64,000 bases of DNA. Source: a bacterium (GTDB taxonomy: Bacteria > UBA8248). Positions 1-64,000 of the stretch are shown here, in pieces (position 1 is the stretch's first letter; the number at the start of each line of letters is the position of its first letter). The stretch is from NCBI GenBank assembly GCA_965202625.1, contig CBDBBI010000010.1, forward strand, positions 1,312,001-1,376,000, given 5' to 3'. Below the pieces are notes generated by a model that did not search any database, had not been told where the DNA came from, and was given only the letters and a program-made list of their open reading frames with translations. The translations under genes and the position numbers were made by a program.

Positions 1-14
1 CGGCGTTTGACGGA

Positions 15-812
15 TCATGGCCTGATGTCGGACGCAATCTGCATACCGGTCGCCAGCACGTTAAAGCTGTTGTAGTGATCCACCACGCCAAGAATCTCCA
101 GGATACGTCCCGGGTCCCAACCCATATGCACCAAATTCGCATGGAAATAACGGATAAAATACTTCGATCCGTTCGTAGCACTTACTCCCAGTCCCACGGC
201 CGCTTTGGCTTGCCGCTCAAGAACGCCTCCATCAAGCATCAGTTTGTGTTTGTTCCACGTCGATTCGAAATAATGTCGATTGCGGGACAGACAACGCCAA
301 TAACGCGGAACACCATCCCTGCCCAAGCGCGCTGACTCTACCTCCGCCACCTCGCCCATCATTTCCTGAACGGCCGGATCGAGGGCGGAATCTTCCGGCC
401 AAGGCAAGAGGGGCTGTGAATCCTCATCTTCCAAAAGAAGACCAAATCCAACCTTGTTCATCCCCGATACATGATCAGTCAGACCAATCAACTCCGTGAC
501 GCCCACCTCATCAACTCCCATCCGCATGACCGCGGCGATATGGGAGTCAATTCAGTATTCACACGCGTTGACGATGGAAACCGCGCAGGCGACCATCTCT
601 TTCACCAAGGGGGGCGTCTCTCCACGCTGCATCGTGGCCCGCGAACGCTCCCAATTCGCCCTCATATATTCGGGGTGATGGGTCATCGCACGCCAGACGT
701 TCGAGAGCGTATCAATGGCAAACACACGCTTCTCCCGTGCTTTGACGCGCTCGATAACGTCGCGTGCCGCCTCGGGCGTCTCCGCATCGGCGAGCTGGCG
801 AATTGTCGGCAT
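15..812 (-). CDS. AhpD/carboxymuconolactone decarboxylase (CMD) family protein with two CMD domains; probable selenoprotein (Sec at TGA 552-554)
   Basis: ORFs 552..812 and 15..527 are in the same frame and separated by one TGA. Read-through gives KEMVACAVSIVNACEY-U-IDSHIAAV, i.e. the AhpD CxxC..H motif with TGA at the second Cys. A stem-loop follows immediately. Confidence 0.85.
514..547 (-). promoter_or_regulatory. Putative bacterial SECIS element
   Basis: Minus strand after UGA: AUUG-ACUCCCAU-AUCG-CCGC-GGUCAU-GCGG-AUGGGAGU. This gives an 8-bp lower stem, a 4-bp upper stem and an apical loop beginning GG 21 nt after the UGA. Confidence 0.7.
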
Positions 813-829
813 TGAATCCCCAAACTCCG

Positions 830-872
830 AGGTTCAGGAGCGACGCCTTCTCCTCGCGTCGCTCCTGAACCT
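830..872. terminator. Perfect 17-bp inverted repeat (stem-loop) between the binding-protein gene and the CMD gene
   Basis: aggttcaggagcgacgc (830-846) and gcgtcgctcctgaacct (856-872) with a 9-nt loop. No U-tract, so it may be a transcript-stabilising hairpin rather than a terminator. Confidence 0.55.
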
Positions 873-882
873 GGCCTGAAAA

Positions 883-2091
883 CTATCTCGGATACTTGAA
901 TTCCGCGTTCGCCACGTTTTTTGGTCCCACCGTCCGTCGCTTTCCGTTCTGCACCTGAAACAAAACGATGGCACTCGCCGCGTTCATGCCGCGCTTGTCG
1001 AATTTCACAGGGCCAAAGAAAGTCTGGAGGCTGATATTCGCAATCGCGTCTCGAACCTTCTGCTTGTTCAACGTGCCCGCCGCCTCAATCGCCTTCTGGG
1101 CGACGATGCCCGCAGCCGTCGAGGCCGCGGCGACATAGTCCGGTTCCTGGTTGAACTTCGCGCGCCAGATTTTTCCGAAATCCCGCGCCGTGCCGATGAA
1201 GTCGCCCTTGTATTCGAGCGCCTCGCCCCACCAGGCGGCGGTCAGGATGTTGTCCGCCGTGCTGCCGAGCGATTCCGTGAACTGGGCGTAGACCGGGCCC
1301 ACCATGGTGAACAAGATTTTGGGCTTCACGCCCAATTCGTTCGCCTGCTTCGTGGCGAGAAGGGTGTCGGGAAGATAGCCCGCCACCATGAGCACATCGG
1401 GGTTTTTGCCTTTCACCACCGTGAGCCAAGTGGACATGTCCTTCGAATCTTTCGGAAACTCCGCATAATACACGTCCGAGAAACCGTGTTTTTTCGACGC
1501 CTTTCTGATCATCCTGGTGATGGCGCGCGGGAAAAAATCGTTGCGCGTCACGAACGCCATCGTCCTGGGTTTGGGGTTTTGCTGCTTGAGGAGTGCAAAA
1601 AAGTTGTTCGGTAAATACGCGTTCGGCGCCAAAAGACCAAAAAGATATTGATAATCCTGATCAAATATCGGCTCCGAACTCGCTACCGGCGCGATCAGGG
1701 GAACTTGATAACGCTCCGTGATCGCGGCGACCGACTTCGTGGCCCCGCTGCCGAAGGGGCCCAGAAGAAGGTCCACCTTCTCTCTGGTGATGAGCCGCTC
1801 GGCAAGCTTGGTGGCCGTAGGCGTTTTACTCTCATAGTCGTAATAGACGATTTTCACCTTCATCCTCTCGCCGCCCACGTTGACCCCGCCCGCCTCGTTC
1901 ACGCGCTCACGCCAGATTTCATAGCCTGCCCGCTGCTTTTTACCCTCCGTGGCAAGCGGGCCCGTCAGCGGTAAAGCAGCGCCAATCTTGACCTCCGCCG
2001 CCTGGACTCCACCCAGGCCTGAAAGCCCCATCGCGCCAAGGGCGAAAAATAAAAGAACCGCAACAAACAAAACCCTATTTCGACCTTTCAT
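883..2091 (-). CDS. Branched-chain amino acid (Liv-type) ABC transporter substrate-binding protein
   Basis: Signal peptide; KIGAALPLTG, INEAGG-like VNEAGG, LLGPFGS and TFFGPVKFD motifs; GGAGG RBS before ATG 2091. Confidence 0.9.
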   Translation of the reverse strand: MKGRNRVLFVAVLLFFALGAMGLSGLGGVQAAEVKIGAALPLTGPLATEGKKQRAGYEIWRERVNEAGGVNVGGERMKVKIVYYDYESKTPTATKLAERLITREKVDLLLGPFGSGATKSVAAITERYQVPLIAPVASSEPIFDQDYQYLFGLLAPNAYLPNNFFALLKQQNPKPRTMAFVTRNDFFPRAITRMIRKASKKHGFSDVYYAEFPKDSKDMSTWLTVVKGKNPDVLMVAGYLPDTLLATKQANELGVKPKILFTMVGPVYAQFTESLGSTADNILTAAWWGEALEYKGDFIGTARDFGKIWRAKFNQEPDYVAAASTAAGIVAQKAIEAAGTLNKQKVRDAIANISLQTFFGPVKFDKRGMNAASAIVLFQVQNGKRRTVGPKNVANAEFKYPR

Positions 2092-2193
2092 GACTCTCCT
2101 CCCTCGTTGGTTGAACGTTGCATCTTTGACGTGAATCCTCCACACGACAACATGCGCCGAACGATTCGCGAATCGATCCTACTCTCAAATGCG

Positions 2194-2934
2194 CTACATG
2201 CCTAGATACGCTTTCTTGACCTGCGGATTCGCCAGCAGCGCGTCCGAAGCACCAGAAATCGTCACGCGTCCGGTTTCAAAAACATAGGCCCGACTTGCGA
2301 GCTCAAACGCGGTAAGCACGTCCTGTTCCACAAGAATGATGGCGACGCCCTCCTCGTTTATCTGTCGAACGAAACCGCACAACTCCTCCACCAGCCGCGG
2401 AGCGAGACCGAGGGAAAGCTCATCGATCAACAGGAGTCTGGGCCTTGCCATCAGACCCCGGCCAATCGCGCACATCTGCTGCTCTCCGCCAGACATGCTC
2501 CCCGCCAGTTGTGATTTCCTCTCCGCCAACCGAGGGAAGAACCTATACACCCTCTCTACGTCCCCCTTGAGTTCCTGATCGGTCATATTCCGGGCGTATG
2601 CGCCCATCAAGAGGTTCTCCTCCACGCTCATCGCCGCGAAAAGCCTGCGTCCTTCAGGCACATGGGAGATGCCCTTGGCGACAACGTCTTCCGGTGCCAT
2701 TCCTTCAAGAGACGTGCCGTCCAGAGTTATCGTGCCCGCCCGATGAGGGAGCACGCCCGAAAGCATGCGCAGGAACGTGGACTTTCCGACGCCGTTGCTG
2801 CCCACGATGGCGACAATCTCGCCCTCCCGCACGCTCAGATCCACTCCCCACAAAACCTGAACGTCATCGTACCCACCCGCCAGGCCGCGCACATCGAGAA
2901 GGTTCGTCTCGCCCTCCGGTTCACGCATCCTCAC
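2194..2934 (-). CDS. livF: ABC transporter ATP-binding protein, LivF-like
   Basis: Walker A GSNGVGKS; HVPEGRRLF; MSGGEQQM; DELSLGLAP. Confidence 0.9.
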   Translation of the reverse strand: MRMREPEGETNLLDVRGLAGGYDDVQVLWGVDLSVREGEIVAIVGSNGVGKSTFLRMLSGVLPHRAGTITLDGTSLEGMAPEDVVAKGISHVPEGRRLFAAMSVEENLLMGAYARNMTDQELKGDVERVYRFFPRLAERKSQLAGSMSGGEQQMCAIGRGLMARPRLLLIDELSLGLAPRLVEELCGFVRQINEEGVAIILVEQDVLTAFELASRAYVFETGRVTISGASDALLANPQVKKAYLGM

Positions 2935-3704
2935 GACCGGGCACCCTCGCTCAATTTTTCCATCATCGCCGCATACTTCTCGCCCAGATACGCCTTGATG
3001 ACATGCGCATCACTCGCCACCTCGCGTGGCAAACCCTCCGCTATCTTCTCTCCATGATGCAAAACGATGACGCGATCCGAGAGACCCGTAATCACTTTCA
3101 TCAAATGCTCAACCACCATAATGGTCACCCCTTGCTCCCTCACCTTGTGGATAAGGGCGATGGCACTCTCGATTTCTGTGGAGTTCAGACCGGCGTTCAC
3201 CTCATCAAGAAGCAGCACTTCCGGCTCCGTGGCGAGGGATTTGGCGAATTCCAGGCGCTTTCGCTCAGCGAGCGTCAGCTGGGAGGCAAGTTGCGCGGCT
3301 TTGTCGCCCAGACCCACGAACGCCAGCATTTCATCCGCGAAGTCTTGCGCACGCCTCACTTCCTTTCTCGACCTCCGGGAGCCGAACAACGCCCCCATCA
3401 CGACGTTGTCGCGCACGGCGAGCTCCGGAAAGGGCTGGACGATCTGAAAGGTCCGGGCGACTCCCTTTCTCGTGATGGCATGAGGCTTGAGGGTTTCGAT
3501 GCGTTCGCGGCGAAATAATATCTCGCCCTCGTTCAACGGATGAAGACCCGTGATGCAGTTGAGGAGCGTCGTCTTGCCAGCCCCGTTGGGGCCGATGACC
3601 CCCAGGATTTCGCCCTTCTTGACGGTGAAATCTACCGAGGAGACGGCGGTGAGTCCGCCGAAGCGCTTCGTGACGCGCCTGCACTCCAAAAGTATCTCGC
3701 TCAA
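2931..3704 (-). CDS. livG: ABC transporter ATP-binding protein, LivG-like
   Basis: KRFGGLTAV; GPNGAGKTT; ARTFQ; VIKAYLG. The TTG start overlapping the upstream stop is an inferred choice. Confidence 0.9.
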   Translation of the reverse strand: MSEILLECRRVTKRFGGLTAVSSVDFTVKKGEILGVIGPNGAGKTTLLNCITGLHPLNEGEILFRRERIETLKPHAITRKGVARTFQIVQPFPELAVRDNVVMGALFGSRRSRKEVRRAQDFADEMLAFVGLGDKAAQLASQLTLAERKRLEFAKSLATEPEVLLLDEVNAGLNSTEIESAIALIHKVREQGVTIMVVEHLMKVITGLSDRVIVLHHGEKIAEGLPREVASDAHVIKAYLGEKYAAMMEKLSEGARS

Positions 3705-4684
3705 ACCCTGAACCTTTGTATGTTGCTCTTGAGAATCGGCACCAAAGCTCCCCATCCACGGGTTTGCAACTCTTGCGAGAGGGGCATCAGTCCACGTGGA
3801 AGGAACAAGACCACCAGCACGATGATGAGTCCGAAGAACACGCTGTGGAATTCCGTGAACGCCCCCCAGAGGTAGTCCGCCAGGTATTCCATCATCAGCG
3901 CACCCACGAGCGGGCCCATCACCGTTCCCACGCCGCCGAGCATCGACATCACTATCGCTTTAATGGAAAACATGATGTCGAAGACGTCAATGGGCTCCAG
4001 AAACGCTGCGCGGTAGGCGTATACGCCGCCGCCCATCGCCGGAAAAATGGCGGAGAGAACAAAAGCGATGATCTTGTATTTCGTCGTATTCACCCCCGTC
4101 ATGGCGGCTGCGTCCTCGTTCTCACGAATGGCGACAAGCCCATAGCCCAGACGATGTCGAGTGACGAAATACTGCGTCAAAAAGGCGAGAACGGCGACGC
4201 CGAGCATCGAAAAATAAAAAAAGCGCGTGAAATAGTCCGGCCCCCCCGCGATCTGGGGCAGATTGATTCCATCTCCTCCGCCGGTAATGCGAAGGTTATC
4301 CGCCAGCTCCCTCAAAAACTCCGCCACGCCAAAGGTGGCGATGGCGAAGTAGTGGCCTCTCAACCGCAATATGGGGATGCCCAGAATGAGCGCAACAAAA
4401 GTGCCGAGGCAGGCGCCGGCGCCCAGGGTGACGAAAAAATTCACTCCCTCGTTCATCAGAATGGCCGTCGTGTAGGCGCCCAGACCAAAAAAGGCGGCCG
4501 GAGCGAAGGAAGGGTAACCCGTCAGGCCGCCGATAAAATTCCAGCTCGTCGCCAGTATCGCTATCATCAGGATGTCCATCCACTTGCGAATCTCATCGTT
4601 TTCCACAAAAGAAGGCAGAAGACAGAGGGCGAGCACGCCCACTCCCACGCTGAACCACCGGGTGCCGGTCCATGGCTTGAACAT
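3701..4684 (-). CDS. livM: ABC transporter permease, LivM-like
   Basis: LRLRGHYFAIAT; ITGGGDG; AIRENEDAA; many TM segments. Confidence 0.9.
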   Translation of the reverse strand: MFKPWTGTRWFSVGVGVLALCLLPSFVENDEIRKWMDILMIAILATSWNFIGGLTGYPSFAPAAFFGLGAYTTAILMNEGVNFFVTLGAGACLGTFVALILGIPILRLRGHYFAIATFGVAEFLRELADNLRITGGGDGINLPQIAGGPDYFTRFFYFSMLGVAVLAFLTQYFVTRHRLGYGLVAIRENEDAAAMTGVNTTKYKIIAFVLSAIFPAMGGGVYAYRAAFLEPIDVFDIMFSIKAIVMSMLGGVGTVMGPLVGALMMEYLADYLWGAFTEFHSVFFGLIIVLVVLFLPRGLMPLSQELQTRGWGALVPILKSNIQRFRV

Positions 4685-4685
4685 G

Positions 4686-5552
4686 CTACTCAAACCCCTT
4701 TCTGCCCAATAGACCCGAGGGCCTGATGAAAAGCACCAGAATCAAAAGCATATAGCCAATGGCGTTTTGCAGCCCGGGGCCGAAATACAAAGCCCCAAAG
4801 TTCTCGGCAAATCCCAGAATCAGCCCTCCGGCGAGGGCACCCGTGATGTTTCCGAGGCCGCCGATGGTGCAGATGATGAAAGATTTGGAGAGGAACTCCA
4901 CGTCGCTCACCGGCGATATGGCGAAACCCACGCTCACGAGAGAACCCGAGGTAGCGGCGACGGCCGCGCCGATTCCGTATGTGATGGCGTATATTTTTCC
5001 GATGTTGACGCCCATGAGCTGTGCGGAGTCCAGGTCCATCCGCGTCGCGCGTATGGCCCGGCCCGTGCGCGTTCGGCCCATGAACCAGAAGAGGATGGCG
5101 GTGAGAAACACGCCCAGCACGAATATGGACACCCGGACGAATGGAACCACAAGACCGAGGAAGGGAATGGAGAAGCTCGAATATGAGGGCTGAACCGATC
5201 GGAAATCACCGGTGAAGAAAAATATCGCCAGCCTCACGACGACCAACTGAAGGCCAAACGTGAGAATGAGGGACATGAACATGGGGGCGCGCACGATCTT
5301 GTTGATCAATCCGCGCTGCACGGCGTAGCCGACGCAGAACATCACGATCGCCGAAAGCGGCAAGGACAAGAACGGGTCCACGCCATACAGCTTGAACATC
5401 CAGAACGTAACATAACCTCCCAGCATCAAAAACGTGCCGTGCAGAACGTTGAGGATGCTCATCACGCCCCAGACGAGCGAGAAGCCGACCGCGATGCAGG
5501 CGTATATGCCGCCCAACAAAATGCTGTTAATCACTATCTGTGCATAGAGCAT
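4686..5552 (-). CDS. livH: ABC transporter permease, LivH-like
   Basis: GGIYACIAVGFSLVWG; TRTGRAIRA; IGGLGN. Confidence 0.9.
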   Translation of the reverse strand: MLYAQIVINSILLGGIYACIAVGFSLVWGVMSILNVLHGTFLMLGGYVTFWMFKLYGVDPFLSLPLSAIVMFCVGYAVQRGLINKIVRAPMFMSLILTFGLQLVVVRLAIFFFTGDFRSVQPSYSSFSIPFLGLVVPFVRVSIFVLGVFLTAILFWFMGRTRTGRAIRATRMDLDSAQLMGVNIGKIYAITYGIGAAVAATSGSLVSVGFAISPVSDVEFLSKSFIICTIGGLGNITGALAGGLILGFAENFGALYFGPGLQNAIGYMLLILVLFIRPSGLLGRKGFE

Positions 5553-5588
5553 GTCTTTTACACCAAAAATTTGATTGATAGCCTGAAG

Positions 5589-6644
5589 TCAGGTGATGAG
5601 CTCCCATTCGCGCGAATACCGGTCGAGCTGTGCCGCGCTATATGGATCCACCTCGTGGTCGCGTTCGGGGATCTCAACGTGTTTCTCCTCCCCGCACAAA
5701 GCGGTGGTGAAATAGCGCTGCCCCGTGTCGTTGATGTTCGTGACGATGTTGCGCAGTTCCGGGTGTCGATGCGCCAGTTTGACGGCGGCGGCCACGTTGC
5801 AGCCCGAGGAGATGCCGCAGAAAATCCCCTCCTCGCGCGCCAGCCGCCGCGCCATTTCGAGCGATTCATCCGTTGTCGTCGTCACAACGCCCGAAATCTG
5901 CGACAAATCAAGCGCCTTGGGCACGAAGCCATCGCCAATGCCCTCGATGCCGTGCGGGCCCCAACTCCTTTGACTCAAAAGCGGACATTCCTGGGGCTCT
6001 ACCGCGTACAATTTCACGTCCGGATTGTCCTCGCGCAGAAATTTCCCTACCCCGCTCACCCAGCCGCCGGTCCCCTGCGACGCCACGACGGCGTCAACGC
6101 GCCCCTCCAGCTGCTCGAAAATCTCCGGGCCCGTCGTTAGGTAATGCGCCTCGTTGTTGTCCAGGTTGTCGAATTGCGCGGGAACCCAGTATCGCTCGGG
6201 ATCAGCCGCGCGAATTTCATCGAGTTTCTCCAGTGCCAGATCGACGTCGCTCTCCCCGCCCGGCGTAAACACCAAATCGGCCCCATAGGCGCGCATCAGC
6301 TTTTTGCGCTCATCGCTCATGCCCTCGGGCATGACCACGACGCAGGGATAGCCCTTCACCGCGCAGACGAACGAACAGGCGACGCCTGCGTTGCCGGTGG
6401 AGCATTCGAGCACCGTCATGCCCGCCATCAGAGCACCGCGCTCCTCAGCCTTCGAGATCATATGGAAGTAGATGCGATCCTTGAGGCTCCCCGACGGCGA
6501 GTACCATTCCAGCTTCGCGTAGATGGCGGGCCGGACGTCCGACGTCACTTTGTTCAACTGCACGAGGGGCGTTCCGCCTATGGCGTCGAAAATGTTCTCC
6601 GAATACCGCCTATAAGAATTCCACGCCCTTTTTTGAATGCCCAT
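5589..6644 (-). CDS. PLP-dependent cysteine synthase family protein (paralogue 2)
   Basis: IGGTPLV; SGSLKDR (PLP lysine); STGNAG; GTGG; HGIEGIG; DTGQRYF. Confidence 0.9.
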   Translation of the reverse strand: MGIQKRAWNSYRRYSENIFDAIGGTPLVQLNKVTSDVRPAIYAKLEWYSPSGSLKDRIYFHMISKAEERGALMAGMTVLECSTGNAGVACSFVCAVKGYPCVVVMPEGMSDERKKLMRAYGADLVFTPGGESDVDLALEKLDEIRAADPERYWVPAQFDNLDNNEAHYLTTGPEIFEQLEGRVDAVVASQGTGGWVSGVGKFLREDNPDVKLYAVEPQECPLLSQRSWGPHGIEGIGDGFVPKALDLSQISGVVTTTTDESLEMARRLAREEGIFCGISSGCNVAAAVKLAHRHPELRNIVTNINDTGQRYFTTALCGEEKHVEIPERDHEVDPYSAAQLDRYSREWELIT

Positions 6645-6688
6645 CTCTTGCGCCCTATCTCCCTACGCTCTAAAGAGCAGAAAAAAAC

Positions 6689-7741
6689 TCATTCTATGAT
6701 CTCCCATGAGTCCCTGAACTTCTGAAGCATCATCTCCTTGTCCCCTTCAAGCAGGTTTCTTAAAGCCGCCTCCATCCCTGGTTCGTCATGACAAAGGGGG
6801 GTGGAAAAATAGCGCTGTCCAGAGTCACCGAAAATAGTGACGATGCGACCCGATTCCGGATAGAAGCGCGCGAACTTGACCGCGGCCGCCAAGTTGCAGC
6901 CCGAGGATATCCCACAAAAAAGACCCTCCTCCCGCGAGGCGCGCCTCGCCATGCGGAGCGCCTCTCCCGTTGAGACGGTGATGATCCCGTCAATAAGGGA
7001 CAAATCCAGAATGTTGGGAACCAAGCCATCGCCGATTCCCGCGATGCCGTGTCCGCAGCACACCCCCTCGCTGATCAAGGGCGATTCCGTCGGCTCCACG
7101 CCATAGACTTTGAGTTTCGGGTTTTTCTCTCTCAAAAACCGCCCCACCCCCGTGAGCCAGCCGCCCGTGCCTACGGCCGCGACGAGTGCGTCGACGCGAC
7201 CGTCCAGTTGCTCCCAAATTTCCGGCCCCGACGTGGCGTAGTGCGTGTCCACGTTGTCCATGTTTTCAAATTCTGCCGGAACCCAGTATCTATCGGGGTC
7301 GTCCGCGGCAATCTCCTTCATGCGTTTCAGCGCGACGTCCACGTCGCTCTCCCCGCCTGGCGTCGTGATGAGCGCAGCCCCAAAGGCGCGAATCATCTTT
7401 TTCCGCTCAGGGCTCATCAACTCCGGCATGACGATGACGCAGGCATATCCTTTGACAGCGGCCACCGCGGCGCAAGCGATTCCCGCATTGCCGGATGAGC
7501 ATTCCAGAATTACCTTGCCGGGCGTCAGTTCCCCCCTCGCCTCCGCCCGGGAGATCATCTGCGCGTAGATGCGATCCTTGAGGCTTCCCGTAGGGGAGTA
7601 CCATTCGATCTTGGCGAAAATCTCTGGCCCCAGCCCCCGCGCCGTTCGCCCGAGCTTCACCATAGGGGTGCAGCCTACGGCGTCGATGATGGTCTTTGAA
7701 ACCGAAGCGAAACGATTCCAGGATCGCGATCTCGCTTGCAT
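6689..7741 (-). CDS. PLP-dependent cysteine synthase family protein (paralogue 1)
   Basis: TGSLKDR; SSGNAG; GTGG; HGIAGIG; DSGQRYF. Confidence 0.9.
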   Translation of the reverse strand: MQARSRSWNRFASVSKTIIDAVGCTPMVKLGRTARGLGPEIFAKIEWYSPTGSLKDRIYAQMISRAEARGELTPGKVILECSSGNAGIACAAVAAVKGYACVIVMPELMSPERKKMIRAFGAALITTPGGESDVDVALKRMKEIAADDPDRYWVPAEFENMDNVDTHYATSGPEIWEQLDGRVDALVAAVGTGGWLTGVGRFLREKNPKLKVYGVEPTESPLISEGVCCGHGIAGIGDGLVPNILDLSLIDGIITVSTGEALRMARRASREEGLFCGISSGCNLAAAVKFARFYPESGRIVTIFGDSGQRYFSTPLCHDEPGMEAALRNLLEGDKEMMLQKFRDSWEIIE

Positions 7742-7776
7742 GGCTCTGCTCCAGTGGAACGACGCGCGATTCCCCT

Positions 7777-8736
7777 CTATCGCACCTCCCTCAAGCGAGG
7801 GATAATTTCATTTGCCAAAATTTCAACTTGCGCCATCTCGTATTTGTAGGGAACGAAAATGAGCCGGTTCACTCCGGTGGCGACGTGGGCCTGCAACTGC
7901 TCCACGCATTCATCGACATCCCCCATAATAGCGCTATTGGCCGTGGAATCGCTCCAGGCGGCGTAATCCCACTCCGTTCGAAGCCATTCGTTCATCGGTT
8001 CCTCCACCTCAGCGCGCGACTTGCCCACCATGATGGGAAGCTGGTTCGTGCTCTCAAGCGCATCGGGGTCGCGCCCCGCCTCTTTTGCGAAGCGGCATAC
8101 CTTCTCCCAGGATCGCGTGAAGGTTTCGGGCGTATAAAAATAGGTGAGCCAGCCATCGCCCTTCACGCCGGCACGCTTGAGCACGCGATCGACGTAGCCT
8201 CCGATCAGGATGCTCGGCCTTGGCTGCTGGACAGGCTTGGGGAACATGACGGAATTTCTCAGGTTGTAGGACCCATATTCCGCCCGCACCATATCCTCCG
8301 TCCACAGCCGCGTGATGATATCGATGTTTTGATCCATGATTTTGCCACGCTTCTCAAAAGGAACGCCTACGGCGTCAAACTCCCGCTTATACCAGCCGGA
8401 CGCCATGCCAACCACGAGGCGGCCATTCGATATCTGATCGATGCTGGAGAGCTGTTTAGCGAGTACGAGCGGATTCCTGAGCGGTAGAACGAGCACGCCT
8501 GTGCCGAGTTTGATCTTGCGCGTGCGCGCAGCCACCGCGGTGAGAAGCGTCAATGACTCAAGGATGGGGAAGTGCGGCTCCACACCCAGAAGAATATGAT
8601 CCCACACCCATACGGATTCAAAACCCATCTCCTCCACGGCGACGCCATATTCGATGAGTGCCCCCGCGTCGGGAAGTGCAGGGTATGCGGTGAAATTTCG
8701 CATGGCGACGCCGCACTTGAGGTCTTTTCCTGACAT
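7777..8736 (-). CDS. Luciferase-like (LLM class) flavin- or F420-dependent oxidoreductase
   Basis: GFESVWVWDH; LGTGVLVLPLRNP; SIDQISNGRL; PKPVQQPRP. Confidence 0.88.
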   Translation of the reverse strand: MSGKDLKCGVAMRNFTAYPALPDAGALIEYGVAVEEMGFESVWVWDHILLGVEPHFPILESLTLLTAVAARTRKIKLGTGVLVLPLRNPLVLAKQLSSIDQISNGRLVVGMASGWYKREFDAVGVPFEKRGKIMDQNIDIITRLWTEDMVRAEYGSYNLRNSVMFPKPVQQPRPSILIGGYVDRVLKRAGVKGDGWLTYFYTPETFTRSWEKVCRFAKEAGRDPDALESTNQLPIMVGKSRAEVEEPMNEWLRTEWDYAAWSDSTANSAIMGDVDECVEQLQAHVATGVNRLIFVPYKYEMAQVEILANEIIPRLREVR

Positions 8737-8749
8737 CTTGATTTCCTAT

Positions 8750-10015
8750 CTATGCCGCTCCGCACCAGTCCAGGATAGAGATCGCCAGCGTTTTCGTCGC
8801 GTCGATCACGTCTTCCACGGCTACCCACTCGTTGTTCGCGTGCATCTGGGTGGTCGGCCCCGGACCAAAAATGACCGTCGGTATGTCGAAGCCGTTCAAA
8901 AAGCGCGTGTCCGCCGCTCCTTGGCGGCCGGATATCTCAGGCGTCTTGCCCGATACTTCCTCGTAGGCGTTCGCTACTGTCTTGACGATGGGGTGTTCGG
9001 GGTCGACCGCGGCCGATTCGGCGTAATACCCCACGAAACGCACCTCTGGCGGACGTCGCTTCATCCACGGATCAGCCTCCGCCGCCCGCGCCACCTGTTC
9101 GACCAGGCTCTGCTTGGCAGCGTCATGATCCTCGCCGGGCACAGTGGCGAGACTGCCCTTGAGCACGCAGGTATCAGGGAAAGCACTCGGAAAACTCCCC
9201 GCCTCCATCGAGCCGATCATACAGGGAATCGCGTCGATCATTTTGGGATAAAGCGGATGGGATATCGTCTCCAAGCGCTTTTTCTCGAGCCCCGCTACGG
9301 CCTGGACGATCTTGTAGCCCAAGTTGATGGCGTTCACACCCTCATACCTGCGCTGAATTCCCGCCGCTTTTCCTTTCACCAATATCTCAAACCATATCCT
9401 GCCGATGCAGCCGGGCTGGATGGCGTTTCCGCTCGTCTCGCAGCATATCCCCGCATCCGCCGTATAGCCGCGCAAAATGGTGTCGAGCGTGCCGTGCCCG
9501 CTCAACTCCTCATCGACCACAAAATCAAGGATGAGATCGCCCTTGGGCTTCAGCCCTGCCGCCATGAAGCATTTCGTCGCCATGATGATGGCCGCCACTC
9601 CGCTTTTCATGTCCGAAGCACCGCGCCCGTACAAGCGCCCATCCGCGATGTCCGCAGAGAGCGGCCCGTGCTCCCATGCGTCATCCGGACCATGGGGAAC
9701 AGTATCGGTGTGGCCGTTGAGCAAGAGCGACCTGCCCCCGCCCGTCCCCTTGAGCACGGCGACTACGTTCGGTCTTCCCTCATAGCCTCTGGTGACAGGC
9801 ACGTATTCAGGATGCTTTTTCAGCTCCTCCCAATCCGATTCCCAGACGTCCGCTTCCAAACCCATCTCGCGCAGGAGGTCCGCGATATGGTTCTGAATCT
9901 CTCCCTCATCTCCTGTCACGCTCGGTATCTGGACGAGTTTCGAGAGCAAGGCGACGATCTCGTCTCGGTGGGCGTTGACTTGCGTCAAGAGCCTTTTCTT
10001 GTGCTCAGCGCTCAT
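8750..10015 (-). CDS. M20 family ArgE/DapE-like deacylase
   Basis: LNGHTDTV; GRGASDMK; DEE; FGPG...HANNE metal-binding motifs. Confidence 0.9.
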   Translation of the reverse strand: MSAEHKKRLLTQVNAHRDEIVALLSKLVQIPSVTGDEGEIQNHIADLLREMGLEADVWESDWEELKKHPEYVPVTRGYEGRPNVVAVLKGTGGGRSLLLNGHTDTVPHGPDDAWEHGPLSADIADGRLYGRGASDMKSGVAAIIMATKCFMAAGLKPKGDLILDFVVDEELSGHGTLDTILRGYTADAGICCETSGNAIQPGCIGRIWFEILVKGKAAGIQRRYEGVNAINLGYKIVQAVAGLEKKRLETISHPLYPKMIDAIPCMIGSMEAGSFPSAFPDTCVLKGSLATVPGEDHDAAKQSLVEQVARAAEADPWMKRRPPEVRFVGYYAESAAVDPEHPIVKTVANAYEEVSGKTPEISGRQGAADTRFLNGFDIPTVIFGPGPTTQMHANNEWVAVEDVIDATKTLAISILDWCGAA

Positions 10016-10030
10016 GGCGACTCCATGCGT

Positions 10031-10804
10031 TCACGCGGTATAGACCTTGTCTGGATCCAAATGGCGAAGCGCGGCGAGTTCCTCCTTCATGGGAGGCTCC
10101 GTAGTGGGAGTGGACGGGTTGATGATGAGCGCAAAACCCGTATTCTCCTGCACTTGCTCCGCCGTGACGCCCGGGTGCAAGGCGTCAACGCGCATCCGGC
10201 CCGTCTCGTCGTCAAAACCCAAAAGCGCCAAGTCCGTGACCACACGGTAGGTGCCGCCGGCTATCAAGCCGGAATCGCGCCTTGAGGTTCCGCCTCTGAG
10301 GTAGCCCGGGCTGGTGATGAAATCCACGTTCTCCACGAAACGGCGCTTTTCTTGTGGCATCGCCACAATCATCTTCGTGAGACTCGAAATATCATTTCCT
10401 CCGCCCGTGCCGGGCAATCTCACAGAGGGATCGTCCGCTCTTCCGATGAAAGAGCTATTCAAGTTGCCGTATTGATCGATCTGGGCACCCCCCATGAAGC
10501 CCACGTCCACATACCCTCGCTGAAGCAGAAGCAGCACCTCCGTGATGCTCACCAGCATGTTCGCCTTGCGGGTACAGCGCTGCTCGTTCGTAGTAGGCGG
10601 AAGCTCGCCCGGCACGACGTGCGGGCCAATGGTGCCGCCCTCGAAAAGAATCGTCACGCCCGGGGCGTGCAGTCGCTGGGCCAGCGTGGCGGCCAGCAGC
10701 GGAATCCCCACGCCCGCGAAAACTACCTGACCATCCTCAAGCGCGCGGGCGCTCATGACGCACAAAAGCTCGGACGCCGTGAAATCTCTCGTCTCAATCG
10801 TCAT
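10031..10804 (-). CDS. CoA-transferase beta subunit (glutaconate/3-oxoadipate type)
   Basis: FAGVGIP; ILFEGG (catalytic Glu region); GGAQIDQYGNLNS; LPGTGGGND. Confidence 0.88.
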   Translation of the reverse strand: MTIETRDFTASELLCVMSARALEDGQVVFAGVGIPLLAATLAQRLHAPGVTILFEGGTIGPHVVPGELPPTTNEQRCTRKANMLVSITEVLLLLQRGYVDVGFMGGAQIDQYGNLNSSFIGRADDPSVRLPGTGGGNDISSLTKMIVAMPQEKRRFVENVDFITSPGYLRGGTSRRDSGLIAGGTYRVVTDLALLGFDDETGRMRVDALHPGVTAEQVQENTGFALIINPSTPTTEPPMKEELAALRHLDPDKVYTA

Positions 10805-11747
10805 AGATGCTCCTCCCCCGGCGCGCCGCGTCCAAAAGCGCCTCCAGGCCGATGCGCTCCAGGTATTCCGTCCAGCTCCCAGGCCCGTAATAGTATTCGT
10901 CCAGATACGCCCTCACGCCCGTCATCGGCTCTTTTCGCGTGCGTTCCGCGTAGTCGTCCATATGTGAAAACAACGGCTCATATACGCCGTAGCACTCGTG
11001 CGGTGCGCAACCGTAGGGTGCCTCCACCACCGCGTCGACGGTGAAAAAAGGGATTTTGGTGTGATCGGGAGCCCGCCTGATCTGCGCATTCGAGATAATT
11101 CTCTCGGTGGTGATGATGACGCGGTTCGCCGCCATCGCCATGTCGACGTCCATGAACGTGAGACCGTCCAGCTGCGCGTTGCCGTAAGGATCGCATCGCT
11201 GGACGTGAATCAGTGCGACGTCGGGATTCAGCGCCGGCACCAAAAGAATTTTCTCTCCCGTGAAGGGACAGATCATTTCCTCCAGATTATCAAGCTGGCC
11301 GGCCACGTCCGACCCCATCATGGAGCGCATCGGCATGAAGGGGACGCCCATGGCGCCCGCCCTGTATCTCAGACCAATCGACATATGGCTCCATTCCTCG
11401 AAACGGGCCAGGTTGTTTTCGGTAAAATGCCGCATCACGCGCGAAACGCCCCAGACGATCCCCTGGCTGAACCAGCTTGTGAGAATGTGACTCCCAAGGC
11501 CAGAGGCGAAGATGAGGTCCCCCTCGGTGGAGACGATGCTCCGGGAGAAAGAAAGTTCCTTCCTCCTCGCGCGAATCAACGCCCATATCATAGCGAACGG
11601 GGTTCTCGAAGCCGTCGAGCCGCCCAGGCTAACGTGGTCGCCGTCGCTCACGAAATCGCAGGCACTCTCAAGCGTCATCACCTTCTCTCTAAGGCTGCGA
11701 TCCCTCGACTGCGTTCGCTCTCTAAGCGAAAGATAGCCTTGCGTCAC
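10794..11747 (-). CDS. CoA-transferase alpha subunit
   Basis: RAGAMGVPFMP; CPFTGE; PDVALIHVQ; APYGCAPH. Overlaps the beta subunit gene. Confidence 0.88.
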   Translation of the reverse strand: MTQGYLSLRERTQSRDRSLREKVMTLESACDFVSDGDHVSLGGSTASRTPFAMIWALIRARRKELSFSRSIVSTEGDLIFASGLGSHILTSWFSQGIVWGVSRVMRHFTENNLARFEEWSHMSIGLRYRAGAMGVPFMPMRSMMGSDVAGQLDNLEEMICPFTGEKILLVPALNPDVALIHVQRCDPYGNAQLDGLTFMDVDMAMAANRVIITTERIISNAQIRRAPDHTKIPFFTVDAVVEAPYGCAPHECYGVYEPLFSHMDDYAERTRKEPMTGVRAYLDEYYYGPGSWTEYLERIGLEALLDAARRGRSIYDD

Positions 11748-12002
11748 GTTCTCTCTCCACTACGCAAAAAACCCAGGGGTTCCCATCCCCAGGAATTCCC
11801 TGAAACACCCAGGTCGGTCGTCATGGAAAAGTCGAATAGCTCATTCGTAGACTAAACGCAACACGCCAGATCCGCAACGGAAAAAACGGAAACCGAACCA
11901 TTTCACGGCATCCCGAAAAAGGAGGGAGCGAGGAGCATCCCGTCAAAACACGCAATAAAATACCGTATGCCCCGAGCAACCGCTTGGCGAGGTTTGTTTT
12001 GT

Positions 12003-12075
12003 ATGTTGCATTTACGGCAATTCGAATACTTCTATTACGTGGCGAAACATAGCGGCTTGCAAGGCGGCCTGGCGC
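12003..12075 (+). pseudogene. Truncated LysR-type regulator N-terminus (remnant)
   Basis: MLHLRQFEYFYYVAKHSG resembles the start of a LysR HTH. It is divergent from the CoA-transferase operon and similarity is lost after about 20 codons. Confidence 0.5.
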
Positions 12076-12155
12076 ATGGAGGGTCACGTGGTGAAAATCG
12101 ACCTGGACGCCGCCCGCAAGGTGAAGCGCGACCAGATGCGCGCCGAGGGTGCTGA

Positions 12156-12296
12156 GGACGCCCTCGCCGCCATCACGCTCGACGACCTGCTTTGAACGAC
12201 TTTTGCAACGCCCTTGCACGGCCTTTTTCTGAGCCGTTTACGCACCGAAAAACGGCCTTTTTCCAGGCCATTCGCAATGATTTTTTTTGGCTGCAT
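12156..12296 (+). repeat. Dispersed intergenic repeat, copy 1
   Basis: ggacgccctcgccgccatcacgctcgacgacctgctttga...ttttgcaacgccct...gagccgtttacgcaccgaaaaacggc...ggctgcat, shared with 55012-55143 (+) and 33976-34083 (-). Confidence 0.9.
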
Positions 12297-12336
12297 ACGT
12301 CCTGCGTGAAGCACTCCCGCTGGCGCACAGCGAAAC

Positions 12337-13719
12337 CTAAAGGCGAACTCCCGCGCTCCGCAGTATGCCCCGCACGCGCTCTCTCTGGGCATCCGGTATA
12401 TGGAGCCGCTCCGCGAAATCGCGGCCCGAGGGCTTCGTGGCGTCAATCCCCACCTTCGTCAGGGTGTGGCTCTTGGGGTCTGAGGTCGGGTCCAGGATGG
12501 CGCCCATCGCTCCGTGGATGAAGTTGACGTCCTTGTCCGCTCGCGTTCTCGTAATGACTGCCCAGGCGACGTCCGAAAGGTTGAATATGTCCACGTCTCG
12601 GTCCACGACCACCACGCATTTGCAGTAAAACTCGGTTCCCAACGCCGCCATGATGGCTTGCTGCGGCTGGCCTTCCGCCGTCTTTTGCATCTGAACGATC
12701 GCCAAAAACGCGCCCGCCGTGTTCGAGGGGACGTGCACCGCTGATACGCTCGGCAGGTTGCGCCGCAGCGTGTTGAGAATTTCCGCCTCTCGACTGACGC
12801 AGGAGATCAGGATATGGTCAGCCGACATGCCCGAAGCCACGCTGTGAAGCATGGCGTCTCGCCTCATCTGTACGCGATTCACGAGAAACACGTTTTGCGT
12901 GCTTCGGTAGGACGCATAGCCCGTGAACTCGCCAAAGGGGCCTTCGGGTTCGCGCGCATCGGCGAGAATCTCACCCTCCAGCACGATCTCCGCCCCCGCC
13001 GGCACCTCCAGCTCCGCGGTGGCACACCTGGCGACGCGATAAGGCTCGCCGAACAAGGCGCCGATCACCTCGTATTTCCGCACCCCCGGGGGGTAGTGAT
13101 AGGCCATCGAGCCCATGTAGTGCACCGGATGAACGCCGATGACGATAGCTGCGGACAAAGCATTTCCCGCATCCTCCGCCTTTTTGTGAAAATGATACAT
13201 GCGCCGTCTCGAGTGCAGGGAGACGCCGAGCCTGTTCTTTCCCTTCAGCTGCAAGCGATGAAAACCCGTGGTGTCCACGCCCGTCTCGGGGTCTCGCGCC
13301 ACGATTTGTCCTGCCGTGATATAGGGGGCCGCGTCTATCGGAAAATGAAAGGGGATGGGCAGTTTGCGGAGATCCACCTCCTCCCCCTCCAGAACGATCT
13401 CCCGCCAAGGCGCCTCGTCCACCACCTCCGCGGGCCGATAGTTCTGGCATCGGTCCTTATACGCCGTAGGCAAATCGCCCGGCGCCACGCCGAGGCACGC
13501 CGCCAGGAGTTTGCGATTCGCAGCGGTGTTGGTGACGACAGAACCCTTGAATCCCTCCACGCACTCGAAGATGATGACGGGATATCTGCCAGCACGCTCG
13601 AACTCAAAGACCGCCGGCGTGATGTCTTCTCTGCTGACGGGCTCCTGAATGCGCACGAAATCTGCGGAGTGGTTTTTCTCCACCATCTCCAGGAAGCCGC
13701 GCAGACTCTGGTCGCCCAT
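12337..13719 (-). CDS. UbiD family (prFMN-dependent) decarboxylase
   Basis: DLRKLPIP; AEIVLEG; EGPFGEFTGY; VVVVDRDVD; KVGIDATKP. Confidence 0.92.
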   Translation of the reverse strand: MGDQSLRGFLEMVEKNHSADFVRIQEPVSREDITPAVFEFERAGRYPVIIFECVEGFKGSVVTNTAANRKLLAACLGVAPGDLPTAYKDRCQNYRPAEVVDEAPWREIVLEGEEVDLRKLPIPFHFPIDAAPYITAGQIVARDPETGVDTTGFHRLQLKGKNRLGVSLHSRRRMYHFHKKAEDAGNALSAAIVIGVHPVHYMGSMAYHYPPGVRKYEVIGALFGEPYRVARCATAELEVPAGAEIVLEGEILADAREPEGPFGEFTGYASYRSTQNVFLVNRVQMRRDAMLHSVASGMSADHILISCVSREAEILNTLRRNLPSVSAVHVPSNTAGAFLAIVQMQKTAEGQPQQAIMAALGTEFYCKCVVVVDRDVDIFNLSDVAWAVITRTRADKDVNFIHGAMGAILDPTSDPKSHTLTKVGIDATKPSGRDFAERLHIPDAQRERVRGILRSAGVRL

Positions 13720-13734
13720 GCCGCGCTCTTTTCC

Positions 13735-14526
13735 CTATCTGGACCAGGAGCCGCGGTCCTTATAGGGACGCGCAAGCGGCGGCAGGGGCGGAGCGTCATC
13801 TCGGGATGGTTTCTCGTCCCAGAATTCAATCGCGATGACGCGGGCGGGCGCGCCCTCGGTATCCTTGAGCTTCACCGCGCCCGTCACGAGCAAGACGCGA
13901 TCCTTCTGAATGGCGCCCATGTTGGTGCACCACTCGATGAGACAGATCCCGCGCTCTAAAAACTTGACGTGATTGGGACTCCAGTCCGGAGCGGGCCATT
14001 TCCGCTCCTCTGGCGGATGAAGGGGCGAGTCGCACGTCATGAAATCCTGCACGAGTGCCTTGATTCCCTTCTCAATGAGCCAGTCGGCCGCATCGGTGGA
14101 CAAATAGACCATGCGCTCCCAAAAATCGCGCGATCCCCACATGCGATCGGTCCATTCCGTGCTGACGATGGCGATGTCCCCGGGGCGCACCTCTACGCCC
14201 GCAGCCTCAAGGTCTTCAGCCGTCACGGCCTCGGAGTCGCCCTTGCCCGGCACCCTCAACACGCAGGCGTCTCCGCATACGTGATCGAGCGGTACCTCGT
14301 CGTTCTTCAGCCCGTCGTGAAAAAAATGATAGGGGGCGTCGTAGTGCGTGTAGCTCTGCGTGGTAGTGGTGAAACCAAAATTGCAGATGTGGTCCACGTC
14401 CAGCGTCGCTATAGGGGTGATGGTCGTGCCCGGGGCCGGCTTGTCATAGATCTCATCGCGGGGAAATTGAACGTAGGTGTCCTTCGGGTCGACGGTGAGC
14501 GTGAGATCGACAAAGCGATACGGCAT
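13735..14526 (-). CDS. Cyclase family metallo-hydrolase (kynurenine formamidase-like)
   Basis: FVDLT; THYDAPYH; GAPARVIA; AAGGAGG RBS before ATG 14526. Confidence 0.85.
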   Translation of the reverse strand: MPYRFVDLTLTVDPKDTYVQFPRDEIYDKPAPGTTITPIATLDVDHICNFGFTTTTQSYTHYDAPYHFFHDGLKNDEVPLDHVCGDACVLRVPGKGDSEAVTAEDLEAAGVEVRPGDIAIVSTEWTDRMWGSRDFWERMVYLSTDAADWLIEKGIKALVQDFMTCDSPLHPPEERKWPAPDWSPNHVKFLERGICLIEWCTNMGAIQKDRVLLVTGAVKLKDTEGAPARVIAIEFWDEKPSRDDAPPLPPLARPYKDRGSWSR

Positions 14527-14627
14527 GATTTCCTCCTTTTTCGGCACAACCATACTCTGAACCATGAAGGCTGAAACCCCATCTCCCGCCGACCATCAAA
14601 AGACGGGCGGCGGGAGCGGAGCGCTCG

Positions 14628-15605
14628 CTAATTCCAGCCCTTTTCCTTGCAATAGCGGGCCGCACCCCCATGAAGCGGAAGGCCCATCTGCGACTCTTTG
14701 CAGCCTGTCTTCGCCGGGTCAAAGTTCTTCAGTCCCTTGTGTCCCGCCCTGAGATCGTCAACGTTGTCGAGCAACGCTTTCACGATCTTGTAGGCCGTGT
14801 TGTTGTCCATGGCAGTGGAGGCGATGACTGCGGTTGTGAAGCCGAACGTATTCCTCGACTTCGTTTGTCCCGGAAACGTGCCTGCCGGCATAGTGGCCTT
14901 CAGGAAACCAATGCCCAGGAGTTTGTCACGGAATTCATCGGCGACATCCAGGAACTTCAGTTTTTTCTGCACCGCAATCGAGGTGAGCGCCGGATGGCCC
15001 GCGTTCACGGTATGGCTCAGCATGTCGGCTTGGCCGTCCTTCATCCGGCTTTTGATCGCGCCAAAACCCGTATGGGTGACCGAACCGCCCATCTTCTTGA
15101 TCTGCGCATAGGTGATGCCGTGCGCCTCGAGCATGGCGCGCGTGGCCCACTGGCCCAGCCCTCCGCGCGGAACCGTCACGTAGTTCACCGGAACACTCTT
15201 GAGGTCGTTGATGCCGTTCACCTTGGGGTTCGTGGTGACGATACCCAGATAGTATTGGTCCAACCCCCCTATCAGCCCGCGCAGGTTCTTGTAGGGCTTC
15301 TTGTAAGCCACTTTGCCCTGATACCCCCAAGCCGCCGCCACGCTGAACGTGAGCGCCATGTTGAATTTGCCGGTGCCGACGTTGATGGGGTTGCCCACGC
15401 CGCCGCCCTTTGAGAGAGCGTCAATCTGAACGTCCATCTTCGCGTTGTTCACGATGTTCGCCATAGTGGCCGAGTACACGTGCCAGCCACTGCCCTTTCG
15501 CCAACTGCCCATGGTGAGGCGGCTAGCCGCTTCCGCCTGAGCGACCACGAATACGCCGATGGCCACCCCAAGAACAAACCCTGTATTCCATGATGTGCGC
15601 TTCAT
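14628..15605 (-). CDS. TAXI family TRAP transporter solute receptor
   Basis: Signal peptide; GGGVGNP; AYKIVKAL; PLHGGAARY. Confidence 0.88.
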   Translation of the reverse strand: MKRTSWNTGFVLGVAIGVFVVAQAEAASRLTMGSWRKGSGWHVYSATMANIVNNAKMDVQIDALSKGGGVGNPINVGTGKFNMALTFSVAAAWGYQGKVAYKKPYKNLRGLIGGLDQYYLGIVTTNPKVNGINDLKSVPVNYVTVPRGGLGQWATRAMLEAHGITYAQIKKMGGSVTHTGFGAIKSRMKDGQADMLSHTVNAGHPALTSIAVQKKLKFLDVADEFRDKLLGIGFLKATMPAGTFPGQTKSRNTFGFTTAVIASTAMDNNTAYKIVKALLDNVDDLRAGHKGLKNFDPAKTGCKESQMGLPLHGGAARYCKEKGWN

Positions 15606-15666
15606 GTCGAAAAACTCCTCTCTTGGGAAAAAACAAGCATGTTTCCGCCGCTCATGTAGTTTCTGC

Positions 15667-17538
15667 TTACGAAGCCGAGCCCGCCGAACCCACGGCGAGG
15701 GCGCTTCTCCTCGCGCGCGAGAGATGGTTCCAGAAAAAAACGACCAAAAAAACGGTCCCGATAACGTCCGTCCACTTCTCGGGAACGATCAGCCCCAGGG
15801 AGCAGACAAAATACACTCCCCGCTCCCAGCCCGCCAGAGGGAGCGATATATGGCCGGTGATCGCCGCAGCCAAGGCCGCCACCCCGATGATGCAGGTGAG
15901 CGATACCCAGAGCGTCTCGCCGATTGCACCGATGAACAACATGGATGGATTATGCACGAACGCGAGGGGAACGAGGAAACCCGCCAGAGACAACTGAAAC
16001 GCCTTCCATCCTGTGGCGGTCAAATCCGATTCCGCGACGCCCGAGGCGACGTAGGCCGAGAGGGCCACGGGCGGCGTCAGCATGGAGAGGATGGCGAAAT
16101 AGTAGATGAACATGTGCGCCGCCAGAATGGGGAGCCCCAGTTTGGAGAGGGCGGGCCCCAAAAGCGTGCCCGCCATGATGTAGGCGGCGGCCGTGGGCAT
16201 GCCCATACCCATGATGATGCAGCCGAGAAGCGTCAAACCCAGCGCGGGGAGAATCATGCCGCCCGATATGTTGACGATGAGACCAGAGAATTTGAGACCG
16301 ATTCCTGTGTCGTCGACCACGCCGACCACGATGCCGGCGACCGCACAGGGAACCGCGACGGCGACAGTCATACGTCCTGCCTTCTCCAGAGATTCGAGTA
16401 TTTTCTCCACCCCCATGCGCGTCGTCTTGCGCGCCCAGCTCAGAATCACGACGCCGATGGCCGCCGACGTGGCCGACCACATCAGGGTAAAGCCAGCGAC
16501 CATGTAGCCCACGAGCAGGATGATCGGCAGGAGCAGAAGGCCACGCTCCAGAAGGATGCCCTTGAGTTCGGGCATTTCATCCTTGTCCAATCCTTTCAGG
16601 TTCAGCTTTTTCGCCTCCAGATCGACCATGAAAAACAAAGAGACGTAGTAGATGACCGCCGGAATGGCCGCCGCCCCCGCCACACGCAAATAAGGGGTGC
16701 CCGTCATGTCCGCCAGAATGAAGGCCCCGGCCCCCATAATGGGCGGCATGAGCTGCCCACCTGTGGAAGCCACCGCTTCCACCGCGCCGGCGTAATGGGG
16801 AGCGAAACCCATGCGCTTCATCAAAGGAATCGTGAAAATGCCGGTTCCCACGACGTTCGCCGTCGCGCTGCCGCTGATGGTTCCCATGAGGCTACTGCTC
16901 ACAATCGCCGCCTTGGCTGGACCGCCCCTGAATGCGCCGGTCAGGCGAATGGCCAGATCGATGAACATGCGCCCGCCGCCTGAGACCTCCAGTGCCGCCG
17001 AGAAGAGGATGAAATAGAACACAACCTCCGCGCTCACACCCAAAGGAACGCCCAGCAAGCCCTCCACGCTCAATATCTGAAATTCAATGAACGTAGGCAG
17101 CTCGATGAAGCGGTGACCTAACGCGCCTGGAATCAGGTGCCCCAGAAAATTGTAGAGAAGCGCCACGATGGCAACCGAGGTAACGCCCCATCCCAGATAA
17201 CGCCTCGACGCCTCGATGGTCAGCAGGACGTAGGCGAGGCCCAGGTAGATGTAGCGCGCAGGAACCTCATCCACATCGCGTATGCGTTCGTTCAGGAAAT
17301 TCCACTCCCACAGATACAGCAGCGCGATGCCCATGGCGACGATGGTCAGGGCGTAATCAACCACCCCGACCCGACCATCCCTGCGAAATGGTTTTGTGAG
17401 AAAGACGATCCCCAAGGCGAAGCTCAGATGAAGGGGCCTGGAGGTAAAAACGTGCAGCATTCCGAAGAAGGCCCAATAGAGCTGGGTGGCCGCCCAGATG
17501 ATGGCCAGCATGGAGACCGGACTCAAAAACCTTCTCAT
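15667..17538 (-). CDS. TRAP transporter fused permease (4TM/12TM, TAXI-associated)
   Basis: GGPAKAA; SGSATANVVGTG; ASTGGQLMPPIMGAGAF; GMGMPT; TPPVALSAY. Confidence 0.92.
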   Translation of the reverse strand: MRRFLSPVSMLAIIWAATQLYWAFFGMLHVFTSRPLHLSFALGIVFLTKPFRRDGRVGVVDYALTIVAMGIALLYLWEWNFLNERIRDVDEVPARYIYLGLAYVLLTIEASRRYLGWGVTSVAIVALLYNFLGHLIPGALGHRFIELPTFIEFQILSVEGLLGVPLGVSAEVVFYFILFSAALEVSGGGRMFIDLAIRLTGAFRGGPAKAAIVSSSLMGTISGSATANVVGTGIFTIPLMKRMGFAPHYAGAVEAVASTGGQLMPPIMGAGAFILADMTGTPYLRVAGAAAIPAVIYYVSLFFMVDLEAKKLNLKGLDKDEMPELKGILLERGLLLLPIILLVGYMVAGFTLMWSATSAAIGVVILSWARKTTRMGVEKILESLEKAGRMTVAVAVPCAVAGIVVGVVDDTGIGLKFSGLIVNISGGMILPALGLTLLGCIIMGMGMPTAAAYIMAGTLLGPALSKLGLPILAAHMFIYYFAILSMLTPPVALSAYVASGVAESDLTATGWKAFQLSLAGFLVPLAFVHNPSMLFIGAIGETLWVSLTCIIGVAALAAAITGHISLPLAGWERGVYFVCSLGLIVPEKWTDVIGTVFLVVFFWNHLSRARRSALAVGSAGSAS

Positions 17539-17725
17539 CGAAACTCCGTCCCTTTTCATAGGGGCGTTTTCCTGAAAACGTGCGGGAAAGGGCAAAAAAT
17601 TACCGGCACGTTACGACCGCGCGTCCCCTATTCGTCGGGCTATCCCATCCACCCGCCATGAGGCGAGGAGGCATTTCCTGAATTTTTCCGTCCTCCATTC
17701 TCTCGCGTCTCCCCTTGCACGCGCG

Positions 17726-18910
17726 TCAAGCCGCCCACGGGCGCGTCGTGGTCTTCGTGAGGAGTTCGCATCCATCATCGGTCACGAGCACCATCTGCTC
17801 GATGTTCGTCCCACCCACTTCGGGCAGGACGAACTGCGGCTCCACGCAGAGCACCATGTTTCGCTCCAGAGTCATCTCGTTGTCCGGGCGGATGATGGGC
17901 GCCTCCACGGTTTCGAGTCCAATCCCATGTCCCGCCATGGGGAAGAGGTGCCATCCCGCGCCACTTGCGTTGTCATCCAGAAACCGACTTGCCGCCGTAT
18001 GGACGTCGCATGCCATGGCGCCGGCGCGAACGGCGCCCATCGCCGCTTCGGACGTCGCGATGGTCAACTCCAGCATCTCCGCCACCCCTTTCTCAAGCCG
18101 CTTGCCGGAAACTACGGCGGTGCGATTGACGTCGAACCCATAGCCTTCCACCGCGCCCACATAGTCGAAACGAATCAAATCGCCCGCCTCTAATTTTCTC
18201 TGCGTCGCCTGCGGCCAGCGCGACCCCCAACTCGCCCACGGCCCGCTGTGAACGCGGACGTAACGCACGAAATCAGCTCCTGCGCGCATCCCCGCCGCAT
18301 GGCCCTCCGCACACAAGTCGCTCTCGCGCACTCCGGGACAAATCGCCTCGAAAATGGCGGCATAGCCGGCCTCGACGATTCCCGCCGCACGTTTCAGATA
18401 GTGCACTTCGGTCTCGCTTTTCCTCGCCCGCAGCTGCTCTACCAGGGCATTTGCGTTCGAGAATCGCGCGTCGGGCAGTGCCGAGACGAGATCGATATAC
18501 ATCGTCGCCGGCATGATATCCTCTCCAGCGATCCCCACGTGTGCGCTTGCGGCCCCGAGACGCTCAATCTGATTCACGAGCGCCTCGGAAATGTTCGCCT
18601 CCACTCGCACCTGTTCGACGTGCACCATTTCGCGGCGATAGTTTCGATGATCCACGAAAAGCAGCGGTTCCCCATCAAGCGGCAAAACGAGCACCCCGTG
18701 CCCCATGCCGCGCACGGTTTCGCTGAACGCTCCCGGTGGAAACGGTGGAAAGTGGTTGGTGAGGTAGGTCAGGCTCCCCATGCGATCATAGAAGGAACGC
18801 CCGATGACGATGAGGACGTCAAGCCCCTGCACGCGCATGAGCCCGCGCGAATCGGAAATTCTCTTTCCAACCTCCTCTTTGGAGGCGCCCGTCCCATTCT
18901 TGAGGACCAT
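17726..18910 (-). CDS. M24 family Xaa-Pro peptidase/creatinase-like hydrolase
   Basis: LRARKSETE; GYGFDVNRT; GHGIGL; VEP and IEQ metal-ligand pattern. Confidence 0.87.
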   Translation of the reverse strand: MVLKNGTGASKEEVGKRISDSRGLMRVQGLDVLIVIGRSFYDRMGSLTYLTNHFPPFPPGAFSETVRGMGHGVLVLPLDGEPLLFVDHRNYRREMVHVEQVRVEANISEALVNQIERLGAASAHVGIAGEDIMPATMYIDLVSALPDARFSNANALVEQLRARKSETEVHYLKRAAGIVEAGYAAIFEAICPGVRESDLCAEGHAAGMRAGADFVRYVRVHSGPWASWGSRWPQATQRKLEAGDLIRFDYVGAVEGYGFDVNRTAVVSGKRLEKGVAEMLELTIATSEAAMGAVRAGAMACDVHTAASRFLDDNASGAGWHLFPMAGHGIGLETVEAPIIRPDNEMTLERNMVLCVEPQFVLPEVGGTNIEQMVLVTDDGCELLTKTTTRPWAA

Positions 18911-19888
18911 CTACTTGAACCTTGGCAAAAGCTCGGAAACGAAATTCTCTAGCTGATCCTCCTGGCTGCCGCCGGCGAAGCGAACTATGAAAACGCGCGC
19001 GCCCTCCCGCGCATATTCCCTGAGTTGCTCCTCCACCCGGGCCCCATCTCCGGCGATGACGAGAAGTTGCTTCCTCACCTCCTCAAACGTCTTGTGATAG
19101 TATTTGGAGAGAAAATTCCCGCATTGCGCTTCCGCCTTCCGCCCGTCCTGATTCACGTTCATGGTGACATAGAGACATTGCGGGATTCGGGCTATCTCAC
19201 GTCCCCGGCCCTCCCGCTCGGCATAGTCGAGTATCTTCTCCCAGCATTGCCGATAGAGGCTCGGGGTGATGGAGTTCGTTATCCAGCCATCGGCGAAGCG
19301 CGCCACGCGCCTTAAACCCGAATCCACCAGGTTGCTCGACAGCCAAACAGGGGGACCGCCGGGAGTTCTCGGCCGAGGCTCCAGCGCTACGCCCTCGAAA
19401 GCGAAATGTTTCCCCGCGTAACTCGCCCGAGGGTCTCGCATGAGCAGCTTGAGTATCTCCACGGTCTCCGAGAACCGGCGCGCGCGCTCGTTCAGAGGCA
19501 CCCCCATCGTCTCAAACTCGAACTTGAGGTCCGTGCGCCCCACGCCCAGGCCGGGGAGGACGCGCCCCGGAAACATGCAGTCGAGCGTACTCATCGACTG
19601 CGCGAGCATCACCGGATGTCGAAGGGCGGCCAGCATCACCGCCGTGCCCACCTGAACGCGTTCGGTCGACGCGAGAACAGCGGCCCAGGTGGTGAAGCTC
19701 TCAAGGCGCGGCTTGGCCAGCACGCTGTCGCCCAACCACAGGGAATCAAAGCCGAGGTTTTCCGCCTTCTTGGCGAGGGAGAATATCGGCCCCGTATCCG
19801 GCGGCTCGCCTCCAGCCCCCACGACGACGCCGCGCGTGGGCAAGAGATAGCCAAAATGAAAATTTTCTGTTTTTTTCATGGGGTGCAA
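18911..19888 (-). CDS. LLM class flavin-dependent oxidoreductase
   Basis: AENLGFDSLWLGDS; GTAVMLAALRHP; RVARFADGW. Confidence 0.88.
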   Translation of the reverse strand: MHPMKKTENFHFGYLLPTRGVVVGAGGEPPDTGPIFSLAKKAENLGFDSLWLGDSVLAKPRLESFTTWAAVLASTERVQVGTAVMLAALRHPVMLAQSMSTLDCMFPGRVLPGLGVGRTDLKFEFETMGVPLNERARRFSETVEILKLLMRDPRASYAGKHFAFEGVALEPRPRTPGGPPVWLSSNLVDSGLRRVARFADGWITNSITPSLYRQCWEKILDYAEREGRGREIARIPQCLYVTMNVNQDGRKAEAQCGNFLSKYYHKTFEEVRKQLLVIAGDGARVEEQLREYAREGARVFIVRFAGGSQEDQLENFVSELLPRFK

Positions 19889-20541
19889 TCCTCACCTCCC
19901 TATTCAAGGGATGAGACCCGCGCATCAAAGAGGCGCGAAATTTCACGATTGACGTTATTGGTAGCACTTTTAGCACTCCCCGGCAAAAACGCCATTCCGG
20001 CCGCGTCGCCCCTGACACGGAAATTGCCTTCGATCCGGCCCGGGGATTGCGCCGCAAGCCCAGGCACACCTCCTGAAGGGACCTCGAATGTGTAATCACA
20101 TGCGCCGTCGATAGGACGGTATATACAGGCGGTATGCGGGAGCTTTGGCTGCCTGCCGGAATCCAGAAATGCGCGCGCATGGGCACCAGTCGCCAATACT
20201 TGGGGCAAGCTGACGATTTACGTTTCCATTGCACCCCGCTCGATTATCGCGATTGCAGGTAATCCTAATCCTCAGCAATAAAGACGCCCTTCGTCGGATG
20301 TTTGGAAGAACTGCGGGTGGTTTTTCGCCTATCCGTTTCCGCAGCAAGCGGGTAGGCGGGAGAAAAAACGCAGTTGCCAAAATGCGGAGGAAATCAACGC
20401 GGTTTCAATGGAGTGTGCTGGGTAATGAAATGGACGAGCAGAGGAAACCATCATGTCCACGAAACGAAACCAAAGACCGGCGACAACCATGAAAATAAGA
20501 ATTCACTTCACCGCAAAATTCCCGCAAACGACCCATTTTTC

Positions 20542-20617
20542 TGGTGGAGCTGAGGGGGATCGAACCCCTGACCTCATGACTGCCAGTCATGCGCTCTCCC
20601 AGCTGAGCTACAGCCCC
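20542..20617 (-). tRNA. tRNA-Ala(GGC)
   Basis: GGGGCTGTAGCTCAGCTGGGAGAGCGCATGACT-GGC-AGTCATGAGGTCAGGGGTTCGATCCCCCTCAGCTCCACCA; 76 nt, encoded CCA, G3:U70 pair. Confidence 0.97.
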
Positions 20618-20817
20618 TCGTTATGGGAAACCCTCTCCCATTCCTAAAACTTTCCTCAAGATGCGGGGAGAATGTAGCGGAAACCGCGCCTCCTCGTCAA
20701 TGGAAAACCGATGCTGCAGCTCCCATCTGCCTGGGTGCAGGCGAAATCCTGCATTCCGACTCAAGACCTTGTGGAATGGCGGCGCGCACCTCCCCAAAAA
20801 TCCGTCATCGCCTCTTT

Positions 20818-21903
20818 TTAGTCGCCAAGGTCCGGCTCCTCAACGAATTCGCGCACTTGATCCGCCAGCCCTGGAAAATCAGCGCCGCCCGTCGCATCCT
20901 CCGCGAGAATCTCGACCTCTTCAGGCCCGCGCGCACCAAGCCCCAATTCGATTGCGCGCCTGATCTGTCGATGCGACCAAACGGAATGATCGCGCAAAAG
21001 TGCGGACCCCATGGCGCGCACCACCGAAGCGCCCACGACGTCCACGGCGACCCGATCATCACCGGCGATCATCACGTTTGGCTCGCGCTCCTCTCCGGTG
21101 TAAGGGCCGCCCGCTATCCAACATTTCCGCCCATCCAGCACGATCAAGGAGGGTGAATACAACAAATTCGTCTCTATGATCATCTCCGCCATCTGGGAGA
21201 CGAAATGGGCGCGAACCCGGTCTCTGGGGTGCACGAATCCATAAACGTTCTTGAGCGAGAGGCTAAAGCGCGGCCCCCCGCCGTGGCTCTTCATCGTGGG
21301 CAGGTTGACGACGTGCTGGCCGGGCCTCAAAAGGCGTTCGACGCAATGCACCCATCCGCCCCAGCGAATCGCCTCCGGAACGCGGGCCTTCACCCAGGTC
21401 TCCTCATCGAAGCGCAAGACGCTCACGCCCGTCCTCTCTTGAAAGTCGCTCATCCCCCATCGCTCGAAATTTTCTCGAGCAGGCAGGGAGAGGAGTCCGC
21501 CCATCTCGCCCACGGCCAAATCGTCACAACCCGCTTCTCTCAGGAGAGCGACGATGGTTTCGAGAGTCTCAGGGTGCGTCGAGGCCGGAAAAGGGTCGGC
21601 GGAGTTGAAATTGGGTTTTAAGAGGGCGGGTGCGGAAGAATCGATCACATGCCGAATGCCGCCCAGTTTTTCCACCGCAAGACGTATGGCCTCATCTCGC
21701 GTCTCCCCCCGAACCATGGCCACCAGGCTCCTGTGCCCTCTTCTCAGGCGGGGCCGGCGAAGGGGCGGAGCTTTCGCTTCGGAGTATTCCTGCTTCGTCT
21801 CCTGCAATGCCCGGTAGGCGGCGGCTTCATCTCGATTCAGCGTCTTTCTGAATCTATCGGCCCGCACCGCCACCGGCGTATCAAGTGGCACGACCATCGT
21901 CAT
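20818..21903 (-). CDS. DUF362 domain-containing protein
   Basis: LLKPNF; THPE; NLPTMKSH; SLSLKN; DRVAVD motifs. Confidence 0.8.
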   Translation of the reverse strand: MTMVVPLDTPVAVRADRFRKTLNRDEAAAYRALQETKQEYSEAKAPPLRRPRLRRGHRSLVAMVRGETRDEAIRLAVEKLGGIRHVIDSSAPALLKPNFNSADPFPASTHPETLETIVALLREAGCDDLAVGEMGGLLSLPARENFERWGMSDFQERTGVSVLRFDEETWVKARVPEAIRWGGWVHCVERLLRPGQHVVNLPTMKSHGGGPRFSLSLKNVYGFVHPRDRVRAHFVSQMAEMIIETNLLYSPSLIVLDGRKCWIAGGPYTGEEREPNVMIAGDDRVAVDVVGASVVRAMGSALLRDHSVWSHRQIRRAIELGLGARGPEEVEILAEDATGGADFPGLADQVREFVEEPDLGD

Positions 21904-22280
21904 CTCTCCAGAGGAAAATAAACTTTGCGCACATTTTACCCCGAGGGGGTGATTTCGCGAAACTACCGCCGAAGAATTTCACCCCGTTCGATGGCGTGCG
22001 CAAGAAAACAGATGCGAGGGATATCGGATGGAATAGCGGCCCCGCTCCCCTCCACCATCCTCTCTCGCTTCTCCCCCAGAAGAAGTGCTTGCACATGAGA
22101 GAGAAATACAGAAAAGGCATCATCAAAACCTCTTTCATTCGGCTCCGCCGTATCCTATACTCGCATCACAATCGTCTCCATCGTCCAGGCGCGGAAAGCG
22201 ATATCCCCAAAACATATTGCCGCGGTGCGGCCTCCCGAGGTGTGTCCACGACGCTCCCGCCTCCGAAAGAAGGAATTTTC

Positions 22281-23117
22281 ATGCTTTTTTTCATTCAATT
22301 CCTGGGGATGGGTTTAGGGATAGGTCTTCTGGGCACGCTGGTAGGCGCGGGCGGAGGCTTCATTCTCACGCCATTGCTCTTGCTGATCTTCACCGATCAA
22401 CCCTCGGAGATCATCGCCGCCACCTCGCTCAGCGTGGTTTGGCTGAACGCCCTTTCGGGTTCGATCGCCTATTACCGCATGGGGCGCATCGACCTCAAAA
22501 CCAGCGCGAGTTTCGCCCTCGCCGGCGCACCTTGGGTGATCCTCGGCGTCTACGCCACGAGAGAAGTCGCCCGCGGTCCGTTCGACATTCTGCTGGCTAT
22601 CGCTCTGCTCATCCTGTGCGCCTCCATCATCAACCCGCCCCCTCTTTTCGAGGCGACGCGGGAGAGCGCAGGTGGTCTGGGTGCCCTCGCTCGACGCCGC
22701 ATCATCGACAGCACAGGCCGCGTCTATGAATACGCCTTCCGCTTCAGGCTCGGCGTATGCTTGAGTTCCATCGTGGGATTTCTGGCGAGTTTTCTCGGCA
22801 TCGGGGGCGGTCCGATGAACGTGCCGATGATGATAAGAATCCTGCGGATTCCTCCCCACATCGCCACCGCCACGTCCCAGTGCGCGCTTCTCTTCACCGC
22901 GGCGCTTGCCGTAGTAGTGCATTTTTTCCATGGAAACCTCCATGCGATGACCAGCGTGATCCTTCCCCTCGCAGTCGGGACGATCGCGGGCGCGCAATTC
23001 GGCGCGGCGTATTCGAACAAACTGAAATCGACCACGCTTACACGCATTCTGGCGGCACTCTTGACGCTCGTCTCCCTGCAACTCCTCTATAGAGGCTTAC
23101 TCACCTGGGTGCGGTGA
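22281..23117 (+). CDS. TSUP (TauE/SafE) sulfite/organosulfur exporter family membrane protein
   Basis: Duplicated GAGGG / GIGGG...P motifs; AATS and ATATS; about 8 TM; AAGGA RBS. Confidence 0.88.
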   Translation: MLFFIQFLGMGLGIGLLGTLVGAGGGFILTPLLLLIFTDQPSEIIAATSLSVVWLNALSGSIAYYRMGRIDLKTSASFALAGAPWVILGVYATREVARGPFDILLAIALLILCASIINPPPLFEATRESAGGLGALARRRIIDSTGRVYEYAFRFRLGVCLSSIVGFLASFLGIGGGPMNVPMMIRILRIPPHIATATSQCALLFTAALAVVVHFFHGNLHAMTSVILPLAVGTIAGAQFGAAYSNKLKSTTLTRILAALLTLVSLQLLYRGLLTWVR

Positions 23118-23251
23118 ATGACGAATCGAACTGGCAAATCGGCGCGTCGTGTGTGAGAATGCGTCTTCTAAACGAATGCAGTTTCAAGGACGTTTCATTT
23201 CACAGCGCGCGGCTGCCATGAAGGTTGCTGGGCGAGGAGGAGATTGTAAGC

Positions 23252-24034
23252 ATGTCGGAGAAAGTCACCCTGGTAGAGGTCAAGGACAAAACCCTCTGGG
23301 TGGGGTTGAACCGCCCCAAAACGCTGAACGCCATGAACTTTCAGATGATCAACGAGGTCATCGACGCCTTCACGCGGCTTGATGAGGACCCCGACATTGG
23401 CGTGGGCGTATTGTATGGACTGGACGGGAACTTCTCATCGGGGGGCGATATGGACATGATGCTGGGGCTGAACTACCAGACGGGCCACATCTGGAACAAC
23501 AAGATGCGACGCCTGTGCATGACGCTCCGAAACTCTGGCAAACCCACCATCGCCATGGTGCGCGGCTGGTGCATCGGCGGGGGCAACGAATGGCAGTTGT
23601 ATTGCGACCTGTGTATTGCCAGCGAAAACGCGACCTTTGGGCAATCGGGCGCGCGCGTGGGCGCGTTGCCGGTAGTGGGCGCTACGCAATACCTCCCCTT
23701 GCTCATGGGCGATCGCAGGGCGCGCGAGATGCTTTTCCTGGCCAAGCGCTATTCCGCGCAGGAGGCCAAGGAAGTCGGCCTGATCAACGAGGTCGTGCCA
23801 GATGATGAACTCGAAAAAACGACTGAAGCGTGGTGTGCCACCATCAATTCCCACGCGCCGGCCACGCTGCGCTACATGAAGACGAATCTCAATTTCCTGG
23901 GCGACCTCCACTATCCCTCATGGATGCACGGCAGCGAGCTTCTGAACGCCGTGTGGAACAACGAGCAATCCATTGAGGGAATGAGCGCGTTCAAAGAGAA
24001 GAGACCGCCCGATTTCAGCCGCTTCCCCCGCTAG
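23252..24034 (+). CDS. Crotonase family enzyme, MenB/BadI/Oah-like (ring-cleaving acyl-CoA hydrolase or DHNA-CoA synthase-like)
   Basis: LNRPKTLNA; FSSGGD; CIGGGNE; FGQSGARVG; AFKEKRPPDF. Confidence 0.8.
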   Translation: MSEKVTLVEVKDKTLWVGLNRPKTLNAMNFQMINEVIDAFTRLDEDPDIGVGVLYGLDGNFSSGGDMDMMLGLNYQTGHIWNNKMRRLCMTLRNSGKPTIAMVRGWCIGGGNEWQLYCDLCIASENATFGQSGARVGALPVVGATQYLPLLMGDRRAREMLFLAKRYSAQEAKEVGLINEVVPDDELEKTTEAWCATINSHAPATLRYMKTNLNFLGDLHYPSWMHGSELLNAVWNNEQSIEGMSAFKEKRPPDFSRFPR

Positions 24035-24153
24035 GCGCGGCCCGGAAATCGGCGTGGGGCATAATTCATAGAGGGCGCGGCCCCGATGGGATAGATGCTC
24101 GCTTATCGGATTTCGGGGGATTTCGGGCAACGTAAAGTAAGGCGACTGCACCG

Positions 24154-24822
24154 CTAACGCGCGTAGCCCCTGCGCCGATAGAACCCCGGAGAGCCTGTCG
24201 CCTGTCGGTAATAGCCCCTCACGCGCGTCGTCCACTCAGAGGCGTTCATTTGCTTCCATTCTGGCGTCTCGCGCCCGGACGCATCCTCCAGCTCGTAGAG
24301 CACGACCATGAGCCGTTCCCCTTCCATTGGGCTGTAGCGGCGCATGCGCCGCACCCCCGGCACCTTCTCGCATAGAGGGGCGCGATCCTGTGCATACCAG
24401 CCGTTGAAGTCGGCGAGCATCTCCTCAGGCACGTGGATTCTGCCGAATTGAACAAAGGGGGCGAGGCCGGCCGCGTCCACCGTCGGGAAATCAGGCGGCG
24501 GTGCGGGCAAACCGGGGTAGACCTGCGCGCAAACGAGGCGGATGCGGGTCTTTGGAGGCGTGGGAAAGCGCATCTCCTCGGAGTTCATAAGCGAGGCAAA
24601 TTCCGCGCCATAGAACACGTGAACGCTCCTCGCCTCCAGGAGATTCAAAAAGCGGGGCGCGCCGTCAATCGCCTCGTAGCCCGCCCCTCCGCTCACCCCC
24701 GCAACGTCGAGCATCCGTGAGGTGCGAACCTCATCAAGCCACGCCCGCACCTCATGTTCCTCGCCATCCGCAAAGTCGAACAATTCGGCAAGCAGTCCCA
24801 TCCCGTGTGTGCGCACAACCAC
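24154..24822 (-). CDS. Hypothetical protein with two EthD/DUF4286-like alpha/beta domains
   Basis: Internal repeat (AWLDEVR..LDVAGV and GWYAQDR..EKVPGV) followed by YEL-type motifs. Start codon uncertain. Confidence 0.55.
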   Translation of the reverse strand: MVVRTHGMGLLAELFDFADGEEHEVRAWLDEVRTSRMLDVAGVSGGAGYEAIDGAPRFLNLLEARSVHVFYGAEFASLMNSEEMRFPTPPKTRIRLVCAQVYPGLPAPPPDFPTVDAAGLAPFVQFGRIHVPEEMLADFNGWYAQDRAPLCEKVPGVRRMRRYSPMEGERLMVVLYELEDASGRETPEWKQMNASEWTTRVRGYYRQATGSPGFYRRRGYAR

Positions 24823-24864
24823 CTCTGCGTATCTGAAAGCAAGAGAAGATGAAATCCACGCTAT

Positions 24865-25155
24865 TTATTTTTTCTGAAGCACCACCCGTATCGTTCCCCC
24901 ATACTGCGCGGCCACGAGATGATGGGGGCGGTATCCTTCCTTCAGAATCTCGACCGTAAACGTATCCGCGTAATGATCCTTTATCTTCTTCCAGGGAATG
25001 AGGACCGGCGATTCGCCTATCTTCTCCTTGCCGAGCTTCACCGTGGCACCCGGCGGCTCCGTGATCACCTCCACGCCTCGCGGCACTATGTCGCCGCATC
25101 CGCTTGAGACGAAGAGCGCGAGAATCACGAATCCCGCCGCGAGGGCCTTGCGCAT
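24865..25155 (-). CDS. Small lipoprotein with PEGA-like domain
   Basis: Lipobox VSSGC; ITEPPGATV...IGESP...ILKEGY; AAGGAG RBS. Confidence 0.7.
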   Translation of the reverse strand: MRKALAAGFVILALFVSSGCGDIVPRGVEVITEPPGATVKLGKEKIGESPVLIPWKKIKDHYADTFTVEILKEGYRPHHLVAAQYGGTIRVVLQKK

Positions 25156-25388
25156 CCTGTATTTCTCCTTCATGGCTGCCCCTGCCAAATGCGTTTGTCC
25201 GTATTGCAAGGCGGTCGCGAGACGCCGAGAAGCCCCCGCCCAGATTCCGAGAAGATTATGAACCCATATCCTGACAAAATCCACCACAACCAGAACCTTG
25301 GTCGGCGGACCCTCGGAAAACACTCGCGCCAGGAAGATGGGCACGAGGCAGGCTCTTTCCGAAAACGGCGGCGGCACCTTCGCCTTAC

Positions 25389-26744
25389 TCACGCCTCGTC
25401 CGCCCCGCCGCGCGCCTGCAGCATGCGCGGGGTTTTTTCCACGCGAACGAGTCCCCCGTCCGCCTCATCCCCTTTCTCCTTCGGCGCGCTCCCGTAGTCG
25501 CTGAACTTTCGCGCGGAGACCATCACTCTCGATTCATAGGAGCCCACTGCCTTGTTGTAGGCGTCAACCGCCCTCCCCAACCCCCGGCCCATGGTGTCGA
25601 AGTGTCCCGCCAGCGTCTTGAGCCGCCCGTAAAGCTCTCCACCGAGCGCGCTCACGGCCTGGGCGCTCTCGGCCACTTTCTCCTGCCGCCAGCCGTATGC
25701 CACCGCGCGCAGAAGGGCGATGAGCGTCGTGGGCGTGGCCAGTATCACCTGCTTGCCCACGCCTTCTTCTATCAGACCGGGGTCCTGCTCGAGCGCCGCG
25801 CTGAAAAGACTCTCTCCGGGCAGGAACATCGCCACGAACTCAGGCGTGGATTCGCACTGATCCCAGTAGGCCTTGGAGCTGAGCCGGCTCATGTGGTCCC
25901 GAATCTGGCGCGCGTGATCTTGGAGGTAATCACGGCGCTTATGCTCATCCTCCGCTTCTATCGAGTTGAGATAGGCCTCAAGCGGGGCCTTGGCGTCCAC
26001 CACGACGTTCTTGCCGCCCGGCAACTTCACGATGAGGTCAGGCCGCAGGCGCGCGTCCTCCGAGGAAAACGTCTGCTGCTCCAGGAAATCGCAATGGTCC
26101 ACCATGCCGGCCATCTCCACTACGCGCCTGAGCTGCATCTCCCCCCAATGGCCGCGCACGCTCGGGGCGCGCAAGGCTTTGACGAGATTTCCCGTCTCCG
26201 ATTGAAGCGCCTTCTGCGCGCCCGCGAGAGATTTCAGATGCTCCGTGATCGCGCCATAGGCCTCTCGCCTGGCTTTCTCCAAACCCTCCGCCTGGTTCCC
26301 TACCTTGTCGAGCGATTCCCGAATGGGTGCGACCAGGCTCTCCACCGCCTTTTGACGCAATTCCAGGTCGCCTCTGGCCTCGCTTTGGAATTTCTCAAGC
26401 GTCTCTTTCGCCAAAACGAGAAAAGAGGAATTGTTGTTCTTGAGAGCGTCCGCGCTCATCGCGCCAAAGCTCTCGCGCATGTCCTCCGCCGCGCGGCGAA
26501 GCAGGTCGATTTTCTCCCCCGCTGATTTCTTCTCGTGTGCCAGATCAGATTCAAGGCGCGCGAGATCCGCGTTGAGGGCCGCGTTTTTCTCTTGCGCATC
26601 GGCGAGAGTGGCCTGGACTTCCGCTTTCTCCTCCTCCGCCCTCGCCAACATTCGGGACAGCCCTGCGGTGCGCGTCCCTGAAGCGCGCCAAACGATGAGG
26701 ATGAGAATGAGAGCAGCGCCCAAAGCGACGAACTCGACTTCCAT
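25389..26744 (-). CDS. rmuC: DNA recombination protein RmuC
   Basis: N-terminal TM and coiled coil; RGHWGEMQL; RPDLIVKLP; VDAKAP; PEFVAMFLPGE; ATPTTLIALL. Confidence 0.95.
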   Translation of the reverse strand: MEVEFVALGAALILILIVWRASGTRTAGLSRMLARAEEEKAEVQATLADAQEKNAALNADLARLESDLAHEKKSAGEKIDLLRRAAEDMRESFGAMSADALKNNNSSFLVLAKETLEKFQSEARGDLELRQKAVESLVAPIRESLDKVGNQAEGLEKARREAYGAITEHLKSLAGAQKALQSETGNLVKALRAPSVRGHWGEMQLRRVVEMAGMVDHCDFLEQQTFSSEDARLRPDLIVKLPGGKNVVVDAKAPLEAYLNSIEAEDEHKRRDYLQDHARQIRDHMSRLSSKAYWDQCESTPEFVAMFLPGESLFSAALEQDPGLIEEGVGKQVILATPTTLIALLRAVAYGWRQEKVAESAQAVSALGGELYGRLKTLAGHFDTMGRGLGRAVDAYNKAVGSYESRVMVSARKFSDYGSAPKEKGDEADGGLVRVEKTPRMLQARGGADEA

Positions 26745-26963
26745 GCGGGATTCTCCTCAATAGGACAATTTCAGGAGGGGGCGAACAGGCTAGCCCAAAA
26801 CCAACGCACAAACCCCCAAAAGCTTCTCGCGCGGGGCGTGCATATATCTCAGCGAAACCTGTTTGAGAGCACTCGCGTCTTTCTCGCCCTTACTGAAGAA
26901 TTTCTCTATCTGACGTTTAAGGCTGCAAATCTATGGAGAAAAAATGGGAACACACGTATCAAA

Positions 26964-27227
26964 CTACTCTTCTTCAAGACGCACGGCAGCGTCGATCAGG
27001 GTGCGATAGATTTGCTTGAGCACCTCAGGCGGGCATGGGCCTCTGTTGTCGTTCAACACCCGGGTGATGATCTCGCTCTCGCGCGCCTCGTCCTTGACGG
27101 CAATCCCCCGCGCGCTCTTGTATTCCCCGACTTCCAGGCAAATTTTCAGCCGCTTGTTGATCAGACGAATTATCGCCTCATCGCACGCATCAATCCGCTC
27201 CCTGAACCCGGACAACCCATCCGCCAT
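26964..27227 (-). CDS. Monofunctional chorismate mutase (AroQ type II)
   Basis: RERIDACDEAIIRLINKR...VGEYK...DEARE. Confidence 0.85.
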   Translation of the reverse strand: MADGLSGFRERIDACDEAIIRLINKRLKICLEVGEYKSARGIAVKDEARESEIITRVLNDNRGPCPPEVLKQIYRTLIDAAVRLEEE

Positions 27228-27507
27228 GCCGCACTCCATCGTGGCCCCAGGTAAAGACATGATGAGAAAAGAAACGCTATCATACCATTCATTCACGGGC
27301 GTTTCATTCTCTGGGCGTATTCTCGAAAAAACGCTGGCAACAGCCTGAAAGGCGAAGCCCAGCGTTCGCTCCGGAAGAACGTCCTCGAAAACTCTTTTCT
27401 GGCCGAAATCGCATTCCCTCCAACCTCGTTTGGGAATCGGCTCGGTGGATTTGATATTCTCGATTTTCTGGCGTAGTTTTCGCCCTTATCCCCTACCTGA
27501 GGGCAAT

Positions 27508-28971
27508 ATGTTCAAGCGATTTAGAAACCTTGCCCGGGTGAACCCCTTTAAGCCCACGACGGCGATTTTTCCGGGCATCGACGCAGAGCGCATCGCCGCC
27601 GACCTTCGCCTTGAGGCGGAGGGAGAACGGAGGGGCGCGATGGACCAGCCGGATTCCTCAGAGGTGGGATTCGACTTGATCGAACGGAGGATCGTCGATT
27701 GCGTTAAAGAGCTCCGCCGCATGGGCCTTGGACATTTCGACGAGCATGAGGGCGCGTATGCCGACCGCATCGCACGAGCAGACAGTATATCGACGGACAT
27801 GCAAACCGCCACGCGCGACGCCGAAACCGATTTTATGATGGAGATCAACAGGTGGAGGGGCATCCTTGCGAACGAACGCAACGACCTCCAGCTCGTCGAC
27901 GAGGAATTCAAGCACTTCCGCCAGGAAAACCGCCTCAAGCGGACGGCACACGAGGGCGGCGGATTCTCCAAATGGCTCTTCTATTCACTCGGCATCCTGA
28001 TCGTGGAATCGGTGCTGAACGGCGTGTTCTTCGCCAACGCGCACGAACTCGGGTTGATCGGCGGCGTTTTCACCGCCCTCGGCATTTCGGTCATCAACGT
28101 CGGCGTCGCGGCGTGCATGGCATGGACAAGCCGGAATTTCAATCACTTCCGTATCGTCCGAAAACTCGTCGGAACGCTCTCCTTTCTGGCCGCCGTGGCC
28201 TTCGCACCAGTATTCAATCTTTTTGTGGCGCATTTTCGAAACGCCGCCGAAGCGGAAAAACCATGGAGCGAGGCCGCAGGCCATGCCTATCGAAACATCC
28301 TCGCTAATCCACTCGGTCTGGAAAGCATCGACGCGTGGCTTCTCGGAATGCTCGGAATCCTGGCGGCGACCATCTCCGGCTGGAAAACTTACGCCTCGGG
28401 CGACCCCTATCCCGGCTACGGGCGCGTATGGAGAAAAATTCACGACGCGCGGGAAGCCTACGCCCAGAGAAACGAAGAAGCGATTGACACGGTGACGGAG
28501 ACGCGCGACAAGGCGGTGGACGATCTCAAATCGGCAATTGACCACATGAAAGCGCAAATTGCGGACGCCCGCAACGCGGCCAACGGTCTGACCTCCCTTC
28601 GGGGCCAACTCGAACAGTTCCTTGAACAGTGCGACCAGAAAGTGAGCCTGTTGCTGACCACTTACCGGAACGCCAACAAGGGAAAACGCGCGGCGGCACC
28701 CCCGGCGCATTTTTCCAGGGATTTCCTCTTCGAACCATACAAAGCCGGACTATCGCCAGATGCTCAAAATACGCTCAACCAAAAAACGGCAGGGAAACTT
28801 GAAGAGAACATCGCACAAGCGATTGATCGCATCTATGATGCCTGCCAGAAGGCTATCGAATCCTTCAAGCCAATCGACGCCATTGAATCCGGAGCACCCG
28901 CCTTTCCCGATCTCCAGCCCGTTACCGTGACGAACGAGGGAGAAGAGGCGCCAAGCAGGGCGGGAGCTTGA
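27508..28971 (+). CDS. Zorya-like operon gene 1: 4-TM membrane protein with long N- and C-terminal coiled coils (DPYPGY motif); function unknown
   Basis: Four hydrophobic segments in the middle third, flanked by heptad-rich helical regions. Its stop overlaps the next start (TGATG). Confidence 0.75.
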   Translation: MFKRFRNLARVNPFKPTTAIFPGIDAERIAADLRLEAEGERRGAMDQPDSSEVGFDLIERRIVDCVKELRRMGLGHFDEHEGAYADRIARADSISTDMQTATRDAETDFMMEINRWRGILANERNDLQLVDEEFKHFRQENRLKRTAHEGGGFSKWLFYSLGILIVESVLNGVFFANAHELGLIGGVFTALGISVINVGVAACMAWTSRNFNHFRIVRKLVGTLSFLAAVAFAPVFNLFVAHFRNAAEAEKPWSEAAGHAYRNILANPLGLESIDAWLLGMLGILAATISGWKTYASGDPYPGYGRVWRKIHDAREAYAQRNEEAIDTVTETRDKAVDDLKSAIDHMKAQIADARNAANGLTSLRGQLEQFLEQCDQKVSLLLTTYRNANKGKRAAAPPAHFSRDFLFEPYKAGLSPDAQNTLNQKTAGKLEENIAQAIDRIYDACQKAIESFKPIDAIESGAPAFPDLQPVTVTNEGEEAPSRAGA

Positions 28972-29837
28972 TGGCTCGCCGCGGCGCCTCACGCCGGAGA
29001 CGCTCCCGCGCAAGAGCGGGACGCCCAATCCATCCGCTTGTGGGGGGCTTGCTCATCGCGTTTTCGATCCTCCTGCTCATCGGCGGCTTGGTCGCCATCT
29101 GGCCGAAAGAGGGACCCCAAGCCATGCTTGGCGCCTTGTTTAGCCTGTGGAATCCGACAGAACACAACAAGGAAACGCTCTGCCCCAAAACGGGGCCCGA
29201 AGCCGGAATCGTCATCCTGCTCGACTTGACGGATCGGATAGGCGCCACCCAACAGGCGCGGTTGCGTGACCTTCTCGAAAAGAAGATCGCCGACGCGCGC
29301 CAGAACACGCTTATCGCCGTGGGCGCGGTCGGATCCGCACCCGCCGAGCGCGGCGTAGATTTCGCCCTCTGCAAACCCATGGAAGAGAGCGCGGCGAATA
29401 CACTGTATCAAAACCCGCGTCTTGTAGCCGAGTCCTATGAAAAGCGCTTCCAACGTCCACTCAAGGCCAGTCTCGAAAAGATGCTGATCTTCCGAAGCGC
29501 GGAGCGCTCTCCGATCATGGAGTCGCTGCAAGCCGCGCTCGCCTCCACGCCCGGTTTTCTGGACGCCGCATATTCCCGCCGCGTCCTCATCGTCTCGGAC
29601 CTCCTCCAGCATAGCGCGGCTTTCAGCTTCTACCGAGGAGACACCTGGCGAAAATTCCAGCGTTCGCGCAACTTCGCACGACTCGCGCGAAGCCTTCATG
29701 GGGTGGACGTGGAAATTCTGCGTCTGCCGCGTCCCGAAGCGAAGATCGACTCCGCAGAAGTGGAGGATTTCTGGGCGAATTATTTCGATCAAGCGGGCGC
29801 GCGACGCGTTCGCAGCCGGATGCTCGGCGACCTGTGA
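28971..29837 (+). CDS. Zorya-like operon gene 2: single-TM anchored protein with a vWA-like extracytoplasmic domain
   Basis: Arg-rich N-terminus and one TM; VILLDLTD, SPIMESL and VLIVSD resemble the vWA/MIDAS strand pattern; two cysteines. Confidence 0.6.
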   Translation: MARRGASRRRRSRARAGRPIHPLVGGLLIAFSILLLIGGLVAIWPKEGPQAMLGALFSLWNPTEHNKETLCPKTGPEAGIVILLDLTDRIGATQQARLRDLLEKKIADARQNTLIAVGAVGSAPAERGVDFALCKPMEESAANTLYQNPRLVAESYEKRFQRPLKASLEKMLIFRSAERSPIMESLQAALASTPGFLDAAYSRRVLIVSDLLQHSAAFSFYRGDTWRKFQRSRNFARLARSLHGVDVEILRLPRPEAKIDSAEVEDFWANYFDQAGARRVRSRMLGDL

Positions 29838-29841
29838 GTTC

Positions 29842-31041
29842 ATGATGGCGAACAGGATAAAACGCATTTACGACATATCGCCGCGCGATGCGGCGGACAA
29901 ATGGGCGCTTGGCCTCGCCTTCTTCCTGGGCGCGGGCGGCGCCTTCGCGCTCAAGCATTTAGGGGCACCTCCCCTTCTCGTCATGTTCTGGTCCGCATCC
30001 ATTCTTCTGGCATACGTGGCTGTCGCGTGGCTGCTCAAGCGCCTTCAGATTGAGGCGGAGACCATCGGGGACAACTGCTACTACCTCGGCTTCGTCTTCA
30101 CGCTCGCGAGCCTTGCCGGCACGCTCCACCTGCTTGGGTGGACCGAGGGGAAGGCTGACGCGATCCGCGACGTGATCTCCGGCTTTGGCGTCGCGCTCAC
30201 CTCGACCATCCTGGGTATCGTGCTGCGGGTATTGCTCATCCGCATGCGTCCTGACATCGTTGCCCGTGACCGTGAAGCCCGCAGAGAGCTTCATTTCGCG
30301 GTACGCGATTTTCGGGTAAACCTGTCGGCAAGCCTTACCGATCTCAAGCACTTTTCCGTCGAGACCGTGCAAGTCCTCTCCGAGCAGCGCGAGGAAATCC
30401 GCGCGGCGACCCGGGAGACCATCAAGGCGCTGACGGCAAGCATTGAAGAGCAGACGAAAATGGCGGGCGACGCGCTCACCGCCGCAGCCGACAAAACCGC
30501 GAAAGCAATTACCGGCGCGCTGACGAACGCCGCCTCCTCGCATGAGGAAATCCGGGTGACGACCCGGGAGACCACCAAAGCGCTGACGGCAAGCGTTGAA
30601 GAGCAGACGAAAATGGCGGGCGACGCGCTCACCGCCGCGGCCGACAAAACCGCGAAAGCAATTACCGACGCGCTGACGAAAGCCGCCGCCTCGCATGAGG
30701 AGTTTATCGCGCAGGTCGCCGGAATGCGTGAAGCCGTCGCCGACCTTGCGCGAAGGGAGTCCGAAATCCTCAAAACGCTCGTGGAGGACTCGACAAGCGT
30801 CTCCAGAGAGAGCGACAAGATGCAATCCGCGCTCGCGCGGCTCGCCGAGCGTCTTGAGGCGGTGTCGGCCAACCTCGACGCGGCGGCGAGCCGCGTTTCG
30901 GGTGAACTCGAGCCCGCTGCGAACACCATGGTGAGCGCGGTACTCGACGCGGGCGAGGCAATCCGCAAAATGACCGCCCAGGGAGCGCGAAGGGCCCCTT
31001 TCTGGCGACGGCTGCTGCCCCCCTGGCGGCGGCCCCGCTGA
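29842..31041 (+). CDS. Zorya-like operon gene 3: ZorA/MotA/TolQ/ExbB-like membrane subunit with a long helical tail
   Basis: N-terminal TMs with YLGFVFT and GFGVALTSTILG (MotA/TolQ channel signature), then about 260 aa of Ala/Glu/Thr-rich helix containing a tandem repeat. Confidence 0.75.
   Translation: MMANRIKRIYDISPRDAADKWALGLAFFLGAGGAFALKHLGAPPLLVMFWSASILLAYVAVAWLLKRLQIEAETIGDNCYYLGFVFTLASLAGTLHLLGWTEGKADAIRDVISGFGVALTSTILGIVLRVLLIRMRPDIVARDREARRELHFAVRDFRVNLSASLTDLKHFSVETVQVLSEQREEIRAATRETIKALTASIEEQTKMAGDALTAAADKTAKAITGALTNAASSHEEIRVTTRETTKALTASVEEQTKMAGDALTAAADKTAKAITDALTKAAASHEEFIAQVAGMREAVADLARRESEILKTLVEDSTSVSRESDKMQSALARLAERLEAVSANLDAAASRVSGELEPAANTMVSAVLDAGEAIRKMTAQGARRAPFWRRLLPPWRRPR
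30391..30696 (+). repeat. Intragenic tandem repeat, 2 x 153 bp (51 aa)
   Basis: EEIRAATRETIKALTASIEEQTKMAGDALTAAADKTAKAITGALTNAASSH and EEIRVTTRETTKALTASVEEQTKMAGDALTAAADKTAKAITDALTKAAASH; units start at 30391 and 30544. Confidence 0.95.
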
Positions 31042-31058
31042 GGAGGAGAGATCAGGAG

Positions 31059-32867
31059 ATGGCGCGCGATTCGCTTGCAGGTTTCACATCGGAAATCCAC
31101 TACCGGCGCGGCGCGATCATGGGGCTGACCGTCGCCGAAGCCTTCATGCTCGTGGCCTTCGCGCTGTTAATGCTGCTCGTGTTCTGGCGCCATGAAATAG
31201 AGGATGAATACAGGGAGGCCCGAGAACTCACCGAGCGCTTCTCGCCCGAGGAGCGGGCGGCGATAGCGGACCCGACGTCCAGGGACGCTTTGCTCGTATT
31301 GCTCGAACTTCAGGAGAAAAAATTTCACATCCAAAAAACGGCCCAGGCGCTCCTCTCAGGCGCGGTTCCCGTGGCGTCCGTTCGCCTTGCGGAACTGGAA
31401 ACCCGCGCCCGTCTCGTGGAGGAAGGCGTGCTCCGTCAGCTCGTCGAGGCCGCAGCTGTTTTGCCGCCGGAGCACAAAAGGACGCTCTCTCACCTCGTCG
31501 CGCTTCCCGACGCAAAGGAAACGATCGAGAAGATCGCTGCGCTTCAAACCGTGCTTCAAAAACGGCGCGCCGATGAGATCGCGGACGCACTCGCCCTCAA
31601 GGATTCCTCCAAACCGGACGCGCAGAAGATCATGGCATCACGGAAAAAAAAAGACGCCCAACTCCGCCGGCTTTTTGAAAAGGCAGCCCACTTACCGCTG
31701 GAGCAAAGGAGTAAACTTGCGGATTTGACCGAGCGCTTCCAATCCGGAGAACGGAGCGTCGATGAGGTCATGGACGCGCTCGCACTGAGGGATAACCTGG
31801 ATCCTTATGGTGAATACAGCAACGAGGCGCTGAAAAAAATAATTCAAGACCTCCGTGCTCAGGGAACGCGCGCGCGAAGCCGACTCGCTGAGGAGAAACA
31901 GGCGCGGAAGCGCCTCCTCGCCGACCTGCAGACTCAGCTCGGCGCCCAGATCGCTCAGGTTGGCGGGCGCATAGAGGCTACGGGCAAAATCGTAGTGCCC
32001 GATACGGTTGTCTTTACCATGGGGCAGGACGAAATCCGCCCCCGGGCGGCGCGCTTCCTCGGTGATTTCTGCCCACGCTGGCTCGCTACACTCAAAGAGT
32101 CCCGCTCAAAAAACGACATCGCCGAAATTCGGATCGAAGGCCATTCCTCCTCAGAGTGGACCAGCGCGCCCTCCCCGCGAGAGGCCTGGCTCCGGAACCT
32201 CGACCTCTCGCAACGACGCGCGCAATCCGTGCTTGACCGGTGCCTGAACCTCGTCGAACGGAGCACACTCGGCTCATGGGCGCGCGGGAAGCTCACCGCG
32301 GTCGGCTATTCATCCTCGCGGCCCGTTCTTACCGATGGCAGCGAGGACCAGCGCCTCTCGCGGCGCGTTGTTTTCGGAACGGAGTTCAGCCGCGAGAGGC
32401 TGCTCAAAGAGATTCGAGACGACCTCGGAGAAGAAGATCGGGACTACAGGAGACTCGAGGGTGTCGCTCGCGTCAAGGACGCGGACACCATCGAAATTCG
32501 GGGCCGTAGCATCCGCCTTGATGGGATCGATGGGCTCGAAAAAGATCAAATTTGCGAGCGGCCCAACGGAAGTGAATGGCCTTGCGGGCGGGAAGCGAGC
32601 CGCGCTCTTGCCAAACATCTGAACGGACGTTCGGTCGTCTGTGAAAAACTGCGTCTCGACCTCCGACGCTACAACGGACGTTGCCGAATAGGCGATGAGG
32701 ATTTGAACAGATGGGTCGTAAAAGCGGGCTGGGCGTTCGCCTACGTCAAGTATTCTAAGGATTACCTCCAGGAGGAGAAAGCGTCCCGCGCAGCCCGACG
32801 CGGTGCCTGGATGGGCAAGGTCGATCCTCCCTGGGAATGGCGAAAAACAAAGCGCACTGGCACCTAG
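31059..32867 (+). CDS. Zorya-like operon gene 4: ZorB/MotB-like protein (TM, helical stalk, OmpA-like peptidoglycan-binding domain) fused to a C-terminal thermonuclease (SNase) domain
   Basis: TM LTVAEAFMLVAFALLMLLVFW; OmpA-like EIRIEGHSSSEW, NLDLSQRRA, AVGYSSSRP, SRRVVF; SNase VKDADTI, IRLDGIDGLE, GWAFAY, ARRGAW, PWEWR (about 32451-32867); strong RBS. Confidence 0.85.
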   Translation: MARDSLAGFTSEIHYRRGAIMGLTVAEAFMLVAFALLMLLVFWRHEIEDEYREARELTERFSPEERAAIADPTSRDALLVLLELQEKKFHIQKTAQALLSGAVPVASVRLAELETRARLVEEGVLRQLVEAAAVLPPEHKRTLSHLVALPDAKETIEKIAALQTVLQKRRADEIADALALKDSSKPDAQKIMASRKKKDAQLRRLFEKAAHLPLEQRSKLADLTERFQSGERSVDEVMDALALRDNLDPYGEYSNEALKKIIQDLRAQGTRARSRLAEEKQARKRLLADLQTQLGAQIAQVGGRIEATGKIVVPDTVVFTMGQDEIRPRAARFLGDFCPRWLATLKESRSKNDIAEIRIEGHSSSEWTSAPSPREAWLRNLDLSQRRAQSVLDRCLNLVERSTLGSWARGKLTAVGYSSSRPVLTDGSEDQRLSRRVVFGTEFSRERLLKEIRDDLGEEDRDYRRLEGVARVKDADTIEIRGRSIRLDGIDGLEKDQICERPNGSEWPCGREASRALAKHLNGRSVVCEKLRLDLRRYNGRCRIGDEDLNRWVVKAGWAFAYVKYSKDYLQEEKASRAARRGAWMGKVDPPWEWRKTKRTGT

Positions 32868-33108
32868 CCGCTGTTGCGCTCCCCCGGCACAGCGCATCCG
32901 TGCGCGTGGACCTCCAGCCCCGTTCCATGCGCATTCTTTCTGATAGCGGACAGTTTGAAGACTATGCCGGCACCAGCCAGCATCTGGGCAGCGACCTTGA
33001 AAGGCAAGGGGAGACGAAGATTACCGTTCAGTTACGACGAGAATTCGCTTCCGTGAGGAAGGCCGTCAACATCCGTTGATAGAATAGCCCATGTCGCGCC
33101 GTGCGGCG

Positions 33109-33762
33109 TTAGAAGTATGGTCGCGTGGCCATCGCGAGCGACGCCTGGATATGCTCCCAGACGACCTTGGACATCGCTTGTCCAATGAGGTCCATCTTGC
33201 GCACCTGTTCGATGCGCTTGGTGGCGCTTTCCAACTCGCGCTTGGACAGCAACTTGGAGAACAGATCGCAGGCGTCGGCGAGACAGATGATGACGATGTC
33301 TCGCGGGTCGGGTATTTTGTCGCTAAACAGCACTTCCAATATCCTGAGCTTCACCTCGCGCTCGGCCTTGCCGTCGATGGTGGGGTAGCGCCGCGACTTG
33401 AACACCCACAAGAAGCGGTTGTCCTCACAACGCAAGATGCCGCGATCGACCAGACGCGCGAGTGCGATTTCACGAATCTCGCTAGAGTAGTCGGCGGTGT
33501 TCTCGACCCAATAGCGGCTGTCGTGGATCTCGGACGACTCAGAGATGCGGGCGAGGGTCGTATCGAGCAGATCGTCATCAAGCGGCGTCGCGTCAATGGT
33601 GATGAGTTTTTCCAGGTCTGTGTCGATGCGGTTCTCAAGCGCGAGATCCATCAACACCGCGCCCGCAAGCGCAAAGCGCATCGACCATACGGGCACCTGG
33701 ACGAAATTCCCGCTCTCGTCATCCAGAGTCAAGAGCAATATTTCTTCCGCGAACCTCAACAT
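33109..33762 (-). CDS. GPP34 / GOLPH3-Vps74 family protein
   Basis: AEEILLLTLDD; LAGAVLMDLALENRI; LVDRGIL...FLWVF..RYP. Confidence 0.8.
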   Translation of the reverse strand: MLRFAEEILLLTLDDESGNFVQVPVWSMRFALAGAVLMDLALENRIDTDLEKLITIDATPLDDDLLDTTLARISESSEIHDSRYWVENTADYSSEIREIALARLVDRGILRCEDNRFLWVFKSRRYPTIDGKAEREVKLRILEVLFSDKIPDPRDIVIICLADACDLFSKLLSKRELESATKRIEQVRKMDLIGQAMSKVVWEHIQASLAMATRPYF

Positions 33763-33975
33763 ACTACTTTCTCTCCAACCGGCGGCGACTGCGCGCGCAT
33801 CGCGAATACATGGAAAAAGACGACCGATACATCCAGCGCGCCTGCCCTAGCCTCGTTCTCTCTCTCAACGCTCAGCGGATCCTGATTATAAGATGCATTA
33901 TATCTTCTCATATCTTCGCCTTGACGAATGCACGCTATCATAACCGCATCGGACCTGCAAGGGCGCCTGGAGTCG

Positions 33976-34083
33976 ATGCAGCCGGACAAAAATAATTGCG
34001 AACGGCTCGTAAAACGGCCGTGCAAGGGCGTTGCAAAAGTCCCTCAAAGCAGGCCATCAAGCGTGATGGCGGCGAGGGCGTCC
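33976..34083 (-). repeat. Dispersed intergenic repeat, copy 2 (reverse orientation, internal deletion)
   Basis: The reverse complement matches 12156-12296 but lacks the segment between gagccgtt and cgcaat. Confidence 0.88.
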
Positions 34084-34172
34084 GCATCCGCCGCGCGCGC
34101 GATGTCGGGATGCGCGGAAAAGCGCTTCTCTCCTCACTCGATGAAACCGCTCTTCCTCTTTTCTTTTCTCCC

Positions 34173-35222
34173 TCAGTCGGAGATGACTTCCTGAATGAAG
34201 CGCTCGGCAACGGCGCGCCAACTGAAAGAGGCCGCGCGCGCACCTCCGCGGCGCCCCAGTTTTTCGCGCAGTTCCGCATCCTTCAACAGATCAACCAGCG
34301 CGTCGGCCAGGGCAGCCGCCCCGTCATCCGGCGGCAGGAGAACGCCGGCGTCGCCCACGATTTCAGGCGTCGCCGCGACCCGCAGGGCCACCACGGGCAG
34401 ACCCGCCGCCATGGCCTCCAGGAAAACGATGCCGAAACCCTCCTGTAAAGAGGGAAGACAGAATATATCCGCCGCCGCGTATTCACGGCGCACGGCCTCA
34501 TCGTCCGGAAGCGCGCCAAGAAGCGTCACGGCGTGGCCCAGCCCCAGGCGATGCGTCTGTTTTTGCAGGAGGTTGAAATTCGGCCCGCCACCTACGACGC
34601 GCAGCCTGGCCTCTGGGACGCGGGCGAGGACTTTCGGCATGGCGCGGATCAGGCTCCTTGTGTTTTTTCTGGGATATTGCCTCGCCACCGAGAGGATGGT
34701 GTGGCCCGACGACCTCCTCATCCCCCTTACGCGCTCCCAATGAGGCGGATGAATCCCGTTGGGCACGACGCCCACCTTCTCCGCCGTCAGACCATAGGCT
34801 TCGCAGGCCACCCCCCGGCTGTATTCGCTGGTGACGATGACCTTATCGGCGCGGCGCGCATTGGCGCGCTCCAGATGGGCGAGGACGCGCAGATATTGAC
34901 GCGGCGCCCCGCGCTCGAATCGCATCTCATCGGACGCGACCCCGTGCAGATAGACGATGAAGGGCGCCCTGACGCTCAAATCAAAGCCATCGATATCGAA
35001 ACCCACGATGAGGTCGAAACCATCAAGCGGTACCCGCTCCTTCAACTCCAGGTTATACAGGAGCCTTTGAAGGAGAAGGCTCGCTGCGCGCTCGTCGGGG
35101 CCGACGATCTCCACCGTATGCCCGTTCGCCTCCAGCCCTCCCGCAAGACCCGTTATGGCCGCCGCCGTGCCCGACCCTCTCGCCGTATTCAAGGTCCAGG
35201 AGTTCAGAAAAGCGATCCGCAA
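34173..35222 (-). CDS. Glycosyltransferase family 4
   Basis: VVPNG; RQYPRKN; PSLQEGFGIVFLEAMAAG (ExxxxxxxE); TTG start. Confidence 0.9.
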   Translation of the reverse strand: MRIAFLNSWTLNTARGSGTAAAITGLAGGLEANGHTVEIVGPDERAASLLLQRLLYNLELKERVPLDGFDLIVGFDIDGFDLSVRAPFIVYLHGVASDEMRFERGAPRQYLRVLAHLERANARRADKVIVTSEYSRGVACEAYGLTAEKVGVVPNGIHPPHWERVRGMRRSSGHTILSVARQYPRKNTRSLIRAMPKVLARVPEARLRVVGGGPNFNLLQKQTHRLGLGHAVTLLGALPDDEAVRREYAAADIFCLPSLQEGFGIVFLEAMAAGLPVVALRVAATPEIVGDAGVLLPPDDGAAALADALVDLLKDAELREKLGRRGGARAASFSWRAVAERFIQEVISD

Positions 35223-35237
35223 ACTTTCTTCTCCCCC

Positions 35238-35266
35238 AAAAGAAAAGAGGGCGCGGCTCCGCGCCC
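35238..35266 (-). terminator. Rho-independent terminator after the pterin dehydratase gene
   Basis: Minus strand GGGCGCG-GAGC-CGCGCCC followed by TCTTTTCTTTT. Confidence 0.6.
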
Positions 35267-35290
35267 CCCTTCATCACAAGAATGTGCTTC

Positions 35291-35623
35291 CTACAGCGCT
35301 TGATCCGATTTGGCCGCGAAGACGAAATCACTCTCCGTCAAGCCGTCTATCTTGTGCGTCCAGACGGTGATCCTCACCTTCCCCCACGCCAGATAGATGT
35401 CGGGATGATGCCCCTGCGCCTCGGCCATCTCGCCTACGCGATTCGTGAAATCAAGCGCCGTCCTAAAATCGGGAAAGCGATATTCCTTCTCCAAATGATG
35501 CGCATCCACCACGCGCCAATCGCCCCCCAACTGCTTTTGCAGGGCGGAGAGCGCGTCTCCTTTCAAGGGTGGAACGCCGCCTTTGCATGGGACGCATTCT
35601 TTGGCCGCAAGATCGCCGCTCAT
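35291..35623 (-). CDS. phhB: Pterin-4-alpha-carbinolamine dehydratase
   Basis: CVPCKGG; EAQGHHPDI; WTHKIDGLTESDF. Confidence 0.92.
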   Translation of the reverse strand: MSGDLAAKECVPCKGGVPPLKGDALSALQKQLGGDWRVVDAHHLEKEYRFPDFRTALDFTNRVGEMAEAQGHHPDIYLAWGKVRITVWTHKIDGLTESDFVFAAKSDQAL

Positions 35624-35694
35624 GGGCTTACTCCTCTATGAACAGAAAAAACTGTATATCCCCACAACAATAACGCCTCATCATCGCGCCTTTT

Positions 35695-35985
35695 TCAAAA
35701 AGCCGCAAGAACGCGCAAGCCCCCCTTGAGGGAGGACAAGACGTCTCGGGCGCACTTCTCCATGTTGGACGCGGCCTTCTCCGCGCTCAGGTTCCCGAAG
35801 TGAAAATCAATGGCCATGCCCCCAAAACCCATCTTTTCCTGTTGCGCAAGAATGCCCGACGCAAACCTTTGGCCGCGCGCGCGATGAGCTGCGGCCTGTG
35901 GGCGATACGCTCCTGGCCGTCGGGCCTCCCGTGTCAAAGCGCCATGAAGGGTTCTCTCTACTGCGGGCGCGCGTCTGGTCATCAT
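35695..35985 (-). pseudogene. Degraded C-terminal remnant, probably of an LLM oxidoreductase
   Basis: QQEKMGFGGMAIDFHFGNLSAEKAASNMEKCARDVL resembles LLM C-termini. No intact N-terminus. Confidence 0.4.
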
Positions 35986-36033
35986 CCCGCCCGATGCTCT
36001 CAGGAACGCGCAAAGAGGGGATGACTCCCATTC

Positions 36034-36936
36034 CTAGGAGACGGTGGCATCGACAAAGCGCATGTTCACCGCCCGATCGTAGGAAACGCCCGTTTTTATC
36101 AACCCGCCGCTCAGACACGCGGCTCGCAGCCATGCAAAGCTCTCGCGCGTCAAGCGGGGGTCCTGGTTCCAAATGCCCATTTTCTGATACCGCGCGATGG
36201 ATTGGGACAAAAGCCTGAAGGGAACGTCCTCAAAATAGGGCTTCACGCACCGGGCGACTTCCTCCGAGTCGCACTCGGCGAGCCAGCGCCCCGTCTTGCG
36301 CATGGCTCTCGTCATGCCGAGAGCGGATTCGGGATGCTCTCGCAAAAATACGGCTGTAGCGTAGAAAGCCGTATAGGTCGTCAAACCCCGACTCGCCGCC
36401 GCGTACCAGATATGGCCCGCGCCTTCCTGAACCATCTCTTCCACAAAAGGCTGAAACGTCTGGATGACGTCCACGTCTCCAGAACGCAGAGCCTCGGCGT
36501 TCTCGCCCATCGTCCGCTCCGGCGCCCTGTCCACGTCCTTCGGGTGGAGCCCGGCCAAGCGCAAATCATGCTGAAGGCACATCCAGGGGGTAGGCACCTC
36601 GCTGACCGCCGCGATCCTCCTTCCCATCAGATCGCCCACCTGAAATTCCGAATTCGGCGTCCTGGCGACGAGAAAAAACGGATCCCGGCAAACGACCTCG
36701 CAAAAAATCTTCAAGTCGCACGCAGGATTTTGATCATGCGCCACCATGACGCGCATGGGTCCGCCCCAGCTGACGTGGGCGGTGCCGAACATCAGCAGGT
36801 TCGCTGTTCGAGAGGGGTCAGGCGACGCCTCCAGGGCCACGTCAACGCCTTCCTCCTCATAAGCTCCCAACGCGAAGGCGGCGTAAAACGGCGTGTAAAA
36901 AACAGCGCGGAAGTTCTCAAGCAAGATAATACGCAA
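36034..36936 (-). CDS. NMT1/THI5-like ABC substrate-binding protein (no signal peptide visible)
   Basis: FYTPFYAAFALGAYEEEGVDV; GDVDVIQTFQP. Confidence 0.8.
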   Translation of the reverse strand: MRIILLENFRAVFYTPFYAAFALGAYEEEGVDVALEASPDPSRTANLLMFGTAHVSWGGPMRVMVAHDQNPACDLKIFCEVVCRDPFFLVARTPNSEFQVGDLMGRRIAAVSEVPTPWMCLQHDLRLAGLHPKDVDRAPERTMGENAEALRSGDVDVIQTFQPFVEEMVQEGAGHIWYAAASRGLTTYTAFYATAVFLREHPESALGMTRAMRKTGRWLAECDSEEVARCVKPYFEDVPFRLLSQSIARYQKMGIWNQDPRLTRESFAWLRAACLSGGLIKTGVSYDRAVNMRFVDATVS

Positions 36937-37147
36937 ACAAACCTCCCGATAAACTCGGAACGACCCGGCTCAGCCACCCGCCTCCGCGCTCAAAATCGCC
37001 CATCGCGCTTCCTCGTACGTCAGGTGGATTTCCTCCGCGCGCCGAGCCGCGCACCGTGATGCCCCGGAACGGCTTCCTCCCGTTGCCGTTCTTGCCGGTG
37101 GGCAGTCAAGCGCATACCAAACTCTCATCCGTCCATCTCGCGGCGTA

Positions 37148-37249
37148 TTCTGCCGACACAAAAAATTCACTTCTGCCGACACAAAAAATTCACTGAAAAT
37201 GAGGGCTTCATCCCGCCATGTTCCACGATGTTCCGCCATGTTCCGCATG
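37148..37249. repeat. Intergenic tandem repeats: 2 x 23 bp and about 4 x 10 bp
   Basis: ttctgccgacacaaaaaattcac twice (37148-37193); tcccgccatg, ttccacgatg, ttccgccatg, ttccgcatg (37211-37249). Confidence 0.85.
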
Positions 37250-37497
37250 GGAAAAACGCCACCTCCATATCCGCCAGCAGAGATGCGCCCTCAACCCAAA
37301 GAGACGAGCCGCGCCATCCAGACACTGAATCTATGCCAAGCCCACCTTGGATATTCCGATGTTCTTTTGAGCGTCCGGCCCCGGCGTCCATCTTTCCACG
37401 ATGAGATGATCGTTGCCGATTTTCCGCATCCAGAAGAGCTTGCCATATTGTGTCACTACCCGGGCACAGTCCGAATGACAGACATGCTCTATTCGCC

Positions 37498-39471
37498 TTA
37501 CGCGGAACCGGCATCTCCTACCATGGCGGCGGGCTTGGGTTCTCCCTCCTCGGCGAGGCGTCTTTTCTGAATGAGGAAAACCACTCCGAGTATGAGCGCG
37601 CCCACCGCGTGGTTCCAGTAGCCCGGCCAGAACAAGAGTCCGGCGGATAAGAAAAGGAGGGCGCGCATCGACCGCGAGAAAGAGAAATACATGAAGCCCA
37701 CCATGGCAGCGGCCAGTGCCTGAAAACCGAGCAAGGCGGCGGCGAAAGTCTCCAAAAATGCCCAGGTCTGCCGAATCAGAAGAATCGGTGTGAAAGCAAA
37801 CATCAAGGGCAGAATGTACATGCCCTTTGCCGTGCGGAAAGACGCCCAGGCGGCCTTCGCCGGATTGGCGTTCGCTATCCCCGCCGCCGTATAGGCGGGC
37901 ACGCACACAGGGGGGGTGAAACAGCTGTCCAGGCTATACCAAAATACGATGAGATGGGCCGAGAGAAGCGAGAGATTGTATGGCTCTCCAAGCTCCAGGA
38001 GCGCGGGCACCGCCATGACCGACAAAACGATGTAGGCCGCACTCGTCGGCAGGCCCATTCCGAGCACGAACGAGGCCACGCCTACCAGGAGAATCCCCAA
38101 AAACAGGCTGTCGTTCGCCAAATTCGTGACCAACGAGGAAAATTTAAGGCCCAGACCCGTCTGAAACAAAGCCCCCATGATGATGCCCACCGCACCCACG
38201 GCCGCGCATATCGGAAGCGATTGCACCGCGCCCTTCTCCAAAGCCAGAATAATGTTCCAAAGCCCGCGGGCCGCCTCGCCCGCGACTTCGCTGACGCTCG
38301 TCCCCTCCGTCCTGGCCTTTTTCCATAAAACGAGACCTCCTTTAAGTCCCGCCAGAAGCACGACCGCCAAAATGCCGGCGAGGCCCGCGTAGGGAACGCT
38401 GCGCCCCGTCATCAGAATCACCAAGATCACGATCGGGGGAAGAAGATAGAACCACCCGTCTCTCATGATGGGACCCAAAGGGGGTATCATATCTCTGGGC
38501 ATTCCCACGAGTCCCTCTTTTCTCGCCTCCAGGTGAACGATCGCATAGACGGAGAAGAAATACAGAACGGCCGGCAGAATCGATACTTTCACGATTTCCC
38601 AATACGATATACCGGTGAATTCCACGATCAAGAACGCGGACGCTCCCATGACAGGCGGCATGATTTGCCCTCCGGTGGAGGCCGCCGTCTCAATCGCCGC
38701 CGCTATTTCGGGTCTGAATCCCGTGCGCTTCATCATCGGAATGGTGAACGAACCCGTCGTCACCACGTTCGCGTTGGCACTGCCCATGATCGTTCCCGTC
38801 ATCGCGCTGGCGAAAACCGCAGCCTTCGCCGGCCCGCCCCGCAACTTGCCCGCCACCGACATGGAAAGCTTCACGTAAAAATCAGCCGCCCCCATGCGGT
38901 CCAAAAACGCGCCGAACAGGATAAAGAGGAATATGTAAACCGAAAAAACGCTCAGGGGCGCCGTCCAGAGACCATCATACGTCATGTACTGATGATCCAC
39001 GATGTGCATGTAAGATGCGCCCTTGTGGGCCAAGAGCCAAGGAAAATAGGGGCCAAAATAGGAATAGACGATGAAGAAAAGCGATATCATCGGCAACGCC
39101 AGATTAATGGTCCTTCGCGCCGCCTCGAAGGTGAGCGCCAAAACGACCGTCCCCAAAAACATGTCCATCCATTTCAGCGGATCAACGTAATACAGGCGGT
39201 CCAAAAAATAATCGATGTAGAGTATTGGATAGGCAATTGAGGCGACCGCCAGGAAAAAAATGGCGACCGCCATGGCGGCGCGCCATCCTCTCCCCATCGG
39301 TTTTCTATAGACGATGAATATCAGGGACATTCCGAACAGATAGGAAAGCGTCCTCTGGTAAAGCGGTTCGTATCCTCCCGTATAGGCCACCTGGATATGG
39401 AAGACGGACATGCCGACCGCTATAGCCAGAACGAGCCAATCCAGAAGAGTTCTTCGCTTATCGATCATCAC
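37498..39471 (-). CDS. TRAP transporter fused permease (4TM/12TM)
   Basis: GGPAKAA; ASTGGQIMPPVMGASAF; GMGLPT; TPPV. Confidence 0.92.
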   Translation of the reverse strand: MMIDKRRTLLDWLVLAIAVGMSVFHIQVAYTGGYEPLYQRTLSYLFGMSLIFIVYRKPMGRGWRAAMAVAIFFLAVASIAYPILYIDYFLDRLYYVDPLKWMDMFLGTVVLALTFEAARRTINLALPMISLFFIVYSYFGPYFPWLLAHKGASYMHIVDHQYMTYDGLWTAPLSVFSVYIFLFILFGAFLDRMGAADFYVKLSMSVAGKLRGGPAKAAVFASAMTGTIMGSANANVVTTGSFTIPMMKRTGFRPEIAAAIETAASTGGQIMPPVMGASAFLIVEFTGISYWEIVKVSILPAVLYFFSVYAIVHLEARKEGLVGMPRDMIPPLGPIMRDGWFYLLPPIVILVILMTGRSVPYAGLAGILAVVLLAGLKGGLVLWKKARTEGTSVSEVAGEAARGLWNIILALEKGAVQSLPICAAVGAVGIIMGALFQTGLGLKFSSLVTNLANDSLFLGILLVGVASFVLGMGLPTSAAYIVLSVMAVPALLELGEPYNLSLLSAHLIVFWYSLDSCFTPPVCVPAYTAAGIANANPAKAAWASFRTAKGMYILPLMFAFTPILLIRQTWAFLETFAAALLGFQALAAAMVGFMYFSFSRSMRALLFLSAGLLFWPGYWNHAVGALILGVVFLIQKRRLAEEGEPKPAAMVGDAGSA

Positions 39472-39497
39472 TGCGCCTCTTTACAACAAAGAGCGAG

Positions 39498-40481
39498 TCA
39501 GTTCGACGCCCCGATCTCTTTGAAGAAGCGCTTGGCACCCTCATGGAGGGGCACGCCGACGTGCATTCCCGCCATTTTGGGGTTCCATCTTTTATAGATC
39601 TTGTGGACGCCCGAAAGAAATTTTTGCTCGTTCATCGCCGTTTTGAGAATCGAATACACCACGTCGGCATCCATCTTGGCCGTCGTGAGCAGGACGCCGG
39701 AAAGCCCCATCGAGTCCGTCGGCTTGTCACTTCCCTTGTAGATGCCCCCCGGAATCTGGCAAGGCGTGAACCCATGGCTCGCCAGCATTTTTTTCACGTC
39801 GTCGGCCATGTCCAGGAACACGAGATTCCGGCCCAAGGCCGCCTGGATGCCCGCGCCGTTTGGATCACCCGAGTTGTGGAAATAGAAGTCGATTTGCCGC
39901 GATCGAATGGCGCGCGACATGCCGCCGACGCCCGGAAACGTGACCTTATAGCCCCTTTTCGTGAGCTCCTGATAGCTCGTTCCATAATGCTTGACGATCA
40001 GGCTCGCCACGTACTCCGTGCTGGTTCCCTTCTTGGCCGGAGCCAGTTTCAACGGCTCTTTCGACTTGATGATGTCTCCCCAAGTCTTGATCCCTGCGTC
40101 ATACAGCTCCTTGGCCGCGTATTGGTGATAGCAGGAAGCCCAGAACGTGGCGATCCCCCGGATGTTCTTATACGCTTTTTTATACGGGGTCTTGCCGCTG
40201 ATCGCTGCACTGGCGAAATTCGAGAACGAATAAGCGAAATCCGCACCGCCCGTTCCGAGGCGCGCCGGGTTCGCCCGCCCGCCGCCGGGCACCACGCTGA
40301 TGATGGCCTTGTCCTGCGTTTTGTTAAAAATCTCGGTGAGACCCGCGCCCAGCCGGCCCATGGTGCCGCGCAGGCTGCCAACCGCCAGGTCGTATTGCGC
40401 AGGCGCCCCATAAGCACCGCCAGCCGTCAAAAACGGCAAAACCAAGGCCAGAACTCCAAACATCATGGTGATTTTTCTCAT
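39498..40481 (-). CDS. TAXI family TRAP solute receptor
   Basis: Signal peptide; PGGGRANP; IPGGIYKG; VPLHEGAKRFFKE. Confidence 0.88.
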   Translation of the reverse strand: MRKITMMFGVLALVLPFLTAGGAYGAPAQYDLAVGSLRGTMGRLGAGLTEIFNKTQDKAIISVVPGGGRANPARLGTGGADFAYSFSNFASAAISGKTPYKKAYKNIRGIATFWASCYHQYAAKELYDAGIKTWGDIIKSKEPLKLAPAKKGTSTEYVASLIVKHYGTSYQELTKRGYKVTFPGVGGMSRAIRSRQIDFYFHNSGDPNGAGIQAALGRNLVFLDMADDVKKMLASHGFTPCQIPGGIYKGSDKPTDSMGLSGVLLTTAKMDADVVYSILKTAMNEQKFLSGVHKIYKRWNPKMAGMHVGVPLHEGAKRFFKEIGASN

Positions 40482-40924
40482 CTTTCCTCTCCTTCATGAA
40501 AGTGACGTTTCTCTTCAACCTTCAACGACATTTATCGTTCCGACTCGCTCAAACCCATCGCGCCTGTTTTCTCCCCCGAGGCGCTCGCCCCTTTGGACGA
40601 ACGTCTCAACCCGGGATTTTCCATGCAGGTCTCAGGTTCTGGCGCACGCAGCTTCCATGCGCCTGCCCGCTTCGCCCAAACGCTGAGAAAAACCTCGACT
40701 TTGCATTCTATCACCAGCCATGCAACCCCAAAACGCTGCCCACTGCAAGAATCAAACCCTGCGCTTCGTTCCCTAAAAACGGTCTTTTATGTATGCTTTG
40801 GGTGAATTGTACAGACGAGAGCGTTTCCGTGTCAACGAACCATATGCGATGGATGGGCGTTCGCGCCCTGCAAAACGGAAGAAACCCACAATTCGTTTCC
40901 CAGATTCCCAGAAAGGAGCCGCAA

Positions 40925-41275
40925 ATGCCATTTTACCGTTGGGAGGAGATGAGGCAAAAAAACCTGGCCAGTCCCTCTGACTCTGAGGGCAGCATCATCA
41001 TCGGCGAGCACCTCACCCTGAACCGCTCGGTGAGTCAGCCTGGCAAGCTGGCCCGCCCGCACGCGCACGGCTGTGAGCAAATGATCAACGTCGTCCAGGG
41101 AGAGGCATGGTTTCGGGTGGGAGACGAAGAAAAAACCGTGGCCGCAGGCGACGTCATACACATTCCAGCAGGAACGGAGCACGAGTTCAGAAACATGGGC
41201 GGCGTCGAGTTCATCTACCTTTCATTCAAGAACAAATCCGAAGACTGGCCGCCCCCGAGCGCGACCATGAACTAG
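40925..41275 (+). CDS. Cupin domain protein
   Basis: PHAHGCEQ...GDVIHIPAGTEH; AAGGAG RBS before ATG 40925. Confidence 0.88.
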   Translation: MPFYRWEEMRQKNLASPSDSEGSIIIGEHLTLNRSVSQPGKLARPHAHGCEQMINVVQGEAWFRVGDEEKTVAAGDVIHIPAGTEHEFRNMGGVEFIYLSFKNKSEDWPPPSATMN

Positions 41276-42402
41276 TTTTTCGCCTTCAGACCTGCGTGCA
41301 GCTCTTCCGGGTCAATGGGCAGATTGACGGCTTCCTTACGCCTGGCGGAGAGATCGCAAGCCATGCAAAGCATGAGGTTTCTGTGTCCCTCCGCCCCGGT
41401 GGCGTGGGGCATGTCCACCCCCGTGTAGAGGTGCGCGAACCAGGCGAGGGACTCATCGCGCATTGGACCCCAAAACTGGCCTTTGGACATATCCCCCGCC
41501 GGATAACTTTCGAGTAGATGCACGTGGCGCTCCTCTCCCCGGTGCGAAGCCAGGGGATTCTCGGACGCCATGATGAAGTCGGCGTGGGTGTCGTCTATCG
41601 TGAACGCGCCCTCCGTCCCCACCACGCTGATCGTGACGCCATAAGTCGACGCGGGCCAGATGGTGGGCATCCCCCAGCCGCACTCCATGCTCCAGATGGC
41701 ACCATCCTCAAAGGTGAAGATGCTGAAGGTCGCATCTTGCGTGCCGACTCCCGTCATCACCCTCGATATCGAACGCGAGACGACCTCCACGGGGCACTTC
41801 TCTGTCCCCATCACGAAGAGCATGACGTCCAACGCGTGGGTGCCGGATATCACCATGGGTGTCAGGGTGGAGCGATCCTCATTCTTCGACAATCGGGTGA
41901 TTCCGACTTGACGGTTGAGCAGCGCGCGGGTCGTCGCCGAAGTGATCTCGCCCAATACGCCGGACTGGGCGTGCTCGCGCGCCGTGAGCCAGCGCCTCCT
42001 GAAACGCTGGGTATAGCCGACCAGCAGTTCCGCGCCCGCCGTCTCGGCGGCCACCACGATTCTCGCCGACTCCACCGCGTTCGTGGCCAGCGGCTTTTCC
42101 ACGAGTATCCTGTGTCCGCACTCTATGGACTCCCACAGCGGCTTGGCGTGCCACTCCTCATCCGTGGCGATGATGACGGCGTTGACCTCTGATCTTTGGA
42201 TGAGTTCAGAAAAATCGGTGGTGAAAAAATCGGCGCCGAATTCCCCGGCCATGGCCCTGCCCTTTTTCTCATCCACGTCGCAGCAACCAAACCATTCCAC
42301 GCCCGGATACTCTCTGGCACAGCGTGCGCGAATGCGGCCCACGCGCCCGCAACCGACCACCCCCAGGCCAATCGGGTTTCTCCCACCTCCCAAAACCGCC
42401 AT
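41272..42402 (-). CDS. Gfo/Idh/MocA family oxidoreductase (paralogue 2)
   Basis: GCGRVG; EKPLA; VGYTQRF; SGTH. Confidence 0.9.
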   Translation of the reverse strand: MAVLGGGRNPIGLGVVGCGRVGRIRARCAREYPGVEWFGCCDVDEKKGRAMAGEFGADFFTTDFSELIQRSEVNAVIIATDEEWHAKPLWESIECGHRILVEKPLATNAVESARIVVAAETAGAELLVGYTQRFRRRWLTAREHAQSGVLGEITSATTRALLNRQVGITRLSKNEDRSTLTPMVISGTHALDVMLFVMGTEKCPVEVVSRSISRVMTGVGTQDATFSIFTFEDGAIWSMECGWGMPTIWPASTYGVTISVVGTEGAFTIDDTHADFIMASENPLASHRGEERHVHLLESYPAGDMSKGQFWGPMRDESLAWFAHLYTGVDMPHATGAEGHRNLMLCMACDLSARRKEAVNLPIDPEELHAGLKAKN

Positions 42403-42511
42403 CACATCCTCCCGCAAAACCCGCCCGTTTCCGAAAACAAGAATGCGCAGGAACCCCTTTCCATCAACGCGACGGTTGACGCGCGAGCGCCTCTCCAAGC
42501 GACGGTGCCCA

Positions 42512-43621
42512 CTAGTCCAACTCCTCCGGCGAAACCGGAAGCGCCATAGCCCGCCCCGTCTTGGCTGAACGATCCATCGCCAGACACAGCATCAGGTTCT
42601 CATGCGCCTCTTTCGCCGTGGCATGTGGCGTGGGGACGTCCATGTGGATTCTATCAAACCATGAGCGCGTCTCCTCGCGCATGGGCCCCCAGAGCTGATC
42701 AAACGCCACGTCTCCCGGCGGATAGCTCGTCAAGAAACTCACGCTCCGCTCCTCTTTCAAGCGCGCGGACTCATGCGGCGCCTCGGTGACGAACACCATA
42801 TCGCGGTGGGTGTCGTCTATCGTGAGCGCGCCCGCCGTCCCCACGATCCCCAGTTCGAGCGAATACACCTCCGCCGGCCAGACGCGCGGCAACGCCCAGC
42901 TCACGTTCATGCTCCATATCGTCCCGTCCTCATACGTGAGGATGGCGAACGTGGAATCCTTTGTGAGATACGGGGCCATCGCCTTGTCCACGGAACGCGC
43001 ATACACCTCCACCGGGCGCAAGCCCTCCAGGAACCAGGCACACAGATCCACGCTGTGGGTGCCCGATATGACCATGGGGGTGAATTTTGTCGGGAATTCG
43101 GTTTTCGTGGAATTCGCCACCGGGTTCATGCGGTTCAGAAAGGCGCGGGCCGTGAGGGAGGAGACCTCGCCCAACGCGCCAGAGCGAATCTTCTCCTTCG
43201 CCGCCAAGAAGCGGCGGCGGAACCTTTGCGTATAACCCACGACGACGTCCGCCCCCGCGTCTGCGAAAGCTTTCGCCAGTCGCGCGGAAACGCTGGCGTC
43301 CACCGCTAGAGGTTTTTCAATCAGCATCCGGTGGCCGCGCTCCGCACTTTCCAGAACCGGTTCAAGGCGTTCGTTGGCATAGGTGGCGAAAATGGCGCTG
43401 TTCACCTCATCGCGCCTCAGGAGCTCCCGATAGTCGGTGGTGAAAAAATCAGCCTCTACGTCCTCGGCGAGTTTTCGACCCGTTTTCTCATCCACGTCGC
43501 ACAGCCCGATCCATTCGACCGCCGCGCTCTGGCGCGCGAATGACGCCCGAATGCGCCCAATCTTCCCACACCCCACCACCGCAAGGCCGATGGGCCTTCT
43601 CTTCCGGTTCAGCAAGTTCAT
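42512..43621 (-). CDS. Gfo/Idh/MocA family oxidoreductase (paralogue 1)
   Basis: GCGKIG; EKPLA; VGYTQRF; SGTH. Confidence 0.9.
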   Translation of the reverse strand: MNLLNRKRRPIGLAVVGCGKIGRIRASFARQSAAVEWIGLCDVDEKTGRKLAEDVEADFFTTDYRELLRRDEVNSAIFATYANERLEPVLESAERGHRMLIEKPLAVDASVSARLAKAFADAGADVVVGYTQRFRRRFLAAKEKIRSGALGEVSSLTARAFLNRMNPVANSTKTEFPTKFTPMVISGTHSVDLCAWFLEGLRPVEVYARSVDKAMAPYLTKDSTFAILTYEDGTIWSMNVSWALPRVWPAEVYSLELGIVGTAGALTIDDTHRDMVFVTEAPHESARLKEERSVSFLTSYPPGDVAFDQLWGPMREETRSWFDRIHMDVPTPHATAKEAHENLMLCLAMDRSAKTGRAMALPVSPEELD

Positions 43622-43951
43622 GGGATCTCACCTTATCGAGTGCGCATGAGCCGAAATTCAAGAGATCAAGCTTAGCACCACCTCGCCTGCCGAGCAAAGA
43701 TTATCGCGGCTTCCAAAACTCTCGTTTCAGCCGCCAAAATACACTGGTGCCTCGAACATTGGGAGCCCCGAACGCATCCACGTAGCAAAAAACGTCGAGC
43801 GCACCTTACAGGTAAAAAAGCGAACAGGCTTTTCGTGCCTTCAGCCCTGAAAAGAGAGGATCACTACGCCGAAATCACGCGCGGATTTCGCTCGAAAACC
43901 GGACCACGGATAGAGGACAAAAAAACGGCCTGGTCGTTGAAAATATACTAG

Positions 43952-45403
43952 TCAATCATTGTCGCATTCGCCCGGCGTGGGCGTGGCGCCCGTTTTCGCC
44001 GTCTCAATGACGTGCGCGCGGCCGCCCAAACGCCCGATCAACGCCGCCTGATCGCGCTTCGCCCGCCTGTCTATCTCCTCAGGGTCGAGAATCGCCCGCA
44101 GGGCGTTCTCCATCTCGCGGATCAACGCTTGATTCTCCGGCCTGCCCGCGCCGTCATCCTGCTCCTCGGGGTCGTTTCCCAGATCGTAGAACTCGGGCGG
44201 ATAACCCACGTAGTGAACGTATTTCGCGCGTCCCTTGCGTATAAGATAGGCTGCCGTCTCCGCGCCCGAGGCGTGGTATTCGCTGAAAACGATCCTTTCC
44301 GAATCATAAAGGGCGCGCGCGATTCCGTAGAGCGAGCGGCCCGCGCGTCTTCTATCCTCCTCATCGGGCACAACGCCGAGCGACTCCAGAATGGTGGGAT
44401 AGAAGTCCAGAAGCGAGACGGGCGTATCGACCACTCCGCCCGGCTCGACATCCGGCCCGGCCATCACGAGCGGCACGGCGGCCGATTCCTCATACATCGT
44501 CCCCTTGCCCCAGACGCCCCGGGCGCCCAGATTCTCGCCATGATCGCTCGTGAAGAAGACGCGGGTGGAACGCGCAAGGCCCGCGCGCCCCAGGCTCTCC
44601 AGCACGCGGCCGACCTGGGCGTCCAGAAAGGTGCAAAGGCCAAAATAAGAGGCGATGGCGATTCGCCTTTTTTGATCGTCGAAGAAGCTGTCTGATGGAA
44701 CGTATTTTCGATACGCCTCTATCCAGGGATGCCGGGAGCGGCCGTCCAGGGCGTGCGGCTTGGGCAGGGGGACGGAGGCGGGCGGGTACATGTCAAAATA
44801 CGCCCGAGGCGCCATCAAGGGAAAATGCGGAGAGACGAAGGAGACGAAAGTCAGCCAGGGCTTGTCCCGATAATTTTGGGCGTCGTTCTCCAGCCATGCG
44901 CACGCCTTCTCGGCGATGTCGACGTCATACTTCGTATAGCTCGTCTCGCCCGGCCCGATCTCGCTCGCCAGTTTATCCGCCTTCTGAACGATAAGCGCAT
45001 CGCGGATGGAACCCAGCACGCTGCCCACGCCGCCGTCTCGCGCGTGCATGGGGATGATCTGCTCGTCAAAACCGGTGGGGTCCGAGGCGTTTCGGTAGTG
45101 GAGCTTGCCGATGGACGTGACGCGGTGGCCCGCCGCCTGCAGGCGATGCCCCCAGCCGAGGGGTTCTCCCGTATAAGGGCTCGCGTTGTCCCAATGGCCC
45201 GTCTCGTGTGCATATCGACCTGTGGAGAAGCTCGCCCGAGCGGCCGTGCAAATCGGGGAATTCGTATACGCGCTCGTAAACCGGACGCCTGCGGCCGCCA
45301 AACGGTCGACGTTCGGCGTTCTCACTATTGGATGCCCGTAACAGCCGAGCGTCCTGACGTTATGCTCATCCGACATGATGATGAGCAGGTTCATCGGCTC
45401 CAT
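43952..45403 (-). CDS. Formylglycine-dependent sulfatase, choline-sulfatase-like
   Basis: NLLIIMSDEH; TPNVDRLA; CTAARAS..TGRY; GKLH; PHFP; SDHGE. Confidence 0.9.
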   Translation of the reverse strand: MEPMNLLIIMSDEHNVRTLGCYGHPIVRTPNVDRLAAAGVRFTSAYTNSPICTAARASFSTGRYAHETGHWDNASPYTGEPLGWGHRLQAAGHRVTSIGKLHYRNASDPTGFDEQIIPMHARDGGVGSVLGSIRDALIVQKADKLASEIGPGETSYTKYDVDIAEKACAWLENDAQNYRDKPWLTFVSFVSPHFPLMAPRAYFDMYPPASVPLPKPHALDGRSRHPWIEAYRKYVPSDSFFDDQKRRIAIASYFGLCTFLDAQVGRVLESLGRAGLARSTRVFFTSDHGENLGARGVWGKGTMYEESAAVPLVMAGPDVEPGGVVDTPVSLLDFYPTILESLGVVPDEEDRRRAGRSLYGIARALYDSERIVFSEYHASGAETAAYLIRKGRAKYVHYVGYPPEFYDLGNDPEEQDDGAGRPENQALIREMENALRAILDPEEIDRRAKRDQAALIGRLGGRAHVIETAKTGATPTPGECDND

Positions 45404-45467
45404 GTACAAGACTCCCCCAGTACCTCGTTCATCATTTCGCCTGAGGCGACCTGGAAACGCGCTCCCG

Positions 45468-46352
45468 TCACATGTGAGGCCATACGGGGTCCGTCCGGTT
45501 GTTCAGCGGACCGGAGGGGTGCTCCTCCAGATAGTCATAGACGTTGCCTAGTCCTCCCCTTCTCAGCATGGTGAGGCGCTCTCCCATGTGATCGTTGCTT
45601 TTGAGCGAAGTCGCATAGACCTCAAAAACCTTCTCCTGGACTTGCTCCCGGCTCAGTCCCTGGCTTTTCAAGGCCCTGACCTTGTCGATCAGCGCATAGA
45701 GCTTTTCGCGCTGACGCGGTATCTCGTCTTTCCCGCAGGGTCGGCCGTGTCCGGGAACGAACCAGTCCACGTCCAGTGCCTCGAGCATCGCCAGGGACTG
45801 GAACCAGCCCCACAGGTCGGCCGAGTGACACGCGACGTTGTAGGCGGGCGTGAGGTTGTCCGCCGTGAAGGCGACGCGATCCTCGACCGCGTGGACGATA
45901 GTTTGTCCCCGCGTGTGACCGGGAGAATGGATGAGGATGAACGTCTTGCCGCCTAGACGAATCGTCATCCGCTCCTTGTAGGTGATGTCGGGGGGCAGCA
46001 GCTCGAAACCATTCAGTAGCGCCTCGCTCCCCGGATCGTATTTGCACATGCGCTCCTTGCCCTCCTCCGCCGTGGCGATGGAGGCGTAGAAATCCGCGGC
46101 CGTGATTTCGCTCGAAACTATCGTCTCCGGCCGCAGGAACCAGTTGCCCGCGATGTGATCCTGGTGATGCTCGGTGTTGACGAGGTAGCGAAGCGGGCCC
46201 TTTCCCTTGATGAAATCGCGCCAGGCGAGAGCCTCTGAAGGCCGCATGGGCCCATCTACGGCAACCACGCCGGCATCGGTCGTCACCATGCCCACCGTCG
46301 GATAGCAGTCATAATAAAAGACGCTTTGGGTCAATTTTTCCATTTCGTCCAT
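45468..46352 (-). CDS. MBL-fold metallo-hydrolase (cyclase-like)
   Basis: TEHHQDH; PGHT; ADNL; VPGHG. Confidence 0.85.
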   Translation of the reverse strand: MDEMEKLTQSVFYYDCYPTVGMVTTDAGVVAVDGPMRPSEALAWRDFIKGKGPLRYLVNTEHHQDHIAGNWFLRPETIVSSEITAADFYASIATAEEGKERMCKYDPGSEALLNGFELLPPDITYKERMTIRLGGKTFILIHSPGHTRGQTIVHAVEDRVAFTADNLTPAYNVACHSADLWGWFQSLAMLEALDVDWFVPGHGRPCGKDEIPRQREKLYALIDKVRALKSQGLSREQVQEKVFEVYATSLKSNDHMGERLTMLRRGGLGNVYDYLEEHPSGPLNNRTDPVWPHM

Positions 46353-46385
46353 TTCCCCCGAATCACGGCCGGCAAGACGCCTCCG

Positions 46386-47279
46386 CTAATCACCGGCGAG
46401 CCCCGCCTCGCGCTCGAACCACTCGCGTATGACACCTTGGTCGAAACGTCCGAATCCTAAGTCCATCGCCCCTTCGTAGGCCTTGCGCACCGCGTCGGTC
46501 AGCGGAGTGGGCGCGCCGTTCGAGCGTGCGAACTGCTGAATCAGTCCCAAATCCTTGTGCATGAGGGACAAGGCGAATTTCACAGGTTCGTATTCCTTGT
46601 TTCTCAGGCCCCAGCCTCGGGTGTTCATCACGCGAAACACCGTGCTCGCATAAAGATATTCCATCGTCTTGTCCGGGTCGAGACCCGCCTTCACGCCAAG
46701 GGTGAACGCTTCCGCCAAGGCGCAAAGCTGACATGAGACGAGCTGGTTCGTGAGCAGTTTCATCCTCAAACCTGCACCGTTGGCGCCAAAATAATCAAGC
46801 AACGCGCACACGCTGTCCAGCACCGCGCGGTGGGCGTCCAGAATCTCCTTCTCGCCCCCCACCATGAGACCGATTTTCGCGTCTCGGGCGATAATCGCGT
46901 TTCCGCTGACGGGGGTGTCCAGAAAATGAAAGCCGCGCCGCGCCGCCTCCTTCGCGATCGCGACGCTCTCATCGGGCAAAATGGTGGAAAAATCAAAGCA
47001 AACGGCCCCCTCGTTGGCGGTGAGCAGAGCGCCGCTATCACCCAGATAGGCATCGCGCGCATGCACACCCGTGGGAAGCGAACTGCAAACGTAATCCGCC
47101 CCCCGGGCCGCCTTTGCGGGAGAGTCAAAAACGGATATCCCCGTCTCTTTCGCCGCCTCTTGCGCCGACGGGCTCGGGTCGTGACCCAGCACCTCGAAAC
47201 CAGCCTTCAGCAGATTGACGGCCAGGGCGCCCCCCATGTTGCCCAGGCCCAAAAACGCGATTCTCGCGGACAAATCCAC
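46386..47279 (-). CDS. NAD(P)-dependent beta-hydroxyacid dehydrogenase (HIBADH/GarR family)
   Basis: GLGNMG; DTPVSG; MKLLTN; KDL. Confidence 0.9.
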   Translation of the reverse strand: MDLSARIAFLGLGNMGGALAVNLLKAGFEVLGHDPSPSAQEAAKETGISVFDSPAKAARGADYVCSSLPTGVHARDAYLGDSGALLTANEGAVCFDFSTILPDESVAIAKEAARRGFHFLDTPVSGNAIIARDAKIGLMVGGEKEILDAHRAVLDSVCALLDYFGANGAGLRMKLLTNQLVSCQLCALAEAFTLGVKAGLDPDKTMEYLYASTVFRVMNTRGWGLRNKEYEPVKFALSLMHKDLGLIQQFARSNGAPTPLTDAVRKAYEGAMDLGFGRFDQGVIREWFEREAGLAGD

Positions 47280-47284
47280 CCTCC

Positions 47285-48370
47285 CTAAACGCCATATTTT
47301 CGTATGGCTTCCTTCGTGAACTCCATCCCGTGTCCGGGGGTGGCGGGAACCTCTATGTGGCCACCTGAGACGGAGAAATCATGGGTCAGAGTCCCCGGAG
47401 GCAACATTTCCACGTATTCCGCCATGTAGCCGCTCGGCGTTGCGGCGATGAGGCTCACGGACACCTCCTGAAGCAAATGGCTACAAAGCGAGAGATTGTA
47501 AGCCTCCGCTAGGTGGGCAACTTTGCGAAATTCCGTCACGCCGCCGCAGCGTCCCACGTCAGGCTGGAGAAACGAAGCCGCCCGTCTCTCGCAAATTTCC
47601 CGAAAACCCCAGCGCATGTAAGCGTTTTCCCCGGCGGCGATGGGCGTCAGACTTATTCGCGCCACCTCCGCCAGACCGTCCACGGAGTCCGCCAGCACCG
47701 GCTCCTCAAACCATCTTACGTCGTATTCGGCGAGCATGGCGGCCACCTCCAAAGCCTCGCGCGGGGTGTATTTCTGGTTCGCGTCCGCGAACAAAACCAC
47801 CCTCTCGCCCATCTCTTTTCTCAGAACGCGGATTCGCTCCTCGTCCCGATCCAATCCCAGTTTCAGCTTGTATGCGCCGATTCCCTTCTCCATGAACCCC
47901 CAACATTCATCCACCATCTCCTCATCCGTGAGCGTGAGCCATCCACCGCTGCCATACACGGGCGCCTTGCTTCTGAATCCACCCAAGATTCGACAGAGCG
48001 GCGCACCCGCCGCCTTGGCGAGCGCGTCCCAACAGGCAGTATCGACGGCGGACAACGCCTGGAGCCCTAGGCCGCCGCGCATCCTCGCCTTGTTCGGTGC
48101 CCAAAGACGCCGCCAAAGGGCTTCAGGAGCCAGCGCGTCCTGCCCCACGGCCAGCGGCTCCAGTTCCTTCTCTACATAAGGAACGAGCGCGGTTGAGGCT
48201 TCTCCCCCCAAACCCATCACGAAGCCGCAACCGATCGGACCATCCTCGGTGTGAAGAAAAACCAGCAGATAATCCAGCGTCGTTTTCGCGCTGTTCGCGC
48301 TTCCTATCGGGCGGGCCAAAGGCACTTTGGCGGATTTCGCCTCTATTCTCGTGATTTTCAGTCCAGCCAC
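47285..48370 (-). CDS. Mandelate racemase/muconate lactonizing enzyme family protein (sugar-acid dehydratase-like)
   Basis: KLK; DANQ; WFEEP; GEN; QPDVGRCGG; PGHG. Confidence 0.9.
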   Translation of the reverse strand: MAGLKITRIEAKSAKVPLARPIGSANSAKTTLDYLLVFLHTEDGPIGCGFVMGLGGEASTALVPYVEKELEPLAVGQDALAPEALWRRLWAPNKARMRGGLGLQALSAVDTACWDALAKAAGAPLCRILGGFRSKAPVYGSGGWLTLTDEEMVDECWGFMEKGIGAYKLKLGLDRDEERIRVLRKEMGERVVLFADANQKYTPREALEVAAMLAEYDVRWFEEPVLADSVDGLAEVARISLTPIAAGENAYMRWGFREICERRAASFLQPDVGRCGGVTEFRKVAHLAEAYNLSLCSHLLQEVSVSLIAATPSGYMAEYVEMLPPGTLTHDFSVSGGHIEVPATPGHGMEFTKEAIRKYGV

Positions 48371-48483
48371 CCTTCACGCCTCTCTGACGTTGAACGAATC
48401 CCCTGGTGCCCAAATATGCGACGAAGGCTGCGGAGACCTCTCCACGGCGCCTCCGCAGCCTTGAAAATTACGCCCCATGCGCC

Positions 48484-49488
48484 TTAGTTCATGCTGGCCA
48501 GCGCCTTTTCGAGCGGGCCTCTCTCGATGCCCTCGCCTCCCGCAAAATCCGGCAGGCGACGAATCTTGCCCCGACCCTTTTGCACCTTGGCGGTCGCGTC
48601 AAGCGCGTTGATGATGCGCGGGGTGATCTTGTACAAGGGGCGCACTACGCTGACGGAGCGCCTGGCGATGGAATAATCGATCTTGCGGCCCTTCGACACC
48701 AGCCACTTGTGATAGACCTTGGCGAACTTCTCGGGGTCCTTTTTCCAAAGCTGCGCGGATTTGAGGTAGGCGCGCAGATACTTCACCACCCCCTCCGGGT
48801 TGTTTTTCAGAGTCCTGGGGTTGGCAAGCTCAATAAAGATCATGGCCGGCGGATTGTCATATTTGCAGTAATCGACGATGGGCCGGCCCCATTTCTCATC
48901 CGAGATGCGAAACGACGTGGGCGCACCGATGACCATGGCCGACACCACTTTCGCCCTGTAAGCAGACAGGCGCTCCGCCGTGGTTGTGTTCATGATCTTG
49001 AGGTCGCGCGGCTTCATGCCGAATGCGGGCAAAATGCTGTTGTCCAGCACAAAGTGCGTGGACGTGCCCTTTTTCTCGGCGATGGTCTTGCCCTTGAGAT
49101 CGGCCACCGTCTTGATCGGGGAATCCAGCGGAACCCATATCGAGATGGACTTGCACCAAGAGGAACTGACGGAAATCATCGTCAGCCCCGCCCTTTTGGC
49201 CACGCCGTCCACGAAGGGGCGCGTAGCGCCGTGGCCCACGTCGAGGCTGCGCGAGAGCAAGGCTTCGATGACGAGCTTGCCTTGCGGGAAAACCTTGACC
49301 GACCAATTGCCCTTTCCGAATTCTTCATCGAAATAGCCCATACCCATGGCAACCGCCGTGAAAGAGCCGAACGTCTGGCGGTGCATCCCGATGCGGAATT
49401 TGGCCGCCAGAGCGTCAGTGACCGGCAAACTGACGAACATGAAGCTCAAAGCGAGCATCAGCCCCAGAAACCCCATGCGCTTTCTCAT
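48484..49488 (-). CDS. SsuA/TauA/NMT1-like ABC substrate-binding protein
   Basis: Signal peptide; SPIKTVADLKGKTIA..KGTSTH. Confidence 0.85.
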   Translation of the reverse strand: MRKRMGFLGLMLALSFMFVSLPVTDALAAKFRIGMHRQTFGSFTAVAMGMGYFDEEFGKGNWSVKVFPQGKLVIEALLSRSLDVGHGATRPFVDGVAKRAGLTMISVSSSWCKSISIWVPLDSPIKTVADLKGKTIAEKKGTSTHFVLDNSILPAFGMKPRDLKIMNTTTAERLSAYRAKVVSAMVIGAPTSFRISDEKWGRPIVDYCKYDNPPAMIFIELANPRTLKNNPEGVVKYLRAYLKSAQLWKKDPEKFAKVYHKWLVSKGRKIDYSIARRSVSVVRPLYKITPRIINALDATAKVQKGRGKIRRLPDFAGGEGIERGPLEKALASMN

Positions 49489-49689
49489 CTCTTTTCTCCT
49501 CTGGGAAAGAAAATACGTGAAACGACTTAAGAGACAGCGAAACAACTGCCTGAAGTCATGGATGAGGGAAGTATGCCACAGACGCGCCTTCATAACATCA
49601 AGCCCATCACGTCAAGAGGAAAGGGTGATGCCGCCAAACCATTCTGTGGTGCTCAGGCCAAGCCGCCCGTCCGGAATGAGGACGCGGGC

Positions 49690-50505
49690 TCAAAGCCGCA
49701 TCAAATCCTCCCCGGCGATGACGGGGCCGTCGAAATAGTGGGTTATCGCCCCCCTCACCCGCTCATCTGGTGCCAGAGGAGGAACGACGTGGGAGAATAC
49801 GAGCTTGCCTACGCCGGCGCGCGCGGCCGTCCTTCCCACCTCCTCCGCCGTGGCGTGATGGGCCGCCACAATCCTCGCCGTTGCGCTAAACCCGCCAAAA
49901 TTCTCGTCTATCAGCTCCGGAATGCAGGGGTGCATCACCAGAACGTCCGCTCCTTTGGCGAAGGGGATGAACGCCTCCGTGGGACTGCCGTCGCTCGCGA
50001 TGACGATTTTTCTTCCCTCCGCCTCAAACGAATAGGAGAGGATATCATCCACGTTGCCGTGGCGCGTGCCCCTCTCGGCGCGGACCTCGATGCCATCCAC
50101 GTTGAGCGAATCGCCCGGCGCGAGGGTGGATACCTCAATTTCAGCCCCGTCTCTGGGTTTCCCCTCGCCTACTCTGAGAGTGATGTCGTATTCATAATAA
50201 AGGAGCATACGCTCGACTATACTCTGAACGGGCAAGGGACCATAGACCTTGAGGGGCGACGCCCCGCCCATGATCCACCGGGAGAGGAAAAATTCGCCAA
50301 ATCCCGTATAGTGATCAGAGTGAAAATGCGTGAAGAACAGATGGTTCACTCCCCTGACGTGAAAGCCCGCCTTGACTATCTGGGTCGCGGCGTGCCGAGC
50401 GGCATCGACCAGATAGAGTTCTCCGCCCTTGACGATCGCGTTGCACGGGCCGCTTTTCTCAGGGGTCGGCGGCGGGGCTCCCACGCCCAGAAGAATGAGA
50501 TCCAC
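49690..50505 (-). CDS. MBL-fold hydrolase, RNase Z/arylsulfatase-like
   Basis: ILLGVG; THFHSDH; SDG; HAT; SHVVP. Confidence 0.82.
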   Translation of the reverse strand: MDLILLGVGAPPPTPEKSGPCNAIVKGGELYLVDAARHAATQIVKAGFHVRGVNHLFFTHFHSDHYTGFGEFFLSRWIMGGASPLKVYGPLPVQSIVERMLLYYEYDITLRVGEGKPRDGAEIEVSTLAPGDSLNVDGIEVRAERGTRHGNVDDILSYSFEAEGRKIVIASDGSPTEAFIPFAKGADVLVMHPCIPELIDENFGGFSATARIVAAHHATAEEVGRTAARAGVGKLVFSHVVPPLAPDERVRGAITHYFDGPVIAGEDLMRL

Positions 50506-50698
50506 AACCGTTTCTCCCCTTCATCAAAGCGTCCGCACATCCAGGAGACGACCCCTTGAGGGGGTTCTCCTCGCCTGGCAGGTTCTCGCGCACGCTGGGC
50601 GAAACGAGGCGCGCCTTGCTGGGCCGCACTCCCGTAAGGTATCCTGTGATCGATAGGAAGATTCTCGCGCATGACGTCTAAAAAAGAAAGCGGCTGCT

Positions 50699-51565
50699 AT
50701 GCATCGTCTCTCTGAGCATCTCTATGCGGAGACCGCCTACGACTGGGCGAACGTGGGCGCCGCCGTCACGGAAAACGGTATCCTCCTCCTTGATTGTCCG
50801 GTGCGGCCAAGCGATTCGCGCGCATGGCAAAAGGAAATTTCTCTCCTAAGCCCGCTGGGAACGCGCTACCTCATCGCCACGGACTATCACGGCGACCACA
50901 CCACGGGCGCGGCGTTCATTGAGGGGGAGCCGCACTTCATCGCCCCCCAGCGCGTCTATGATGAAATCGCCAAGGGCGAGGACGCCTTCTCCAGAGAAAT
51001 TTTTGTGGAGACGCTTCGCGACCAGGGGCTTTCGGAGGAGGCGGATAAAATCGCGCGCGCCGTCGTCCCGCTTCCGCAGTTTTGCTTCAAGGAAAACCTC
51101 ACCCTGCGCCTGCCGCCTCTCACGTTCGAGATTTACCAAAAGGGCGGCCACTCCCCCGCCTGCTCTTCCGTTCTCGTGCCCGAGGAGGGCGTGCTCTTCT
51201 CGGGCGACGTCGTCATCAACGGCCCCTCGGCAGGGATGCGCGACGCCCACGTGGGCGAGTGGATAGAAGCCCTCGCCTGGGTGGAGGGTCTGGATATTGA
51301 CGTCATCGTTCCCGGCCATGGCGAAATATGCGGCAAGGCGGCGGCGAGGGAACTCAGAGAGCGCCTGCGCGGGATGGTGGAGATCATGACCGAGGCGCTT
51401 GCCGCCGGAAAACAAAAGAAGGAAGCGGTGGCGGATGGGAAGTTTCTCAAGTATTTTCACGCCGACGACGCGCTTGGCGCATATTGGCGCAAGCAACGCG
51501 AGGACACGTTCCGAGAAGGGCTCGAGCGCCTGTATAATGAGGTGGTCGCCAGCGCGGGAGAGTAG
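50699..51565 (+). CDS. MBL-fold metallo-hydrolase (cyclase-like)
   Basis: TDYHGDH; GGHS; LFSGD; VPGHG. Confidence 0.85.
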   Translation: MHRLSEHLYAETAYDWANVGAAVTENGILLLDCPVRPSDSRAWQKEISLLSPLGTRYLIATDYHGDHTTGAAFIEGEPHFIAPQRVYDEIAKGEDAFSREIFVETLRDQGLSEEADKIARAVVPLPQFCFKENLTLRLPPLTFEIYQKGGHSPACSSVLVPEEGVLFSGDVVINGPSAGMRDAHVGEWIEALAWVEGLDIDVIVPGHGEICGKAAARELRERLRGMVEIMTEALAAGKQKKEAVADGKFLKYFHADDALGAYWRKQREDTFREGLERLYNEVVASAGE

Positions 51566-51601
51566 CGCCAATTCCTTCATCCACCCAGAAAGGACAGCGC
51601 G

Positions 51602-52042
51602 ATGAGAGTAGAGGAAAAAAGGCTAGGCCGCGTCTTTCGGGTCACGCTCGAGGCGGGAGATCGGTTCTATGAGAATCTGACCCGCCTCGTGAAGGAAAAA
51701 AACATTCGGGCGGGTTCGGTTTTTCTCATCGGCGCCCTTTCCGAGACGCAGATGATCTCCGGCTTCAGGAGCATGGAAGGATACGACGTCGACCGCCTTC
51801 GCCTCGATGGCTGGCGCGAGCTCGTCGCTCTGGGAAACATCACCTGGCCAGACGATGCGCCCGCCGCCCTGGGCGACGCGCAGTGGGATGCGCCCCAGCC
51901 TTACGTCCACGTCCACATGGCAATCAGCGGCGGGCCGGGTGCGCCGGAAGAAGTTCTGGCGGGACACCTGAGCGACGGCGTCATCAAGGGTGGCATGATC
52001 GTCGAAATCTATGAACACCTGGACGCCCCTTCCAGCTCATGA
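51602..52042 (+). CDS. PPC / DUF296 domain protein
   Basis: IGAL; ELVALGNI; HVHM; AGHL. Confidence 0.8.
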   Translation: MRVEEKRLGRVFRVTLEAGDRFYENLTRLVKEKNIRAGSVFLIGALSETQMISGFRSMEGYDVDRLRLDGWRELVALGNITWPDDAPAALGDAQWDAPQPYVHVHMAISGGPGAPEEVLAGHLSDGVIKGGMIVEIYEHLDAPSSS

Positions 52043-52094
52043 TGATCCGCCCCGCTTCATCGGCGCCCAGCGCCGTTTCCAACAGGATGAGACG

Positions 52095-53285
52095 ATGAGC
52101 GACTCTTCACTTGAGAATCTCCCCTTCGCTCCGAGTGAGGATCCCTTCACGGTGGAGCATGGGGGTTTTTACAGACGTTGGTTCTCCATGGTCGAGGACG
52201 TCGAGGAGCTGAAACAAGCCGTCGCCTCCCTCAAGGGAACCACCGACGATCTCTGGGTGCCCCTCTGGCGCGGGATGGGCGCGCGTCATGAAGAACAGGC
52301 GGAGCAGTTCGCCCGCCGGGGAGACGCGCGCGCCGCGCGCGCGGAATTCCTGCAAGCGAAGACCTACTACAGCATCGCGCGGTTTCCCCGTCCCCTCACC
52401 CCGCTCAAGGAGGAGGCCAATCGAGACTGCGTGCGCGCGTATCTCAAGTCATGCGCGTTTCTCGACCCGCCTCTTGAGGTGGTCGAGGTGGAATGCGAGG
52501 GAAAGTCCATCACCGCCCATTTTCGCGCTCCAAAAGACGCAAGCGCGGAACGGCCCGCTCCCGCCGTGCTCGTCATGTGCGGCGGGGACATGTTCAAGGA
52601 GGACAGAGGCTGGGCGGGCGAGATGTCCCTGTCGAACGGCCTGGCCGCCCTGGTGATGGACGGCCCCGGCACGGGAGAGAACCCCTTTCCCTACGAGCCT
52701 GAGTCCGTCGTCGCCTGGCGCGCGGCGGTAGACTACCTGGCCGCCCGTCCCGAGGTCGATCCGCATCGCGTAGGCGCGTTCGGCATCAGCCGGGGCGGCC
52801 ATTCGGTGATGCTGCTCGCCGGCTCCTATCCCGATAAAGTGCAAGGGGCCGTGGCCAGTGCGGGCCACCATTTCGGATACCGGATGACGGAGGGGGAGAT
52901 GGAGAATTTCGTCGCCAGCCAGAACAAGCGCGCCGCGCACGTATTCGGAGCGCCGGGGGATGGCCCCTCTTTTCCGGCGACCACGGTCGAGAGAGAGGAG
53001 GCGCTCTTCCGCCGCTGGGCGCTCAGCGAGCTGGGTCTTGTGGACAAAATCGTCTGTCCTGTCTTGATGATCAACGGAAAACAGGATCACCTCGCCCCTG
53101 TGGGGAACATCTACTACATGCTGGAGCACGGCCCGGTGACCGGCAAGGAGGCGAGAATCTACCCGGACGATGGGCACTGCGCTTTCAAATACTTCGACCA
53201 TTGGGCGCCAGAATCCTTCCGTTGGCTGGCGGAGAAGCTGGGAGGGCGAGCGGAAATCCACCCGGGCGGCCAAGAAAGTCCCTGA
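52095..53285 (+). CDS. Alpha/beta hydrolase (FrsA / 2,6-dihydroxypseudooxynicotine hydrolase-like)
   Basis: DGPGTGE; GISRGG nucleophile; GKQD; GHC. Confidence 0.82.
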   Translation: MSDSSLENLPFAPSEDPFTVEHGGFYRRWFSMVEDVEELKQAVASLKGTTDDLWVPLWRGMGARHEEQAEQFARRGDARAARAEFLQAKTYYSIARFPRPLTPLKEEANRDCVRAYLKSCAFLDPPLEVVEVECEGKSITAHFRAPKDASAERPAPAVLVMCGGDMFKEDRGWAGEMSLSNGLAALVMDGPGTGENPFPYEPESVVAWRAAVDYLAARPEVDPHRVGAFGISRGGHSVMLLAGSYPDKVQGAVASAGHHFGYRMTEGEMENFVASQNKRAAHVFGAPGDGPSFPATTVEREEALFRRWALSELGLVDKIVCPVLMINGKQDHLAPVGNIYYMLEHGPVTGKEARIYPDDGHCAFKYFDHWAPESFRWLAEKLGGRAEIHPGGQESP

Positions 53286-54196
53286 TGCGCTTGAGCAGGT
53301 TATCGCGAACAACTCTTCTTCGAGCGATTCTTCCGAAGAACGACTGGGGCGACGCCCTGTACGCTACGCTCTACCACCTGATCCGGCTCGGACGCTGGCC
53401 CCGCGGACGCAACCCGAGGCGCTTCAACGACTACCTCTACAGGCTGAAGGTGGACGGTTCGCTGCAGGATCCACTCTGCGTGTTCACCACGGACAAGGAA
53501 TACGCGAAATACTTTATCGCCTCGGTGGTCGGGTGGGAGCACACCATCGAGACCTACCGTGTCCTGCGGACGAAAGCGGAAGTGGACGGGCTGGTTCTGG
53601 ATCGCTTCCCTTGCGTGGTGAAGCCCACGCACATGAGCGGACCAGCCCAGGTGCACCCTGATGCGGACAGCCCGCTGCGCCGAGACCTGCTGAGGGAATG
53701 GTTCGAGGCTGACTTCTACCACGAGACCAGAGAGCAGAACTATCGGCCGCTCGCTTCGAAGGTCATCATTGAGGAATTCGTCTCCGAAGATGGGCGAACG
53801 ATACCGGAAGACTATAAGGTCTTCTGCTTCGGAGGGGTTCCGAAAATCGTCCAGGTGGACCAGGGCCGCTTCTCCGGCCACACCCGATCCCTCTACGACA
53901 CTTCGTGGAACAAGCTGCCCATCAAGCTCCACTACCCCGACGTCTCGCGCCCCTGCCCCCGACCGGTGATGCTGGAAAAGATGCTTCATGTCGCGGAGCG
54001 GCTCGCCCGACAGTTCGCGTTCGTTCGCGTGGACATGTATGCCGTGAACGGCCGGGTGAAGGTGGGCGAGTTGACGCACTGCTCCGAATCCGCAGTAGGA
54101 AAGATACGCCCCCCTTCCGGAGAAATCACGCTGGGCCGGTTTTTCGAACCCGACGCGCCGGCCAGGACGGACGGCGGAGAAAAGAAACGGCGATGA
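53285..54196 (+). CDS. TupA-like ATP-grasp amidoligase
   Basis: TDKEYAK; VVKPTHMSG; EQNY; IIEE; DYKVFCF; FVRVDMY; GELT. Confidence 0.85.
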   Translation: MRLSRLSRTTLLRAILPKNDWGDALYATLYHLIRLGRWPRGRNPRRFNDYLYRLKVDGSLQDPLCVFTTDKEYAKYFIASVVGWEHTIETYRVLRTKAEVDGLVLDRFPCVVKPTHMSGPAQVHPDADSPLRRDLLREWFEADFYHETREQNYRPLASKVIIEEFVSEDGRTIPEDYKVFCFGGVPKIVQVDQGRFSGHTRSLYDTSWNKLPIKLHYPDVSRPCPRPVMLEKMLHVAERLARQFAFVRVDMYAVNGRVKVGELTHCSESAVGKIRPPSGEITLGRFFEPDAPARTDGGEKKRR

Positions 54197-54951
54197 GAAG
54201 AAAGATCAAAAGAAAGATCAGAGAAATCGTGAACACCACGAGATGGATAAAGAACGTCCGCAAGACGATAGCGCTCAAGAGACTCCGGAACATGCCGCCC
54301 GGCAGCCCCGCGTGGCTCGTCGAAACGGAAATCAGATACGGCGGTCCGGTTTACGTCCTCCCCCGAAACGTGATCAGCCCCCACAACCCGCGCCGCGCCG
54401 CGTCTTCAAATCATAGAATGCAGGGCGGCGACAGGATGTCGCGGTCGCATCACGGATACGCGGAGAAATACGCGCAACGCCTGGCGCCTTTCCTGAAGCG
54501 CGAAAACGATTTGACCATCGTGGAGATCGGAATTCTGCAGGGTACAGGGCTGGCCATCTGGTCCGACCTCTTTCCCGGATCGCGCTTAATCGGCCTCGAC
54601 GTCGATCTCGCAAACGCGCGCGGCAATCTGGCGAACTTGAGAAAGGCCGGTGCTTTCCGGAAACGGGAGCCGGAGCTTTACGAATTCGATCAGTTCGAGG
54701 CTAGCGGCGACGCCGTGAAAAAAATTCTCCAGGGCGACCGCGTGGACGTATTCATGGACGACGGCTGCCACGTTCGGGAGGCGATCTTGAAGACGATGGA
54801 GAGCCTCATGCCGCATATGGCGGATGCGTTCGTCTATTTCGTCGAAGACAACGACGCCGTGTCCGACGAGATTCGCGCCCTTTATCCCGAATGCGAGGTG
54901 GAGAGCGCCGGCGAGTTGACCGTTGTGTCTCACGCAAGGCGTTCGCCCTGA
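54193..54951 (+). CDS. Class I SAM-dependent methyltransferase-like protein
   Basis: HGY...EIGILQG...IGLDV...DQ...DDGCH...YFVED. ATGA overlap with the upstream gene. Confidence 0.75.
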   Translation: MRRKIKRKIREIVNTTRWIKNVRKTIALKRLRNMPPGSPAWLVETEIRYGGPVYVLPRNVISPHNPRRAASSNHRMQGGDRMSRSHHGYAEKYAQRLAPFLKRENDLTIVEIGILQGTGLAIWSDLFPGSRLIGLDVDLANARGNLANLRKAGAFRKREPELYEFDQFEASGDAVKKILQGDRVDVFMDDGCHVREAILKTMESLMPHMADAFVYFVEDNDAVSDEIRALYPECEVESAGELTVVSHARRSP

Positions 54952-55011
54952 CTGTCCCGCATATCTTTTGGAAATTCTTCGAAACGCAAAATGGAGGCCG
55001 CCCATTCCGGC

Positions 55012-55143
55012 GGACGCCCTCGCCGCCATCACGCTCGACGACCTGCTTTGAGGGTCTTTTGCAACGCCCTTTTCCGAGCCGTTTACGCACCGAAAAACGG
55101 CGGATTTTCCAGGCCATTCTCAATGATTTTTCCCCGGCTACAT
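55012..55143 (+). repeat. Dispersed intergenic repeat, copy 3
   Basis: Matches 12156-12296 with a short deletion after gcaacgccct. Confidence 0.9.
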
Positions 55144-55235
55144 CGAAAATCGACTGAAACACTCTTTTCCAAGGGATGATCAGGTCAGAGGAAGGGCCGC
55201 ACCGCCGGGCGGATGTTGAGCGGGAGATGCGCGCG

Positions 55236-55938
55236 TCACAGCACCCCCTTCGTCAATGCGTAGAAGCGTGAGAGACGCTTCATCTCCCCGAAAGCCTCCG
55301 GCGGCGGATCGGAGCCGGCGGAGCGGGCTTTTTGCATGGAGCGGAACAACCGGCGAGCGAGATCCCGGCGAACGTCCAGCCTCGGCGCGGACACCTCCCC
55401 GATTCTTCCAGAGGCGAAAACCGCTTCCAGACGGGCGAGGAACTCCAACCATATCGACCATTCCTCCGCTGAGGGCGGGACGGGGGACGACTCGCTCGTG
55501 CGCACCCGAAAGGCGGCGGGCGGATGATGGACAGAGTTCGACCAGCACAGACGATAGGCGATTTCCGCATGATCGATCGGCAGACGGGCAAAAGACGACC
55601 TGCGGCCATTCCGCTCCAGGACGCGCATCTGCGCGCCCAGTACCGCCAGGTCCGGCTCCGCATCTAAACGATCGATCTGCCGCGCGAACCGATCCGCGCG
55701 GGTGACGTCGTCCACATCCATTCGGAATACGATTTCCGCGTCCAAGTGCCCCAATACCTCGCTCAGGCAGCGCGCAACGCCGCGCGGACTCGGAATGACG
55801 CACGAGCGCAACGCGGGCGTCTTTCAACCCCTCAAGATACTCCTCCACCTCCGGTTCACAGCCGTCGGCGATGATGAGGACTGTTCGCCTCAAGGAAGCA
55901 GACCGCGCCAAACCGCGCGGCGGACTGCAATCTCTCAT
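55236..55938 (-). pseudogene. Glycosyltransferase family 2 pseudogene (frameshifted, degraded)
   Basis: LIIADGC...LKDARV lies in one frame; RGVARCL...RMDVDD...RFARQ...HHP lies in another; the later conserved part is missing. Confidence 0.7.
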
Positions 55939-56160
55939 TCCACCCGCACAGGATACAATGAGCAGGATTCATTTTAAAAACCATTTCCGGCTGCGTCTCC
56001 TCTACAACGAAACTCGGTATGCGCCGCCTGGCGCTTCTATGACATAATGGGGAAAATCATGGGTCTCCACAACGCATCACTCCGGTTTCCGAATCGGTGA
56101 AAGACAAGAAGCAAACTGCGAATAAACGCCCCATTCATCGGCGGGAGCGAGACGGACACG

Positions 56161-58110
56161 ATGTGCGGAATCGCGGGCTTTCTCTTCATACATCAGGCGA
56201 TAGACGACCCCCGGGGCGTCGTGTCCCGAATGGCGGAGCGTCTCCGCCACCGAGGCCCGGATGATGAAGGAACCTGGGTGGATGAGGCGGCGGGCGTCGC
56301 CCTGGGGCACCGGAGACTCTGCATCTTCGATCTGAGCGCGGAAGGACGCCAGCCCATGGCTTCGCGCGGCGGGCGATACGTCCTCATCTACAATGGGGCA
56401 ATCTATAACTTTCTTGATCTGCGCGATGAATTAACGAGAGAGGGCGTGTCTTTCAAAGGGAGGTCGGACACCGAAGTTCTCATCAACGCTGTGGAGTTCT
56501 GGGGGCTGGAGACGGCTATCCGGCGATTCGTCGGCATGTTCGCCTTTGCCCTTTGGGATCGCATCGAGCAAACGCTGCATCTCGCGCGCGATCGGACGGG
56601 CGAGAAACCCCTTTATTACGGCTGGGCGGGGAAGTCTTTCCTCTTCGGCTCCGAGCTCAAAGCCCTGCGCGCACACCCCAGTTGGGAAGGGGAGATTTCC
56701 GCCAACGCTCTGACGCTCTATATGAAGCGAAGCTGCGTTCCCTGCCCTCATTCCATCTATCGGGGAATCCACAAGTTGGCACCCGGCGCCATTCTCAGCC
56801 TCCGCACCTCGGACGCGCCAGGGCGCCTGCCGGCGCCATGCGCCTATTGGCGCGCGAAGGACGCGATAGAGAGCGGGGCGGCCGACAGACGGGCCTCGCT
56901 CACCGACGATGCGGCGGTTGCGCAGTTGGATGAAGCGTTGCGGCGCTCCGTGCGTCAGATGCTGCAAGCGGACGTGCCTCTCGGGGCGTTTCTCTCCGGC
57001 GGGATCGACTCCTCCCTGGTGGTCGCCCTTATGCAGGAGCAGAGCGGAATTCCCGTTCGAACGTTTTCCATCGGATTCGACGAGGAGGGCTATGACGAAG
57101 CGCGCCACGCGAGCGCGGTGGCCCGCCACCTTAAAACGGAGCACACCGAACTCTACGCCAGCCCGAAAGAAGCACTCGACGTCATTCCCCGCCTGCCGAG
57201 ACTCTACGACGAGCCGTTCTCGGACTCATCCCAAATTCCCACGTTCCTGGTGTGCGCCCTCACACGAGAACACGTGACGGTGAGCCTGTCGGGAGACGGG
57301 GGTGATGAGCTTTTTGGCGGCTACAACCGCTATTTCTGGGGACCCAGGGTGTGGCGCTCGACCTGTTGGCTGCCGGCGCCGCTCAAAAAACCGCTGGCGA
57401 GCGGGATGGTGACGTGGGCCCCGGCACTGGATCGCTTCTACCAAAAAATATCTCCTATCCTGCCGATGCGCTATCAGGTAGAGATAGCCGAAGACAAATT
57501 CACCAAACTGGCGAACCTGCTGGGCGCATCAGACATCGACGAAATGTATGAGCGGCTGACCACGAATTGGGAAGATTCGATCTGCGTCAACGGGAACCGG
57601 CGCCCGGAGAATGCGTTTTCTCCGACACTGGCGTCAGACGTCCTTCGCCCCGAGGAGAAGATGATGTATCGGGACATGGTGGGATATTTACCCGACGACA
57701 TTCTCGCCAAAGTGGACAGGGCGAGCATGGGGGTGAACCTTGAGGTGCGAGCCCCCTACCTGGACCACCGCGTCGTGGAGTTCGCCTGGTCCTTGCCGCT
57801 CAAGCTCAAGGTGCGCGATGGCGAAGGAAAATGGATTTTACGGCGTCTGTTGTCCCGCTATGTCCCCTCCTCTCTGATGAGAAGACCTAAAATGGGGTTC
57901 AGTCCGCCCATCGGCGAATGGCTGCGGGGCGATCTCAGGGACTGGGCGGAGGATCTGTTGCGCGAATCGCGCCTTGAGGGGGAGGGGTTTTTTCAGGCGG
58001 AACCCATCCGCCAAATGTGGGCACAGCACCTGTCCGGCAAAAGAAACTGGCAGCGGCATCTTTGGGACGTCCTCATGTTTCAGGCGTGGTGGAATGAGCA
58101 GGGGCGATGA
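56161..58110 (+). CDS. asnB: Asparagine synthase (glutamine-hydrolysing) family amidotransferase, polysaccharide-associated
   Basis: MCGIAG; HRGPD; GHRRL; SDTEV; DRTGEKPLYY; LSGGIDSS; SGDGGDELFGGY. Confidence 0.95.
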   Translation: MCGIAGFLFIHQAIDDPRGVVSRMAERLRHRGPDDEGTWVDEAAGVALGHRRLCIFDLSAEGRQPMASRGGRYVLIYNGAIYNFLDLRDELTREGVSFKGRSDTEVLINAVEFWGLETAIRRFVGMFAFALWDRIEQTLHLARDRTGEKPLYYGWAGKSFLFGSELKALRAHPSWEGEISANALTLYMKRSCVPCPHSIYRGIHKLAPGAILSLRTSDAPGRLPAPCAYWRAKDAIESGAADRRASLTDDAAVAQLDEALRRSVRQMLQADVPLGAFLSGGIDSSLVVALMQEQSGIPVRTFSIGFDEEGYDEARHASAVARHLKTEHTELYASPKEALDVIPRLPRLYDEPFSDSSQIPTFLVCALTREHVTVSLSGDGGDELFGGYNRYFWGPRVWRSTCWLPAPLKKPLASGMVTWAPALDRFYQKISPILPMRYQVEIAEDKFTKLANLLGASDIDEMYERLTTNWEDSICVNGNRRPENAFSPTLASDVLRPEEKMMYRDMVGYLPDDILAKVDRASMGVNLEVRAPYLDHRVVEFAWSLPLKLKVRDGEGKWILRRLLSRYVPSSLMRRPKMGFSPPIGEWLRGDLRDWAEDLLRESRLEGEGFFQAEPIRQMWAQHLSGKRNWQRHLWDVLMFQAWWNEQGR

Positions 58111-58111
58111 G

Positions 58112-59257
58112 ATGAACAAAACGCTGTTCTTGCTGGATCTCGAGGATAGATATTTCCTGAGCCACAGGCGCGCGCTCGGGCTGGCGGCCAGAGCGGCGGG
58201 ATATCGCGTCGTCGTGTGCGCGAGAATTGGCGGAAAATACCTAGAGCGCATTCGCGCGGATGGTTTCGAGTCCTTCGCCTTGAGCGAAAACAAAAAGGGG
58301 ATTCACCCTCTGCACGAGTTGCGCGCCCTCATAAAACTTGTTCGCGCCTATCGGGCGTATCACCCTCACATCGCCCACCACATCGGCCTGAGAAACCTGC
58401 TGCACGGCTCCATCGCCGCCTGGTTCGCCAAAACGCCGGCCATCGTGAATTCGGTCGTCGGTCTGGGCGCGCTGTTCACCTCGGGCTCAATGAAGCTGAT
58501 TCTGTTGAGAAAAATCTTGTTGTTCGCACTCAAGCGTTTTCTCACGAGAAAAAACACGTGGGTGATCGTCCAGAACGACGACGACAAAAGGGTGATTCTG
58601 AAAAACCTGCTTTCCGAGGCATCCCGATTGACAATCATTCGAGGCTCCGGCGTTGACGTCCACTCGTTTCGCCCGGTCCCCGAGTCTCCTGGCATGCCCA
58701 TGGCGGTTCTCGTTTCTCGAATGCTTGCGCACAAGGGGGTCCGTGAATTCGTGGAGGCGGCGCGCTTGTTGAGAGAGGAGAACGTGGAGGTTCGCATGGT
58801 GTTGGTCGGGGCGCCAGACCCCAAAAATCCCTCCTCCATTCCGGAAAGCGCGCTTTCCCACTGGAATGAGAGGGGCGAGGTCGAGTGGTGGGGCTACAGG
58901 GAGGATATTCGCGAGGTGTGGCGAGGCGCGCACATCGCCATTTTGCCATCGTATGGAGGGGAGGGGCTCCCGAAAAGTTTGCTGGAAGCGGCGGCGTTCG
59001 GACGCCCCCTGGTGGCCACCGACGTTCCGGGCTGCCGGGATTTCGTGAGGGAGGGGGTGAATGGATTTCTCATCCCGACGAGGGATTCCAGAAAACTGGC
59101 CCAAGCGATCAAAAAACTGGCCCAGGCTCCCGATCTCAGGCGGAGAATGGGCGAGGCGGGGCGAAAGATGGTAGAGGAGAAATTCTCCGACGAAATCGTC
59201 TCACAAAGCATCTTGGAATTGTATGCGCGGTGCCGGAACGAAACGGGAAAGAAATAA
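58112..59257 (+). CDS. Glycosyltransferase family 4 (CapM-like)
   Basis: YFLSHR; QNDDD; GSGVD; RMLAHKG; EGLPKSLLEA; TDVPGCR. Confidence 0.92.
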   Translation: MNKTLFLLDLEDRYFLSHRRALGLAARAAGYRVVVCARIGGKYLERIRADGFESFALSENKKGIHPLHELRALIKLVRAYRAYHPHIAHHIGLRNLLHGSIAAWFAKTPAIVNSVVGLGALFTSGSMKLILLRKILLFALKRFLTRKNTWVIVQNDDDKRVILKNLLSEASRLTIIRGSGVDVHSFRPVPESPGMPMAVLVSRMLAHKGVREFVEAARLLREENVEVRMVLVGAPDPKNPSSIPESALSHWNERGEVEWWGYREDIREVWRGAHIAILPSYGGEGLPKSLLEAAAFGRPLVATDVPGCRDFVREGVNGFLIPTRDSRKLAQAIKKLAQAPDLRRRMGEAGRKMVEEKFSDEIVSQSILELYARCRNETGKK

Positions 59258-59289
59258 ACAGAAGGGGTAGGCGGCTGAAACTCCCTGGA

Positions 59290-60684
59290 CTAGGTGCCGT
59301 GGCCCCGTATGCGCAAAAACGTCAGGATCGTGAGAAATATCACCTGCAAGTCCATGTAAAATGAGTAATTCAGAATATAGTACAAATCGTATTCCAGTTT
59401 TGCTTTGCAATCTTCGACCTTATTGACATAGCCCTGCAGAACCTGCGCCCACCCTGTGATGCCTGCGGGAACGATCACCCGGTATTCGTATTCCGGATAA
59501 AGCCTTTTTGCTGTCTTCGTAGCCTCGACATATTCCGTCCTGGGACCGACAAGGCTGATATCTCCCCTGATGACGTTCCAGAGTTGCGGAAACTCATCCA
59601 GATGATACCGGCGAAGCAAGCGCCCCAGAGGGAAAACTCTCGGGTCGCCCTCCTTCGTTACCACCGCGCCCTGTGGCCGCCCCGCCTCCATGCGCATCGT
59701 TCGAAACTTATACGCGGTGAACAATTTTCCATACTGGGTGACCCGGGACTGGGAATAAAAGACCGGGCCCTCGTTCGCAAACTTGATTGCGATAGCGATG
59801 ATGAGGCCGAGGGGGGCGAACAAGACCAAGATCGTGACGCTAGAGACCAAATCAAGCGCGCGTTTGCACAGGTATTGCTTCCGGCTCAGTATCTGCCGCC
59901 CTCTCAAAACGGGGAATTTCTCGCTACTGGAGATGAATTCAAAAAGAATGCGGCCCTCCATAAGAGCGATTATATCCACCAGATCAACACATGACGCGCG
60001 ATGGGCCATACACGCACCGAAAACATGGGCGGCCCCCGGCTTGTTGAGGTAACCCGGATCGGACACCACAAACCGGACGTCGGGCTCGGACGCCAGGAAT
60101 TCTTCAAGTCGCTTGACGTCTTCCTCGTATTCGCCACTCGTCGGAATTTCCGCGACGACCTTCATGTTTCGGTTGTTCTCATCCGACAACTCCCCGGATA
60201 GCCTTTTTTTGACCTCCTCCCCCCCGATGATCACGATTTTGCATTCCAGATTTCCGTTCAAAACGATTTTCTTGAAAACCGCTCGCGTCAAAAGAACGAG
60301 GGAGAAAATAGCGGCATACAGCGAAAGCGAGAACAAAGCACCATATTCGGGCACGAATAAGATGCCGCCCACCCCCTCGCGCAAGATAAAGCTGATCGTT
60401 AAAACCTTGAATATCTGCCAGGAGGACAGGAAGACGTGAACATAATAGCGATAGGCATACAGGCCATACAGATAGAAAAGAAAAAAATGCAGGGCGGGCA
60501 GCAAAACGAGGTCGGGGCCGAAATCCAACAAGCCATCAGCACTCAGACCATTCCATAGAAAGCGCATCAATCGCTCAGAGAGGATAAAGGACAGGAGGTC
60601 GATCATCATAAAAGAACGATCTTGCCGGGATACCGTGGGTTTCGGGTATTTTCTCTTGCGCATGCCGCCGCTTTCGGTGATCAT
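59290..60684 (-). CDS. Polyprenyl-phosphate sugar phosphotransferase (WcaJ/WbaP-like initiating transferase)
   Basis: KRALDL; KFRTM; DEFPQLWNVIRGDISLVGPR; GITGWAQV; DLYYI. Confidence 0.92.
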   Translation of the reverse strand: MITESGGMRKRKYPKPTVSRQDRSFMMIDLLSFILSERLMRFLWNGLSADGLLDFGPDLVLLPALHFFLFYLYGLYAYRYYVHVFLSSWQIFKVLTISFILREGVGGILFVPEYGALFSLSLYAAIFSLVLLTRAVFKKIVLNGNLECKIVIIGGEEVKKRLSGELSDENNRNMKVVAEIPTSGEYEEDVKRLEEFLASEPDVRFVVSDPGYLNKPGAAHVFGACMAHRASCVDLVDIIALMEGRILFEFISSSEKFPVLRGRQILSRKQYLCKRALDLVSSVTILVLFAPLGLIIAIAIKFANEGPVFYSQSRVTQYGKLFTAYKFRTMRMEAGRPQGAVVTKEGDPRVFPLGRLLRRYHLDEFPQLWNVIRGDISLVGPRTEYVEATKTAKRLYPEYEYRVIVPAGITGWAQVLQGYVNKVEDCKAKLEYDLYYILNYSFYMDLQVIFLTILTFLRIRGHGT

Positions 60685-61470
60685 GGAAATTTGCTCTCTC
60701 TATCAGGCCCCGTTTATATTCTATGCTGACGATAAGGAATTTGTATATTCTAGTAGATAAATCCATCCCAGCAAAAACATGAAAAATTATTTCACATCAT
60801 CGCATAACGCCTCATCCTTCCCGCCTCGGGCGCGACTGAAAACCGCCTCTTCTCAATGCCACTCGCATTTTGGGCGTATGGCGCAATAGTGGTCGGTGCG
60901 GCGCGAGGAGCCGTCGCCGCCAACCACGAAGGGTTTATGCGCACGTCGCTCCTGCCCAGAATCTACATTTATCAGATCAGCGGCAAAATGCTCTCCGAAC
61001 GCTCCCTTGGCAGGCCACGAGATCGGCCTTTTCCCGAGATGTTTCAGCAAAAATGAAAAGGAATACGCGAAAAAGGAGAATCTCAAAATTCCGCGCTGGC
61101 GATTGTGGACGAAAGACAAAAATATCCGCATGCCGATTCCGGCCCATTCTTCCTGCTTAAAAAACCTTTGTTGAATCAGGATTTCGGGGGGTGTTATTTT
61201 GGGGGGATTTATAGTGGGAGGTTTTGGGTCTTCGCGCTTGAGAAAAACCGACAAACTCTCGATAGGTTCGGCGGAAGCCTGGGCATGGGCCGGTTGCGTC
61301 GGCATATGCTTTGCAGGCCGGAGCCGAGGAAATATTCCCATTTCCCAAAATTTCCGTTTTATACTGGGATCTCCTGGCGTTTTGCCTGACGGCACAACCG
61401 CGGAGCAGCCGCAAGGTGAACCGAGAACCCAGCCTCAAGAAAGCATAAAGAAAATCAGATGGCGAGATTC

Positions 61471-62928
61471 TCACCCAGAATCTGCCCGGACGGACGCCAT
61501 CGTTATTTCACGATAGATGTAGCGGACAAAATGCAGCAGGATGGCGAACAGCCAGATCGGATAGAACTTCGCCGAAGTGGAAACGGCGATGAACAAGGCG
61601 GGGATGGTGCAGAAAATAACGGCGAAAGGCATGAATAGGGGCAACGAATTCTCATGAGGCCGCAAGAGCATCACCCGAATAAAATATCTCACGGTCAAGA
61701 GGGGTAAAAGCACCCAGATTACGCCTAATATTCCCAAATCCACAATAACGTTCAAGGGAAAGCTGTGCAGCGTACGGAGACGGGTCTCCAGAGGATTCTT
61801 TTGGAACAAATCCATACTCGCCCACCCACTATTTAAGTTGTATTGCGTGATGTCTCCATAAATGTGCGATGAAAAGGTGGATGGCGTATCAGCGGAATAG
61901 CCATAGAAGAATCCCCTCCGGGGTCCGCCCCCCAGGAAAGGCCGTTCAATAAAGATGTCTATCGCGCGCGCGTATTCAAAATTTCTCGATTTCAACCCCC
62001 GGATCAGATTGGGAACGTCAACAAATTCAGGTCTCGCCGCCGTCCCCGCCGTCAGCCCTACAGAAACAAGCAGAACGAAAATCAAGGGCCCCACAAAAAA
62101 GGTATAAAAAGAGGTGATTTTCTTTTTTCTAAAAAGGTGTTTACGGAATCTCAAAAAAAAGATGAAAAGGAGCAGAATGCCCAGAAACAACCCGAGCACC
62201 GGAGAACGTTTCCCCGTTGCGAAAAGCATAAGCATTCCGGAAAGTGACGCGAAAATATAAAAATACCCCCCTCTCCTCAAGAAAAAATAGAAGCCAACGC
62301 CCACCAACAACAGTGCAAGCCTTGCGGGAACAACATGGTGGCTCGTGAACATGCTGATAAACATTCCAGTGCGAGAATCTACGGAATACGTGTTGGGAAT
62401 TCCCAAATAAAAGACCAGAATGCTCTCGACGCCCAAAACCAGGGTGACCCCTAACACGCTTTTCAACGCGCTTTCAAACTCTTCCCAGCCCCACATATTG
62501 CTGTAGATCAAATACCATACGAGCATGCCGTCCACATATGGAACGACATCCCACAGAATCATATACAGGGGCACAGACGTTTTCAATACGTCCCCTGTCA
62601 TATAGGCATAGAGTAATCCGACCCAGAATATCGCCCAAAACCAAAGCACGACGACCCCAAAAGCCAGCGGCGATCTTCTCACCCCAAACCGAATCGCCTC
62701 TATGGCCCATGCGGCGCACAGCAAAACAAAAAGGAGCGCATAAACTTTATACGGACTTACCAAATCGTTTGGAAAATAAGGGACTCTTCTCCAGGGGATG
62801 AGAAAATAAACCGCATGGAGATAGATGACGGTATTCGTGAGCAAGAAGGGAGAAGCTCTCTTTTCACCCAAGACATGGGGAGCGCCTGACTCCCGTTCGT
62901 CAGGCATGGAAGGATGATCCGGCGACAT
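61471..62928 (-). CDS. O-antigen ligase / Wzy polymerase family membrane protein
   Basis: About 11-12 TM; TGKRS; PFLGGG; late HS...DLGILG motif. Confidence 0.75.
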   Translation of the reverse strand: MSPDHPSMPDERESGAPHVLGEKRASPFLLTNTVIYLHAVYFLIPWRRVPYFPNDLVSPYKVYALLFVLLCAAWAIEAIRFGVRRSPLAFGVVVLWFWAIFWVGLLYAYMTGDVLKTSVPLYMILWDVVPYVDGMLVWYLIYSNMWGWEEFESALKSVLGVTLVLGVESILVFYLGIPNTYSVDSRTGMFISMFTSHHVVPARLALLLVGVGFYFFLRRGGYFYIFASLSGMLMLFATGKRSPVLGLFLGILLLFIFFLRFRKHLFRKKKITSFYTFFVGPLIFVLLVSVGLTAGTAARPEFVDVPNLIRGLKSRNFEYARAIDIFIERPFLGGGPRRGFFYGYSADTPSTFSSHIYGDITQYNLNSGWASMDLFQKNPLETRLRTLHSFPLNVIVDLGILGVIWVLLPLLTVRYFIRVMLLRPHENSLPLFMPFAVIFCTIPALFIAVSTSAKFYPIWLFAILLHFVRYIYREITMASVRADSG

Positions 62929-63032
62929 GTATCACTTGTGTAAACGAACTCACGCCATGGTCGCGCGGCAGCTTCACGCGCGGCATTTATACGCTCGCCT
63001 TTGCAAAGAGCCAGATTGCTTCCGCAGGAAAC

Positions 63033-64000
63033 CTATATGCCATCTGGTTCTTTTCCTGGTTCTTTTCTCGCGACAATCGCTTCCCTGAACTCAAGAAATA
63101 AAACCGCGCATACAGCAAGCAACAAACCCGCGAGCAGGCTCAAAGACACCTTGAACTTCAAATTTCTGGGAGTCGGTTTCCGTGGTAAAATCGCACGGCT
63201 CGCGATCTTCAAATTCGTGTTGCCAGACGATACGAACGTCGGCGCCCGGGCGTAGTTCTTGGACGCATCGGCATAGACAGAACGCAATAACTCATATTCA
63301 AACTTTAACTTATTCTGGCGAGCGATGAAATTCTCCTTCTCAGCAACCTTTTGGTCCAGTTGTTGCCTCACATCCCGTAACTTGTCTTGAAACGTTTTCT
63401 TCTCCTCCCTTAAACGCATCACTGACAAAATACCTTTATCCAAAACGGACAATCTCTCAAATAGCGCATTTGTTATATGCACCGTCATACTCGTCAGAAT
63501 CTCCTGCGACTTCGCTTCCGCCTGTTTTGCAAAACGACTCGGGCTTAAACCAATTTTTAGGAACAGATTATTTCTCCGATTCTGCCAAGCCAAGATCCCT
63601 CGTTCTTTCTTGCCAAGTTCAGACTCAATTTCCTTCCTCTGATTCAACATTCGATAGATTTTCATTTGCAGATATCTTACTTCACGCTTCCACAATTTTT
63701 TAGATTGCTCCAACAATTCCGAATCGATTTTTAAGATTCTCTCCCGATACCTGCTCTTTTTCTCCTTTACTCCTTCCAAGCGCAACTTCTCATCCACAAT
63801 CTTGAGTGACGGTGCTTCAAGCAGAGGGATCACCCCGTTCACACCCTCATCTTGTTTCAGGACATTCACTAAAGATTGGCTACTCGGAGAGGATAATATT
63901 TCATTTTGGCTCAACTTATTCGCGTCGTTCATCCCATCGAACCATCGCAATTTTCTTACCGAAACCTGCTCTTCAACATCCAGAATAGGCAAAGCGGCCA
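63033..64000 (-). CDS. Wzz/GumC-like chain-length determinant (5' end lies outside the window)
   Basis: Long coiled coil followed by KIASRAILPRKPTPR and a C-terminal TM. Confidence 0.78.
   Translation of the reverse strand, partial: AALPILDVEEQVSVRKLRWFDGMNDANKLSQNEILSSPSSQSLVNVLKQDEGVNGVIPLLEAPSLKIVDEKLRLEGVKEKKSRYRERILKIDSELLEQSKKLWKREVRYLQMKIYRMLNQRKEIESELGKKERGILAWQNRRNNLFLKIGLSPSRFAKQAEAKSQEILTSMTVHITNALFERLSVLDKGILSVMRLREEKKTFQDKLRDVRQQLDQKVAEKENFIARQNKLKFEYELLRSVYADASKNYARAPTFVSSGNTNLKIASRAILPRKPTPRNLKFKVSLSLLAGLLLAVCAVLFLEFREAIVARKEPGKEPDGI

Follow-up and report, generated by a model that had tools for sequence, protein, structure and literature searches.

A four-gene cassette ending in a nuclease-bearing subunit

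The window analysed here is a 64,000-nt stretch of bacterial DNA, and its forward strand carries four consecutive genes, g1 to g4, that public records describe as three cases of ‘hypothetical protein’ and one ‘OmpA family protein’. The first, g1 (27505..28971, with an alternative TTG start at 27430), encodes a 488-aa membrane protein with four TM helices plus a pair of ~85-90-residue helices on the cytoplasmic side. Its AF2 model has a pLDDT of 89.6, with helices at residues 58-142 and 305-394. No Pfam, PADLOC or NCBIfam family covers g1, Foldseek against the PDB returned 0 matches at E≤0.001, and the ESM Atlas holds only unnamed clusters for it. The start of g2 (28968..29837, 289 aa) overlaps the g1 stop by 4 nt. 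Its product has an N-terminal segment with a net charge of +9, a TM helix at aa 24-42, and then a vWA-fold domain. The AF2 model (pLDDT 89.9) gave 117 Foldseek matches in the PDB at E≤0.001 with vWA domains on top, at target-normalised TM-scores of only 0.4-0.55, and one vWA lead, at 0.88, came from the ESM Atlas. A Pfam match is absent, and while the MIDAS-like residues D86, T88, S181 and D211 are kept, the complete DxSxS motif is not conserved. Two cysteines, C72 and C135, are invariant in alignment A3. We predict that g2 is an inner-membrane-anchored periplasmic vWA-fold protein. Sequence profiles of g1 and g2 found no PDB sequence, and neither protein matches a PADLOC model at E≤0.01.

The third gene, g3 (29842..31041, 399 aa), appears to encode a divergent MotA/ExbB-like subunit, with a membrane part (aa 1-135) followed by a helical cytoplasmic tail of ~260 aa. 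The motifs GDNxYYLGF and GFGxAL..T..G are invariant in the membrane part. The window's own g3 matches Pfam MotA_ExbB over aa 73-130 with E 0.0012 and 19 bits, under the 22.9 cut-off, while among the N-terminal parts of its family 33 of 36 match PF01618 at E≤0.1, the best at 6.9e-6. PADLOC ZorA models match g3 with E-values from 2e-6 to 1e-2, mainly across the tail. A profile of the membrane part found no solved MotA or ZorA chain in the PDB, and pairwise comparison with the ZorA2 encoded elsewhere in the genome gave no significant similarity. Two further lines were set aside. A full-length g3 profile searched against the PDB is dominated by coiled-coil composition, such that apolipoproteins outrank ZorA chains, and an iterated g3 search that reached ORFs adjoining canonical ZorB in same-genus genomes was rejected as evidence of homology because these short loci gave tail sequence only. 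The g3 tail also contains a 153-bp tandem duplication (30391..30701; Tandem Repeats Finder score 552, 2.0 copies, 93% matches) that adds 51 residues in frame and is visible in the translation.

Of 79 related loci, 66 have all four genes in the same order, separated by median gaps of -3, 0 and 8 nt. Adjacency of the A-type g3 and the B-type g4 is likewise seen in 66/79 loci. The 70 loci that have both g1 and g4 yielded no further conserved neighbour, and a promoter and terminator scan gave nothing over shuffled expectation. The cassette is a self-contained, undescribed four-gene unit in which g4 comes last. Our literature search found no account of the g4 architecture, though homologue tables in the supplements of Zorya and SNIPE papers might hold related proteins. 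A survey of MotAB relatives leaves nuclease-bearing B subunits unmentioned, the word ‘nuclease’ occurring in it 0 times (PMC12505986).

Architecture and integrity of the g4 fusion

g4 (31059..32867 including the stop codon) is a single uninterrupted ORF encoding a 602-aa B-type subunit. One TM helix is followed by a helical linker of ~230 aa, a ZorB2-type peptidoglycan-binding domain (PGBD), and finally an SNase (thermonuclease) domain. The first-pass annotation had described a fusion of OmpA-like and SNase domains over 32007-32867, a span that takes in the PGBD and SNase parts only, as the gene begins at 31059. Both family models pass their cut-offs in Pfam: OmpA (PF00691) covers aa 319-432 with 32.9 bits (cut-off 27.2; E 8.5e-8), and SNase (PF00565) covers aa 485-584 with 30.9 bits (cut-off 21; E 3.9e-7). 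The two are joined by a short acidic junction (aa 456-470, LGEEDRDYRRLEGVA, 32424..32468) that is poorly conserved, at 26-60% identity in seven comparisons. The sequence motifs on which the first description relied, namely the linker KEIRDDLGEEDRDYRR, DADT, RLDGIDGLE, PWEWR and Cys 499/509/528/542, can all be found in g4.

Errors of assembly, reading frame or annotation, or a gene in decay, could also give the look of a fusion, and there is some material for this idea: in one relative (L022) an in-frame stop separates the PGBD from a truncated SNase part, and the closest same-genus relative of g4 stops right after the PGBD. Against it, the DNA of the junction region (32340-32520) is free of stops and frame changes, and the SNase part lies C-terminal to the OmpA part in 71 of the 120 g4 homologues listed. 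Contigs from runs X1 and X4, which are possibly the source, span 31000-32950 with zero differences, and contigs from X5, a run of another study, bridge the junction over 32316-32652 free of indels. Coverage of the stretch in X5 and X6 is piecemeal, and gaps in it carry no meaning. With the contigs of two studies in agreement and the catalytic and cysteine residues conserved, we regard an artefact or a decaying gene as having a negligible chance of being the explanation, and the joining of OmpA and SNase parts in one gene as real and conserved.

The single TM helix (aa 23-41, 31125..31181), located by hydropathy scan, departs from its relatives at one position. Glu27 (codon 31137-31139) occupies the place of the conserved Asp of MotB and ZorB, and it is kept in at least 90% of the g4 alignment A1. 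Among 199 family proteins scanned, 161 carry the strict TM motif, and in these Glu is present in 161/161 and Asp in 0; many of the remaining 38 have a relaxed GLTAAEAF form or no N terminus. Asp stands in the TM motif (SIADVMS) of the genome's canonical ZorB2, and the Asp of the ZorB TM helix (Asp26 in E. coli ZorB) has been termed universally conserved (PMC11946911). The g4 family would then be a stator-type B-subunit family that uses Glu in place of this ‘universally conserved’ Asp. We recognised no plug motif in g4.

Between TM helix and PGBD lies the charged, helical linker (aa 44-275, 31188..31883), the least conserved part of g4 and one whose length varies. Its identity is 26-63% in seven comparisons, versus 53-76% for the PGBD. 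Among g4 homologues having an N terminus the start of the OmpA part ranges from residue 118 to residue 684, and run X5 shows an in-frame length variant of the linker. The PGBD itself (aa 276-455, 31884..32423) is supported by PADLOC, a PDB profile and invariant columns. The PADLOC ZorB2 model matches aa 280-452 at E 1.6e-34, the g4 family profile matches the type II ZorB chain 8vvi_A in the PDB at E 9e-32, and g4 shares 43% identity (E 3e-35) with the canonical ZorB2 of its own genome. N380, L383 and R387 (NxxLxxxR) are invariant, as are C338 and C395. By their spacing and the alignment to 8vvi, and not from a structure, the first three form a candidate peptidoglycan-contact motif; the residues named as peptidoglycan-binding in E. 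coli ZorB, N152, L155 and R159, have the same spacing (PMC11946911).

The SNase domain (aa 471-597, 32469..32849) is supported by Pfam, profile alignment and conservation. Comparison with the PDB depended on the family profile, as phmmer with the single SNase sequence returned nothing relevant, while the profile picked up chains of staphylococcal nuclease, the strongest at E 3.9e-7. Aligned by profile with the staphylococcal enzyme 1snd_A (E 3.9e-7) and by BLASTP with a canonical DRYGR enzyme, g4 residues D474, D476, T477, R486, D491, E494 and R537 fall at D19, D21, T22, R35, D40, E43 and R87. We take D21, D40, the T41 backbone, E43, R35 and R87, in staphylococcal numbering, to be the Ca2+ ligands and catalytic residues. 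DADT keeps D19 and D21, RLDGIDGLE keeps R35, D40 and E43, and the Arg of DLRR (R537) aligns with R87. The one loss is at the Y85 position, which is Leu in g4 and is not conserved. Among 60 homologues D476, R486 and the four SNase cysteines (499, 509, 528, 542) are invariant, while D474, T477, D491, E494 and R537 are kept in at least 90%. The domain is as well conserved as the PGBD in 7/7 comparisons. It had been feared at first pass that the unusual DADT and DLRR forms might mark a dead enzyme, a worry that is not borne out because these motifs and RLDGIDGLE retain the catalytic Asp, Arg and Glu residues. Y85 apart, the catalytic set is complete, and g4 would be expected to have an active nuclease.

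Predicted periplasmic placement and relationship to Zorya

We infer that the short N terminus of g4 is cytoplasmic and that everything past the TM helix is periplasmic, a placement already suggested at first pass and backed here by several kinds of evidence. The protein has a single TM helix whose N-terminal flank is the more positive one (+1, against -3 on the C side), and its PGBD is of the ZorB/MotB type. All six cysteines lie C-terminal to the TM helix and are invariant in 60 homologues, which makes two disulfides in the SNase domain probable. Where homologues carry other tails, these are Endonuclease I (E 2.2e-29) or GmrSD_C (E about 1e-13), and four conserved cysteines are present in 7/7 GmrSD_C tails printed. 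In two loci (L073 and L076), a g4 that lacks a nuclease tail is followed directly by a stand-alone SNase gene whose product begins with a hydrophobic leader, and the leader-bearing SNase of L076 shares 33% identity (E 2e-25) and the four cysteines with the SNase domain of g4.

A nuclease kept in the periplasm could also serve abortive infection, if activation of the motor allowed it to reach the cytoplasm or the nucleoid and kill the infected cell. Storage apart from the chromosome would explain the missing immunity gene, and nuclease colicins, which pass from the periplasm to the cytoplasm aided by the Tol/Ton motors, offer a precedent. The SNase of g4, however, is covalently bound to a PGBD and probably disulfide-bonded, and Pfam, PADLOC and NCBIfam revealed nothing in the cassette that would serve translocation or processing. 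We therefore consider this route to cell death very improbable.

The cassette shares several features with Zorya type II. Both pair a ZorB2-type PGBD on a single-TM, carboxylate-bearing B subunit with an upstream MotA/ExbB-like partner (g3 by sub-threshold similarity) that has a long helical cytoplasmic tail, and both have a nuclease within the system. The solved type II ZorB, PDB 8VVI, comes from Sulfuricurvum kujiense (PMC11890865). There are differences as well. The cassette adds a 4-TM coiled-coil protein (g1) and a periplasmic vWA protein (g2), and its A and B subunits come last. ZorB fuses its TM helix to the PGBD free of a linker (PMC11946911) and has Asp in that helix, whereas g4 has Glu and a ~230-aa linker (aa 44-275). 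The Zorya II nuclease is soluble and cytoplasmic, while in the cassette the nuclease is joined to the B subunit, on what is predicted to be the periplasmic side. No type-specific Zorya partner (ZorC+ZorD, ZorE or ZorF+ZorG) adjoins g3-g4, judging by PADLOC on the window and by the neighbours in 70 loci. The curated models point the same way, with NCBIfam ZorB2 giving 89.5 bits against g4 (cut-off 400) and ZorA_1 giving 16.9 bits against g3 (cut-off 190). A canonical Zorya II system sits elsewhere in the same genome (L091; ZorA2 E 1.4e-85, ZorE2 E 4.4e-56). Membership of Zorya in the strict sense is not upheld: without ZorC/D/E/F/G, with other partner genes, with Glu for Asp and a long linker, and with scores far below the curated cut-offs, the cassette is by its sequence Zorya-related and not canonical Zorya.

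More distant relatives resemble g4 in part. Like MotB, PomB, TolR and ExbD, the B subunits of 5:2 ion-driven motors, it has a single N-terminal TM helix with a carboxylate and an OmpA-type periplasmic PGBD, but it differs from them in having Glu for Asp, a far longer and variable linker, and a catalytic C-terminal domain. With the secreted or periplasmic non-specific nucleases of PF00565 (the staphylococcal nuclease family, to which the stand-alone alphaproteobacterial SNases with leaders belong) and PF04231 (Endonuclease I) the family shares folds, catalytic residues and extracytoplasmic character, but where those are free exported enzymes, the SNase of g4 forms the C-terminal end of a B-type subunit anchored to membrane and wall. 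To our knowledge, every Zorya nuclease so far characterised (ZorD, ZorE) works from the cytoplasmic side, as does the membrane nuclease SNIPE.

Exchangeable tails, distribution and possible function

Nuclease tails come and go in this family. Among 67 complete cassettes, 26 have an SNase tail, 6 a GmrSD_C His-Me nuclease and 34 none, and an Endonuclease I tail was seen in one metagenomic homologue. A PGBD tree of 175 rows requires at least 29 switches of tail type, and eight tail-less proteins form a well-supported sub-clade within the window protein's own clade. Since both these close relatives and 34 of the 67 cassettes do without it, the core function does not require the nuclease, which cannot be the system's sole output. 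The nuclease of g4 is an optional, exchangeable accessory arm on a core that can work without it.

This could be taken further, with a nuclease-free core function such as an entry block, envelope-damage sensing or channel depolarisation doing the main work, and the SNase being a minor clean-up add-on that is easily lost. The tail-less cassettes and sub-clade fit such a view, as does L022, whose truncated tail is severed by an in-frame stop. So does the HXS system, which is proposed to block entry in the periplasm and not to cut (PMC13128918). We nevertheless find this quite unlikely, given that the SNase, where present, is conserved like the PGBD with its catalytic residues and cysteines kept, that three unrelated nuclease folds have been recruited into one slot, and that stand-alone secreted SNase genes adjoin some of the tail-less cassettes.

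The distribution of the family is patchy. Only 1 of 22 same-genus genomes has it, with neighbours that differ from those in the window. The family is concentrated in Paracoccaceae, Roseobacteraceae and other Alphaproteobacteria, including copies on six Paracoccus plasmids or chromids. No plasmid record covers at least 80% of g4, while more than 200 carry stand-alone thermonuclease genes, and a phage collection gave only three partial matches, to the PGBD or SNase parts. The flanks in the window look like housekeeping DNA, with RmuC and GPP34-like genes and, by eye from translations, glycosyltransferase and TRAP transporter genes. A scan of the 140 nearest ORFs of 49 loci, drawn from 280 candidates in 61 loci, found mostly metabolic genes and, as raw counts, a few integrase, transposase, AAA_21 and type I RM matches. 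Patchy occurrence, plasmid and chromid copies, and flanks with mobile-element and RM genes give the cassette an accessory character.

Both SNase and Endonuclease I are long-known non-specific nucleases that work outside the cytoplasm, and a wall-tethered DNase could have a housekeeping role, in nutrition (phosphate, nucleotides) or in limiting or processing DNA acquired by competence or from GTAs. Such a role would fit marine Alphaproteobacteria and bacteria that live with sponges, and it finds agreement in the classic extracytoplasmic tail types, the many metabolic flanks, the concentration of the family in Paracoccaceae, Roseobacteraceae and other Alphaproteobacteria, and the orphan PGBD-nuclease proteins that occur without motor genes (L016, L021, L032, L054). 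RcGTA-delivered DNA, moreover, requires ComEC, ComF and ComM for cell entry (PMC10883770). A four-gene membrane machine would be needless for scavenging, however, and neither the coupling to a ZorB2-type PGBD and a MotA/ExbB-like subunit, nor the repeated swapping of the nuclease fold, nor the presence in 1/22 same-genus genomes at another location is what such a role would predict. A housekeeping envelope nuclease is accordingly unlikely in our estimation.

What we propose, at about even confidence, is an envelope system related to Zorya whose periplasmic nuclease arm can be exchanged and in which the compartment distinguishes self from non-self DNA. g3 and g4 would form a proton-conducting, cell-wall-anchored, stator-like complex related to ZorAB, and the nuclease held at the wall would cut DNA exposed in the periplasm. 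Candidate targets are phage DNA stalled or leaking at the inner membrane, GTA-delivered DNA and transforming DNA; the first-pass annotation had suggested phage or conjugative DNA in transit. The host chromosome is never in the periplasm, so location could separate self from non-self and an immunity protein would be unnecessary. The nuclease would be a swappable accessory arm on a core system able to act alone. We infer the g3-g4 complex, ion flow, topology, nuclease activity and defence role that this proposal contains. A predicted complex of four copies of g3 aa 1-160 and two of g4 aa 1-70 scored 0.14 against a mark of 0.32 in a control-free comparison and counts neither for nor against such a complex. 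Several observations speak against the proposal: the nuclease is dispensable, g1 and g2 match no PADLOC model, g3 stays under the Pfam cut-off, the flanks look like housekeeping or metabolic DNA, and Y85 is lost. Phage DNA, moreover, usually traverses the periplasm within a protein channel (PMC13128918), and access for a periplasmic nuclease is thus not obvious.

A bolder version of this proposal, to which we lend somewhat less than even credence, is that the cassette represents a fourth kind of Zorya-related immunity, built on the wall-anchored B subunit of an ion-driven stator with interchangeable periplasmic nucleases (SNase, His-Me/GmrSD_C, Endonuclease I) and using the periplasm, in place of DNA sequence or modification, as the criterion of non-self. 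Detecting or stalling DNA entry would here fall to the motor together with the periplasmic vWA protein as a sensor and the coiled-coil membrane partner, and the tethered nuclease would then destroy phage, GTA-delivered or transforming DNA between the two membranes. If true, the proposal would shift DNA-targeting immunity one compartment outward and free it of immunity proteins. It also bears on how accessible incoming phage, GTA or transforming DNA is in the periplasm, and on how ZorAB-type stators are wired to effectors.

Two described systems come close to parts of this picture and serve as precedents. SNIPE is a membrane-bound GIY-YIG nuclease that cleaves phage DNA on injection and tells self from non-self spatially, and its DUF4041 and nuclease domains face the cytoplasm by PhoA-LacZ-alpha assay (PMC13190303). 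The envelope-fixed nuclease, discrimination by place and not by sequence or modification (as we propose for the cassette) and variable non-catalytic regions are common to both. SNIPE, however, is a single protein, while in the g4 family the nuclease has another fold (SNase, His-Me or Endonuclease I), is tied to peptidoglycan, by prediction lies in the periplasm, and is one part of a four-gene cassette that includes a channel-type subunit. HxsA of the HXS system is a periplasmic, peptidoglycan-binding effector that acts on phage DNA entry; it is a DNA-binding HxS-repeat protein matured by radical-SAM enzymes and is proposed to block entry, not to cleave (PMC13128918). It resembles g4, by description, in its periplasmic location, its peptidoglycan-binding domain and its action on incoming phage DNA, the last of which is proposed for g4, but g4 carries a nuclease domain in place of an HxS-repeat DNA binder. 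The family itself supplies natural variants for experiments on these questions, in the form of three nuclease folds and of tail-less, split and orphan PGBD-nuclease forms.

A conserved fusion of a ZorB-type domain to a nuclease

The fusion protein under study, g4, is encoded by a single open reading frame of 602 codons (31059-32867, forward strand), and the DNA around its domain junction (32340-32520) contains neither a stop nor a frame change. Pfam places an OmpA-type domain at residues 319-432 (32.9 bits, cut-off 27.2) and an SNase domain at residues 485-584 (30.9 bits, cut-off 21), and the PADLOC ZorB2 model matches residues 280-452 (E = 1.6e-34). The first-pass annotation had proposed this fusion; its coordinates began at the OmpA domain rather than at the gene start, though the fused domains themselves are present, as are all of the motifs that it named. 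Among the best 120 of 144 homologues found in a collection of 5.8 billion proteins, the OmpA part is present in all 120, the N-terminal part in 112, and an SNase part follows the OmpA part in 71. Contigs from two sequencing runs that are possibly the window's own source are identical to it over 31000-32950, and contigs of a further run, which belongs to another study, cross the junction without an indel (32316-32652). That so many homologues share the fusion, and that independently obtained contigs span it, rules out an artefact.

A hydropathy scan finds one transmembrane (TM) helix in g4 (residues 23-41), with a net charge of +1 in the flank before it and -3 in the flank after. Within this helix the motif GLTVAEAF contains Glu27. 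Of 199 family proteins scanned, 161 show the strict TM motif, and the residue at this position is Glu in every one of them, never Asp; among the remaining 38, many have a relaxed GLTAAEAF or lack the N terminus. The matching position in the genome's own canonical ZorB2 is Asp (SIADVMS), and the Zorya structure paper terms the Asp of the ZorB helix universally conserved (PMC11946911). Residues 44-275 form a charged helical linker, the least conserved of all parts (26-63% identity in seven comparisons), whose length differs widely across homologues. One contig of the other-study run lacks 198 nt at 31565-31764 and has 9 other letters instead, removing 63 linker codons in frame, and linker length therefore varies between strains.

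The peptidoglycan-binding domain (PGBD) itself (residues 276-455) is of ZorB type. A profile of 60 homologues matches chain A of 8VVI (E = 9e-32), a structure of type II ZorAB from Sulfuricurvum kujiense (PMC11890865), followed by MotS and MotB chains (E = 1e-8 to 1e-7). Residues N380, L383 and R387 are invariant among the 60 homologues and have the same spacing as N152, L155 and R159, the peptidoglycan-binding residues of E. coli ZorB (PMC11946911). The PGBD and the SNase domain are joined by an acidic stretch of 15 residues with little conservation.

A four-gene cassette and its kinship to Zorya

Four closely spaced genes make up the cassette, with g4 at its end: g2 starts within the end of g1, and gaps of 4 and 17 nt separate g2 from g3 and g3 from g4. 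No Pfam, PADLOC or NCBIfam family was found for g1 (27505-28971), and its predicted structure (pLDDT 89.6), comprising four TM helices and a pair of ~85-90-residue helices, had no fold match in the PDB. In the g2 product (28968-29837), a stretch with charge +9 at the N terminus is followed by a single TM helix and by a domain that contains two invariant Cys; the g2 model (pLDDT 89.9) resembles vWA domains, with 117 PDB matches at E <= 0.001 and modest TM-scores. The third product, g3 (29842-31041), is probably a divergent MotA/ExbB-like subunit; it combines a compact membrane part (invariant GDNxYYLGF and GFGxAL..T..G) with a helical tail of ~260 residues. Of 36 family members stripped of this tail, 33 gave a Pfam MotA_ExbB match at E <= 0.1 (lowest E, 6.9e-6); the window's own g3 scores 19 bits, under the 22.9 cut-off. 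We think it likely that g4 belongs to a stator-type A/B pair. Within g3, a 153-bp tandem duplication (30391-30701, 2.0 copies, 93% matches) that looks recent adds 51 residues to the cytoplasmic tail; the integrity of the ZorA tail has been reported as important for Zorya function.

Across the best 79 of 154 related loci, found by scanning one genome per species, g1-g2-g3-g4 are collinear in 66 (median intergenic distances -3, 0 and 8 nt). A further locus is complete with merged ORF calls, four are cut by contig ends, and eight lack the partner genes although upstream room exists. Four of these eight are orphan linker-PGBD-nuclease proteins with a different or missing N terminus (L016, 8061-9416; L021 and L032, 7872-9236; L054, 7779-9350). 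The orphans carry an SNase or GmrSD_C nuclease and have neither the Glu-bearing TM helix nor g1-g3; those of L021 and L032 have a different TM anchor and transposase genes close by. No additional conserved gene was found around the 70 loci with both g1 and g4. RefSeq labels the cassette as three hypothetical proteins and one 'OmpA family protein'.

A canonical type II Zorya in the same genome, ~334 kb downstream of the window (L091, 6551-9664, equivalent to G000:C10), served as an internal control. It scores strongly for ZorA2 (E = 1.4e-85), ZorB2 (E = 2.6e-92) and ZorE2 (E = 4.4e-56), and the ZorB2 of this control carries the usual Asp and is free of Cys. This ZorB2 and g4 have the PGBD alone in common (43% identity), and pairwise similarity between g3 and the genome's own ZorA2 is not significant. 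NCBIfam scores fall far under their cut-offs (ZorB2, 89.5 versus 400; ZorA_1, 16.9 versus 190), and PADLOC returned no defence-model match for g1 or g2. Given these results, the cassette is related to Zorya through the PGBD of its B subunit and through general A/B stator logic. The initial Zorya-type framing thus holds for the PGBD but not for membership, as the cassette departs from Zorya in three defining features: it has Glu for Asp, a linker in place of a direct TM-PGBD fusion, and no ZorC/D/E/F/G partners.

The nuclease as an exchangeable module

Profile alignment equates D474, D476 and T477 (DADT) with D19, D21 and T22 of staphylococcal nuclease, R486, D491 and E494 (RLDGIDGLE) with R35, D40 and E43, and R537 (DLRR) with R87. 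BLASTP against a stand-alone SNase with a canonical DRYGR puts R537 on the same Arg (33% identity, E = 2e-25). D476 and R486 are invariant among 60 homologues and the other five are kept in at least 90%; the sole loss from the catalytic set is Y85. In all seven comparisons the SNase domain is conserved as strongly as the PGBD (73-77% versus 74-76% identity in near relatives, 57-60% versus 53-58% in distant ones). This conservation, with the retained catalytic residues, argues against a catalytically dead domain, which the first-pass annotation had named as grounds for refutation.

The nuclease is a module. A scan with search patterns in the TM and PGBD parts, and therefore unbiased towards SNase, yielded 67 complete cassettes: 34 without a tail (the domain following the PGBD), 26 with an SNase tail (two of a divergent subtype), six with GmrSD_C and one with a 58-residue tail near a contig end. 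On a FastTree phylogeny of 175 PGBD sequences, a quick build without bootstraps that includes proteins found by an SNase-containing query, tail type switches at least 29 times, and at least 12 SNase-label changes are forced by well-supported branches. The window's g4 groups with three further SNase-bearers and a supported sub-clade of eight tail-less proteins in a clade of 12 (support 97). Among these eight is the sole same-genus relative (genome G010), whose gene ends directly after the PGBD and has different neighbours. At L022 (9156-9800), an in-frame stop after the PGBD precedes a truncated SNase remnant without the R87-equivalent Arg, and the nuclease tail appears to be decaying.

Predicted periplasmic placement, possible function and distribution

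The proposal that everything past the TM helix of g4 is periplasmic gains support from five lines that point the same way: the single TM helix with its MotB/ZorB-like orientation; homology to a peptidoglycan-binding domain; six invariant Cys (338, 395, 499, 509, 528, 542), all C-terminal to the helix; alternative tails comprising Endonuclease I (P0094, E = 2.2e-29) and GmrSD_C (P0091, P0092 and P0119, E ~1e-13), the latter with four conserved Cys in all seven inspected; and, at L073 and L076, a tail-less g4 followed on the same strand by a separate SNase gene with a hydrophobic leader, judged by eye. We consider it highly probable that g4 is a real, conserved, extracytoplasmic nuclease fusion. 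The stand-alone four-Cys SNase genes (226-240 aa) adjoining tail-less cassettes at L073 (9061-9783) and L076 (8924-9628) have opposite-strand counterparts beside tail-less g4 genes at L052 (7227-7931) and L064 (11097-11777); all four have hydrophobic N-terminal leaders and an additional C-terminal Cys-containing domain.

By analogy with ZorAB and MotAB, g3 and g4 would together make a stator-like complex that conducts ions and is tethered to peptidoglycan. In this scheme g2 would present a vWA surface on the periplasmic side and g1 would extend a long coiled coil into the cytoplasm, and these two may serve in sensing or scaffolding. The SNase would be kept at the wall in a compartment free of host DNA, so it could be constitutively active without an inhibitor, and no inhibitor gene is encoded. 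Its substrate would be DNA exposed in the periplasm, either where the core system stalls phage DNA entry or where DNA has a natural periplasmic pause. RcGTA-delivered DNA waits in the periplasm, and periplasmic endonuclease I, an older precedent, reportedly breaks down T-even superinfecting DNA. Entry of RcGTA-delivered DNA requires ComEC, ComF and ComM (PMC10883770). The main objection to periplasmic cutting is that phage DNA normally crosses within a protein channel (PMC13128918). The same paper presents HxsA, a periplasmic peptidoglycan-binding effector proposed to block DNA entry, and PMC13190303 presents SNIPE, a nuclease of the inner membrane that faces the cytoplasm and cuts phage DNA as it is injected; both make the idea timely. 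We regard the whole defence model as evenly balanced between right and wrong. We found no published description of this architecture in literature full texts, supplements aside, and the word 'nuclease' is absent from a survey of MotAB relatives (PMC12505986). In our assessment this is a stator system related to Zorya whose gene set is new and whose effector would act in a compartment not described for Zorya before.

The family occurs in one of 22 other same-genus genomes, and everything else that matched in 40 relatives is either a canonical ZorB-like PGBD or a stand-alone SNase. The best 79 of 154 loci are mostly alphaproteobacterial (Paracoccaceae, Roseobacteraceae, Rhodospirillales), with single gammaproteobacterial and Bryobacterales MAGs as outliers. 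Six Paracoccus plasmids or chromids bear tail-less copies, and no family member was found in the phage collection. The 140 nearest flanking ORFs of 49 loci are mostly metabolic and include three integrases, five transposase hits, three AAA_21 hits and two type I RM pairs, as raw counts with no baseline. In the window, the cassette lies between RmuC upstream (25389-26744, reverse strand) and, directly downstream, a bacterial member of the GPP34 (Golgi phosphoprotein 3) family (33109-33762, reverse strand, E = 1.2e-45). At 59290-64000, G+C drops from ~0.60 to 0.47-0.50 over polysaccharide synthesis genes (a Bac_transf sugar transferase and a Wzy_C-type ligase or polymerase), and GT4 glycosyltransferases lie immediately upstream; the region is typical of low-GC surface-polysaccharide clusters.
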